From NCBI GenBank assembly GCA_041485695.1, contig JBGPJZ010000004.1, forward strand, positions 1 through 46,718: a DNA stretch of 46,718 nucleotides, read 5' to 3'. Shown one piece after another: positions 1 through 46,718 of this stretch. The position numbers and the translations under genes are program-made. Numbering within the stretch: position 1 is the first letter of the stretch; each line of letters starts with the position of its first letter. The notes beneath the pieces are model-generated. The model worked only from the letters and a program-made list of their open reading frames with translations. It ran no database searches and was not told the origin of the DNA. The DNA comes from Minisyncoccia bacterium (lineage in GTDB: Bacteria; Patescibacteriota; Minisyncoccia; Phycocordibacterales; Phycocordibacteraceae).

Positions 1-158
1 AAGTGCACCGCGTCGTGGCACTGTTCGAACCCGAGCGCGGCAATTGCTCGATATTATCATGAGCGTTGACGCAGGGGGAATTTCACCCGTCGTTGCCAAA
101 CATGCTGATCATTATTCGGTTCATCTGAAGTGACGGGCGGCGGCATGTTCGCGCGCAC

Positions 159-174
159 GTCCCTGAAATCCCCA
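159..174 (-). repeat. Left copy of 16-bp inverted repeat (TGGGGATTTCAGGGAC on minus strand)
   Basis: Reverse complement of 159-174 matches plus-strand 1770-1785 (TGGGGACTTCAGGGAC) at 15/16 positions. Confidence 0.7.
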
Positions 175-220
175 TGTCCCCCAGAATCCCAATCAATAAC
201 GCCGTCAACCGTACCGTTGC

Positions 221-673
221 TCAATACTCGTCGTAAGGGGGTTTAATCTCGTAAACAAACCCGTCGAATTCGAACATGACGCCTCCCTGATTTGTTTCAC
301 GGCCAAACTCATGTAGGAAATCATGTATTTCCTGCAAGCCAGCTTTGAACGGATCTCTTTTGGTGTGCGTAAACACCAATATAGTTTTTTCCCAAACCTT
401 CTCCGTGAGTTCTTTGCCCGCGGCATCGTTCCTTTTATCCAGATAAAATCCGCTTGCTATTGCGCTGGCGGTCGCACCGCCATTCATCATGCCCAGGAGA
501 TCGAGCACTCGCCTCACCCAACTGTTCCAGTCGGCAAGCAAGACTTGTTGCTCGTTGTCTTTGGCGCGACCTTTGTTCGGAAAATAGATTGTAAAGCGCT
601 CCGCATAGGGAATGCTTCCCCCTACGAGGGCCTTGAGAACCTCCTGGTGATATTCAGATAGGTGCTCCGACAT
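221..673 (-). CDS. Hypothetical protein, possibly PII-like/DUF3574-like small fold
   Basis: 150-aa ORF with G-rich stretch before the ATG; pattern GGAT..ASGFY...E.T.LV...Q..V.FE.DG recalls uncharacterised PII-like proteins (recognition only). Confidence 0.6.
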   Translation of the reverse strand: MSEHLSEYHQEVLKALVGGSIPYAERFTIYFPNKGRAKDNEQQVLLADWNSWVRRVLDLLGMMNGGATASAIASGFYLDKRNDAAGKELTEKVWEKTILVFTHTKRDPFKAGLQEIHDFLHEFGRETNQGGVMFEFDGFVYEIKPPYDEY

Positions 674-708
674 ATGCCCCCGCCGAACGAACTTCAGCTT
701 AAATAAGA

Positions 709-749
709 AAGAGACTTCTCAACGATTGGAGAAGTCTCTTCGTTTTTTT
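709..749 (+). terminator. Intrinsic terminator-like hairpin
   Basis: AAGAGACTTCTC (709-720) / GAGAAGTCTCTT (729-740) perfect 12-bp stem, T7 run at 743-749; A-rich left flank suggests it may be bidirectional. Confidence 0.65.
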
Positions 750-757
750 GTGGACTC

Positions 758-1006
758 CTAGGGGAGAGTTTTCGTTATTCGACCGACGATTTTCGCGCCC
801 ATGGCTTTTGCCAACTCTTCCGGTGTCAATTTCTCCCCTTCGGGTTTTGGAATGTCGATAGTCGCCGCCATTTTCGAAAAAACGCTAGTCGTCTCATGTT
901 TGCTTCGCTCCGCTGCTCTAGCGCGAAGCCGGACGTTCTTTCTCAACTCCTCGGGTGTAATTTCTCCTAAGTCGTTTCCGCCTTCCGTTAGATTTTCAAT
1001 TTCCAT
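758..1006 (-). CDS. Small hypothetical protein (82 aa) with internal GE..TPEEL repeat
   Basis: ATG at 1006 preceded by GAGGAAGG; GEITPEEL and GEKLTPEEL repeats; the longer start at 1234 in the ORF track looks non-coding. Confidence 0.55.
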   Translation of the reverse strand: MEIENLTEGGNDLGEITPEELRKNVRLRARAAERSKHETTSVFSKMAATIDIPKPEGEKLTPEELAKAMGAKIVGRITKTLP

Positions 1007-1498
1007 GCCTTCCTCACGAGAACTGGTCCCGTGAGATATTCTACCATGTACAATTTCTGGAACATTTTCACCCCATTCTGGATTCCCCCCTTTTCTCCCG
1101 AAGGGTAAGAATTTGAGTATCAGAACAGTTCGATTTTGAATCAATCGAACCCAACCGCCACCCTCCGGGCGCGGTGCTGTCGCCGTTGCTCTAATGGCCA
1201 CGAAATGCCCCCATAGTATGCGACGAATAAGCATAGTTGAGCCTCAAATCCCCGGCCCCACCACGCACGGTACATTTACCTTAACCATATCTAGTCATCA
1301 GTAGTGGGGATTTTCAACCCCCATCCAGCATGAAAATGTTGGTAGCGAGCAGCGGTCGCCAGATAGCCCAAAGGAAACCGAACAAGATTGGTGACTTCGG
1401 CATTTATAAAGCGCTGCCAGAGTCTCGACTGATTGCCGAATCACCTTTATCTTTGTACGGATAAACGATACCGCTCATAACTAAGCGGCCTTATTTGT

Positions 1499-1696
1499 AT
1501 GGACCAGAAGTTACGTCCCCAACGTCCCCGTCGTCCTGGTGAACTGTTTATCGACCGCTACATGCCAAACGCCACCGAAGCAGAGCGCGAGGAGGCACTG
1601 AAAAACCTCCAAGACCTGATCGCGATTCTCGTTCGGATTGATGAGCGTCTGGCGCGAGAGATGAAGTTCGAATCCAATAGGGGTTCGGACACCTGA
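1499..1696 (+). CDS. Small helical hypothetical protein (65 aa)
   Basis: ATG-started ORF with protein-like composition, followed by a strong hairpin and convergent on tRNA-Lys. Confidence 0.55.
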   Translation: MDQKLRPQRPRRPGELFIDRYMPNATEAEREEALKNLQDLIAILVRIDERLAREMKFESNRGSDT

Positions 1697-1720
1697 GACA
1701 AAACGGTGCGGACGAGCATC

Positions 1721-1755
1721 AAAACAGAATGGCTCAGTTGAGCCATTTTGTTTTT
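1721..1755. terminator. Bidirectional terminator hairpin between the 65-aa ORF and tRNA-Lys
   Basis: AAAACAGAATGGCTCA-GT-TGAGCCATTTTGTTTT, near-perfect inverted repeat with A and T tracts at the ends. Confidence 0.75.
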
Positions 1756-1769
1756 ACCCGCGGGGATTT

Positions 1770-1785
1770 TGGGGACTTCAGGGAC
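1770..1785 (+). repeat. Right copy of 16-bp inverted repeat, within a ~9-bp periodic GGGA(C/T)TT run
   Basis: GGGGATTTT-GGGGACTTC-AGGGACTTG at 1762-1788; the repeat ends 13 bp from the tRNA 3' end. Confidence 0.7.
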
Positions 1786-1798
1786 TTGTTTGAAGGGG

Positions 1799-1871
1799 TG
1801 CGCCCACCTGGATTCGAACCAGGGACCAACTCCTTAAAAGGGAGCTGCTCTACCAACTGAGCTATGGGCGC
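1799..1871 (-). tRNA. tRNA-Lys (anticodon UUU), CCA not encoded
   Basis: Minus strand reads GCGCCCATAGCTCAGTTGGTAGAGCAGCTCC-CTTTTAA-GGAGTTGGTCCCTGGTTCGAATCCAGGTGGGCGCA; cloverleaf with TTCGAAT T-loop. Confidence 0.97.
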
Positions 1872-1882
1872 ATGACTCAAAA

Positions 1883-2527
1883 CTAGACCGAAAGAGCGAA
1901 TTTCTCAAGCGCATACTCAAGAGTAGCACCTGTGCGACGCGCGTCTTGAAGGACCTGTATCAGCTCCAAAGAGAGCGCGCGAGCATCGGCAGCGCTCCAT
2001 ATGCGGCTACCCTTTTCTATCAAATCGCGCGCTTTCCAATGAAGAAGGCCATGGAGCATCTCCGGTGCGTCACCTGCGTCAAGGGCTCGCACGACTTCGA
2101 GCCACAGCTTCTCGCGGCTCTTTGTCGCAAGAGCATTCACTAGGCCGAAATTAAAGCCGCGGCGCTCTTCGATTTCTTTCGCAGTGAACTCGTACGCTTT
2201 CGCGGCTTTTGAGAGAATCTTCTTCGCGTGCGCAGATGAAAGCCTCGGGGCAAGCACCACGATGGCATTGTCGGACCTCGCGAGCGCATCAATATGCTCT
2301 TCGACGAGTGCCGGATCGTCGCTGTATGGGTCATCGAGCAATACGAGGAGCCGCTTTACGAAGAGCCCGCCTGAATGAGCGGCGTCTTCAAGCGCGCTTA
2401 GCGTCAGCTCTTCGCGAGAAAGGCGTACGTACGCGAGACCGGGTTGCTTTTTTCGCGCGGCTTCGACCCATTCGAAAGCCTTCATTCTCGCCTTGTGTTC
2501 GTCCGAGCCGTGAAAAAGATAGATCAC
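1883..2527 (-). CDS. holA: DNA polymerase III delta subunit-like (short form, ~214 aa)
   Basis: N-terminal IYLFHGSD, GLF..RLLVL and C-terminal LEKFAL patterns; GTG start 6 nt after TGcTACACT. Confidence 0.7.
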   Translation of the reverse strand: MIYLFHGSDEHKARMKAFEWVEAARKKQPGLAYVRLSREELTLSALEDAAHSGGLFVKRLLVLLDDPYSDDPALVEEHIDALARSDNAIVVLAPRLSSAHAKKILSKAAKAYEFTAKEIEERRGFNFGLVNALATKSREKLWLEVVRALDAGDAPEMLHGLLHWKARDLIEKGSRIWSAADARALSLELIQVLQDARRTGATLEYALEKFALSV

Positions 2528-2543
2528 CACTACAGTGTAGCAA

Positions 2544-2565
2544 AAAGGCGCCGAAGGGCGCCTTT
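2544..2565 (-). terminator. Terminator hairpin after the 37-aa micro-ORF
   Basis: AAAGGCGCC-GAAG-GGCGCCTTT; minus strand ends in a T5 run. Confidence 0.65.
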
Positions 2566-2579
2566 CCGCACAACTCGAT

Positions 2580-2693
2580 TCAATAATACGGACCGCGATC
2601 ACTCTTCCCGTGCTTGTGAAGTATATGGCCGAGCCCCAAGGCACCTAGAAAAGCGAGGACGAGCCACACTGCAAGCCCTATAAGGATATGCAT
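2580..2693 (-). CDS. 37-aa single-TM micro-protein (not in ORF track)
   Basis: MHILIGLAVWLVLAFLGALGLGHILHKHGKSDRGPYY; AGGAGG SD upstream; downstream terminator hairpin. Confidence 0.65.
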   Translation of the reverse strand: MHILIGLAVWLVLAFLGALGLGHILHKHGKSDRGPYY

Positions 2694-2741
2694 GGTTCCC
2701 TCCTATCCTGACACTAGTAAACCATGTTTTGAGGATCGAAG

Positions 2742-5120
2742 CTACGCGGGGTGCATATCGCCCCAATTCGGCCCCACCTTCATCTCGGCCGTGATGGGCA
2801 CCCCGCTCGTCTCCTCAGGCGTGAGTACGGACTCCATGATTTCTTTAATCTTGGCGGCGATCTTTTTTACTTTTTCAGTACGAATTTCATACACGAGCTC
2901 GTCATGCACCTGGAGAACGAGATGGGCGTCTTCTCGCAGATTTTCTCGACGAAGCCATCCGTCAACCCGTACCATCGCGAGTTTGATGACGTCGCCTTCG
3001 GTCCCTTGGATGGGCGCGTTGATCGCCATGCGTTCCGCTTGCGCTCGCACGTATGGCAGAGGCGACTTCATCTCGGGGAATTGCCGGCGACGGCCGAAGA
3101 GGGTCTCGGTGTAGCCGTATTTGCGTGCGAATCCTTTCGTTCGTTCCAAATATTCAGAAAGCTTCTTGAAGGTTGAAAAATAATTCTCGAGATACTGGTG
3201 CGCTTCGGCCGTGGTGGAGCCGAGCTGCGCCCGGAGCGCGTTCACACCCATGCCGTAGAGGATGCCGAAGTTGATAACCTTGGCTCTTCGACGCATTTCC
3301 AAATCAACTTTCTCCGGTGTAACACCAAACACCATCGCCGCGACCTCACGGTGAACGTCGCGTCCGTTCTTAAATACTGCAGAGAGTTTCTCGTCTTTCG
3401 AGAGAATGGCGGCGAGACGCAATTCTATCTGTGAATAGTCGATTTCGAGGAGAGAGAACCCTTCTGGGGAGACAAAAGCGTGTCGAATCGCCTTGCCCCG
3501 CTCGGAGTGGAGCGGGATATTCTGCAGATTCGGGTTCTGGGACGACATCCTCCCCGTTGTCGTCCCCATTTGGAGGAACTCGGCATGGAGCCGGTGAGTA
3601 ATGTCGAGCAGCGGCGGGAGATTCTCGATGTATGTCGAAAGGAGTTTCTTTATTTCGCGATACTCGAGTATGTCGCTTACGATTGGATGCTCGCTCCGCA
3701 GTTTCTCAAGTTCAGACTCTTTGGTTGAACGCGCACCGCCAGCTGTCTTTTTTTGATTCTCTGGCGTAAGGCCAAGCTCGTCAAAGAGCACCGCACCGAG
3801 CTGCTGAGGCGACCCCACGTTAAATTCATGCCCGGCTGCCTTGTAGATACGTTTTTCAATTCCGACGAGCTCGGCTCGGTAGCGTTTCGCGAGATCCGCT
3901 AGTACCGACGTGTCGACAAGGACGCCGTGCTTCTCCATAGCTTCGACCACGGAGATAAGCGGCTTCTCGATTTTTTCATATACTTCTTTTACGCGGCCGG
4001 CATCGGCAATCTGTTTTTCAAGCTCCTTATACGCCTTCTCGAACTCGCGCTCTTTCGTGAAGGCCAAAATATCAGCAAGGCTCGGGTTCGTGAACTCTGA
4101 CGAAATAAGCCAGAGCATCACTTGCGCCTCTTTAAGGCGTGTCGGGTCAATTTTCTCCTCAGGGAAGAGTTCGTTCTCGCGCTCCTCCTTATCGCTCTTG
4201 CCGAGCGCTCCGTGTGCCCGGTCGCGAAGCGAACGAAATCCGAACTCGTTGAAAAGCTCGAGAACTTTCTCGATATTCACCCCCTCGCGCCACTTTTCTT
4301 CAGGAAGAGCAAAGGCAATCGGTGCATCTGTACGTATCAAGGCGAGCATCTTTGAGAACTCTGCATCCTCCTTATGCTCCTTAAGAAGGTTTATCATGCG
4401 CGGCTTTATCCCAGCCTTGAGGAAGGCCTTCTCATTCTTCCCTAACTTTTTATAGATATCTTCAAGGGAGCCAAATGTGGTGATAAGTTCGGTCGCCGTC
4501 TTTTCCCCTATCCCCGGGACACCTTTTATATTGTCTGAGGGGTCACCACGGAGCCCTTTCCAGTCCGGCACGAGCTTGGGGCCAAAACCGTAGCGAGCTT
4601 TCACCGCCGCCTCGTCATAGAGCATCGTGTCATTGATACCCTTCTTGAGGGTGTAGACGCGTACGCGCTTATCGTCGACAAGCTGGAGCATGTCCATATC
4701 GCCTGATGCGATGATAACGTCGACCCCCTTATGCACCGCCATCTCATGCGCAATGGTACCGAGGAGGTCGTCTGCCTCGAACCCCTCCCGTTCAAACGTT
4801 GGTATCGAAAAAGCCTTGAACACCTTGCGCGATTCTTTGATTTGCGCTGAAAGCGCGTCGTCAGTCTTTGCGCGGGTTGCCTTGTATCCCTCGTAGGCCT
4901 CGTGACGGATGGTCGGTCTTGCGAGATCATAGCAAGCAGCGATGTAGTCGGGCTTGAGGTCGGTAATAATCTTAAGGAGCATCGCCACGAGGCCGTAGAG
5001 GGCGCCGGTGGGCTGCCCTTGTGGGCCAGTAAAATCTGGCAGGGCATGGTAGGCGCGGTGGATAATCGCGAGAGTATCTAAAAGAACAATCCTCTTTTGG
5101 TCTTTCGATTTCTTAGCCAT
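2742..5120 (-). CDS. polA: DNA polymerase I (5'-3' exonuclease + polymerase; 3'-5' exonuclease domain missing)
   Basis: EADD, SGDMD, GDPSDNIKGVPGIGEKTA, TGRMSSQNPNLQNIP, DYSQIELR, AKVINFGILYG, QVHDELVYE; start at MAKK overlaps tsaE stop. Confidence 0.97.
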   Translation of the reverse strand: MAKKSKDQKRIVLLDTLAIIHRAYHALPDFTGPQGQPTGALYGLVAMLLKIITDLKPDYIAACYDLARPTIRHEAYEGYKATRAKTDDALSAQIKESRKVFKAFSIPTFEREGFEADDLLGTIAHEMAVHKGVDVIIASGDMDMLQLVDDKRVRVYTLKKGINDTMLYDEAAVKARYGFGPKLVPDWKGLRGDPSDNIKGVPGIGEKTATELITTFGSLEDIYKKLGKNEKAFLKAGIKPRMINLLKEHKEDAEFSKMLALIRTDAPIAFALPEEKWREGVNIEKVLELFNEFGFRSLRDRAHGALGKSDKEERENELFPEEKIDPTRLKEAQVMLWLISSEFTNPSLADILAFTKEREFEKAYKELEKQIADAGRVKEVYEKIEKPLISVVEAMEKHGVLVDTSVLADLAKRYRAELVGIEKRIYKAAGHEFNVGSPQQLGAVLFDELGLTPENQKKTAGGARSTKESELEKLRSEHPIVSDILEYREIKKLLSTYIENLPPLLDITHRLHAEFLQMGTTTGRMSSQNPNLQNIPLHSERGKAIRHAFVSPEGFSLLEIDYSQIELRLAAILSKDEKLSAVFKNGRDVHREVAAMVFGVTPEKVDLEMRRRAKVINFGILYGMGVNALRAQLGSTTAEAHQYLENYFSTFKKLSEYLERTKGFARKYGYTETLFGRRRQFPEMKSPLPYVRAQAERMAINAPIQGTEGDVIKLAMVRVDGWLRRENLREDAHLVLQVHDELVYEIRTEKVKKIAAKIKEIMESVLTPEETSGVPITAEMKVGPNWGDMHPA

Positions 5121-5547
5121 AGGTGATTGCGCGTGAGCCATCAGGGAGCATGAGGAGTGAAATCGAGACTGTGGCTTTCGGGAGCATCTCGTGCACTCGT
5201 TCGGGCCACTCGAGCATAACCAAATTATTCGGGTCTTTCATAACCTCGTCAAAACCGAGCGCCGCGAGGCTTTCACCCGCCTCAAGGCGATACGCGTCGA
5301 TGTGCACCAGTTTTTTAAACGCTTTATTCGAGAGCACATACACCTTTTCTAAAACAAACGTGGGGCTAGTGACGATATCCTCGACTCCGAACGCGCGCGC
5401 GGATGCTTTCACAAACGCGGTCTTCCCTGCCCCGAGTTCACCCGAGAGCGTAACCAAGGTTGCACCGTTTGGAAGAGGAGCGAGACCTTGGGTAAATGCG
5501 GATGCCTCGGCATTAAGCACAGTGATATCTTTCAAAATCTTTTCCAC
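5113..5547 (-). CDS. tsaE: tRNA threonylcarbamoyladenosine biosynthesis ATPase
   Basis: LSGELGAGKT, VTSPTF, HIDAYRL, LEWPE motifs. Confidence 0.95.
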   Translation of the reverse strand: MEKILKDITVLNAEASAFTQGLAPLPNGATLVTLSGELGAGKTAFVKASARAFGVEDIVTSPTFVLEKVYVLSNKAFKKLVHIDAYRLEAGESLAALGFDEVMKDPNNLVMLEWPERVHEMLPKATVSISLLMLPDGSRAITYG

Positions 5548-5576
5548 CTCGTAATTGTACTCCTCAAATATAGAAA

Positions 5577-5610
5577 GCGCCCCGTCCTCGATACTATGAG
5601 GACGGGGCGC
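5577..5610 (-). terminator. Terminator hairpin after the small lipoprotein gene
   Basis: 13-bp perfect stem GCGCCCCGTCCTC / GAGGACGGGGCGC followed by TTTCTAT on the minus strand. Confidence 0.7.
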
Positions 5611-5634
5611 CGGCCGAGGGGAGTCAGCCGAAAT

Positions 5635-5841
5635 TCAGCGGATGACGAAGAAACCATAACCTATCGGCGGATAGCCGAGTCCGACACAGGTTCGGCCATC
5701 GATTGAAACGACCGCGTTGCCAGGCATAAAGCACTTGTTGCCCAAGACGGCGTCAGGATTCGGATAGCCCCGAAAGGCCTCTGTTACTGCACACCCTGAA
5801 AGAAGGACACCGCAGACAGCTAGTAGTAAAGACATGCGCAT
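5635..5841 (-). CDS. Small putative lipoprotein
   Basis: Hydrophobic N-terminus with lipobox LLSGC; two further Cys in the mature part; own downstream terminator. Confidence 0.6.
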   Translation of the reverse strand: MRMSLLLAVCGVLLSGCAVTEAFRGYPNPDAVLGNKCFMPGNAVVSIDGRTCVGLGYPPIGYGFFVIR

Positions 5842-5929
5842 GGGTTTGCCCCCAAAGTTGCAGACTATAATTTAGCATATACATGTGTTCCTGTCAAGCA
5901 TTACAGCCAAGGGTGGTATCATGCGTTTT

Positions 5930-7594
5930 ATGAGTTTTGACACCGATGCCGAGGACGCGAAGCTCGCTGCTATGCGAGAGAGCGAGGAGGAGGACGTCGT
6001 TAGGATACTCTCCGACAAATACAGTCTTGCCTACGCCGACCTCTCCCTCACCCCGATTGACACCGAAGCTCTGCGAGTCATACCTGAAGAGAAGGCGCGC
6101 ACGGCCGAGACGGCAGCATTCGAGAAATCAGGAGTACACCTCTCGCTCGCGGTTCGCAATCCCAACAACCCGGCTCTCGCTCTCTTGTTAGCCGACCTCG
6201 AAAACCGCAACTTTGTCCTCAAACAATTCCTTGTCTCGCAAAAGAGCATCGATAAAGCGCTCGCGCGCTACGCTGAACTCTCATACGTCACTCAGAGCAA
6301 GACCGGCGTCTTCGACATCAGTAGCGATGTGCTCAAGAAGTTAGCGGAAAAGATTGCTTCGCTTGCGAGCCTCAAGGCTGAGCTTGACGCAGCGAAGGGA
6401 GAAAAGGCGCTCGACCGCGTCTCTCGCACCATCGAGGTCGTGCTCGCGAGTGCGCTCTCCTTGAAAGCCTCGGATATCCATTTTGAGCCTGAAGAGGATC
6501 GAGTCCGGCTCCGGCTCCGGCTCGACGGCATTCTCACCGATGCGTACTTTTTCGACCATCCAACGTATCACCTCGTTTCCTCACGCATCAAATTACTTTC
6601 GGGGGTTAAGATAAACGTCGTGAACCGCGCGCAGGATGGGCGCTTTTCGATTCAAGCTGGCGAGAACGAGATTGAAATCCGCGCTTCATTTATCCCCGAC
6701 CCGTATGGAGAATCAGTCGTGCTCCGCGTGCTTGACCCGAGCGCACTCAACCTTTCAATCGACTCACTTGGCATTAACCAGAAGCTCCTTGAACGCCTTA
6801 AAAAGGAAATCCGGCGATCGAACGGGATGCTCCTCACTACGGGTCCTACCGGGTCAGGCAAGACGACCGCGCTCTACACCTTCATAAAAGATATCCAGAC
6901 GCCCGATATTAAAATCATCACCATCGAAGACCCTATCGAGTACCGCCTCGCGGGCGTCGTTCAAACACAAGCTGACGGCAAGGAATACACCTTCGCCAAA
7001 GGGCTCCGCTCCATCGTCCGGCAGGACCCTGATGTCATCATGGTGGGCGAGATACGCGACGGAGAGACCGCAAACATCGCCATCGAAGCCGCGCTCACAG
7101 GGCACTTTGTCTTCTCGACCCTACACACCAATAATGCGGCAGGGACCTTTCCTCGCCTCGTCGATCTCGGCGCTGACCCAAAGTCATTCGGCTCGGCTAT
7201 CACCGTTTCGATGGCACAACGTCTTATACGCCAGCTCGACCCAGAACGTAAGAAAGAGCGCCCGACAACCGACAGAGAGAGAAAAATGATTGAAAAATTA
7301 TTCAAAGGCGTTGCCGACACGTCCTTGGTGCCTCAAGAGGCTAAAAAAGTCTGGGGTCCGGTGCCGGATGACGAGCACACGGGTTACAAGAGCCGCACCG
7401 GCATCCACGAGGCGATATTTATGGACGACGAACTCGCGACTCTCCTCCGCGATAACCCGCCCGAGCACGAAATAGCGAAGAGCGTCATACGCCAGGGCTA
7501 TCTCACGATGGCGCAAGAGGGTGTTGCAAAAGCTCTCGCTGGAATGACCTCACTCGATGAAGTCGCCAAGACTGTTGACCTCCCTTACGAATAG
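5930..7594 (+). CDS. pilB: PilB/GspE-family type IV pilus assembly ATPase
   Basis: ASDIHFEP, QDGRF, Walker A GPTGSGKT, TIEDPIEY, RQDPDVIMVGEIRD, LTGHFVFSTLH; start chosen 7 nt after TGgTATCAT. Confidence 0.9.
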   Translation: MSFDTDAEDAKLAAMRESEEEDVVRILSDKYSLAYADLSLTPIDTEALRVIPEEKARTAETAAFEKSGVHLSLAVRNPNNPALALLLADLENRNFVLKQFLVSQKSIDKALARYAELSYVTQSKTGVFDISSDVLKKLAEKIASLASLKAELDAAKGEKALDRVSRTIEVVLASALSLKASDIHFEPEEDRVRLRLRLDGILTDAYFFDHPTYHLVSSRIKLLSGVKINVVNRAQDGRFSIQAGENEIEIRASFIPDPYGESVVLRVLDPSALNLSIDSLGINQKLLERLKKEIRRSNGMLLTTGPTGSGKTTALYTFIKDIQTPDIKIITIEDPIEYRLAGVVQTQADGKEYTFAKGLRSIVRQDPDVIMVGEIRDGETANIAIEAALTGHFVFSTLHTNNAAGTFPRLVDLGADPKSFGSAITVSMAQRLIRQLDPERKKERPTTDRERKMIEKLFKGVADTSLVPQEAKKVWGPVPDDEHTGYKSRTGIHEAIFMDDELATLLRDNPPEHEIAKSVIRQGYLTMAQEGVAKALAGMTSLDEVAKTVDLPYE

Positions 7595-9028
7595 TTACGC
7601 CCAAGCCGCAAATGTCCGGGCATAGAGGCGACTGAGGCGACTATATGAGAGGGAGAGACCCGCTGCCACGAAGGAAAAGTAGATGGGCTCGAAGACGACA
7701 CGATAGCGAGCGTCGATACTTGCCGCGACCGGCAGCGTCACCACAATAAAGTATGCGATCGTTGTAGCACCAAAGAGGGCGAGCGTCCGCTGTTCTCTAT
7801 CTCCTTTCTTGAGGACAAGCCCGAAACCAAGAATTGCAAAGAGTATGAAGAGGAACCAGATAGGTCGCAGAATGAACGGAATGATGTACGAGCCTTTCAG
7901 ATACGGTAACAAATCTCTAATCGCCTGAACGGGCCCTTGTTGCACGATGGTAAGCGAGAGCGGGATGGGCGGACGCGTTGCCTCGGCGACGAGGCCTGTG
8001 TGGTTCAACATCCAGAGCATGTTGTCTTGCGTAAGAATCGCCTGGAGGGAGAGGAGCTCGAGGAGAACGAATTCTTTCGGATGTGCTCTTATCGTCGCGA
8101 GCGTGCGCTCTCGGAGGAGCGCATTGAATTTAACATTGTAGAGTTCGTACTCTTTAAGCTCGGTAAGGTACCCTTCATCTTTAAGCTCAGTCAGGTGCGC
8201 GAGATAGCTCGTTGAAAAGTCGGTCTTAGAAACCATAGCATCGATCGTGATCGCAGTGCGGGTATAGGCGTTCACCCACCCGACTGAAGAGAAGGAGAAC
8301 GAGCCGGTCTCTACGTAGTTACGGTAATTCCACGCACCGAGGCACGAGAGCGAGAGGAGGAGAAAACAAAGACCTGCGATAACGCCTTTTTTAAATTCAC
8401 GATTCACATAGTACGGAACCAATACGACGACGAGGGCAATGGGGATAAAATACAGGAGCGCCGGGCGGATATATGCACCAACAACCAAGAGCGCCGTTGC
8501 CGAAAGAACCAGGGAGAGACGCGGTTGTTGAATGTGTTTAAAAAGTACGTAGACAAGGCCGCAGAGAATCGGAATAAAAAGCCCTTCAGTACCGATACCG
8601 AGGCTGTAAAAATTGAGGTGGGGCTCAAACGCCGTCAGGTACCCTGAGAGGAGGGCGACGTCTCTTCGTCTGAAGATCGCAAACGCAAGGAGGACAGCAA
8701 ACACGGGAACGAAAGCGCCCAACACTGCCTGAATGACTGACGCGAGCCAAAAATCATGTGATACGGCGTAGACCGCCGCGAGAAAAAGCGGGTACCCCGG
8801 GGTGCGAAGCGTGTCGGGGAGATAGGGCGTGCTTGTCGAAAGAGAAAATGTCCCTTGTTCAAGCACGTTGTGAGCCAACTGTACGTATTGCTTCGTATCT
8901 ACCCACGAAAGCCCGTTTTTAACGCCAAAATTGAAAAAGAGAAACGAGAACATCGCCAGATGCACAGCAAGAGCTACACAAAATAAGATGACGAGCGAAC
9001 GTCTGCTCAAAAGACCCGGTGTTTCCAT
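7595..9028 (-). CDS. Polytopic GT-C fold glycosyltransferase (ArnT/PMT-like)
   Basis: Many TM segments; D..QY..LA, RTPGYPLFLA, TEGLF, W..RNY, RYR motifs. Confidence 0.8.
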   Translation of the reverse strand: METPGLLSRRSLVILFCVALAVHLAMFSFLFFNFGVKNGLSWVDTKQYVQLAHNVLEQGTFSLSTSTPYLPDTLRTPGYPLFLAAVYAVSHDFWLASVIQAVLGAFVPVFAVLLAFAIFRRRDVALLSGYLTAFEPHLNFYSLGIGTEGLFIPILCGLVYVLFKHIQQPRLSLVLSATALLVVGAYIRPALLYFIPIALVVVLVPYYVNREFKKGVIAGLCFLLLSLSCLGAWNYRNYVETGSFSFSSVGWVNAYTRTAITIDAMVSKTDFSTSYLAHLTELKDEGYLTELKEYELYNVKFNALLRERTLATIRAHPKEFVLLELLSLQAILTQDNMLWMLNHTGLVAEATRPPIPLSLTIVQQGPVQAIRDLLPYLKGSYIIPFILRPIWFLFILFAILGFGLVLKKGDREQRTLALFGATTIAYFIVVTLPVAASIDARYRVVFEPIYFSFVAAGLSLSYSRLSRLYARTFAAWA

Positions 9029-10017
9029 GTGAGCGGTGTCTTGTCGTTAACGAGCTCGAGCTCAAGGTGGTAGGAAAACGGCTTCGGTCCTTTCATCTTA
9101 ATCCACTCAATAAGGTCCGCGAGTCCCTCATTAAGGGTTTTGCTCGTTGTGTACCCCAATAACAAACGGGCCTTATCTGCCGAACATGTCGCGAACTTAA
9201 CTTCAAGCGGCCTATCAACGAAGTGAACCGGTTCTAGAGGGTCAAACTTCATGAGTCGTGCGATGCGCCGTGAAAGCTCGTTGATGGTGATGAACTCGTC
9301 ATCGGGTCCCACATTAATAACCTCGCCTCGCACCTCGGGGAGAAACCCGGCCTTATACATCGGCTCGACGACGTCTTGTACGAACGAGAATCCGCGCTTC
9401 TGCTCGCCGTCACCATAGATGATCGGCTGGCGCCCTTGGAGCATGAGATTGATCATAATCGAGGCGACGTTGCGAAAAGGGTCGTCGTACTTCTGCCGTG
9501 GGCCGATAATGTTGTGCGGCACGATGTGGGTATATTCGAGCCCGTGCGCTTTCGCGAGTGCGGCGATGGTGAGCTCGGCTGCATATTTGGCGATACCGTA
9601 GGGGTCGACGGGCATGGGTTGCATGTCCTCGGTGAAAAGCGGGTTTTCTTGCCTGCCGTAGCGAGCCATGCTCGAAGTGAACACTATCCGCCGTACTCCG
9701 GTGGCGATTGCCGCCGTAACGACCGCGATGGTGGCATTATAGGTGTGCTTGGTGATGAGGTTCGGGGAAAATACCGAGAGCCCTTCATGAGGCGCCGCGG
9801 CACAGTGGTAGACGACCTCAACACCCTTCATTAAGTCACGCATTCTTTCAAAATCACAGCAATCCGCCTCGTAAAACTCAATTCCTTCGGGGACATTCTC
9901 AGGGTACCCGCCAAGAAAGTTGTCGACGCCGATAACCTCGTGCCCTTGCTTGAGGAGTTCATCTGCCAAGTGACTCCCAAGAAAGCCGGCTACGCCGGTT
10001 ACGAACGTTTTAGACAT
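9007..10017 (-). CDS. NAD-dependent nucleotide-sugar epimerase/dehydratase
   Basis: TGVAGFLGS Rossmann motif, SSMARYG, catalytic YGIAK. Confidence 0.92.
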   Translation of the reverse strand: MSKTFVTGVAGFLGSHLADELLKQGHEVIGVDNFLGGYPENVPEGIEFYEADCCDFERMRDLMKGVEVVYHCAAAPHEGLSVFSPNLITKHTYNATIAVVTAAIATGVRRIVFTSSMARYGRQENPLFTEDMQPMPVDPYGIAKYAAELTIAALAKAHGLEYTHIVPHNIIGPRQKYDDPFRNVASIMINLMLQGRQPIIYGDGEQKRGFSFVQDVVEPMYKAGFLPEVRGEVINVGPDDEFITINELSRRIARLMKFDPLEPVHFVDRPLEVKFATCSADKARLLLGYTTSKTLNEGLADLIEWIKMKGPKPFSYHLELELVNDKTPLTWKHRVF

Positions 10018-10019
10018 TG

Positions 10020-10943
10020 CTACAGAGTATTAGATGCGCCCGTTCGGGTCAAACGCGCATATACCTCCCACTCCTCGCCCAAGCAAAACAGTATCTCGAT
10101 ATGAGAAAGGGCGCGCTGGATAACGTTAGGGAGTTTGAGACCCAGGCGTGTGAAGAGGTAGCCGAGAGAAAAATGAAACACGTGCCACCGCCACGAAACC
10201 GGCGTGAGCGAATGGCGTTCAAAAAGCTTTGTGAGGCTCGACTTCGTAAAGTACCAGATGTGAGCCGGAAAGAGGAAATACCAGCGTCTCCCGAGCATCT
10301 TCCTCGTGAGGGACTCGAAGCGCGGAGTAGTGATGAGGAGGACGCCGCCCGGCTTCAAAAGCGAGGCGGCATTATTCACAAGAGTTGCCGGGTCATGAAC
10401 GTGCTCGATGACATCGAACAACGTCACGACGTCATATGCCCTGCTCTTAGAGCCAGAAGCAATCTCGTCCGCGAACTCGATTGGGCTCACGAGAGTAATG
10501 CCGTACTCCTTCTTCGCGTATGCGCGTGCCCAGGACGCTGCCTCTGCCCCGCTTACTTCCCACCCGGCCTTTCTCGCTTCGTCTAAAAACACGCCAGGGC
10601 CCGCGCCGAAATCAAATATGCGGCCGCGTTTACCAAGGAGCCTTTCGATGCGTGAGAGCGTCCGAAAAAACGTCTTGCGCCGGCCCTCTGCTTCAGCAAG
10701 ATACGCGAGGTCTTCAGGCTGTCGGGCGTAATACGCCGTCAGTTCCTCTTCGCGAAGACCAGTCAACGAAAATCCGAAGCCGCACGATGCACACTCGTAA
10801 ATATCGAGCGTTTCTTTGGTGTTCCCCCGCGCGATGCTATAGCCATCTCGTGAAAAGTGGTCTTTGGGAGTAACCGTGCCGGGATAACGGAGCGGAGCCT
10901 CCGCGCCGCACATGGGGCACGGTTCACTCGTCTTTAAAGTCAT
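10020..10943 (-). CDS. Class I SAM-dependent methyltransferase with N-terminal CxxC...CxxC zinc ribbon
   Basis: CPMC and CASC, DFGAGPG, FDVIEHV, LKPGGVL. Confidence 0.88.
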   Translation of the reverse strand: MTLKTSEPCPMCGAEAPLRYPGTVTPKDHFSRDGYSIARGNTKETLDIYECASCGFGFSLTGLREEELTAYYARQPEDLAYLAEAEGRRKTFFRTLSRIERLLGKRGRIFDFGAGPGVFLDEARKAGWEVSGAEAASWARAYAKKEYGITLVSPIEFADEIASGSKSRAYDVVTLFDVIEHVHDPATLVNNAASLLKPGGVLLITTPRFESLTRKMLGRRWYFLFPAHIWYFTKSSLTKLFERHSLTPVSWRWHVFHFSLGYLFTRLGLKLPNVIQRALSHIEILFCLGEEWEVYARLTRTGASNTL

Positions 10944-11664
10944 ACTTGCCGAGGACGTATTTCCCCATAATCCCCAGCACATGGAATCCGTACTGGACTG
11001 GCTTCACATGGCTCACTTCGTCTTCGTACAAGGTCGGTATCGAAATCTCCTTCACGCGGAGTCCGCGCTTAGCGCCTACAAAAAGCATCTCGCCGTCGAA
11101 ATGAAAAGTGTTGGATAATTTTTTAAACGGTATGGTTTGGAGCGCTTTGCGCGAGTAGAGCATGTAGCCCGAGTGGTACTCTGAAAAATGCAGCCCGTAG
11201 ACGAGGTTCTCGAGCGTGCTCAACCCGACATTAGCTACGAATTTGTAGACAGGCATGCCTCCCCGGAGCGCCGCTTTATGGTCCATCATGCGGGAGCCCT
11301 GAACGATGTCCGCCTCTCCGGCCTCAAGCGGTCGGAGAAGGGTCGGCAGTATTTCAGGAGCATATTGCCCGTCAGCGTGAAGCATTGCCACGATGTCAGC
11401 GCCGCGCAGGAGGGCAAACGTGTAACCATCCTTCTGCGCCTGGGCATATCCCTGGTTTTGTTTCTTATCAATCACATGAATTGTAGCGAGGTCTCCAAAA
11501 CGCGACTGAATTTCAGCGATACGCTCCATGGTGTTATCGGTACTCCCGTCGTTCACGATGACAAATTCCGGGTGTTTCTCCCACACCGCCTTTGGCATTC
11601 GTTCGAACACCAATACGATTTTTTTTGCCGCGTTATAAGCCGGCATGAGTATGAAAATCTTCAT
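10924..11664 (-). CDS. GT2 glycosyltransferase (polyprenol-phosphate sugar synthase-like)
   Basis: MPAYNA, VNDGSTD, NQGYA, HADGQY, GSR motifs; start at MKIFIL. Confidence 0.9.
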   Translation of the reverse strand: MKIFILMPAYNAAKKIVLVFERMPKAVWEKHPEFVIVNDGSTDNTMERIAEIQSRFGDLATIHVIDKKQNQGYAQAQKDGYTFALLRGADIVAMLHADGQYAPEILPTLLRPLEAGEADIVQGSRMMDHKAALRGGMPVYKFVANVGLSTLENLVYGLHFSEYHSGYMLYSRKALQTIPFKKLSNTFHFDGEMLFVGAKRGLRVKEISIPTLYEDEVSHVKPVQYGFHVLGIMGKYVLGKYDFKDE

Positions 11665-11717
11665 GGTCGCTTGTACCGCCCTAGTATAACCTAGCGCCTC
11701 CGGAAGCCAACCTTGCA

Positions 11718-11899
11718 GAAACGCCCGACAACATGCCGGGCGTTTCAACGATCATGCACACGCTCCTCCAGGCGCGAACGATATCACTCGAGGATAATTC
11801 CAGTCACCCCACTCAAGGTGGGAACCAGAAAGTCCTTAGGGAAACGCCCGGAGCCGTCAAGCCTTGCCCAGAGGAGTGTGGGCACGATCGAAAGTAACT
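11718..11899 (-). ncRNA. Candidate structured ncRNA (6S-like rod or attenuator) ending in a terminator-like hairpin
   Basis: 25-nt arms 11866-11890 and 11749-11773 pair at 23/25 on the minus strand; apical CCCAC/GTGGG stem; 13-bp hairpin 11718-11746; upstream minus-strand promoter. Confidence 0.6.
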
Positions 11900-11935
11900 G
11901 GTATAATGCTAGCACACAGCGAAGTCGTATGTCAA
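11899..11935. promoter_or_regulatory. Overlapping divergent sigma70-type promoters (ncRNA candidate / ruvB)
   Basis: Minus: TTGACA (11930-11935), 18 nt, TAGCAT (11906-11911) with TG extension. Plus: TGgTATAAT (11899-11907). Confidence 0.7.
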
Positions 11936-12927
11936 CCCCTCGTACAGACACCCCCTTGCCGCTTGACCAATCGCTCGATTCGGCCTTGCGGCCTTCAAGA
12001 TGGGACGAATACATCGGGCAACAGCAAGTAAAGGCCAATGTACGCATCATTTTAGACGCAGCCAAGAAACGCGGGAGCATGCCCGAGCACTTTCTCTTTT
12101 ACGGGCCGCCTGGGGTTGGCAAGACGACGCTCGCGCACCTTATCGCTGCCCAACTCGAGGCTCCGCTTAAAACAACCTCGGGAGTAGCGGTAGAGCGCGC
12201 AGGAGACTTGGCCGCGATTTTAACAAACCTAGAGCCGAACACTGTCTTATTTATCGACGAGATACATCAACTCCCGCGAAAGGTCGAGGAGCTCCTCTAC
12301 CCCGCTCTCGAAAGCGGCACCTTAGATATTATCCTCGGTAAGGGCCCCTCCGCTCGTACTGTCGAGCTCACTCTCCCGTCCTTCACTCTTGTGGGAGCGA
12401 CAACGCGGGTCGCACAACTTTCAGCGCCGCTTCGTTCGCGCTTCGGCGGCGGGGTCTACCAACTCGACTTTTACTCGGAAAACGACTTGAAAGACATCAT
12501 CCGTCGCTCGGCAAAGGTTCTTAACCTCTCGGCTCCCGAGGAGGTCATCAATATGGTAGCGGCTCGGAGCCGAGCGACCCCGCGTGTCGCGAACGCTCTC
12601 TTGAAACGCGTTCGCGACTTTTCTGAAGTGCGCGAGCGCGAGCTTTCTGCACAAGTGTGCGACGAGGCGTGCGAGCTCTTCGGTATTGATGCTACTGGTC
12701 TCACCAAAGACGATCGGCGCTATCTTACGACCCTTGAGAAAAGCTTCCGCGGCGGGCCCGCGGGTATCCGCGCCTTAGCAGCCGCGCTCCATGAAGACCC
12801 CGACACGCTTGAGTATGTCTACGAGCCGTTTCTCCTGCGCCTTGGCTTCATCGAGCGCTCCTCGCAAGGCCGCATCCTGACCGCTCGTGGCCGTGCCTAT
12901 CTCCACGGCGAAAAGAACTTGTTTTAA
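11929..12927 (+). CDS. ruvB: Holliday junction branch migration ATPase RuvB
   Basis: LRP...EYIGQ, YGPPGVGKTTLA, LFIDEIH, FTLVGATTR, YEPFL. Confidence 0.96.
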   Translation: MSTPRTDTPLPLDQSLDSALRPSRWDEYIGQQQVKANVRIILDAAKKRGSMPEHFLFYGPPGVGKTTLAHLIAAQLEAPLKTTSGVAVERAGDLAAILTNLEPNTVLFIDEIHQLPRKVEELLYPALESGTLDIILGKGPSARTVELTLPSFTLVGATTRVAQLSAPLRSRFGGGVYQLDFYSENDLKDIIRRSAKVLNLSAPEEVINMVAARSRATPRVANALLKRVRDFSEVRERELSAQVCDEACELFGIDATGLTKDDRRYLTTLEKSFRGGPAGIRALAAALHEDPDTLEYVYEPFLLRLGFIERSSQGRILTARGRAYLHGEKNLF

Positions 12928-12935
12928 CGAGAAAC

Positions 12936-13493
12936 ATGTCCGGACATAGCAAATGGGCGCAGATAAAAAGGGGAAAGGCGGTCACTGACGCGGCGAAGAG
13001 CCGTGTGTTTTCACGTTTTGCACGTTTAATTGCCCTTGAATCGAAGAAAGCTAACGGGAGTGTAACCGTGCCAGGACTCGCCGCCGTCATTGCGCGTGCA
13101 AAAGCGGCGAATATGCCTAAGGAAAACATTGAACGTGCAATTGCTAAAGGTATTTCAAAAGATTCAGGAGCACCCGAGCAGGTGGTGTACGAGTGCTACG
13201 GACCCGGTGGCACTGCCGTAATCATTGACGCCCTCACGGATAATAAAAATCGCACCACGCAGGAGATAAAGCATTTGCTCATTCTGCATGAGATCGAGCT
13301 CGCCGCCCCGGGGAGCGCACTGTGGGCATTCGCAAAATCACCTGACGGAGCTTTCCTGCCGAAAGAGCCTTTGACTGAAATCGCCGGTGAGGACGAGAAG
13401 AGGCTCGGCGAGATTCTCTCTAGCCTCGACGAACATGAAGATGTGCAAGATGTGTACACGAACGCCCGCGGCTATGAAAGTACTCGGGATTGA
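12936..13493 (+). CDS. yebC: YebC/PmpR family protein (short form, 185 aa)
   Basis: MSGHSKWAQIK, NMPKENIERAI, YECYGPGG, TDNKNRT, DVQDVYTN. Confidence 0.93.
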   Translation: MSGHSKWAQIKRGKAVTDAAKSRVFSRFARLIALESKKANGSVTVPGLAAVIARAKAANMPKENIERAIAKGISKDSGAPEQVVYECYGPGGTAVIIDALTDNKNRTTQEIKHLLILHEIELAAPGSALWAFAKSPDGAFLPKEPLTEIAGEDEKRLGEILSSLDEHEDVQDVYTNARGYESTRD

Positions 13494-13944
13494 TCCCGGA
13501 TTCGACCGCTTAGGGCTCGCGGTTGTCGAGGGCAATCCCTCAAAGCCAATCTTGGTGTGGAGCGAGTGTGTCGAGCCCCCAAAGGGTGCGATGGAGGAAC
13601 GGCTCGCAGCAGTTTCGATAGCTGTTTCTCTCGCAATTAAAAAATACTCCCCCGACGTCCTGTCAGTCGAGACACTCTTTTTCAGTACAAATAGAAAGAC
13701 TGCAATCAACGTGGCACAAGCCCGTGGAGTGGTGCTCGCAGCCGCAGGGGCACATGGTCTTTCTGTCGTCGAATTCTCCCCCCAACAGGTAAAGCTTGCA
13801 GTTACCGGGCACGGCGCCGCCGATAAGACCGCGATTGCGCGCATGATCCCTAAACTCATGGCTCTGCCGCCGAAAAGGCGCCGTGACGACGAGTTTGATG
13901 CTATCGCAGTCGCCCTTGCAGCGCTCTCCACACATGCCTGGTAA
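13474..13944 (+). CDS. ruvC: Holliday junction resolvase RuvC
   Basis: VLGIDPG, VETLFF, QARGV, VKLAVTGHG.ADK, DD..DAIAVA. Confidence 0.95.
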   Translation: MKVLGIDPGFDRLGLAVVEGNPSKPILVWSECVEPPKGAMEERLAAVSIAVSLAIKKYSPDVLSVETLFFSTNRKTAINVAQARGVVLAAAGAHGLSVVEFSPQQVKLAVTGHGAADKTAIARMIPKLMALPPKRRRDDEFDAIAVALAALSTHAW

Positions 13945-14015
13945 GGGGGCTTGCACAAAAAAATAGTTTTGCTCAAATAGAGCCACCCTACCCAGGGCTA
14001 ACCTTTACGCATCGT

Positions 14016-14117
14016 ATGCACGATGACGACAGCAAGCAGCTAGAGAACGAGATCAACGAGCTTGAGGAGGCAGATGCCGAAGAAGAAGAGGAGCCTGAAG
14101 AGGAAGAAGAAATCTGA
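14016..14117 (+). CDS. 33-aa highly acidic micro-protein (not in ORF track)
   Basis: MHDDDSKQLENEINELEEADAEEEEEPEEEEEI (19/33 D or E); followed by a strong hairpin. Confidence 0.6.
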   Translation: MHDDDSKQLENEINELEEADAEEEEEPEEEEEI

Positions 14118-14141
14118 ACGAAAGCAAGATAGCTGGGATGG

Positions 14142-14169
14142 AAACGCGCCCGCCTCAGCGGGCGCGTTT
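14142..14169 (+). terminator. Terminator hairpin
   Basis: AAACGCGCCCGC-CTCA-GCGGGCGCGTTT, perfect 12-bp stem. Confidence 0.75.
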
Positions 14170-14187
14170 GTGCTAGCATTCGGAATA

Positions 14188-16344
14188 ATGCATCGCCCCC
14201 GCCCGTGGTATGCGCTGACGCGCATCGCTGCCGCCCTCCTCTTCTTTCTCGCAGGAGGCTTTCTCTTGTGGGCTGCACTCGTCCCCACGCCTGATATCGC
14301 CTCGTTCGGGAGCCGCGAAGTGACTCAGTCGACCAAAATCTACGACCGGACAGGACAGGTTCTTCTCTATGACTACAATCGCGACGCAAGGCGTGACATC
14401 GTTCCCCTCTCCGCTATCTCGGAGTACGCGCGCAATGCAGCCATCGCGATTGAAGATGCCGATTTCTACCAGCATGGCGGTATCCGCCTAACATCAATCA
14501 TCCGTGCGATGATTGCCGACGTGCTCGGCTCGGGGCCCACCCAAGGAGGTTCGACCATCACTCAACAGGTCGTAAAGAATACCTTGCTCACGAGAGAGAA
14601 GAGCGTCATCCGCAAGGCCCATGAATGGGCGCTCGCCATCAAGATGGAGGAGTCGTACTCGAAAGATCAGATTCTCGAAACGTATCTAAATGATATCCCC
14701 TATGGAGGCACCCTATACGGCATCGAGGCAGCGAGCGAGACTTATTTCGGCATCCCCGCGAAAGATCTCGACCTGGCACAGTCAGCCTATCTCGCGGCAT
14801 TGGTACAGGCTCCTTCGTACTTCTCTCCCTACGGGTCACACACAGGGGAACTTGCGACACGCAAAGACCTGGTGCTGACCCGCATGCAGGAGCTTGGATT
14901 CATCACCAAGGAACAGCAGGCCACGGCGAGCGGCGAAAAGGTCTCGTTTTCAGTGCAAAGCGGCAGTTCTATCGTCGCTCCGCACTTCGTTTTCTATATC
15001 CTCGATTACTTGCGCACCAAGTACGGCGAAACGGCTCTTAAATCCGGCCTCACAGTGACAACAACGCTCGATGCCGACCTCCAAACTCATGCTGAATCAA
15101 TCATCGCTTCCTACAGCGAGAGCAATCTCAAGAATTTCAAGGCGAGCAACGAATCCATGATCGCGCTCGACCCCACGACCGGGCAGATCCTCGCCATGGT
15201 GGGTTCAAAGGACTTCTTCAGTACCGACATCGACGGCCAATACAACGCGACGTTGGCGCTCCGGCAGCCGGGCTCCACCTTTAAGCCGTTCGTCTATGCG
15301 CTCGCTCTCATGAAAGGCTTCACGCGCGACACGGTGGTGTACGACGTGCCGACGCAGTTCTCGACCTCCTGTAACCCGAGTGACATCACCAAAGACGACC
15401 CTCCTTGCTACGCGCCGCAAGACTTCGACGGCCAGTACCGCGGGCCGATGACCTTCGAGACGGCGCTCGCGCAGTCAATCAACATCCCGGCTATCAAGGT
15501 GCTCTATTTGGTGGGCGTCCGTAATGCCGTGGCCCTCGCAGAGTCGCTTGGCATCACGACCCTTGGCGATCCAAACCAGTATGGGCTCACCCTGGTCCTC
15601 GGCGGCGGCGAGGTACGACTCCTCGACCTTGCGAGTGCGTACGGGGTGTTCGCCGCCGACGGGATTCGTAACCCCCCAAGCGGCATTCTTGAGGTCACCG
15701 ACAGCACAGGGAGCGCCCTTGAACAATTCTCCTCTTCAGCGATCCAAGTACTTCCTCCGGATATTGCGCGCGGCATATCGGCGATGCTTTCTGACAACCT
15801 CGCGCGCGTGCCTGAATATCCGATACAGAACCCATTCAACTTCCCCGGATACGATGTAGCCACTAAAACGGGTACCACGAACGACACACGCGATGCGTGG
15901 GTCGTTGGCTATACTCCTTCCATCGTCATCGGCACCTGGGCGGGGAATAATGACAACTCGCCTATGGTGAAAAGTATCGCGGGCTTCATCGTGGCGCCGA
16001 TGTGGCATGACGTCATGTCCTACGCCCTCACGAAGTACCCGAGGGCCTACTTCGGCGAGCCGGCGCCTATTTTCTCCACTGTTCCGCCCATGCTCCAGGG
16101 TAATTGGCAGGTTGCTGACCGCAACGGCCAGCTCGTCCCCCACGATTTGCTGTACTGGGTGGATAAAAATAACCCCCAAGGGCCGCCTCCGGCCGATCCT
16201 CCGAGCGACCCTCAGTTTGCCTATTGGGAATATGCGCTCGGTACCTGGTTCTCTTCACACCCCGGCGCCGTAAACCCACCTCTTTTCGTACCCACCTCCG
16301 CCCCTGATGCTGCGAGCTCAACCCCGACACCCTCCCCCTACTGA
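14188..16344 (+). CDS. Class A penicillin-binding protein (transglycosylase + transpeptidase)
   Basis: EDADFYQHGG, GGSTITQQVVKN, RKAHE, YLN.IPYG; transpeptidase STFK, SIN, KTGT; start at MHRP after the terminator. Confidence 0.95.
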   Translation: MHRPRPWYALTRIAAALLFFLAGGFLLWAALVPTPDIASFGSREVTQSTKIYDRTGQVLLYDYNRDARRDIVPLSAISEYARNAAIAIEDADFYQHGGIRLTSIIRAMIADVLGSGPTQGGSTITQQVVKNTLLTREKSVIRKAHEWALAIKMEESYSKDQILETYLNDIPYGGTLYGIEAASETYFGIPAKDLDLAQSAYLAALVQAPSYFSPYGSHTGELATRKDLVLTRMQELGFITKEQQATASGEKVSFSVQSGSSIVAPHFVFYILDYLRTKYGETALKSGLTVTTTLDADLQTHAESIIASYSESNLKNFKASNESMIALDPTTGQILAMVGSKDFFSTDIDGQYNATLALRQPGSTFKPFVYALALMKGFTRDTVVYDVPTQFSTSCNPSDITKDDPPCYAPQDFDGQYRGPMTFETALAQSINIPAIKVLYLVGVRNAVALAESLGITTLGDPNQYGLTLVLGGGEVRLLDLASAYGVFAADGIRNPPSGILEVTDSTGSALEQFSSSAIQVLPPDIARGISAMLSDNLARVPEYPIQNPFNFPGYDVATKTGTTNDTRDAWVVGYTPSIVIGTWAGNNDNSPMVKSIAGFIVAPMWHDVMSYALTKYPRAYFGEPAPIFSTVPPMLQGNWQVADRNGQLVPHDLLYWVDKNNPQGPPPADPPSDPQFAYWEYALGTWFSSHPGAVNPPLFVPTSAPDAASSTPTPSPY

Positions 16345-17438
16345 TTCATCGGCATCACAAGATACAGAAGAGACGCGTCGCCGGTACCGCGCATGAGGAG
16401 AGGCCTCCCTATCCCGCTTGCAGTAAGCGAAACGCTTTGCGCCTCGGCAAGCGAAAAGAACGCCGTGAGGTAGCGGTGATTGAAGGAGAGGTCGATGGCG
16501 CTCCCTGATACCTGTCCTGCGATAGACTCCGTCGACTCCCCGACGTCTGCATTGCGAGAATATAGCGTGAGCGTCTTTTTCTTGGGGTCAAACGATAGTT
16601 TTATCTTTTGAAACGAATCTGAAAAAATCGTGGCGCGTTTGAGGGCAAGTTCAAGATCGCGGCGTAGCACCACCGCTTCAGCGACAGAGTCCTTGGGGAT
16701 AATCTGGCGATAATCCGGGTATACCGCCGCAGTGAGCCGTGTGGTGAGCATTCCGTGCTCGAAAATGAACGCACATTGGTGGTCATCGAAGGAGAGAATC
16801 ACCTCTTCATCAGGGAGTGCCTGGGCTATCTCGAGGGCATTTTTGGCGGGGATAAGGAGCTTACTCTGCACTCCTTTGTTGCCTAATGTAATCTTTTTTT
16901 CCGCAAGGCGGAACGAGTCGGTCGCAACCGCTGTGCAACTTCCACCCTCGACTGAAAGGTAGAGGCTCGCGAGTTCAGGGCGCACTGTCGAGGCAGAGGC
17001 ACAGCTCGCAATCGAAGAAAGGAGGTTTTTGACCGTTATTCCCGGCAACACAACCCTTCCTTTCGGAGACTCCGGGAGAGGAATGATGGGAAAATCTTCA
17101 TAAGGGACGGTTTTTATCGTACTACGCGCAGTACCGCTTTTGAAAATAATAGTGTCCCCGCTTTGTTCAAGAGTCACCTCTCCTTCCCCCGTCTGCGAGA
17201 GAGCAATCTGCTCAAGTACCCGGGCGGGGATAGCGACTACACCCTCTCCTTTGTGGTTTCCGGGTATTTTTAAATCAACTCCCGTTTCAAGATTTGTCGC
17301 TCTAAATTTAATTCCTTCACTCCCGCATAAAATAAGGATTGCTGAGAGGACTGGAAGTGATGCTGATCCTCGTTCAGCAAATCTAGATACTGTATGGACA
17401 GCATCAGAGAATTTCTTCTTTTCTATTGTTAAAATCAT
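16338..17438 (-). CDS. dnaN: DNA polymerase III beta sliding clamp
   Basis: 366 aa; ATNLE, VATDSFRLAE, YPDYRQIIP, YLVMPM; directly downstream of dnaA. Confidence 0.96.
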   Translation of the reverse strand: MILTIEKKKFSDAVHTVSRFAERGSASLPVLSAILILCGSEGIKFRATNLETGVDLKIPGNHKGEGVVAIPARVLEQIALSQTGEGEVTLEQSGDTIIFKSGTARSTIKTVPYEDFPIIPLPESPKGRVVLPGITVKNLLSSIASCASASTVRPELASLYLSVEGGSCTAVATDSFRLAEKKITLGNKGVQSKLLIPAKNALEIAQALPDEEVILSFDDHQCAFIFEHGMLTTRLTAAVYPDYRQIIPKDSVAEAVVLRRDLELALKRATIFSDSFQKIKLSFDPKKKTLTLYSRNADVGESTESIAGQVSGSAIDLSFNHRYLTAFFSLAEAQSVSLTASGIGRPLLMRGTGDASLLYLVMPMNQ

Positions 17439-17550
17439 ACTAAAGATATTAGTGGTGTTGTTAGTGGGGAGAACCAATTACACGCAATACTACAAATGGC
17501 GGTATTGAAAATTCGATTCTCATAAACTGTTGAAAAGAGCAATGAAACTT
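17439..17550. other. Candidate oriC element in the dnaA-dnaN spacer
   Basis: AT-rich; TTTTCAACA (minus, 17528-17536; 1 mismatch to TTWTNCACA); seven consecutive NAN triplets at 17446-17466 (minus). Confidence 0.55.
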
Positions 17551-18900
17551 TCATACCAGAAGAGTCCGGATGTCTTGGATTTCTTTTGCGAGGTCGTTGT
17601 CCACAATCACTTCGCGCTTTATCTTCTCGCAGGAGTGGATAACGGTCGTGTGGTCGCGGCCGCCTAGTTTCGACCCTATGGTTGGGTACGAAACGCTGAA
17701 GTCCTCTCGTAAGAGATACATAATCACTTGCCGAGGCCGTACCACCTCCCTACGACGGGTTTTCTCATAGATGCTTTCTTCGTCGATACCGTAAAACTCC
17801 GCGACTTTTGAGACGACGTTCTTCACCGAGACGTTCTTTTGCGGGCGAGTGAAGGAGCGGAGCGACTGCCGAACCTCGGCGATGTCGGGCGGGGTTCCTT
17901 TTACCTGTGCGTGGCACACAATGCTGTTAATCATCCCCTCAAGCTCGCGTATGGAGCCGGTAGCGGTCGTCGCGAGGTACTCGACCACCTCGTCTGAGAG
18001 CGTAACGCCGTGGAGAGCCGCCTTGCGGCGCGCAATTGACATGCGCGACTCGATGTCCGGCTCGCCTATGTCAACCGTCATCCCGCTTGCGAGCCGGCCG
18101 CGGAGACGCTCGGCGATGTCGGGGATAGCCGCAGGCGGGCGGTCTGATGAAAAAACGATCTGCTTGTTGTTGTCATGAAGGGCGTTAAAAAGATGAAAGA
18201 GCTCTTCTTCGGTCTTTTCCTTCTTCGAAAGGAACTGGACGTCGTCCATGATAAGAAGGTCGTACTGCCGGTATTTGTCTTTGAAACGATTCGCGGTTCC
18301 AGCTCCGACCGAGTCAGTGTAATCAACCACAAATTTTTCGGAGGTGAGATAGAAAGCCTTTCGAGCGGGATACGTTCTCTTAAACTGATTACCGATTGCT
18401 TGGATAAGGTGTGTCTTGCCACGGCCCGTCTCCCCGTAGATGAAGAGTGGATTATACGCGATGCCAGGCCGCGCTATTGCCGCTTGCGATGCCGCGTATG
18501 CGAGATCGTTGAATGAGCCCACCACAAATGAGTCGAAGGTATAGCGAGGATTTAAGTTATCGCTCTTATCGATATAGAATTCATTCAGCGGCAATTCAAT
18601 CGTTGGGCGCGTGCTTTTTTCCATACGCGGGGGTTTACGCCGCTCGTCTTTAACGATCTGATATTCGATATTCCGGAACTCATAGGAGATGCCGCGGACG
18701 ATCTTCAAAAGAAGCATGTTAAATTTCTTCATGTACATATCGCGGAAGAATTGGCTCGGGACGCCGATATAGATGATTCCTTCTTCAACCTTGATGAGGT
18801 GGCTATCGCGGAACCAGGTGTTGAAGTTCGCGGGGGATACCGAAAGCTCAATTTGCGAAAGAACGTGCTCCCACAACTCCCTCGGGTTACTGCGATCCAT
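17551..18900 (-). CDS. dnaA: Chromosomal replication initiator DnaA
   Basis: LNPRYTFDSFVVG, YNPLFIYGETGRGKTHL, DDVQFL, RELEG, GGRDHTTVIHS. Confidence 0.98.
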   Translation of the reverse strand: MDRSNPRELWEHVLSQIELSVSPANFNTWFRDSHLIKVEEGIIYIGVPSQFFRDMYMKKFNMLLLKIVRGISYEFRNIEYQIVKDERRKPPRMEKSTRPTIELPLNEFYIDKSDNLNPRYTFDSFVVGSFNDLAYAASQAAIARPGIAYNPLFIYGETGRGKTHLIQAIGNQFKRTYPARKAFYLTSEKFVVDYTDSVGAGTANRFKDKYRQYDLLIMDDVQFLSKKEKTEEELFHLFNALHDNNKQIVFSSDRPPAAIPDIAERLRGRLASGMTVDIGEPDIESRMSIARRKAALHGVTLSDEVVEYLATTATGSIRELEGMINSIVCHAQVKGTPPDIAEVRQSLRSFTRPQKNVSVKNVVSKVAEFYGIDEESIYEKTRRREVVRPRQVIMYLLREDFSVSYPTIGSKLGGRDHTTVIHSCEKIKREVIVDNDLAKEIQDIRTLLV

Positions 18901-18981
18901 AGTGGCCTATTGTATAAGTCGCAGAGAACGAGCGCAAAGCAACGTATTTCCTTGCTCGTTTGGCCAGACATGTTAATATCA

Positions 18982-18990
18982 TGTGCATAA
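18982..18990 (-). promoter_or_regulatory. DnaA box
   Basis: TTATGCACA, exact match to TTWTNCACA, in the dnaA-rpmH spacer. Confidence 0.7.
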
Positions 18991-19018
18991 CCGGACTATT
19001 TAACCTCTTGACTTTTAC

Positions 19019-19156
19019 ATGGCAAAGCGAACCTATCAACCCAAGAAGAGAAAACGAGCTCGCACCCACGGTTTCCGTACCCGCACAAGCACCGCTTCAG
19101 GGAAGAAGATTCTCCTTAAGCGCCGCCGCCGCGGCCGTGCTCGCCTTTCGGCATAA
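19019..19156 (+). CDS. rpmH: 50S ribosomal protein L34 (not in ORF track)
   Basis: [45 protein letters not shown]; TAATG overlap with rnpA. Confidence 0.97.
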
Positions 19157-19464
19157 TGTTTCCCCGCCCAAAGAGGCTCGCTCGAAGTGATTTTGGGCCA
19201 GCTCTTGCCGGCCGTAGGCTCTCCTCGCCCCATTTCGGGGTGGTGATACCCCACCATGGTACGGGGTATGCAGTCGTCGTGAGCAAAAAAACTTCCCGGC
19301 TCTCTACGACCCGGCATCTCCTCAAGCGGCGCGTACTCGCGATACTCAGGGGGCTCCCCCTCCCCTCCGCGCTCGTCGTCTTCCCGAAGGCAGGAGCCGT
19401 CGGCCTTACCTTTGCTGAGTTAAAAGTAGAACTATCCGCGCTCGCAAAACGGATTTCGGGGTAG
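19156..19464 (+). CDS. rnpA: Ribonuclease P protein component
   Basis: KRL.RSDF, VVVSKK, RHLLKRR (RNR-motif variant); canonical position after rpmH. Confidence 0.9.
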   Translation: MFPRPKRLARSDFGPALAGRRLSSPHFGVVIPHHGTGYAVVVSKKTSRLSTTRHLLKRRVLAILRGLPLPSALVVFPKAGAVGLTFAELKVELSALAKRISG

Positions 19465-19479
19465 AATAGGTCCTATCCT

Positions 19480-20205
19480 ATGATTTCCGCCTTTTTCAAC
19501 GCGGTTTTTTATAATCCTATCTATAACCTCTTGGTGGCGTTGGTGGCGTTCATCCCCGGAGGCGATGTGGGCGTGGCGGTCATCGTCCTCACCATCCTCA
19601 TCCGGCTCATCCTCCTCCCCTTCTCGCTTTCGGCGGCGCGCACCCAGCGAGCGATGCGAGCCCTTGAACCTAAACTGGCCGAGCTGAAAGAAAAACACAA
19701 AGACAATAAAGAAGAGCACGCGCTAAAAACGCTCGAGCTGTATCGCGCCGAGCGGGTGAATCCGTTTGCGAGCATCCTCACGGTTTTTATCCAGATCCCC
19801 GTTCTGCTCGGTCTCTACTGGGTCTTTAGATATGAGCCTTTTTCAGCCATCGATACCGTACGCCTCTATTTTTTCACCCCGGTGCCCCATGCTATCGGGG
19901 ATTCTCTCTTCGGCCTCGTCCCCATGGCGAGTAAAAGCTTCATCTTGGCGATTCTCGCAGGCGCCGCGCAGTTTCTCCAGGCGCAATTCGCGCTCTCACG
20001 GGCACCAAAGCCTAGCGGTGAAGGCATGCAAGCCGATTTTAATAAAGTGATGGCGATGCAAATGAGGTACGTCTTTCCTCTCCTCATCGGGACAATCGCG
20101 TATACCACCTCTGCGGCAATCGCACTCTACTTTATTACGACGAACTTAGCCGGCGCGCTCCAGGAGTGGTACGTACGGCGCAAATTTGCTGCTACGGGAG
20201 GTTAA
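19480..20205 (+). CDS. yidC: Membrane protein insertase YidC/Oxa1 (short form)
   Basis: LTILIRLILLP, NPFA, IQIPVL, ALYF motifs; synteny with rpmH-rnpA. Confidence 0.93.
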   Translation: MISAFFNAVFYNPIYNLLVALVAFIPGGDVGVAVIVLTILIRLILLPFSLSAARTQRAMRALEPKLAELKEKHKDNKEEHALKTLELYRAERVNPFASILTVFIQIPVLLGLYWVFRYEPFSAIDTVRLYFFTPVPHAIGDSLFGLVPMASKSFILAILAGAAQFLQAQFALSRAPKPSGEGMQADFNKVMAMQMRYVFPLLIGTIAYTTSAAIALYFITTNLAGALQEWYVRRKFAATGG

Positions 20206-21398
20206 AGCTCGTAACTCCAGAGAGAAGCATCGTTCTTATTTCTAAACACAAGCACCGTGCCCGTTGCGTCTATCGCTGGGGCTGTGGTGTCAAGCCCGGC
20301 CTTGGCCTCCTTTTCAAAATCAAGCGTGAGTTCGGCGAAACGTCCGGCGACATCTACCTTCCATATCCGATCAGAGAAAGAAATCGCGCCTTGGTACCAG
20401 TCATCCGGGTAGGCGAACGCGGTCGGGGGGTCTTTAGGCACGCCGCAATACACGGCGCTGTCATCTTTCATCCACACGCATTTATCGACAATGGTTGCGA
20501 TAGGGAGCGGTAGAAGGACTCGTTTTGTCATGTCATAGAGAGCGAGTTTTAATATGCCGTTCGAAGCGTACGAGAAAAGTACCCACTTACCCGAGGGGCT
20601 CGCAAGCGCAACAAGGCCGTTTAAGGGCCCGGCAACCCGTTCGAAATTGCCTGTCGAGTTCACGAGGTAAGCGAAGCCCGCGAGGGTTCCGGAGGGCTTC
20701 GTAAAGGCGAGGTATTGGCCCGTGCCCAAAAAGCTTACGCGAAGCGAAGAGAGGGGCGAGGTGAACACCTGCTTGGCGTTACTCCCATCGGGCTTCGAAA
20801 GCGTCCCGACCGAACCGTTGCCGCCCGAGGCGAGCGTTAAGATGTTGGTGGCTGATACGCCGAGACTCACGATATTCTGGGCAAGAAAGTAGCCGCCCGT
20901 GCCGTTTGCGGGGAGTGCGTAGGTGTTGATGGTGCTTTGGGAGTCTCCAGAGAGGTAGCGAACGTATGCAAGCGAACCATTCGGGAGCCACAAAGCTTCT
21001 TGGATGCCCGGGATTGTTTTATTCGAGGTGCGCGTGAGGCTACCTGCGTGTACGAGGTACTGAAAGACGTTGCCGCTTTGCCGTTCGATATAATGTACAG
21101 CCGTGTCGCCCGCTGGGTCGGTAGTTGAAGCGGCGAACACCACCTCCCCGGATGCAACGGGCCCTTTTGAAATCTCGACGAGGCGTTGGGTCACTTTGGT
21201 GAGCTGCGTTGTGTCAACGGTTTGAGGCGTTTCAGTCTGGATTGGCGTTGTAGTGGTGCCCGCTTGCGGCAGTGTACCGGTCGTATCTTGCGGAGCCACG
21301 ACAATGTTCACTTTATTGGCAAAAAACACGAAGTACACCCCCACCCCTATCCCCGCGAGGACTATCACGACTGCCCCGATAATAAGTAGACGTCGCAT
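20202..21398 (-). CDS. Membrane-anchored extracellular protein, probably beta-propeller-like
   Basis: N-terminal TM, Thr/Pro linker, beta-rich repeats (WLPNGS, SPSGKW), PDDWYQG motif. Confidence 0.75.
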   Translation of the reverse strand: MRRLLIIGAVVIVLAGIGVGVYFVFFANKVNIVVAPQDTTGTLPQAGTTTTPIQTETPQTVDTTQLTKVTQRLVEISKGPVASGEVVFAASTTDPAGDTAVHYIERQSGNVFQYLVHAGSLTRTSNKTIPGIQEALWLPNGSLAYVRYLSGDSQSTINTYALPANGTGGYFLAQNIVSLGVSATNILTLASGGNGSVGTLSKPDGSNAKQVFTSPLSSLRVSFLGTGQYLAFTKPSGTLAGFAYLVNSTGNFERVAGPLNGLVALASPSGKWVLFSYASNGILKLALYDMTKRVLLPLPIATIVDKCVWMKDDSAVYCGVPKDPPTAFAYPDDWYQGAISFSDRIWKVDVAGRFAELTLDFEKEAKAGLDTTAPAIDATGTVLVFRNKNDASLWSYEL

Positions 21399-21399
21399 A

Positions 21400-22380
21400 T
21401 TAGTTGGGGACACAAGTCAGCGTGGTTTCGTAGCAAAGAGCAGCCGCCTTATTCGAGGGTACCGTAATCATTTTGAAATCTGTATCAGAGCAGCTACTTC
21501 CGTAAAATCCTCCATAAAAGTTGTAGTTAAGTACGAATCTGCCCTGCAATAAAGTAGGAGCTTCCTGTAGTTTACCGCCGCTACTCGCACAACCAGCGAT
21601 AAATGTTTGTGTGGCAGCTGCCGAACTTTGCGTTGGCCCCTGTGTTACATTCGGCGTGCCAGATATGCTACTAGGTACTACCCATCGATAGTTGCCAAAA
21701 ACTCCAGACTGGTTTGAAAAAGTATAATATGTAGCAACCGTGCTCGCAGAACAGACCACTGTAAAACTTTCTCCAGATTTGCAACTACCATCTGGATTTT
21801 TCGTTCCACTACATTGTTCAGTAATTTTTTGGGTGAGGTTATTAGAACAGGAATGATTCGTGGCGTCTGCGCTTGTGGCGCACACCGCTGTCTGCAAGTA
21901 CGGGCCGTTTGCTCCCGTGTTACAGCCAGTTGCTGGAGCCGCAGGAGCCGAAGCATTTCCATCCGAACTATTATTTGAGCCAGTGCCGCTCGGGAGGGCA
22001 ATGGTTTGCCAATTGACGGAGAGGTTCAAGATGCTCGGGTTGATGATGGAGAAGACGAGAACAGGTAGGAGGACGAGGATGAGGCCAAGGATGGCCTGCT
22101 GGATTTTTGCTTTGCCTTCGCTCTTGCTGCTGATGTTATCGGTGGTCGCGTATTCAAGGCCGCCCCAGATGATCATGACTACCGCCGCTGCGGCGGCAAC
22201 GCCAATCAGTATTTTGTAGAGGTTATTGAGAAACACCGCCATGTTCGACTGCGGCTGTTGGTCGGTGAGCCCCGGGATAGGCGCAAGTGGCACGAATTGA
22301 CCGCCAGCAGACGATTGAGCCAAAGAAATTGCTGGCAAGAGGAGGAGTATAAAAAGCAAGATGATGCGGAATTTTTTCAT
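21400..22380 (-). CDS. VirB2/TrbC-like pilin domain with Cys-rich C-terminal extension
   Basis: Signal peptide, two hydrophobic helices (..MIIWGGLEY...K..I..AILGL..INP), then a Ser/Thr/Cys-rich tail. Confidence 0.8.
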   Translation of the reverse strand: MKKFRIILLFILLLLPAISLAQSSAGGQFVPLAPIPGLTDQQPQSNMAVFLNNLYKILIGVAAAAAVVMIIWGGLEYATTDNISSKSEGKAKIQQAILGLILVLLPVLVFSIINPSILNLSVNWQTIALPSGTGSNNSSDGNASAPAAPATGCNTGANGPYLQTAVCATSADATNHSCSNNLTQKITEQCSGTKNPDGSCKSGESFTVVCSASTVATYYTFSNQSGVFGNYRWVVPSSISGTPNVTQGPTQSSAAATQTFIAGCASSGGKLQEAPTLLQGRFVLNYNFYGGFYGSSCSDTDFKMITVPSNKAAALCYETTLTCVPN

Positions 22381-23354
22381 AAGCCGAAGAGATTACTGCT
22401 CGCGGCACCAAAGATAATTAAAAGAGCAGCAGTCGCGTCGTCGGCGCTATCCCCGCTGCTCGCAGTCGCTGAAAGCGAAGCCCTCCCCTGCCCAGAGCCT
22501 TGGGGCCGGAGGGTTATAGCTCCGCCCGATTGGGCTGCCGAACCGTTCAAGAACCAGTGGATGGCGGGGGCTCCTTGCGCGAGTGAAAGCGAATAAGGCA
22601 CTGCGGCGATGGTGGCCTCGCTCCCGGATATCGCATAGGTGCCGGCCAAGGTGTGATCGTAGAGAATGCCTTGGAGCGGGTCATTGACGTAGAGACGCAA
22701 GGCGCCGCTGTGCGGCGAGAGGGCGGTCGAGTCGCCGCCTACCAGTGAGCCACCTCTGCTTTGCACGACCACTGATGCGGTCTGCGTGCGATACGTGAGC
22801 GGCACGGGGAGCACGACAGAGGTTTTACCGATGCCGGATGCGGAGACGAGCGTTGTCCCGTCTACGCTCCATGTATACGAGAGTGTCTCAGGATCTATGC
22901 GTGTGGCAGGAGTCGTACGAAAGTCAGCGACGGCCACGAGCCGTACGGTACCGCTTTGGGGTACGAGTGCGCGCCCCGGGTACAAGGGCGGATGTGATGC
23001 AGAAGGTTCGACCACGAGAGAGACGCTTTGCGGGTCAAGAGTAACTGTCTTGCTCGCGCTCTGCCCTACCGAGCTTATGGTCGCTCGGATGGTCGTCGTG
23101 AGGCCTGCGCCCCCGAGCGTGACCGAGACAGGCCCCGCATCCCCCGAATAGGTTTGCTTGCCGTTTACCGACACGGTCATGGTGCTATTGGCGAGGTCGA
23201 GCTGCGTGCTTTGCGGTGAGATAAGGACCACCCCTCCTGGTTGCGGGTATTGCGGCGAAAGAGAGAGCGAGAGCGGCTCTGACGTACTGATATTGAACTG
23301 TGCAGAGGCGACAGCCGGGAGGAGAAGCGCGAGCGCCATGAGAGCTACCTTCAT
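22377..23354 (-). CDS. Secreted beta-rich (Ig-like) protein of the T4SS-like cluster
   Basis: Signal peptide (ASA/Q); PQYPQPG, PPLYPGRAL, YTWSVDG, WFLNG. Confidence 0.75.
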   Translation of the reverse strand: MKVALMALALLLPAVASAQFNISTSEPLSLSLSPQYPQPGGVVLISPQSTQLDLANSTMTVSVNGKQTYSGDAGPVSVTLGGAGLTTTIRATISSVGQSASKTVTLDPQSVSLVVEPSASHPPLYPGRALVPQSGTVRLVAVADFRTTPATRIDPETLSYTWSVDGTTLVSASGIGKTSVVLPVPLTYRTQTASVVVQSRGGSLVGGDSTALSPHSGALRLYVNDPLQGILYDHTLAGTYAISGSEATIAAVPYSLSLAQGAPAIHWFLNGSAAQSGGAITLRPQGSGQGRASLSATASSGDSADDATAALLIIFGAASSNLFGL

Positions 23355-23384
23355 CTCTCTTAGTATATAGCCACTAGGCCTGGG

Positions 23385-24053
23385 CTACGCAGCCCTCGAT
23401 AGTTGTTCGGGGATTTCTTCGTTATCGTTTGCGGCTGCCTGTGTTTGAGCAAACGCTAGTGCTTGAACTGCCTGACCCTGCATAATCTGCGCTTGTCGCA
23501 CCTGGTTTTGCTCCTCGAGTTGTTGTGCGTTCGCAGCCTTCCAATTTTTGAGCTCTTCGCGGTCGGCCTTGAGTTGGTCCGCGACGATGCGCCAGGCCGA
23601 AATGGAGAGCGTCGGGAGCAAGTTGACAAACGGGACCATACTCGCAATCCACCCGAGTCCCATCCATAAGATGCTGCTGTTTTTCTTCCAGGGCTGGATT
23701 TTGCAAAAGATCCAGAACCATATCGCCATGAAAAGTCCGCCGGCAAAGCCGATGACCATCGCCATGAGGATGCCGAACGCTTCAATGACCCCTGCGATTT
23801 CTGGTTGCAGGACCTCAATAGCTACTGTCCCACCCGCGGTGAAGTACCAGACGACGCCGGTAAGCCACGAGGGCACGCCTTTCGATTCGGCGTACATTTT
23901 TGCAGCCTCGGCTGCGATAAACGGGCCGCTGAAGAGGAGAAAGGTGAAAATAAGCTTGAGAAAATCAAAAGTTGCCGCAATCGCGTACGAAACGACTCTC
24001 TTCCACCCCGACATGGCGGGCGTTGGAGGTGATCCTGACGTCATGCCCGCCAT
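23385..24053 (-). CDS. Integral membrane protein with Gln/Ala-rich C-terminal coil
   Basis: Four or more hydrophobic segments, VPFVNLLP motif; directly downstream of the VirB4-like gene. Confidence 0.7.
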   Translation of the reverse strand: MAGMTSGSPPTPAMSGWKRVVSYAIAATFDFLKLIFTFLLFSGPFIAAEAAKMYAESKGVPSWLTGVVWYFTAGGTVAIEVLQPEIAGVIEAFGILMAMVIGFAGGLFMAIWFWIFCKIQPWKKNSSILWMGLGWIASMVPFVNLLPTLSISAWRIVADQLKADREELKNWKAANAQQLEEQNQVRQAQIMQGQAVQALAFAQTQAAANDNEEIPEQLSRAA

Positions 24054-24056
24054 GGG

Positions 24057-25883
24057 TTATCCCGGCTGGTTGCCTTCAGCCGCGAAGCGCGCCTTTTCTG
24101 CTTTGATAGCAAGGAGCTGTGAGGGGTCAGAGGTGATGATTTGGTCTTCAGTATACGAAGCGACGACCTTGATAGCGACGTGCTTCAAGCCTGCGAAAAA
24201 GAGCCCCTCCCCCACCCCGGCCTCGAGGAGGAGGTATTTTTCTTCATCGGTCAGGTTAAACGTTTTTTGCAGTACATCAATCGTGGTCGGCGATTGTTTC
24301 AAGAGGAGCTGGATAGAGGAGTTGGTGAGAATCGGCCGGCCATAGGGAGAAGCAAGGAAGTCCTCGACATCTTGGGTGATGGTTGCAACCCCCAAATAAT
24401 ATTTCCTTCCTCGTTTTGCAACTGAATAGAGAAAGGACGCGGTATCTTCAGATTTCATCATCCACCACGCTTCGTCAACGACAAGGAGGCGCTTTTTGAG
24501 CTCGCGGCGGATGGCATTCCAGATATAGTGCGTGATGACGTACATCGCGATGGGCTTCAACTCATCCTCCATATCGCGGACCGAGAAAACGATGAATTGC
24601 TGATTGATATCGATATTAGTTGCCTGGTTCATAAACCCGGCATAGGTGCCGCGGGTGTATTTTGAGAGGCGTTCGACCAAAGATTCGCTCCCTTCCATCC
24701 CAGCCAAGACGGTCTCAAAATCGGAGAGCAACGGAGGCTCCGCTCCGGTGAAGTCGGTGTCCCCGGTGATGTCTTTGAGGGCATAGGTCTCGCTGATAGC
24801 ACGGTCGACGATGGCGTCTTCTTCAGGCGAGAGGCCGCCGAGCATGATGCGGAAGAGCCCTACGAGCGTAATGATGTTGGTGCGCAGGATGTCTTTCGGG
24901 TCCTCGTCCTCTTTCACGGCAGGCAAGTCGAATGGATTGATGTGGTGCTCGGAGGACAAGGAGATATGAAACGAGCGTCCGCCCGTCGCCTCGGCGAGCT
25001 GTTCGTATTCGCGCTCGGGGTCGATGACGATGACATCGGTGCCGAACATGAGAGTACGCAAGACTTCGAGCTTCATCGCATAGCTCTTGCCCGAGCCCGA
25101 TTTCGCGAACACGACAGAGTTATAGTTCTCAAGGGAGAAACGGTCGAAGAGTATGAGCGAGGAGTTGTGGCGGTTAATGCCGTAGAGGATGCCGCGATCG
25201 CTGGTTAAGTCGAACGAGACGAAGGGGAAGAGCGAGGAGAGAGGCCCTGAGTTGAGCTTAGTATTGACGGCGAGCTCGTCGGTGCCCAAAGGTAGGCATG
25301 AGCGAAAGCCCTGCTCCTGCTGAAAGAGAGCCGGCTTGGTGTAGACGAGCTTGGCATCGAGGATGCCGCGGATGTCGCCCTCGGTCTTGTCGATTTCCTC
25401 TTTCGAGTCGCCATAGAGGGTAAGGTAAAGACCGATATCAAAGAGCTTCTCCTCGGCCTGCTGGAGCTGGTCGCGCAGCGCCTCGATATTTTGATAGCTC
25501 GCATCTAAAAGAGGATCGCGCACGAGCCCGCGCGCTTCACGTTCGCCTATCTGGCTTTGCACCTCAGCGACTTTCTTTTGCAAGGTACGGAGTGCTTGCG
25601 CCGTGTCGACGGGGTGAATGAAGAGCGAGATGTCGAGCACTTTGTCGAGGTTAACGATCGGGGAGAACCACCCGTCAGTAAGGAAGCGCGGGTAGGAGAT
25701 GGTATAAAACGCGCGCGCGAACTTTTCGCCGAGCTCGAGCTCGCGTGAGTTAATCTTAAGCGCCGCGGGCGCTATGGTGTCGACCAAGTCTAAGGAGCCG
25801 CGCTTGTAGATGTCCTTAGGGAGGACAGGCACGATCTGCGGCTCCTCCTCTTTTTTCTTCTTGATGAAATCGAGCAGTGCCAT
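24057..25883 (-). CDS. VirB4/TraC-like ATPase
   Basis: Walker A AKSGSGKS, VIDPEREY, INPFDL, Walker B LLVVDEAW, RGRKY, ITQDV. Confidence 0.9.
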   Translation of the reverse strand: MALLDFIKKKKEEEPQIVPVLPKDIYKRGSLDLVDTIAPAALKINSRELELGEKFARAFYTISYPRFLTDGWFSPIVNLDKVLDISLFIHPVDTAQALRTLQKKVAEVQSQIGEREARGLVRDPLLDASYQNIEALRDQLQQAEEKLFDIGLYLTLYGDSKEEIDKTEGDIRGILDAKLVYTKPALFQQEQGFRSCLPLGTDELAVNTKLNSGPLSSLFPFVSFDLTSDRGILYGINRHNSSLILFDRFSLENYNSVVFAKSGSGKSYAMKLEVLRTLMFGTDVIVIDPEREYEQLAEATGGRSFHISLSSEHHINPFDLPAVKEDEDPKDILRTNIITLVGLFRIMLGGLSPEEDAIVDRAISETYALKDITGDTDFTGAEPPLLSDFETVLAGMEGSESLVERLSKYTRGTYAGFMNQATNIDINQQFIVFSVRDMEDELKPIAMYVITHYIWNAIRRELKKRLLVVDEAWWMMKSEDTASFLYSVAKRGRKYYLGVATITQDVEDFLASPYGRPILTNSSIQLLLKQSPTTIDVLQKTFNLTDEEKYLLLEAGVGEGLFFAGLKHVAIKVVASYTEDQIITSDPSQLLAIKAEKARFAAEGNQPG

Positions 25884-25885
25884 AC

Positions 25886-26521
25886 TTATTCTTCGAGGCG
25901 AATCGGGTTCTCGAGCTCGCCGGGGTTAAACGAGCGATAGAGGAGCTCTATCGTCTCCTCGGTTCCCAAGGGCACCGCGCGTATCCCTGTGCCGGATAAG
26001 CCACCGGCGACGAGCGCGAGGCGCTGCTCGAGCTGTACGCGGGCCTCTTCAAACGAAATAGTATTTGTTTCGGCCGCAGTCTTTTTCCCTCCGAAGAGAC
26101 CCAGCGCTTTTGTGACGCTCGCAGAGGCCCCGCCGGCGTAGGGCACGACGATATAGAACGTCTTGGTCATGATATTAGACTGTTCAGTGAAGCTGCGGAT
26201 GAACGCGATGTACTCGCGGAGCTGTATCCGCAAGAGTTCCGTCTTTTGCCCCTCCATCTTGCCCTCGAGGAGGGCGAGATAAGGGCGGATATCCATGCGG
26301 CGAGAATTGACGAGAATCTGTATTGAAAAGTCGAGCGTGTTAAGGAAAGTCTGGAAGCCGCCGATGATCGCACGCTGCTCGTCGGCACTCTTCAAGCCGA
26401 AGTTAATCGACGAGCACATGAGGATGCCTCGGTAGCCGCCGTCTTTGAGTATGACAACGCCGCCGCGAATCTCTTTGACCGGGACAAACTTTTGCGTCGC
26501 CTGGGGGGCTGCTGTTGCCAT
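25886..26521 (-). CDS. VirB4 N-terminal-like (TraC-associated) protein, 211 aa
   Basis: Start at MATAAP 2 nt after the prgI stop; SINF.LKS..EQ, FLNTLDF.IQI, FYIVVPY, FNP. Confidence 0.75.
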   Translation of the reverse strand: MATAAPQATQKFVPVKEIRGGVVILKDGGYRGILMCSSINFGLKSADEQRAIIGGFQTFLNTLDFSIQILVNSRRMDIRPYLALLEGKMEGQKTELLRIQLREYIAFIRSFTEQSNIMTKTFYIVVPYAGGASASVTKALGLFGGKKTAAETNTISFEEARVQLEQRLALVAGGLSGTGIRAVPLGTEETIELLYRSFNPGELENPIRLEE

Positions 26522-26523
26522 AG

Positions 26524-26937
26524 TTATTGCGGAGGCTGGTCTTTGATGTCGAGCGACCACGCAAGCTCGTGGAGCTTGCCGCTCGTGAGTTTCGGCGTCC
26601 CACGCGCCGGCAGAGCCGGCGCGGGGCTCCCTGCCCCCTGCTCCGTACTCTCTTTTTTCGCCTCTTTGCGCCACAAAAAGAGCTTGGCGCCGACGTAATA
26701 CATGAAAGCCGCCTCCATGACATCGATGAACGGCTTGCCGTTCATCTTATAAAACGCGAGCGCTAGGGCGAGCGCCACGACGGGCGTTGCGATGAGAGCC
26801 CAGAGGATAAAGGGGAGATAGAAGAACGTGAGTACGGCAAACCCTGCCCCGCCGGCGAGGTAGATGAACTGCCTAAGGGTCAGCCCCCCGACGATTTTAT
26901 CTTCAACCTCAATGAACTGCGGTACCTGATACTCCAT
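26524..26937 (-). CDS. PrgI-family (VirB3-like) membrane protein
   Basis: VPQFIEVEDKIVGGLTLRQF signature, two TM helices, NGKPF. Confidence 0.88.
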   Translation of the reverse strand: MEYQVPQFIEVEDKIVGGLTLRQFIYLAGGAGFAVLTFFYLPFILWALIATPVVALALALAFYKMNGKPFIDVMEAAFMYYVGAKLFLWRKEAKKESTEQGAGSPAPALPARGTPKLTSGKLHELAWSLDIKDQPPQ

Positions 26938-26954
26938 CGTCTCCAGTATACCAG

Positions 26955-27710
26955 CTAGCTCTCATCAAACGGTTCGCGATAAGGGTCGATGCCATAGGCT
27001 GCAGTTGGCTTAGGAGCCGGTGAAGGAGGTGGCGGATTGTTAAACGATTGAGATGGGGGCGAGGGCGTACCCGGCACATTTATATGTCCTACTTCGTGGT
27101 CAGGGAGGAGGCGATCGTCGCTCATAACGCCCGGCAAGTTCGGCGGAGGCGGCGGTGCTACGCGGGGTGCTTGCGGCTGTACCTTCGGCATCGGGGGTCT
27201 CTGTGGAGACATAGACGGTAACTGCGACGGCTGCTGCACGGGAGGTCTTGGCGGTGGAATGTACGGCTGTTGCATCGGGCGCTGTTGTGGCGGCATCGGA
27301 GGTCGTGGCGGCGGCGGAGCTTGCATTGGTCGAGGCTGTGGTGCTGGTGGCTTGGGAGCTTGGTAGCTTGGCACTCCCACCTGCCCTGTCGGCTTGTTGC
27401 CCCCTTCCCGCATCTGCTGTTGCAGAGGTGCAAAAATCTTTTGATTAACGTCAGCCATAATCTGTCGCGCTTGAGACTCCGAGACTCGACTTGAAGTGAT
27501 GTTCTCAAGAAATTCTTGGGGGCTCAGGAGGCCTAAGAGCATAAAACCGATTGTTCGGCCGAGTCCGCCAGCCACGTCCACATGAAGTCCATACTTGTCT
27601 CGGAGACTTTCTACAAAATTTGCGCTCTCCTCGCTGATGTACACATCTCGGATAGCAGGCGGGGCACTATTGAATGCGGCGAGAATTTGTTCTTGAGTAA
27701 AAGTCTTCAT
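26955..27710 (-). CDS. Pro/Gln-rich protein with helical N-domain and C-terminal DPYREP motif
   Basis: ~100-aa globular N-terminus, low-complexity P/Q linker, YGIDPYREPF terminus. Confidence 0.75.
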   Translation of the reverse strand: MKTFTQEQILAAFNSAPPAIRDVYISEESANFVESLRDKYGLHVDVAGGLGRTIGFMLLGLLSPQEFLENITSSRVSESQARQIMADVNQKIFAPLQQQMREGGNKPTGQVGVPSYQAPKPPAPQPRPMQAPPPPRPPMPPQQRPMQQPYIPPPRPPVQQPSQLPSMSPQRPPMPKVQPQAPRVAPPPPPNLPGVMSDDRLLPDHEVGHINVPGTPSPPSQSFNNPPPPSPAPKPTAAYGIDPYREPFDES

Positions 27711-27722
27711 ACGTAAGCGCTT

Positions 27723-30233
27723 CTATAGTACATCGCCCCAAATGGCGCTAAGGGAGTTCTGGAAGTACTTCTTCTGCCCAGCCGCTTGCGGCCAGGTTGC
27801 AATCGTCGGGTACGGCAAGTTGTTTTTGAAGAAATCGGCAATAACTTTTCTCTCTGCCGGGCCGAGTTCCTTAGAGAGCTCCCCGAGCATAGGCGGTGTA
27901 AGTGCTGTCATCACCTCAGGTGTCGTTAGGACGTCGACCGGGAGTTTTGCAACGGTCTCCGGCTTCATCTTCAGCGTTTCTATCATGTCTGCCGCGGCTT
28001 TGCCCGCTGTGATGCCCGCAGGAGGAGATGCGTACACTTTTTTCACTCTCTCGCTCGGGTCGCGCGCCCTGAGTTTTTGTCTCACTACCGGGCTGACCTT
28101 TTCGTTCTTGATAAGGTCAGTGCGGCCAGCCTCGGAGAGGCCGTCGAGCACGAGATCGTTTTCAAGGAGTTCGGCCGGTGCATTTTCGAGGTCCCTGTTC
28201 GGGATGGCGCGCACAATATCTTGGATAGACTTCTCGTGGGCTTTTCGCGAAGCTTTGGCTGCCGCCTTTCTCGGGTCACCGGCGGGAATCGTAGTGTCGT
28301 CAAGGACTTTCTGGGCATCTTGGATAGCGGTGAGGTGTGGTTCTAGGCTGCTGTTCACCTTCTTGAATCGCGAGTCGCGTATCTTTTCGCGTTCAAGATC
28401 CGAAATCTTCTCGCTCTTCATCAGAGCCTCGAATTGCTGCGGTGAAAGGTTACGGACGAGCGTCTCGTTCGCTTTTTTGATGCTGCCAAGCTCCTCAAGT
28501 TGCTTCGTCGACATGCGTGAGAGAGAAGTAGTGATGACTCTCTCGTTCTCCCCCTTCTCTTTCTCGTATGCTTGCTGGGTCATCGCGCCATTTGCATAAT
28601 CTTGCTCGATACGCTCAAGGTTCGCTTGTGCCTTCTTGAAATCAATCTCACGGCCAGCGGTCTCGTACTCCGCACGAGCTTGCTTGAAGGCTTCTTGAAC
28701 CGGCTTATAGCCATACTTCTCCTCGTGTGCTTTAGCTGCCGTGATGGTCGCCCCCTCGCCGACTTCAATGCCAGCAGCGCCTGCGACCGCCTTAACGCCG
28801 CCGACATTACGCACATCATAGGTGCGGCCTGAAAGTCCTTTCCCAGCAAATACCAAGCCCTTTGCCAAGTAATTCGTCCGTGCCCACGCCTTCATTCGCT
28901 TGTTTGAGAGTGCAACTCCCGTCATACCAAGCGTGCCCCGCCCGGCAAGCGAGATGGCGCCGAAGGAGAGTCGTCCTCCCCACTTGGTGGCCCAGGAGGC
29001 GCCGAAAGCGGACATGCTCTTCGCGAGTACGGTGCACGCCAAGAGGAGCCCCATTGCGACCAGGAATGAGAGCAAGATGCCGGCGAAACTCCCGACATCA
29101 GCGGTAGTCTGGCTGGCGGTTAACTGCGTATATCCGTTAGCGGTCGCGCCGAACCCATGACAGACACCAGCTCCGCCTCCGCCCGCGAGCGCATTACCCA
29201 AAAAGCATTGGTCAGTAATGACAGTCAGCGCTACATAGAGCATGAGGAGGAGTATGGGCGCGGTAATGGTTTGCTCGAACAGCTTATGCCACCACTGCTT
29301 GGCGATACCTTCAAGCTTCGGCACGGCAAGGCCCGCAAACCCGATCGGCGCGGTAATGATGAGAAAGAGGAGGATGACAAAGCGCGCGATTAAGATAAAT
29401 GCGAGAGAGAACATCACGAACGCAGCGATGATGAAGAGCAAGATGCCCAAAAATCCGATAAGCATCATCTTTGTGTCGGTAAGGACGGGCACGCCGCTCG
29501 CATCAACCGGGCCATTATTAAGGCTGTAAAGCTTTTGGAGCCCAAGCGAACCCATGATGACGTTTGAAATGCCGTCCTGGTTGATGCTTTTGCCCAGATT
29601 TGATGTGAATATTTCAATCGGTTCCGGGGCCTTGCCGCCGTTAATCTGCGTATAAAATTGCGAAGCGAAAATATTCCCCACATCGATGACTGCTTCAGAG
29701 ATGAAGAGGGAGAAGTTTAAGAAGATGGCGGCCACGAGGAGCATGGGGAGCATCTTGGTACCGCCGCCATACCACTTAACGCCAAGGATGGTCGTGATGC
29801 CGATAGCGAGAAAGCCGAAGATGAGGACGATGTTGCCGAGGTCGCGCATAATATTCCACACCACCCCGACCGCATTGAGTTGATTAACGTAGTTACCCAT
29901 TGTGAGGACGGTGAAGTAGACGGCATCGTTGAGGAGGACGCCCGCGTACCCGGTCAAGGAAGCGAACAAGGTCATGATGCCACCCAAGAGCAAGCCGAAG
30001 GTCTTCGATGGGTCGCCGCTTATTCCGCTCCCCGCCCCGCCACCTGTTTGAGTCGCGCTTATAGGGTTTGCGCCCTGCGGATTTCCTACATCCTGCACCG
30101 GGCACAGCTTGCCATTTTCATCCAACCCGATGCATTGTTGAGCGTGTGCAGGGAACGGAGTCAGCGTGATGAACGCCGGCCCCGCGAGAATCATGGCGAA
30201 GAGGATGAGACCGATGAGTCGGGCGGATTTCAT
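27723..30233 (-). CDS. VirB6/TrbL-like polytopic membrane protein with large soluble C-terminal domain
   Basis: W.IMRDLGNI, AAIFLNFSLF, ARFV.L..LI..API.F, W...L patterns; many TM segments; charged helical C-terminal part. Confidence 0.75.
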   Translation of the reverse strand: MKSARLIGLILFAMILAGPAFITLTPFPAHAQQCIGLDENGKLCPVQDVGNPQGANPISATQTGGGAGSGISGDPSKTFGLLLGGIMTLFASLTGYAGVLLNDAVYFTVLTMGNYVNQLNAVGVVWNIMRDLGNIVLIFGFLAIGITTILGVKWYGGGTKMLPMLLVAAIFLNFSLFISEAVIDVGNIFASQFYTQINGGKAPEPIEIFTSNLGKSINQDGISNVIMGSLGLQKLYSLNNGPVDASGVPVLTDTKMMLIGFLGILLFIIAAFVMFSLAFILIARFVILLFLIITAPIGFAGLAVPKLEGIAKQWWHKLFEQTITAPILLLMLYVALTVITDQCFLGNALAGGGGAGVCHGFGATANGYTQLTASQTTADVGSFAGILLSFLVAMGLLLACTVLAKSMSAFGASWATKWGGRLSFGAISLAGRGTLGMTGVALSNKRMKAWARTNYLAKGLVFAGKGLSGRTYDVRNVGGVKAVAGAAGIEVGEGATITAAKAHEEKYGYKPVQEAFKQARAEYETAGREIDFKKAQANLERIEQDYANGAMTQQAYEKEKGENERVITTSLSRMSTKQLEELGSIKKANETLVRNLSPQQFEALMKSEKISDLEREKIRDSRFKKVNSSLEPHLTAIQDAQKVLDDTTIPAGDPRKAAAKASRKAHEKSIQDIVRAIPNRDLENAPAELLENDLVLDGLSEAGRTDLIKNEKVSPVVRQKLRARDPSERVKKVYASPPAGITAGKAAADMIETLKMKPETVAKLPVDVLTTPEVMTALTPPMLGELSKELGPAERKVIADFFKNNLPYPTIATWPQAAGQKKYFQNSLSAIWGDVL

Positions 30234-31477
30234 ATGCCGAGGAGCTGCTGATTCTGCAAGTTCTGGTTCTGTTGCGCGTTCTGCGGGAGAGCATTTTGAG
30301 CTGCGGCTGCATTATTTTGGAGATTAGGATTCGGCGGCGGTGGCGTGTTGGCGGATTGATTGACCGTTTGTTGCGTTAGGCCGAAGTACCCGGGCTGGTT
30401 TCGATACTGGTCAAGCAAAGGGACGGGGTTTGCTCCCGAAGCATGGCTCACACCAAAGAGCCCGCCTGACCCGCCGTTCCCGCCTAAGAGTGAAGCGCCG
30501 TAGGACATGATTGAGAGGACATTCCCGACATTATTGAAGATGGTGTTCACATCACCCACGTTGATGAGCCGTCTGATATCGGTACCGAGCGCTTCGTTGA
30601 GCCCGTCACGGATGACTGAACCGGGCGTCTGAATCTTACCTTGCGAGCCATCGCTTTTCGTACAACCCCCGTCGATTGCGGCTACCGCAGTCGGCACGCA
30701 GGTCTCGAATTCGCTGCTCCACTCCTGCCCAGCCGGGCATTGCGGGTCGCCTGCAGGAGCCGGGGCGCCCGAACTGTCGCCACACCACGAGAGGAATCCT
30801 TGGCCCCACGCAAGCTGTGTCAGCTGGTTCGCCACGGCGTTTTCAACGCGAGCCGAGAGTTCAGCTTGCGCCCGATAATATTGGTAGTATGGGTTATTTT
30901 GCGGCTGGGTGGTGAGAGCGAACCATGCACCCCACCCCCCTTGCGAGAAGTCGCCGTTCGCGAAGGCGAGCGGGTTCGGCGAGTACCGGTTCAGCGTGCA
31001 CTGGTTCGCTGCCCAATAGCCGTTCGCGCTCGTGCCCTGGAGGTAATTCATGCGGAGAGAAGAGAGGATGCTCGAGGCAAACGGCGAATTCGAGTTTCTC
31101 CCGAATTCAGCGAAGAAGTTCACGGCTTGCACGTCGCCCGTAGCGAGGAGATGCGAGCGCAGGTCTTGCACATAGAGGGGGTTGCCCGAACTGTTGTTGC
31201 CGTTCACGAAATCAATGATGCCCGCGGTAATCGACTTCAAGAGATTCCCTGAAAGAATGAACGCGGCCGGGTCGAGGACATAGTCCTTGATACGCACCGC
31301 CCACGTATTGATTTCGGTCGAGACCGTAGCAATCGAAGAAATAGTATTTTTTATTAAGTTTGCTGCATCGAGTACTGCGAATTGGGCATGTGCTTTTTGC
31401 GGTGCGACAAGGAGCGGTGCAGGTGCCACGCAGAGCATGAGCATGAGCACAGCGAGCGGTTTGATAAGTCGCTTCAT
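30230..31477 (-). CDS. Secreted protein with TrbJ/VirB5-like N-terminus
   Basis: Signal peptide (AHA/Q), AVLDAANLIKNTI, GDFSQGGW.AW, GQGFLS, IQTPGS; ATGA-coupled with neighbours. Confidence 0.65.
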   Translation of the reverse strand: MKRLIKPLAVLMLMLCVAPAPLLVAPQKAHAQFAVLDAANLIKNTISSIATVSTEINTWAVRIKDYVLDPAAFILSGNLLKSITAGIIDFVNGNNSSGNPLYVQDLRSHLLATGDVQAVNFFAEFGRNSNSPFASSILSSLRMNYLQGTSANGYWAANQCTLNRYSPNPLAFANGDFSQGGWGAWFALTTQPQNNPYYQYYRAQAELSARVENAVANQLTQLAWGQGFLSWCGDSSGAPAPAGDPQCPAGQEWSSEFETCVPTAVAAIDGGCTKSDGSQGKIQTPGSVIRDGLNEALGTDIRRLINVGDVNTIFNNVGNVLSIMSYGASLLGGNGGSGGLFGVSHASGANPVPLLDQYRNQPGYFGLTQQTVNQSANTPPPPNPNLQNNAAAAQNALPQNAQQNQNLQNQQLLGI

Positions 31478-32514
31478 GGCTGTGGTTGCGCTGCTTCGGC
31501 CTTCTGGCTTGCGGCGATATCCGGTATGACATTCACGAATGATGCTCCTGGCGTGCCGGGCGCGAACTCAATCCCTGCTGCCTTGTAGATATCGTGAATA
31601 TGTATGAAGGAGTTAGCAAGGACGAGGACGGTCTGCGGGTATTGGGTAAGCGCGAGCATCGTCGCGAGAGGGTCGGTCGTGACATGGGAGAAGTCGGTCG
31701 CGATTTCGCCGACGCGCGCGAGTGCATTGATAAGGACGAGGTAGTCACTGGCCAATTCTCGCGGTACGGGGAGCACCGAAAGGCCGGCAGCTGTTGCACG
31801 ATAGCTCCCTGCGATCGAGGTTATGTGTGCGAGAGCCGCCTCGTCTTTGTTTTGGATAGCGTCCTGGAGGTACAAAAGCTCGCTTTTTGAAGATGAGACT
31901 GTATTTTTTGACATGACAGCTTCGGCGACGACTGCAAACGTGCGGAGCGCATCGGGGCCCGACCCCGAAATCGCGAGGTCAGCCATTGATTTAAAATCGG
32001 CTACTGGGGCGATAGAGCTGGTCAGCTGGTTCACCGCCTTTTGAGCGAGGTTCGTCGTGTCCTGTTCAGAAAGCGCCGCGCCGCCATTCGCTTGTTTCGC
32101 ATTCAGATACAACACTAAGAAGTTTTTTGCGAATACGTCGGTAAGGGAGCCTGGTGCAGGAGCTGGTACGCCGTCGACAACAGCGCTAGGGGTGGCGCCC
32201 GCGGCAGGCGCGGGGATATCTGCGACGGCCTTGGGGACGATGAGGCCCTTGATAACGGCCTCCCCGTCAGTCATCCCCAAGCTCTTGCTGTCGACCAAGT
32301 GCGGGTCGGTGCCGTATAAGGACTCCTCCCAATCGGGGAGGCCGTCGCCGTCGGAGTCTTGTGTCGCGATCTGCTGTAGGAGCGCGGTCTCGGTCGAGGC
32401 TTCAGCGACGCGCGGATGGGAGCCGCTCCGGGCGGCGGCATACGCGCCGATGACGAGCCCCGACGCAAGGAGAAGCGCCCCGAGAACTCGCCAATTTCGT
32501 AAAAGTGATGCCAC
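31474..32514 (-). CDS. Membrane-anchored protein with TSP3-like Ca-binding repeat
   Basis: N-terminal TM; DSDGDGLPDWEE..YGTDP. Confidence 0.75.
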   Translation of the reverse strand: MASLLRNWRVLGALLLASGLVIGAYAAARSGSHPRVAEASTETALLQQIATQDSDGDGLPDWEESLYGTDPHLVDSKSLGMTDGEAVIKGLIVPKAVADIPAPAAGATPSAVVDGVPAPAPGSLTDVFAKNFLVLYLNAKQANGGAALSEQDTTNLAQKAVNQLTSSIAPVADFKSMADLAISGSGPDALRTFAVVAEAVMSKNTVSSSKSELLYLQDAIQNKDEAALAHITSIAGSYRATAAGLSVLPVPRELASDYLVLINALARVGEIATDFSHVTTDPLATMLALTQYPQTVLVLANSFIHIHDIYKAAGIEFAPGTPGASFVNVIPDIAASQKAEAAQPQP

Positions 32515-32593
32515 GGGTAGTTTGAGTGAAGTATAACTACTACACGCCTTGCTACGAAGCGCGAGATGGGTATAAGCCCCTCTTGTTTATACG

Positions 32594-32625
32594 TACAGTT
32601 GCAAAACTGTGCGATATGGTATAAT
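32594..32625 (+). promoter_or_regulatory. Extended -10 promoter with an overlapping palindromic operator-like site
   Basis: TGgTATAAT at 32617-32625; ACAGTT-GCAA-AACTGT inverted repeat at 32595-32610. Confidence 0.55.
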
Positions 32626-32694
32626 GGATTCAGGTGTCACCGCTCTGGCGGGGTTACATCGAGACTGAATTCAACGCTAGGATAGGAGAAGAGC

Positions 32695-33087
32695 ATGAAA
32701 CGTTATGCAATCGCATTGTTGGGTTGCCTCATCGCAGCGCCTGCTCTTGGGGCAGCGCAACAGAAAGACCTCTTTTTGATGGTCACCGGCTCAGACATCG
32801 GGAGGCCGTACAAAGTCGTCAATGGACTCTGCATGTTTCAAATGAATCCTAGGTTCTTGAATCCTTCAACTTCTGGAATGTTGAATTCGGCCATGGTGGA
32901 GGCGAGCAAACAGATAATGGCTAACGCGCAAAAACAAGGCGCTGATGCCCTGGTCAACATGGTCGTCACGCCAATGCTCATCCCGGATCCCGATAATCCA
33001 AGAGATTTGATTACCAACGGTGGGGTTTTCATTTGCGGGACTCTGGTGCAGAGTCTCGCCCAGAATCGCGAAGCCAATCTCCAATAA
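32695..33087 (+). CDS. Secreted YbjQ-like (heavy-metal-binding domain family) protein
   Basis: Signal peptide; VTG.DI..PY.VV.G, A...GADALVN, GTLV; AGGAG SD. Confidence 0.7.
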   Translation: MKRYAIALLGCLIAAPALGAAQQKDLFLMVTGSDIGRPYKVVNGLCMFQMNPRFLNPSTSGMLNSAMVEASKQIMANAQKQGADALVNMVVTPMLIPDPDNPRDLITNGGVFICGTLVQSLAQNREANLQ

Positions 33088-33122
33088 CGAGGCACGCGAG
33101 AGCGCTGAATACCATACCCTTG

Positions 33123-33155
33123 AGCGGAGCCATACGGCTCCGCTTTTTATTTTTT
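33123..33155 (+). terminator. Intrinsic terminator
   Basis: AGCGGAGCC-ATAC-GGCTCCGCT followed by a T-rich run. Confidence 0.75.
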
Positions 33156-33890
33156 AAGTTCGAGCCACGTAGAGAGCGAGAGATCCTCGGCTCGTGCGCG
33201 CATAAGTTCCGGCGCGAGCGAGACACCCATCCTTTTCAAATTCCCGCCGAGTTGCTTACGCTTTTGCGCGAATCCGGCGTGCACGACCTCAAAAAAGCGT
33301 TTTTCTTGCGCCCCGCTGTCGAAATTTTTCCGTGAGATATCGCGAATTGAGAGTACGGCCGAATCGACCTTGGGCGCCGGCACGAACGCGCCCCTCGGTA
33401 CGGTAAATTCATACTTCGGTACGCCGTAGGCCTTCACCGAGAGCGAGAGGATGCTTTCTTTTTTTGAGCGCGCGATGCGCTCGGCAACCTCTTTTTGCAC
33501 CAGGAGCGTCATAGACTTCGGTTGGTGTTGGGCAGAAAGGAATTTTCGCAAGATGTCGCCCGTGAGGTAGTACGGGATATTGGCGACGACGACGTAGTCG
33601 TCCGGGAGCTGCTCGATATCGAACGTACGGATGTCTGCGAATGCGAGCTCAAAGGTACGGTCAGCAATGTGCGAGGCAAACGTTTTCTCCAGCGTTTGTA
33701 CGAGACCCGCGTCCGCTTCGACACCAACGACTTTTATGGCCCGCTTAAGGAGTGCACGGGTGAGGATGCCGGTACCCGGCCCTATTTCAACGACCGTATC
33801 AAACGGGGCAAGATGTGCCGTATCAGCGATGCGCTCGGCAATGCGGGCGTGCATCAAGAAGTGCTGGCCAAGAGACTTTTTAGCGTGCAT
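33147..33890 (-). CDS. rsmA: 16S rRNA adenine dimethyltransferase
   Basis: KKSLGQHFL, EIGPGTG.LT, VANIPYY, VQKEVAER, F.PAPKVDS. Confidence 0.96.
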   Translation of the reverse strand: MHAKKSLGQHFLMHARIAERIADTAHLAPFDTVVEIGPGTGILTRALLKRAIKVVGVEADAGLVQTLEKTFASHIADRTFELAFADIRTFDIEQLPDDYVVVANIPYYLTGDILRKFLSAQHQPKSMTLLVQKEVAERIARSKKESILSLSVKAYGVPKYEFTVPRGAFVPAPKVDSAVLSIRDISRKNFDSGAQEKRFFEVVHAGFAQKRKQLGGNLKRMGVSLAPELMRARAEDLSLSTWLELKK

Positions 33891-33913
33891 GGTATGGAGG
33901 TATAATACCGCGT

Positions 33914-34402
33914 ATGGATAATCGTAAAATCACTGATAAAAGATTTGAGAGCGGTACCTTTCGTAAGGTGTTAAAAAAGGAAATGCGGGCAGCTGATTTA
34001 AGCGTGGCAGGCCGCGCACGGGTTGACGCGGCCTTGAAGGCCGCCCTTGAACGAGAAAAGAAGGTAGGCGGTTTGCGCTATGGGATTAGCAGCAAGCACG
34101 CAGAAGCGCTTGAGAAATTCCCTACGTCCAAAAGATATGCGGGCCGGTTTGACCCAAAGTTAAAGCTAAAGCCCAAAGAACTGAAGGTTATGAAAGGGTC
34201 TCTCGACGTTTTCTTCAAGCGGAAGCCTGTTGAACCGAAGGTCGAGCCGAAGGAGGCCCCTCACGCTTCGATGACATCTTCGCCCGCCCGACCGGACGAG
34301 TCCGCTCGTTCGGGCGGGCCACTGGTCTCATCGAAGACCATGAGCGAGCGGTCGATTTCTCCTAAGAAAGACGAGGGTTCTGATACAAAGTCAGTGCCAT
34401 AG
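33914..34402 (+). CDS. Lys-rich basic hypothetical protein overlapping the uvrD 3' end
   Basis: TATAAT 7 nt before the ATG; fills the gap between rsmA and uvrD; last 142 nt are antisense to uvrD. Confidence 0.6.
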   Translation: MDNRKITDKRFESGTFRKVLKKEMRAADLSVAGRARVDAALKAALEREKKVGGLRYGISSKHAEALEKFPTSKRYAGRFDPKLKLKPKELKVMKGSLDVFFKRKPVEPKVEPKEAPHASMTSSPARPDESARSGGPLVSSKTMSERSISPKKDEGSDTKSVP

Positions 34403-36285
34403 ATCTTGCGCACGCGAGCCAGGGTAAGGATTAAACGCGATTTAGCACGCGTCATCGCGACATAAAAAAGGCGGCGCTCCTCCTCTTCGTCCCTATCTTC
34501 ATCCCCTTGCCCCTCATGGGGGAAGAGCCCCTCCTCCATGCCCGTCACAAAAACCGTATCAAATTCGAGTCCTTTGGCGGCATGCACGGTCATGAGGGTC
34601 ACTCCTTTCTTCTCTTCATTCCTGTCGAGCTCGTCTTGGTCGCTTGCAAGCGCCGCTTCAGCCAAGAAGGCCGCAATACCCTCTTGCCCCGGCGTACTGT
34701 CGTGACGGGTTGCCAAGGTCGCGAGCTCTTGTACGTTTTCGAAGCGCTCGCGCTCCTCATCGGTACCCTCGGCGAGCGCGGCCTTCATCCCGCTTTTTTC
34801 AATGACGAGCCGTACGAATGTGGAGGGCATCAGCTGTTTACTCGCTCCGTTCAGTGCGTTCACAATAGTCTCAAATTGCTCGACTCTTGAGAGCTCACCT
34901 GCCCGAAGCATGTCACGCTGCCCGGCCATAAGCTTGCCCAAGGTTGTTTTACCAATGCCGCGCGAAGGCGACTGCGCTGCGCGCATCTTGTCAGCCTCGC
35001 GGGTAGGTTCAAGCGCGAGGCGCACCCACGCGAGCGTATCCTTGACCTCCTTACGCTCGAAGAAGCGCGTCCCCAGCAAGCGGTACGGGATATTCGCATG
35101 CAACAGGCCCTCTTCAAGCGCTCGCGATTGGAAGTTCGTGCGAAAGAGAATAGCGATGTTCTCTGGCGATACTCCCTCGCGCATCAGCGAACGTATCTTG
35201 CGAGCAACCCAGCACGCCTCATCTTCAGCATGTAGAGCAGCGTGGACGATAATCGGCGCCCCAGCTGCATTGTCAGTGACAGAACGTTTCTCTTTTCGCT
35301 TCTTGTTCTCACTGATCACGCCATTAGCAGCATCGACGATGTTTTTCGTCGAACGGTAATTATGTTCGAGCACGATTGTTTCTGCCTCTTGGTACGTTTC
35401 ATCAAAATCAAGGAGGTTTTCTATTGTGGCACCCCGCCAGGTATAGATAGTCTGGTCGATATCACCGACGACAAAAAGATTCCGATGTTTTTCAGCCAAA
35501 ATGTTCGCAAGCCGCCCCTGGAGCGCGTTCGTGTCTTGGTACTCATCGATGTGGATGTAACTCCAGCGCTCTTGAGCCAGTGCTCGTATCTCCGGGTGTT
35601 CTTCAAGGAGCCGCACGGGGAGCGCGATAAGATCGTCAAAGTCGAGCGCTTTTTCAGCGCGCAAGGTCGCTTCGTACTTTCGCCACGCCTCCGCCGCAAT
35701 GCGGTTGCCGAAACTCCCCCGCCCCTGCTTCTCCTCATACTCCGCGGCGGTCATCCCCGCCCCCTTCGCCTTGCTGATGCGTGAGAGCACGGCGCGTGGT
35801 GAGAGCTCCTTGGCCTCGATACCGAGCTCTTTCAAGGCCTTAGAAATCGCCTTTTCAGAGTCGTCCCGGTCGTAAATGGAGAAAAAGCGTGAGATGCCGA
35901 TGGCTTTGCCGTAGGATTCGAGCAATTCACGCCCGAGCCCGTGAAAGGTGGCGATAAACGGTAGCGATGCTCCGGGGGGAGCCGCCTGCGAAAAAGTCCT
36001 CGGGTCTCCTCGGCCTTCGGCCTCGGCCAGACTATTTTCTCGCCGGCTCCCTCCGACGCTTTGCAAAAGAGTACGCACCCGTTCACGCATCTCGCGGGCT
36101 GCTTTGTTCGTGAAGGTGACAGCGAGAATCTTCGTAGGAGGCACCCCTTCGCGGATAAGGTGGTAGATCCGGGTTGCAAGGACCCGTGTTTTGCCCGCTC
36201 CGGCTCCCGCAAGGACAGAAACGGGCCCCGCGGTCGCGGTTACGGCGCGCTTTTGGGCGTCATTAAGGCCCTCGAGGTACTTCAC
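34261..36285 (-). CDS. pcrA: UvrD/PcrA superfamily 1A DNA helicase
   Basis: AGAGAGKT, TFTNKAA, DEYQDTN, VGDIDQTIY.WRGA, NYRST, TVHAAKGLEF, EERRLFYVAMTRAK; GTG start at MKYLEGLN. Confidence 0.95.
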   Translation of the reverse strand: MKYLEGLNDAQKRAVTATAGPVSVLAGAGAGKTRVLATRIYHLIREGVPPTKILAVTFTNKAAREMRERVRTLLQSVGGSRRENSLAEAEGRGDPRTFSQAAPPGASLPFIATFHGLGRELLESYGKAIGISRFFSIYDRDDSEKAISKALKELGIEAKELSPRAVLSRISKAKGAGMTAAEYEEKQGRGSFGNRIAAEAWRKYEATLRAEKALDFDDLIALPVRLLEEHPEIRALAQERWSYIHIDEYQDTNALQGRLANILAEKHRNLFVVGDIDQTIYTWRGATIENLLDFDETYQEAETIVLEHNYRSTKNIVDAANGVISENKKRKEKRSVTDNAAGAPIIVHAALHAEDEACWVARKIRSLMREGVSPENIAILFRTNFQSRALEEGLLHANIPYRLLGTRFFERKEVKDTLAWVRLALEPTREADKMRAAQSPSRGIGKTTLGKLMAGQRDMLRAGELSRVEQFETIVNALNGASKQLMPSTFVRLVIEKSGMKAALAEGTDEERERFENVQELATLATRHDSTPGQEGIAAFLAEAALASDQDELDRNEEKKGVTLMTVHAAKGLEFDTVFVTGMEEGLFPHEGQGDEDRDEEEERRLFYVAMTRAKSRLILTLARVRKIYGTDFVSEPSSFLGEIDRSLMVFDETSGPPERADSSGRAGEDVIEA
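34282..34319. repeat. REP-like palindrome in frame in the uvrD C-terminus
   Basis: GCCCGCCCGA ... TCGGGCGGGC perfect 10-bp arms with alternative inner stems CGGAC/GTCCG or ACGAG/CTCGT. Confidence 0.75.
35973..36055. repeat. 83-bp palindromic element in frame in uvrD domain 1
   Basis: CGGGGGGAGCCG / CGGCTCCCTCCG arms, inner GCGAAAAAGTC / GACTATTTTCTCGC, tip GGCC-TTC-GGCC. Confidence 0.75.
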
Positions 36286-36336
36286 CAGGCTCACTTTACA
36301 CTAAAAACCCTTCTCCCCACCCTTTCTGGAGCCCCG

Positions 36337-36364
36337 TTGACCGCCAGCCCCACCCTGCTAGAAT
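36337..36364 (+). promoter_or_regulatory. sigma70-type promoter for the LysM-M23 gene
   Basis: TTGACC-16 nt-TAGAAT with TG extension. Confidence 0.6.
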
Positions 36365-36497
36365 GCCCGAATCGACTGACACGGAAGCACCCAAGAAATG
36401 GCTTAGGTAAGCCGTTTTTGTACTCGGAAGCCTGACTGTTCTACCCCGCCCTCTTATCGAATCAACCCCGCAAAAACCCGAGCCTGAATCAGTATCA

Positions 36498-37568
36498 GTG
36501 GCTCGGGAGACATATTGGATTCTTGGAGCGGCTCTTGCCGCCGCTCTAAGCCTTCTCCTTCTTGCCATCCTTTCCCCTATAAAAGCGAGCGCCTTTTGGC
36601 CATTCTCAACTCCGGCGGACGCCTCGGGCACCTCCGGGCCCATTTTCCATGACCCGGCGCTCGCTCTCCTCGATGCCGCCACAAACGTAGATCCGAATCC
36701 GACCAAAGGAGTCTCCCCCGTCGCCCTCTCTGACGGTAGCGCACTCGTTGCGGATGCTGGCCCTGCGGGCGCTACCGCCGACGTAAACGGCTCCTTGACC
36801 CCTGGGCAAATTTCGCTCTATACGGTGCGCTCGGGCGACACCTTGGGCGATATTTCGAAGATGTTCGGCGTTTCTATCAACACCATCGCGTGGGCGAATA
36901 ATCTCGGGAGCGCACGGAGCATCCATCCCGGGCAGCAGCTTGTGATACTGCCAGTCTCTGGAGTCGAGCACAAGGTGGTGAAGGGCGATACGCTCGCCTC
37001 CATCGCGAAGAAGTATCATGCAGACGCCGGCGATATAGCCGAATTCAACGGCCTCGATTCAGGAGCATTGCTTGAGGTCGGTTCGACGATTATCGTGCCG
37101 GGCGGTGAATTAGCGATTTCGATTGTGACGAGCGCGAAGCGCCTGGTCGTCAACCCCTACCGCGGCGGTAGCGGCGCCGAGGTCGACGGATATTACGGCA
37201 ACCCGGTGCCGGGAGCAGCCCTCACGCAAGGCATCCACGGGTGGAATGGCGTCGACCTCGGTGCCCCGCGTGGCACGCCAATCTATGCGGCTGCAGCGGG
37301 CGTCGTCATCGTCGCTCGCAATAATGGCGGATGGAATGGCGGCTACGGCAATTATGTCGTTATCACCCATGCGAATGGCACGCAAACCTTGTATGCACAC
37401 ATGACGCACAGCATCGTTTCAATCGGGCAGATGGTCGACCGCGGGCAGTTGATCGGCTACGTCGGTGCGACCGGCGAAGCGACCGGCCCGCACCTCCACT
37501 TCGAAGTGCGCGGTGCGAGGAACCCCTTCGCTTCTTGCCCGCTGGGCGCCGTCTGTCAGCCGAAATAA
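36498..37568 (+). CDS. LysM x2 + M23 peptidoglycan endopeptidase-family protein
   Basis: N-terminal TM/signal; YTVRSGDTL and HKVVKGDTL LysM; GVDLGAP.GTPI, YGNYV, LYAHM, TGPHLHFEV. Confidence 0.93.
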   Translation: MARETYWILGAALAAALSLLLLAILSPIKASAFWPFSTPADASGTSGPIFHDPALALLDAATNVDPNPTKGVSPVALSDGSALVADAGPAGATADVNGSLTPGQISLYTVRSGDTLGDISKMFGVSINTIAWANNLGSARSIHPGQQLVILPVSGVEHKVVKGDTLASIAKKYHADAGDIAEFNGLDSGALLEVGSTIIVPGGELAISIVTSAKRLVVNPYRGGSGAEVDGYYGNPVPGAALTQGIHGWNGVDLGAPRGTPIYAAAAGVVIVARNNGGWNGGYGNYVVITHANGTQTLYAHMTHSIVSIGQMVDRGQLIGYVGATGEATGPHLHFEVRGARNPFASCPLGAVCQPK

Positions 37569-37574
37569 GTATTC

Positions 37575-39167
37575 CTATTCAAAACCGAACATACCGCGAG
37601 GGCGGTAGTGGAGAGCCTCGTGGATGTGGGCGGGCGTAACGTCGCGAGCTCCCGCGAGATCGGCGATAGTGCGCGCCACCCGCATCGTGCGGTGGTAGGC
37701 ACGAGGTGAGAGGTTCAAGCGTGCGGCCGCACTCGCAAGAATATCTTTTACGGCGGTAGAGAAACCGCTTTTTTCATCAAGCTCACGGCCCGAGAGGTGC
37801 GCATTTGTTGCGCCCCGCTTCCCCGCTCTTTTTTCAGCATGGGTGCGTGCGGCAATCACACGTTTGCGCACAAGTTCTGAAGGTTCGCCAGTTGCAAGTT
37901 TTGAAAGTGTCTCATGCGGCACCAAAGGCACTTCAATCCAAAGGTCGAGACGGTCGACAATCGGCCGCGAAATTCTGCGCGCTTGCTTTGCGGCAGCACG
38001 GAGCGCCGTGCGCACGTCGTCTGAAATGGTTTCAGCAGGGTTCATTGCCGCGACAATCATGCAATCGGCGGGGAAGGTGACCGTCGCGCGAGCGCGCGAG
38101 ACAGTGACCGTGCGGTCTTCAAGCGGTTGGCGGAGCGCCTCCAAGGCGCGCGCCTCAAACTCGGGGAATTCATCTAAGAAAAGTACACCTTTGTGCGCGA
38201 GGGTCACCTCCCCTGCTTTAGGGAAGGCTCCGCCACCGACAACCGCGACATGCGAGACAGAGTGGTGCGGCGCGCGAAAGGGTGGCCAGTATACCGCCTC
38301 GCCTTCGCCGAGGAGGCCGGCAGTCGAATGTATCGCGGTGACCTCGAGGATTTCGTCGGGCGTTAAGGGCGGCAAGATGCCCGAGAGCGCTCGCGCGAGC
38401 ATCGTCTTACCCGTGCCCGGCGGGCCGTAAAAGACGATATTATGCCGCCCGGCGGCAGCTATCTCAAGAGCGCGCTTCGCGCTCTCTTGCCCCTTAATTT
38501 CGCGCAAATCAATTGCGGGCGGTGGCAAGGCAAGGCCCCGGTCGCGCGTCATGATCGGGAGCCGCTTCCCACCCTTAAGATGTTTTATGACCTCGGCAAG
38601 TGAGTTCGGCGCATAGACGGCGATACCTTCGGCGAGTAACGCCTCACGCGCGTTCGCCGATGGCACAAAAACGGTTTTGATACCTGCACGTTTAGCGGCG
38701 AGTACTTGCGGCAAGATGCCACGCACGCCACGGAGCGTCCCATCAAGGGCAAGTTCGCCCGCAAAAAGTATTGGTTCGGTAGGGAGCTTTAGATCGCCGC
38801 CGGCGATGAGGTAGCAGAGCGCCAAGGGGAGGTCATAATGCGAGCCCTCCTTCTTTAAATCTGCGGGCGAGAGGGAGAGTATGATGCGGCGATTTTCTTG
38901 TTTAGGCGATTTGAATCCAGAATGGCGTATCGCAGCCGAGACTCTGTCGCGAGCCTCTTCAACCGCCTTATCGGGGAGGCCGACGATGGCGAATGAGTGG
39001 AGCCCGCGCGTAAGATCAGCCTCGACTGAAACGATTTCAGCGGCCGCACCTACCGGTTGCGCCGCCATGACCTTCGCGTATCCGCGCGTTTCTTTTCTGC
39101 CGGAGGCAGACCCGCCTCCGGCGGGTCTGCGCGCACTCCCCTTTACTGGTTCAAGTGTTTGAGACAT
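37575..39167 (-). CDS. comM: ComM/YifB family Mg-chelatase-like AAA+ ATPase
   Basis: [61 protein letters not shown]. Confidence 0.93.
39096..39130. repeat. REP-like double hairpin in frame in the comM N-terminus
   Basis: TCTGCC-GGA-GGCAGA (39096-39110) overlapping GCAGACCCGCC-TCC-GGCGGGTCTGC (39106-39130, perfect 11-bp stem). Confidence 0.8.
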
Positions 39168-39505
39168 GTGCGCGCTGCGGGGTCGGCGGTAAGACGAGCT
39201 TCTTCAATGGGTTCGCCCGACACCACGCAGGTGCCGTAGGTCCCTTCCTCTATGCGGTCAAGCGCAGAGGTCACTTCGTTGTAACGTGTCTCCAGGTCGG
39301 CGACAATCGACGCGTTGATATCAAAATCAGTCGTACGTTCAGCGATATCAAGCGGGTCTGAAAGCGTGCCTTCAGAGCCTGGAGGCGGGGTCGGCTCCCA
39401 GTCTTGTGAGTTCGCGGGGTTCTTGCGTCCTACCCCAACGAGCTCTCCTTCAAGTTTCTCTTTCTCTTTGGTGAGTACCTCCTTAAATCGAGCGGCGGAT
39501 TTCAT
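39143..39505 (-). CDS. DksA/TraR family protein
   Basis: Coiled coil with DPLDIA tip, AL.RI..GTYG.C..SGEPI...RL.A.P.A..C. Confidence 0.88.
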
Positions 39506-39527
39506 GAGGGCCAGTATATCAAAGCGT

Positions 39528-40661
39528 TCAATGCGCTGTGCGGGAGGTCGCGAACCGCTTCAAGAGCTCGCTGTAAGCGCTCTCATTACGCGCAATGATA
39601 AGCGCCTTCGGGTCCCAGTATCCATACATGAGGAGGCTCTGCCCATTAGCGTCGCGCAGCACCCGTACATCGTGATTTGAGATGATCTCATCGCGGAATG
39701 CGAGCGTGGTTGTTCCCGATAGGGGGAAGAGGAGAGAGAGGTCGGCATTCATGTGCGGCTCCCATGCGAGCATGCCGGCGAACGTGTCTCCATATGAGCT
39801 TACCGAGAGGATGAAGAAAGGCGAGGCTGTCCCATCAGCACTTACGATGCCCGCCATGCTGCCCGGAGTATTCACATTGCGAAGCAGGATGCCGGGCGCC
39901 GGGAGCTGGAGCGCATGAAAGACGTCGCTACTGGTCGTCGTGCCCGCGGCTATGTAGAGGAGGCGTACGCTCCCGGCAGAGAGGGTCTTCTTCAAGGAGG
40001 CGCTTATGGCGCTCGTGAGCGCGCCTCCTACTCCGCTCACCTCCTCGCGTTCGTTGATGAAGATCGGCGTCGCTATGGCCGGTGCGATTTGGATTGGTGC
40101 GGGCGAAGTGACGTATTGGTAGGTCGCATACGCGCCTCCCGTGCCGAGGATGATAAGGAGGATGCCGCCCGCGATGAAGGGGATATTAAAGCGCGCAGGC
40201 GAGACGGCTCTTTGTGCACGCGTGTCGCCTTCGGCAGCGAGAACGGTTGCGGTTGAGGCTTGAGTCGTTTTCAGGCGTTCTGAAAAGTCGCTGGTGTAGG
40301 TATGGAGGGGCGCTTTATCGGGAGGGACAGGTATGGGCGTCGGCGGCACTGGCACCTCGGGCGCTTTTTTAAATGAAAAGGCTGGGAAGACAGACCCCTC
40401 TATGAGCCGTGTGCGGGCTGGCTCAATGAGGTGTTCTTCTTTGATTTGAGGCGAAGGAGGTGGTGGTGGCGGGAGCGGTTTGGGCGGCGGCAGGGGCGGT
40501 GCAGTGGTAGGGGGTTCGGGCTGTTGCTCAACCACAGCGAAGTCAGGCTTAGTGCCTTGTTTGAGTGCGGCCGTATCGCGCTCCAACGTGCGGATGTATT
40601 GCTTCGGTTCATTATGGAGCGAAACATCTATCGGTTCCTGCGGTTTTTGGTTCGGAGGCAT
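39528..40661 (-). CDS. Single-TM protein with Pro-rich N-terminus
   Basis: IRTLERD motif, poly-Pro tract, one TM, C-terminal domain with FAGMLAWE and F.D..I.N.DVR. Confidence 0.75.
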   Translation of the reverse strand: MPPNQKPQEPIDVSLHNEPKQYIRTLERDTAALKQGTKPDFAVVEQQPEPPTTAPPLPPPKPLPPPPPPSPQIKEEHLIEPARTRLIEGSVFPAFSFKKAPEVPVPPTPIPVPPDKAPLHTYTSDFSERLKTTQASTATVLAAEGDTRAQRAVSPARFNIPFIAGGILLIILGTGGAYATYQYVTSPAPIQIAPAIATPIFINEREEVSGVGGALTSAISASLKKTLSAGSVRLLYIAAGTTTSSDVFHALQLPAPGILLRNVNTPGSMAGIVSADGTASPFFILSVSSYGDTFAGMLAWEPHMNADLSLLFPLSGTTTLAFRDEIISNHDVRVLRDANGQSLLMYGYWDPKALIIARNESAYSELLKRFATSRTAH

Positions 40662-40699
40662 AGCCGTGCCGATTCATTTTACCCCATACAGGCCCTAAA

Positions 40700-40729
40700 G
40701 CACCGCACCCGCGTTAGCGGGTGCGGTGC
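40700..40729 (-). terminator. Terminator hairpin after the NYN gene
   Basis: GCACCGCACCCGC-GTTA-GCGGGTGCGGTGC, perfect 13-bp stem. Confidence 0.7.
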
Positions 40730-40741
40730 GTTCAGCTCGTA

Positions 40742-41257
40742 TTACCCTCTATACCCGATGGTAAAACGCTTCGGGTCGTCGCACATGTCGGTGAAGGCGT
40801 GCGCGGCCTCTTTCAGTTTTGCTGAAGATGATTTGCCAAACGAGATCACCTCGACTTGGCACCCCTCGTTCATATCGAGGTACTGGATGAGGGGGACGAA
40901 GTCGCCGTCGCCAGAGGCGATGACGACTGTGTCGAGCTTGGGCGCGAGCTTCACCGCGTCGATTGCGAGCCCGACGTCCCAGTCGGCCTTCTTCGCGCCA
41001 TCGGCGAAGACCTGCAGGTCTTTAACCTTGGTCTCGATGCCAATCTTAGTGAGAGCCTCGAAGAAGTTCTTCTCTTCCCCACCTTCGGTCGAGATGACGT
41101 AGGCGATAGCGCGCACTAGGGTGCGGCCGCCGAGAGCCTCCTCGAGGACATTCGCGAAATTAACGCGAGTCTTGTAGAGGTGCTTGGCGCTGTGATAGAG
41201 GTTTTGCGTGTCTATGAATATCCCGACGCGCTGGGCTTGGTGTTTGATAACTGCCAT
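40742..41257 (-). CDS. NYN-domain (LabA/DUF88, PIN-like) protein
   Basis: FIDTQNLY, KADWDVGLAIDA, ASGDGDFVPL. Confidence 0.92.
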   Translation of the reverse strand: MAVIKHQAQRVGIFIDTQNLYHSAKHLYKTRVNFANVLEEALGGRTLVRAIAYVISTEGGEEKNFFEALTKIGIETKVKDLQVFADGAKKADWDVGLAIDAVKLAPKLDTVVIASGDGDFVPLIQYLDMNEGCQVEVISFGKSSSAKLKEAAHAFTDMCDDPKRFTIGYRG

Positions 41258-41290
41258 AAAAATAAATAAACGAAATTATTAAAATCGGAC

Positions 41291-41308
41291 ATCCGCCAGC
41301 TGGCGGAT
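41291..41308. repeat. Perfect 18-bp palindrome (REP-like)
   Basis: ATCCGCCAGCTGGCGGAT in the NYN 5' region; shares the CCGCC...GGCGG core with the comM element. Confidence 0.7.
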
Positions 41309-41330
41309 CCAACTACATACTACCACCCTT

Positions 41331-41357
41331 GCCCTGCGTAGCTTTAGCGAAGTGGGG
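41331..41357. repeat. Imperfect REP-like hairpin immediately after the rpsO stop
   Basis: GCCCTGCGTAGCTTTAGCGAAGTGGGG; no U-tract, so not a typical terminator. Confidence 0.45.
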
Positions 41358-41624
41358 TTATTTTTTCAACCCGAGCTTTTTGACGAGCGCGTTATAGCCG
41401 CGCTTGTTGCTCGATTCGAGATAGCGCAAATGCGAGCGCCGGTCAGCGACCATCTGCAAAAGGCCGCGGCGAGAGTGAAAATCTTTCGCATTCTTCTTCA
41501 AATGCTTCGTAAGCTCGTCAATCTGCCGTGAAAGGAGTGCGACTTGGACCTCCGGCGAGCCGGTATCAGCGTCATGGCGACCTGCGCCCTTCATGACGTT
41601 CGCCTTTTTCTTCGTGGTAAGCAT
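41358..41624 (-). CDS. rpsO: 30S ribosomal protein S15
   Basis: DTGSPEVQVALL, HLKKN.KD.HSRRGLL.MV..RR.L.YL. Confidence 0.97.
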   Translation of the reverse strand: MLTTKKKANVMKGAGRHDADTGSPEVQVALLSRQIDELTKHLKKNAKDFHSRRGLLQMVADRRSHLRYLESSNKRGYNALVKKLGLKK

Positions 41625-41717
41625 GTATCACTACACTACCACATCTTGCTAAAAAGTGCAAGGATTGCGGAATATTCTGTACCCATGTTGTGCGACGCTT
41701 GGTGCTACAATTTAGAT

Positions 41718-42611
41718 ATGAATGCTGAGGGGGCGAAGAGGCAATTCTTGGAATATATCGAAATTGAGCGCGGCCGCGCGGTGAAGACGATTGAGAATTA
41801 CGACCACTACCTCACGCGATTCTTCGCGCAAATGAAGATTTCGACTACGAATGACATTACCGAGAGCAGCGTTCGGGAGTTTCGCATGTGGCTCAATCGC
41901 CAAGCGGGCGCAGACGGCTCGATGAAGCGCCGGACGCAGAATTACTACCTCATCGCCATACGCGCCTTCCTCAAATTCCTCCGCAAGCGCGAGGTTGAGT
42001 GTATTTCACCCGAGAAGATTGAGCTCGCGAAATTGCCGGAGCGCTCGCTCGACCTCATCACCTCCGCCGAGCTCGGCCGCCTCATGGAGGCGGCCGATGG
42101 CGAGGATGAAAAGTCGCTCCGCGACCGGGCTATCCTCGAGATCCTCTTTTCTACCGGCCTTCGCGTCTCCGAGCTCTGCTCCCTCGATGCCGATTTAGAC
42201 CTCTCTCGCGACGAATTCTCGGTGCGTGGCAAGGGCGAGAAAATCCGCGTCGTCTTCATCTCCCCCACTGCCAAAGACGCGGTGAAAAAATATATGAAAG
42301 CGCGCAAGGATATGGGCGAGGCGCTCTTCGTCAATAACGCGCGCGGCCGTGAGCGCGGCGAGCGCCTCACACCGCGTTCCATCGAACGAATCATTAAAAA
42401 GTATGCAATTAAGGCCGGTATTACGAAAAAAGTCACGCCGCACGTCTTGCGCCACTCCTTCGCAACCGACCTCCTCTCGAACGGCGCCGACATCCGGAGC
42501 GTGCAGCAGCTCCTCGGCCACGCGTCCATCAACACGACGCAAATCTACACGCACGTAACCGACTCTCACCTGCGCGACATCCATAAAAAATATCACTCTC
42601 GCTCTCGATAA
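41718..42611 (+). CDS. XerC/XerD-like tyrosine recombinase
   Basis: T..NY N-domain, RDRAILE.LFSTGLRVSEL, GKGEK.R, TPHVLRHSFAT, LLGHAS..TTQIYTHV (R-K-H-R-H-Y set). Confidence 0.95.
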   Translation: MNAEGAKRQFLEYIEIERGRAVKTIENYDHYLTRFFAQMKISTTNDITESSVREFRMWLNRQAGADGSMKRRTQNYYLIAIRAFLKFLRKREVECISPEKIELAKLPERSLDLITSAELGRLMEAADGEDEKSLRDRAILEILFSTGLRVSELCSLDADLDLSRDEFSVRGKGEKIRVVFISPTAKDAVKKYMKARKDMGEALFVNNARGRERGERLTPRSIERIIKKYAIKAGITKKVTPHVLRHSFATDLLSNGADIRSVQQLLGHASINTTQIYTHVTDSHLRDIHKKYHSRSR

Positions 42612-42617
42612 AAGTAA

Positions 42618-42639
42618 GGGCGGGCCGATGGACCCGCCC
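42618..42639 (-). terminator. Terminator-like hairpin between convergent genes
   Basis: GGGCGGG / CCCGCCC stem; minus strand continues TTACTTTT. Confidence 0.5.
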
Positions 42640-42693
42640 CCACTGCGTGTTGCTGGGCCACTGCCGGGGGAACCCAACAACTCCCCTACCTTA

Positions 42694-43041
42694 TCACTCC
42701 TCTGTACCGTCTTCAAATTTCAGCGCTTTGCGGGAGTGCGCGATGACGCGGGAGGGGCACGTGGCCACCTTGCGTAAGAACGTCGAGTGATAGATGCGCG
42801 CGATTTCGGGGTCTTCGAATACTGCGGAGAAAATCTGCCAACTCCCCTGCCCCAGCCGGTCTTGCATGTAATCGAAGAGCCGGTTGACGGAGTTCATTTC
42901 TGCCCGTTCGTCATCAGTGAGCGGCTCCTTGGGCAAGAATCCGAACAGCTTCTCGAACTCTTCTCTCGTGAGCTCCGCTTTCGGGATGATGCCGAGTTTG
43001 ATTGGCTTAACCTCCACTTCAGGCGGCGGCAAGTAATTCAT
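42694..43041 (-). CDS. Hypothetical protein (115 aa)
   Basis: AAGGGGAG SD before the ATG; protein-like composition; fills the gap. Confidence 0.65.
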   Translation of the reverse strand: MNYLPPPEVEVKPIKLGIIPKAELTREEFEKLFGFLPKEPLTDDERAEMNSVNRLFDYMQDRLGQGSWQIFSAVFEDPEIARIYHSTFLRKVATCPSRVIAHSRKALKFEDGTEE

Positions 43042-43123
43042 CGCACTCCCCTTTTCTTGTTACGCACCTCGCGGTGCCTCCACTGTAGTAAACGGGCGCG
43101 TGCGGCTGCCAGTTACAGGCAAG

Positions 43124-43990
43124 TTACTCTATAGGTGAATCGGGTGGCGGATCCGTGGGCGGAGTATCTGCAGGCGGCGGGTCTGGCGGCGGCTCGACTA
43201 CCGTTTCGTCAGTTGTTGTGCCGGTGTCGCCCGCAGTCGTATCGGTAGTTGTTGCATCAACGATCGGTGCATCGGGCGTGATAATCAAATCTTCGGCAGG
43301 CGGTGGCGGTGTAGTGGAAGATGCTGGTGGTGGCGGGGGAAGTTGAGGAGGGTCGGCGACGAGATTCAGCACGACATGTTCAGTGTCGTGATACTCCGTT
43401 TCCACGGCGCCTCCTTCCTGATAGCCCTGATAGGTGAGGTCGAGATTGCATTTCATCCCGTCCACCACGCTCGGTGAAGGGCTCGGGAGCGTCAAGGTAA
43501 GCGACCATGGCGTGAGGTCGTTAGTGTCGCCGGTAGCGAGTGCAGAAGCGGAGCCGTTATAAGCAAGCGGTGCGGCCCCTGAAGCAGTGATGGCAGAACA
43601 AAATGCCGCATCGCCCGAGGTCACAGCAGAAACTTTGTATCGAAATGGCAGAGAGCCCGCAATAGGGGTGACGGTGAGCGTGAATGTCTCGCCAGCCTGC
43701 CCGAGTACGAGGGTCGCTCCCGGCGGAACCACCGAAACGGTGAAGTCGAGGGGCCCCGCGGCGAAGGTGTCGCCGGTCGACTGTTCGAGGTCGCTGAAGT
43801 ATGCGCCCGTCGAACTCCCAGTGAGCAAGGCCGGTACGGCGATGATGGCGAGCAGCGCAGCCGCGACAGTCGACGCACGATACGTCCTTCTGCGCATCGG
43901 GAGAGAAACGGCCACGCGATGCGGCACGAACATATCGGCCATCGGGCTCGTTCGGGCATACGCCGTCGTCATGAAGGGCGCATTCCTCAT
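43124..43990 (-). CDS. SipW-dependent-type secreted protein (TasA/TapA-like) with Pro/Thr/Asp-rich tail
   Basis: Hydrophobic helix followed by TGAYFSD.E.S.GDTF.AG.LDF, the SipW-class signal motif; alternative start at 43897. Confidence 0.8.
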   Translation of the reverse strand: MRNAPFMTTAYARTSPMADMFVPHRVAVSLPMRRRTYRASTVAAALLAIIAVPALLTGSSTGAYFSDLEQSTGDTFAAGPLDFTVSVVPPGATLVLGQAGETFTLTVTPIAGSLPFRYKVSAVTSGDAAFCSAITASGAAPLAYNGSASALATGDTNDLTPWSLTLTLPSPSPSVVDGMKCNLDLTYQGYQEGGAVETEYHDTEHVVLNLVADPPQLPPPPPASSTTPPPPAEDLIITPDAPIVDATTTDTTAGDTGTTTDETVVEPPPDPPPADTPPTDPPPDSPIE

Positions 43991-44658
43991 GGCGAGAATC
44001 GGGGCCCTCTCATCGGCGCTTCGATATCAAAATGAAGCAGAGAGATGCGAGTCCGTGGCGGCGTAGGCGGCGCCTCGCGCTTCGTGCGCGGGTCGTTCAG
44101 GTCATCGACAGTCCGCTCAGCTATCCGCGCGAGCGCGCCCTCGGCCTTTTTGCGTCGCTTACGCATCGCGACCTCCTTATAGATGCCGATCGCTTCGTAG
44201 AGGATGATGAGCGCGGCAGGGATGGCGACGAGGAGGGCGAAGCCGAGCCTCGTCTTCGCGAATGCGAAGATGTAGCCCACGTACGGGAGGGAGAAGATGA
44301 TGCGTCCGATGACCTTGTTCGCCGGCGTCTCGCCAGGGTCTGCGGCGTTATTCGCGTCGCCCTTGGTGGTGTAGTAGGTCGTTCCGCCCTCGCTCCGAGT
44401 GGAGACGATGCGGTGCGAGGTCGGTATCGAGGTGGCCGTATCCTTCCCAAATGTAATCACGTCGCCGACCTTGTAACTAGCGGACGGTTGTATGAGGACC
44501 ACGCTCCCCGTCGGTATCGCGGGCTCCATTGAGCCGGAGCGCACTATCTTCAGCTCAAACGGGTTCAAGAGCCCGAAGCGCGGCGCAAGGAAGAACGCGA
44601 CCGCGCCGAAGATGACGAGGACGAGGAGCGTATTCAGCGCGACGTTGATGATTTTCAT
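43987..44658 (-). CDS. sipW: SipW-type (S26B, Ser/His) signal peptidase I
   Basis: SGSMEP.IPTG, GDVITF, SHRIV, TKGDANN.AD, PYVGY. Confidence 0.9.
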   Translation of the reverse strand: MKIINVALNTLLVLVIFGAVAFFLAPRFGLLNPFELKIVRSGSMEPAIPTGSVVLIQPSASYKVGDVITFGKDTATSIPTSHRIVSTRSEGGTTYYTTKGDANNAADPGETPANKVIGRIIFSLPYVGYIFAFAKTRLGFALLVAIPAALIILYEAIGIYKEVAMRKRRKKAEGALARIAERTVDDLNDPRTKREAPPTPPRTRISLLHFDIEAPMRGPRFSP

Positions 44659-45542
44659 GAGTTATGGCCGGGCGCGGTATCGGAGCCGCCCGGGCTCCCC
44701 GGCCCGGTGCCGGAGGCGTCATTCCCCTCGTTCCCGATGCCCGGCGGCGGCGGCTCCACGCCGTTGCCTACCCCGTTGTTGCCATGCTGTGTAATCGAAG
44801 TGTCGCTACAGACGAATGACGAATTAAGCGAGGCCGCTTCAGCGCGGATACGCACATCGACCATGAACGAATCGGTCTGCGCGGCGTTCCCCAGTACGCT
44901 CCCGTCGCAGGTGTGGGCGCCGGTGTGCGTGTTGAAGACAAAATTTCCCGCGCACCAGCACATGCCGACATATGTGGTCTTGTCATGAATGATGGCGCTC
45001 CCGTGCGCAGCATCGGCGACCGCGTAGGTCGTGCTGCCAAAAAGATTGTTGGCTGAATTGGGGCCGAAGAGGATCATTTCTTTCGGCGGTTCGAACTTTC
45101 CATCCCCGTCGTCGAACCAGCCGAAGAATTTGAGCGCCGCCCCGAGCTCGCCGGAGACGTTCCCGTTCGGGTCGACGAGCGCCTCCGGTTCGGTCTGGCC
45201 GTTGTCGTTGTTGGTGGGGTTCGTGAAGTCGAGGCAGGCCCACGCATCGTTATTCTGCGGGTGGATGCTGATGACCTCACAGCCCGAGTCGCCGGGCTTT
45301 ATGTCGCCGAAGTTAAAGAACTTGTCGACGCCCGGCACGAGGTCCTTCAATGACCACGTCGCCGAGGGCACGATGGCGCCGTTGTACCAGCCCTTGCTGT
45401 CTATTTTAAGATTGAGCCCCTTAGTGCTGAAGGTCGCGCCCGCCGCCGTCTCGCCGGGTGCGAGCATCCCCACCGCGCCGACGAACAGCACCGCCCCGAG
45501 GAGGACGGTGAGTCGTGGGAGGATGGTGCGTGTCGCGTTCAT
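44655..45542 (-). CDS. TasA-like secreted protein, paralog of the upstream gene
   Basis: Signal peptide; FNFGDIKPGDSG....SIH..NNDAWAC; WC.G; CDG..LGN..QTD; Gly/Asn/Pro tail. Confidence 0.7.
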   Translation of the reverse strand: MNATRTILPRLTVLLGAVLFVGAVGMLAPGETAAGATFSTKGLNLKIDSKGWYNGAIVPSATWSLKDLVPGVDKFFNFGDIKPGDSGCEVISIHPQNNDAWACLDFTNPTNNDNGQTEPEALVDPNGNVSGELGAALKFFGWFDDGDGKFEPPKEMILFGPNSANNLFGSTTYAVADAAHGSAIIHDKTTYVGMCWCAGNFVFNTHTGAHTCDGSVLGNAAQTDSFMVDVRIRAEAASLNSSFVCSDTSITQHGNNGVGNGVEPPPPGIGNEGNDASGTGPGSPGGSDTAPGHNS

Positions 45543-45564
45543 GATGTGATGTCAATCACGCATA

Positions 45565-46718
45565 TCAGTCACTATGATTCGTAATCGTGCAGGTTATCGC
45601 CTCGCCCTCATCGAGAGTCGCAGTGCCGCCGAGGATCGTCGGGCATTTCGCGCTACCCGTGATGGAGACGAAGTGATAGCCGGATTTCGGATCCTCCGTA
45701 ATCGTTGCCGGTGCATTCGAGTTGACGGCAATCGACGTGGTGTTCGGGACTAAGATGCCGTTCACCCGCATCTTGAATGAGGTCGGGCCCGAAGTACCGC
45801 CAATCACGTTCTTGATGAGGGTGATATTGCCCGGCAAGTCATTGTTCGTGATGGTGCAGGTCTTATTGTCGCCAACATTGAGCGTCAAATTTCCTTCACT
45901 GTCGCAGTCGCCGCTAAAGGAGGCGACGTATCCCGAGACACCTGTCTCGCTCACGCTGTAACTGCCAGGTACGACGGTCGTTGTAACGCCCGAGGTGACT
46001 GGCGTGGTGACGTTTCCGTCATCCGCAAAGAGTTGGAAATCAGAAACAATGTTATCTCCTCCATTGTCATTCGTGACGTGCTTGATGACCGTGATCTTCG
46101 CGGTGCGCGTGTCGGTGCCGCCGCAGGAGAAGTCGGGGTTGTGGCGAGCTTGGACGACGCGGAAGGCGAGGTCGAGCGTCGTGCCGTCGGTCTGCGTCAG
46201 GTTCCCGAGCGCAGTGCCGTCGCAGGTGACGCCGGTGCCGCGCACTTGCGGGCCGTTCGAACCGGTTTTACCAAAGTCGTCTTGCGCGACGGGGTTCGGA
46301 GTCAAGGTGCCGAAGCACCATGCCTTGCCGATGTAGACATCCGTACCGCCCGTGATAGGGCCGGGAGCATTCGGATTCCACACATTGTGCGTCGAGTCCG
46401 CGAGCGCGACGGAGAAGGGCGTCGAGGTTGCGAGGTTGTAGAGAGTCTGGACGCCGTTTGAGAGCGCGCCCTCGCCCTGCTCGTAGACATTGTCGCCATC
46501 GTCCGCCCACCAGAACATCTGGATGTTCTGCGCGAGCTCGCCGTCCCACGTATTGTTTACGTCTTCAGGGTTATCTCCGGTCGCGAGCTCGGGCTCGGTG
46601 GAGGATTTATCGTCGTTACTCGTGAGCGCCATATCCATGCAGGCGTACGCGTCGTTATTGTTCACGTGGAGAGAGATAGTGTCCTCGCCCTGGTCGTTCG
46701 GCTTCAAGTCGTTGAAAT
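45565..46718 (-). CDS. TasA-like protein with two C-terminal CnaB/prealbumin-like domains (5' end outside window)
   Basis: Frame is open to the window edge (FNDLKPNDQGEDTISLHVNNNDAYAC); repeats ITVIK...CTITN and ITLIK...CTITN. Confidence 0.75.
   Translation of the reverse strand, partial: FNDLKPNDQGEDTISLHVNNNDAYACMDMALTSNDDKSSTEPELATGDNPEDVNNTWDGELAQNIQMFWWADDGDNVYEQGEGALSNGVQTLYNLATSTPFSVALADSTHNVWNPNAPGPITGGTDVYIGKAWCFGTLTPNPVAQDDFGKTGSNGPQVRGTGVTCDGTALGNLTQTDGTTLDLAFRVVQARHNPDFSCGGTDTRTAKITVIKHVTNDNGGDNIVSDFQLFADDGNVTTPVTSGVTTTVVPGSYSVSETGVSGYVASFSGDCDSEGNLTLNVGDNKTCTITNNDLPGNITLIKNVIGGTSGPTSFKMRVNGILVPNTTSIAVNSNAPATITEDPKSGYHFVSITGSAKCPTILGGTATLDEGEAITCTITNHSD

Follow-up and report, generated by a model that had tools for sequence, protein, structure and literature searches.

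6S RNA (SsrS; RF00013 and lineage-specific families) is a lineage-wide RNA of ~150–190 nt, transcribed from a stand-alone, single-copy gene with a strong promoter and shaped as a rod in which a closing helix and a long terminal arm flank an irregular centre, sometimes with side hairpins. The RNA that we describe here shares all of these features. Bacterial SRP RNA (4.5S; RF00169, RF01854), another rod-shaped housekeeping RNA, binds protein through its distal internal loops and has a GNAR tetraloop and helix-8 loop motifs as its hallmarks. The orphan RNAs raiA, OLE, ROOL and GOLLD, all now in Rfam, were discovered by comparative genomics; like our RNA they are structured, lineage-restricted, recognized by covariation, initially without known function and probably associated with protein. 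In terminator/antiterminator leaders and riboswitches a terminal hairpin can be opposed by an upstream segment, and our locus indeed has a hairpin and an upstream 11-mer able to pair with its 5’ arm. Finally, bidirectional promoters with overlapping −10 elements have been reported in bacteria, and here too the predicted −10 elements of two genes overlap on opposite strands.

The DNA that we analysed is a 46,718-nucleotide stretch of a Minisyncoccia genome (the window), and the feature under study is the spacer between a glycosyltransferase (GT2) gene and ruvB. This spacer harbours a real, single-copy and strand-specific gene that is spread across the class and whose RNA structure is conserved. 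From sequence comparison we give a probability of roughly one half to the reading that it is an autonomous gene and that its product, a rod RNA of a new family, stands alone, binds protein and acts in trans.

According to a preliminary description, this spacer encodes a structured RNA that lacks annotation and is transcribed from its own promoter on the minus strand, and our analysis supports that proposal. The spacer length of 264 bp given there is borne out (11665–11928, with the GT2 ATG at 11664). With a folding energy of −94.0 kcal/mol (z −5.8), a value that none of 200 shuffles attained, the minus strand has more structure than expected by chance; the plus strand reaches −74.5 kcal/mol (z −5.1). 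The arms that close the rod, which form helix P1, do pair at 23 of 25 positions, and the G-U pairs favour the minus strand as had been claimed: this strand has 20 Watson-Crick and 3 G-U pairs with 2 mismatches, compared to 20 Watson-Crick pairs, only 1 G-U pair and 4 mismatches on the plus strand. The minimum-energy fold contains both segments described for the apical stem (CCCAC/GUGGG and AGGA/UCCU), and the 13-bp hairpin that had been placed after the rod is also present (Table 1). The promoter, TTGACA-18-TAGCAT with a TG extension, was recovered at 11935–11906 with 10 of 12 consensus matches. A promoter scan of 11300–12300 gave 4 promoter-like sites compared to 0.5 ± 0.8 in shuffles, and TTGAC(A)-N16-19-TAnnnT lies upstream of the RNA in 65 of 65 loci examined, with the TG extension in 60 of these and a spacer most often of 17 nt. 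Minus-strand transcription is predicted to use a promoter that is close to the sigma-70 consensus and has an extended −10, with a putative start near A11899/G11898.

Table 1 Features of the GT2–ruvB spacer and its surroundings (positions in the window; promoters and RNA parts are predictions).
Feature	Position	Strand	Basis or remark
RNA core (P1, P2, P3–P5 arm)	11746–11893	−	whole-model match, R1 114 bits, R2 97.6 bits; alignments A1, A3
P1 5’ arm	11866–11890	−	23/25 paired with 11749–11773
P1 3’ arm	11749–11773	−	pairs with 11866–11890
P2 side hairpin, GGCU-UGAC-GGCU	11852–11863	−	variable or absent in other lineages
P3 5’ strand, GGGCG	11849–11845	−	within the 11-mer
P3 3’ strand, CGUUC	11776–11780	−	P6 hairpin comes next in relatives
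Distal arm with two near-invariant modules	11787–11837	−	conservation in alignments
Module 1, AAGGAC with UAUCCUCGAG	11837–11832 with 11796–11787	−	
Module 2, CUGGUU with ACUGG	11828–11823 with 11804–11800	−	
Apical hairpin	11808–11822	−	stem covaries, 5/5 pairs
13-bp hairpin after P1, tail UUUCUGCAAGG	11718–11746	−	3-nt loop, −21.4 kcal/mol
11-mer, CCGGGCGUUUC	11841–11851	−	spans P3 5’ strand GGGCG and the next internal loop
−35 hexamer of RNA promoter, TTGACA	11930–11935	−	promoter scan; reverse complement overlaps ruvB start (ATGTCAA)
Extended −10 of RNA promoter	11906–11914	−	TG 11914–11913, one base, TAGCAT 11911–11906
Promoter-like site for ruvB, TGGGCA-17-TATAAT with TG	11879–11907	+	consensus match only
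ruvB	11929–12927	+	divergent from the RNA gene
Promoter-like site ahead of GT2 gene, TTGGCT-16-TATACT	11683–11710	−	promoter scan; downstream of the hairpin
Glycosylation cassette, four genes (PMT_2-like, epimerase, methyltransferase, GT2)	7595–11664	−	between T2SSE gene and RNA
GT2 gene	10924–11664	−	part of the cassette
T2SSE gene	5885–7594	+	

The predicted RNA is a long rod in which P1 would lead through a three- or four-way junction, with P2 and P6 as optional side hairpins, into a distal arm made of P3–P5. The same architecture came out of single-sequence folds of 12 lineages, and P1 has 22–27 nearly perfect base pairs in all lineages folded. P2 and P6 are both optional across lineages. 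P2 has 98.6% of its cells paired in the genus, and in the order set each of its 4 pairs shows changes on both sides; it is absent in five lineages (L068, L047, L045, L060 and L065), and the 5’ side of the centre there is 3–7 nt long. The window copy has no P6, with just GC (11775–11774) following the P3 3’ strand, and has three arms; most copies form a four-way junction. Conservation reaches at least 90% in 26 of 174 columns (44 sequences), and the near-invariant letters sit inside helices with freely covarying pairs adjoining them. The AGGA/UCCU pairs and the UGG/CUG pairs (U-G, G-U and G-C) of the distal arm are retained in 32–36 of 36 sequences, and inner P1 is conserved in sequence as well. 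We also considered a pairing of the P1 5’ strand with the 3’ strand of module 1 (CUCUAAG/CUUAGAG in the order consensus, by eye) and rejected it, as it is absent from the window’s genus. Terminators or U-runs follow P1 in relatives, and the transcript would end in most lineages either at such a U-run or at a terminator hairpin of its own. Between the promoter and P1, many lineages carry a hairpin and U-run; this 5’ leader hairpin could mean that expression is regulated or processed.

Covariation among relatives, which the preliminary description had named as a check, proved strong. The genus alignment A1, consisting of 28 sequences aligned without structure, has 96.3% of its cells paired, compared to 42–48% when the partners are slid. 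In the order set A3 the value is 93.5%, an inflated figure since A3, like A4, was fitted to the model. Both sides change in 26 of 53 pairs in A1, compared to 13.4 in shuffles (0 of 500 reach 26), and in 44 of 53 pairs in A3, where the covariation score of 0.525 exceeds both the shuffle value of 0.203 and the values for slid partners, none of them above 0.124; because the genomes are related, the shuffle controls overstate the significance of both results. For P1 taken alone, two-sided changes affect 10 of its 18 pairs in the genus alignment and 15 of the 18 in the order set. Strand specificity is seen in the conserved G-U pairs, for instance one that is U-G in 32 and another that is G-U in 33 of the 36 order-set sequences, and in model scores of 78–137 bits for the sense strand compared to 37–58 bits for the antisense strand at the same loci. 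No conserved open reading frame was found, with no frame open in more than 4 of 36 sequences, and a small-ORF reading was therefore dropped. The strength of the covariation indicates that selection acts on the RNA itself and not merely on the act of transcription.

BLAST located the RNA in 35 of 36 genus genomes, and the models built here, the E-values of which are rough, located it in 70 of 151 order genomes and, with default filters, in 40 of 121 class genomes. With the filters off it was found in 6 of 8 filter-negative genomes, in addition to one copy cut by a contig end. Outside the class it occurred in 1 genome among the 151 of a phylum draw, and the window genome has one copy. In Rfam 15 the window matched tRNA alone at gathering thresholds, the region 11400–12200 gave only chance matches at E up to 10, to STnc310 (16.8 bits, on the hairpin) and to an IRES, and the loci of 20 relatives from other families gave no match at E up to 1. 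The earlier statement that no RNA family matched thus holds in a cmscan search, the RNA being absent from Rfam 15. The RNA was likewise not found in literature searches on 6S, SRP/FtsY and structured or noncoding RNA in CPR/Patescibacteria/Parcubacteria. We define the pilB–ruvB spacer RNA family by P1, the junction, a distal arm with the AGGA/UCCU and UGG/CUG modules, and a match to model R2; the window copy has P1, the junction and both distal modules and scores 97.6 bits with R2, without P6. The family is new and uncatalogued, with a length of ~150–185 bases. In contrast to raiA, OLE, ROOL and GOLLD, to none of which it has an Rfam match, this RNA is smaller and simpler, confined to one class of ultra-small bacteria and fixed beside ruvB.

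The usual setting of the RNA is between a convergent pilB-like ATPase gene on one side and a divergent ruvB on the other. Of 57 loci, 49 have a convergent ORF 3’ of the RNA and 7 a co-directional one; 34 of the 43 such ORFs that were tested encode a T2SSE/PilB-like ATPase. The glycosylation cassette is found only in this genome, and relatives have nothing between the T2SSE gene and the RNA; in comparisons with four sets of contigs, related contigs share 11750–11941 and then diverge past P1. The 13-bp hairpin is also limited to this genome, its 3’ arm repeating 10 nt of the internal 11-mer, and relatives have other hairpins or a U-run straight after P1. The T-run in the tail of this hairpin, UUUCUGCAAGG, falls short of what a terminator scan requires, and the scan accordingly did not list it. 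We suggest that a cassette was inserted behind the gene in this genome, that P6 was lost, and that a new hairpin with a poor U-tail now follows the RNA. With so poor a tail, some transcripts may run on into the cassette, a side effect that would be local.

On the other side, the RNA promoter appears to be interlocked back-to-back with that of ruvB. In 49 of 65 loci the −35 of the RNA reads TTGACAT; on the opposite strand its CAT is the ruvB start codon, from which a frame of more than 250 aa (MS...) runs. In the window, the candidate ruvB −10 overlaps the −10 of the RNA on the opposite strand and the ruvB −35 falls inside the P1 5’ arm, such that each predicted −35 sits within the partner gene, with predicted starts ~15 bp apart. 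This differs from bidirectional promoters in which only the −10 elements overlap, in that each −35 is also inside the partner gene and the ruvB ATG lies within TTGACAT.

The preliminary description had suggested a divergent 6S-like RNA, in which case the rod would mimic an open promoter and would bind and hold back the sigma-70 holoenzyme. We consider this unlikely, even though the RNA is a rod in the ~150–200 nt range made from an independent gene with a strong promoter, its two helices flank an irregular centre, and P1 (22–27 bp) and the distal arm have lengths that may be compatible with the polymerase footprints of 6S-polymerase structures. Also in its favour, RF00013 matches 1 of 151 genomes in the window’s order (26.9 bits, below the cut-off), compared to 20 of 151 in the phylum draw. 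However, the Rfam searches above gave no 6S-family match at the locus or at those of relatives, the RF00013 scores in the window’s own genome (10.7 and 9.5 bits) both lie away from it, and R2 does not exceed 14 bits at any of 12 canonical 6S loci of the phylum, so that the models do not match in either direction. Instead of a large single-stranded central bubble there is a closed P1/P2/P3/P6 junction with few unpaired nucleotides, and because the 5’ strand of the centre is just 3–7 nt where P2 is absent, there is no single-stranded template. Furthermore, the distal arm has sequence-invariant modules, unlike the terminal stems of 6S RNAs, which are not known to be conserved in sequence in this way. 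With default filters, none of the 5 RF00013-positive class genomes was among the 40 that are R2-positive, a zero overlap expected by chance in ~13% of cases, and mutual exclusion with canonical 6S RNA was considered; it proved to be a filter artefact, since with the filters off all 4 genomes tested that have a canonical 6S match elsewhere also carry the RNA beside ruvB (6S match in G348, 52.1 bits, above the cut-off; G388, 42.4, G430, 41.6 and G243, 35.9 bits, below it). Side-by-side folds in three of these four genomes show a large open bubble in the 6S RNA and a closed junction in ours, and none of 17 canonical 6S loci adjoins ruvB or T2SSE. As judged from sequence, a 6S-like mode of action is nevertheless conceivable. 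Quite unlikely in our view is a regulator coupled to ruvB, whether through competition between the interlocked promoters or through an RNA that acts on RuvAB or recombination, for instance as a branched decoy. The linkage is very tight and could reflect some role connected with ruvB: of the 36 upstream ORFs tested, 34 are a divergent ruvB, which is also the neighbour at 8 of 10 loci from the class, while contig ends cut off the remaining two. The shared start codon and −35, the overlapping −10 elements of the window and the four-way junction of most copies also fit. Interlocked promoters alone, however, would keep the linkage without a shared function, and the covariation reports selection on the RNA and not only on transcription. 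In G214, where the neighbours are VanW-like and IS110 genes, as well as in G357 and G364, the RNA has kept its promoter away from ruvB. Joint loss with ruvB was rejected: 9 of 121 class genomes have no RuvB_N match, and two of these nine, G357 and G364, retain the RNA. A Holliday-junction mimic was likewise rejected, as P2 and P6 are optional, with only three arms in the window copy, and ruvA lies elsewhere in the genome.

A long P1 could also mean that the RNA is a precursor, with P1 as an RNase III processing stem like those that flank rRNA and a shorter RNA as the functional form. The nearly perfect pairing of P1 in every folded lineage and the extra 5’ leader with a hairpin in many of them fit such a scheme, but the sequence conservation of inner P1 fits recognition rather than mere processing, and we regard the precursor as distinctly unlikely; with so long and perfect a helix as an RNase III substrate, the mature RNA may still differ in form from the one predicted. 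The preliminary description’s other suggestion was a cis-acting attenuator or riboswitch for the glycosylation operon, with 11841–11851 serving as antiterminator against the 5’ arm of the hairpin at 11736–11746 in two mutually exclusive folds. The complementarity stands, at 11 of 11 positions, the GT2 operon is indeed downstream on the same strand in this genome, and the poor terminator signal of the hairpin tail makes read-through conceivable. The switch does not stand: complementarity of this type of at least 10 nt is found in 1 of 63 loci, that of the window, compared to 0–9 nt in the others, and the nested alternative fold is 19.4 kcal/mol worse (−74.6 compared to −94.0 kcal/mol, with a mid-helix pair probability of ~1e-12) because P1 must open. 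Moreover, the RNA has no conserved downstream gene, the ORF there being mostly convergent and, in the 7 co-directional loci, from unrelated families; the cassette occurs in this genome alone, GT2 is preceded by a separate promoter-like site located after the hairpin, the terminators of relatives are constitutive, and we saw no conserved junction that resembles a ligand pocket and goes with a class of genes. The proposed switch is peculiar to this single genome, and the attenuator reading, which we hold to be very improbable, is already contradicted at the level of the family. Barely credible are two further readings, an SRP (4.5S) RNA that has diverged strongly and a repetitive mobile element (MITE). 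The RNA is rod-like, and Rfam models found no SRP RNA above the cut-off, whether in the window’s genome, in 41 genomes of the genus or in 151 of the order; yet the SRP RNA idea was dropped because neither Ffh, with its SRP54-type GTPase and M domain, nor FtsY is detectable in the genome, Pfam giving no PF02978 or PF00448, a motif scan giving no frame with a DTAGR motif that also carries a P-loop or TKxD, and tblastn with E. coli Ffh giving a best E-value of 0.006. The SRP models do not match the RNA, its apical loop is UUCG-type or variable, and by eye neither the GNAR tetraloop nor the helix-8 loop motifs were seen, the modules differing from helix 8. The MITE, which had been named as an outcome that would speak against a new RNA gene, was checked as well: the element is single-copy at a fixed site between the same flanking genes, T2SSE and ruvB, across the class, and it is therefore not mobile.

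Returning to a stand-alone, protein-binding RNA, we infer that the AAGGAC/UAUCCUYAG and CUGGUU/ACUGG modules together with inner P1 form the protein docking site, because the near-invariant letters lie inside helices whose neighbouring pairs covary freely. The RNA would then act in trans, as a scaffold or by sequestering protein, rather than as a cis switch. We tentatively propose that, with its docking site in these modules and inner P1, it may be a subunit or dedicated regulator of a novel, class-wide housekeeping ribonucleoprotein; as part of the same tentative proposal, this particle would be distinct from 6S, SRP, RNase P and tmRNA.

The genomes of ultra-small CPR-type bacteria are pared down to 0.4–1.3 Mb, and a feature kept class-wide in such genomes likely matters to these bacteria. 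Its fixed structure, near-consensus promoter and covariation at most pairs would make this RNA one of the few lineage-wide non-coding RNAs of CPR-type bacteria beyond rRNA, tRNA, RNase P and tmRNA. As a point for annotation, searches with models R1 and R2 show that many copies escape the default filters. The interlocked RNA/ruvB promoter would be a compact natural case of two genes that encode each other’s −35 element, and the RNA itself may offer a defined bait with which to fish for a new RNA-protein machine in these hard-to-culture bacteria.

Comparative sequence analysis establishes that the pilB-ruvB spacer RNA, which is encoded between the GT2 and ruvB genes of the window, is structured and comes from a genuine gene that is single-copy, strand-specific, found class-wide and equipped with a strong predicted promoter of its own. 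All of the features listed for this spacer in the preliminary description were recovered. The promoter at 11935..11906 on the minus strand (TTGACA-18-TAGCAT with a TG extension) has 10/12 matches, and the 1-kb region around the spacer holds 4 promoter-like sites, compared to 0.5 ± 0.8 in shuffles. On the minus strand the 25-nt arms form 20 Watson-Crick and 3 G-U pairs with 2 mismatches, whereas the plus-strand arms form 20 Watson-Crick pairs and 1 G-U pair with 4 mismatches, and the G-U pairs indeed favour the minus strand; the folding energies of the two strands are −94.0 kcal/mol (z −5.8) and −74.5 kcal/mol (z −5.1), respectively. The hairpin at 11718-11746 has 13 bp and −21.4 kcal/mol, and did not appear in the terminator scan, its tail (UUUCUGCAAGG) being a poor U-run. 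In the own genome of the window (G000), dnaN and dnaA lie at 16338-18900 (−), ~5 kb from the RNA, which therefore sits near the probable replication origin. The YebC/TACO1-like ORF that follows ruvB (12936-13493, +) is only 185 aa long and covers just positions 2-55 of the 160 in a second/third-domain model, and may be truncated or frameshifted.

Features of the RNA locus in the window and of two loci without a RuvB_N match
Feature	Position	Strand	Remarks
T2SSE gene	5885-7594		window
Glycosylation cassette, four genes	7595-11664	minus	PMT_2-like, NAD epimerase/dehydratase, methyltransferase, GT2
GT2 glycosyltransferase gene	ATG at 11664	minus	Pfam Glycos_transf_2
Spacer	11665-11928		264 bp, read on minus strand; between GT2 gene and ruvB
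Promoter-like site before GT2	11710-11683	minus	separate from RNA promoter
ruvB promoter-like site	11879-11907		TGGGCA-17-TATAAT; window
ruvB	ATG at 11929	plus	other flank of spacer
ORF in place of ruvB, genome G364	L113 2394-3287		298 aa, no Pfam family; then YebC, as in window
ORF in place of ruvB, genome G357	L090 2-640		213 aa, no Pfam family

The RNA stretch occurs once in G000, as expected of a gene and not of a multicopy MITE, and BLAST found it in 35/36 other genus genomes and in 0/25 genomes from the order's other families. We aligned 28 genus copies structure-blind with MAFFT (alignment A1) and obtained an RNAalifold consensus of 53 pairs, in which we moved two pairs to the register (columns 55-116 and 58-113) supported by C-G to U-A double changes. 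In this alignment 96.3% of cells were paired, compared to 42-48% with the partners slid, and both sides change at 26 pairs, compared to 13.4 in shuffles (0/500 reach 26). Covariance models were built from A1 (R1) and from 36 order-level copies (R2). The R2 alignment, which was fitted to the model and contains related genomes, a caveat on its paired percentage and covariation figures, gave 93.5% paired cells, changes on both sides at 44/53 pairs, and a covariation score of 0.525 against 0.203 in shuffles and ≤0.124 when slid. Covariation among relatives, to which the preliminary description had looked, is thus positive in A1 and likewise in this order-level alignment behind R2 (A3). The strand is fixed by the conserved G-U pairs, and the sense model outscores the antisense model by tens of bits at the same loci.

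With tallies limited by search filters, R1 found the RNA in 70/151 genomes drawn from the order and R2 in 40/121 drawn from the class, while in a draw of 151 genomes from the phylum R2 gave 3 positives: G000, one genome of its family, and G214, of another class. Eight filter-negative class genomes with a locatable ruvB were searched again unfiltered, and in 6/8 the RNA turned up immediately upstream of ruvB (46, 43.3, 36.6, 25.4, 35.4 and 31 bits); of the other two, one has a copy cut by a contig end and one is without the RNA. In genome G090, locus L048 holds tandem copies at 1501-1689 and 1702-1887 (117.1 and 95.3 bits with R2; 73.7 and 53.7 bits with R1).

We show that the RNA belongs to a family in no catalogue. 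As already judged by eye, it matches no known RNA family: Rfam 15 gave two chance matches only in 11400-12200 at E up to 10, only a tRNA when gathering thresholds were applied to the whole window, and 0 matches at E up to 1 in 20 loci taken from R1-positive order genomes. We found no account of it in the literature searched. Any given reading frame is open in at most 4/36 copies. In G000 (620 kb, 12 contigs, 97% complete) the Rfam models detected RNase P RNA and tmRNA and none of 6S, small SRP RNA and large SRP RNA.

The fold consists of a closing helix (P1), a small side hairpin on the 5' side (P2), a long distal arm (P3-P4-P5) with a variable terminal hairpin that often has a UUCG loop, and a side hairpin on the 3' side (P6), which the window copy lacks. 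Single-sequence folds of 12 lineages reproduce this architecture. P2 and P6 are optional across lineages and the 5' strand from P1 to P3 is only 3-7 nt in loci L068, L047, L045, L060 and L065, so that the centre is predicted to be a closed three-/four-way junction, not a bubble. Columns at least 90% conserved (26/174 in 44 copies) fall in three places: the inner P1 (CUCuAagCaa with UugcuUaGAG), AAGGAC with UAUCCUYAG, and CUGGUU with ACUGG, where an invariant tandem U-G/G-U lies beside a G-C pair. Between the three blocks, base pairs are free to covary.

Upstream of the RNA, on its own strand, TTGAC(A) and TAnnnT are present 16-19 nt apart at 65/65 loci examined, 60 of them with the TG extension, and at 49/65 the −35 reads TTGACAT, in which CAT provides, on the opposite strand, the start codon of ruvB (whose product begins MS...). 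The ruvB promoter-like site of the window has a −10 that overlaps the RNA −10 on opposite strands and a −35 that lies inside P1. This back-to-back interlock of the two genes could by itself be enough to keep them linked. In relatives, P1 is followed on its 3' side by an immediate U-run or by an unrelated terminator hairpin. A terminator-like hairpin with a U-run behind it, 25-100 nt, also stands between promoter and P1 in many lineages (L046, L055, L045, L047, L063, L064, L053, L018, L024 and L087); it is absent from the window copy, and attenuator, 5' stabiliser and processing site are candidate roles for it.

Of the divergent upstream ORFs (56 found), 36 were tested with Pfam and 34 proved to be RuvB; the downstream ORF is convergent with the RNA at 49/57 loci and a T2SSE/PilB-like ATPase in 34/43 ORFs tested. 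Ten R2-positive loci were checked for neighbours (nine of the class draw, plus one from the family to which the window belongs): the T2SSE gene is present at 10/10 and ruvB at 8/10, the other two being cut by contig ends. In the window the glycosylation cassette separates the T2SSE gene from the RNA, and the two abut in relatives; the operon supposed to be regulated is therefore a local insertion. This, together with the convergent downstream ORFs, argues against the proposal that the RNA controls the downstream glycosylation operon. Elsewhere in the genus this gap is filled by different small genes (RelB and an AAA_33 kinase are examples), which suggests an insertion hot spot.

The preliminary description also proposed a built-in switch. 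The complementarity on which it rested is there (11841-11851 to 11736-11746, 11/11 positions), but the switch itself finds no support: complementarity of at least 10 nt linking the interior of the rod to the 60 nt that follow P1 occurs at 1/63 loci, that of the window, compared to 0-9 nt at the others. Furthermore, because the alternative pairing crosses P1, it can be nested only if the rod is opened; this nested version costs 19.4 kcal/mol, and the equilibrium probability of its mid-helix pair is ~1e-12. With its supposed target operon a local insertion as well, an attenuator is very unlikely. The 3' arm of the window hairpin duplicates 10 nt of conserved internal sequence, apparently as a side effect of the rearrangement in which P6 was lost. 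The hairpin tail makes for weak termination, so that in this strain transcription may sometimes continue into the cassette. A divergent 6S identity fared no better. RF00013 matched 20/151 genomes of the phylum draw (7 above cut-off), 5/121 class genomes and, weakly, 1/151 order genomes, which shows that the phylum does have canonical 6S. These canonical RNAs (e.g. L074-L085, L098-L102) are ~150-170 nt long with a clear open bubble. Their loci adjoin neither ruvB nor T2SSE, R2 does not match them, 4/4 tested class genomes with an RF00013 match also carry our RNA in the T2SSE-ruvB spacer, and in side-by-side folds the large open central bubble of 6S contrasts with the closed three-/four-way junction predicted here. 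We therefore regard the two families as distinct; 6S-like action now has little in its favour and is improbable.

A function coupled to ruvB is a little less probable still. The RuvB_N match is missing from 9/121 class genomes; two of these, G357 and G364, nonetheless have the RNA, and its TTGACA/extended −10 promoter is intact in both. The neighbours of the RNA in G214 are a VanW-like gene on one side and, on the other, an IS110 transposase fragment. ruvA is found elsewhere in the genome, unlinked to the RNA locus. The RNA is an autonomous unit. That it is a processing precursor seems slightly more doubtful again. Because its sequence-invariant letters sit in helices whose neighbours covary, we favour, at a probability of roughly 0.5, an RNA that would act in trans as a protein-binding rod.

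An SRP RNA or a MITE, taken together, has a negligible chance. SRP RNA was not detected above cut-off in 41 genus genomes, nor in 151 order genomes. Pfam found no SRP54-type GTPase or M domain in G000, only weak P-loop fragments in 61 order genomes, and, with E up to 1e-10 allowed, no SRP54-type GTPase among 81 phylum genomes; a Ffh motif scan of all frames of at least 150 aa was negative, and tblastn with E. coli Ffh gave a best E-value of 0.006. All control genomes in these searches gave matches. With no Ffh detected, we rejected the SRP RNA identity. If the absence of SRP is real, a whole phylum would live without a pathway usually called universal.
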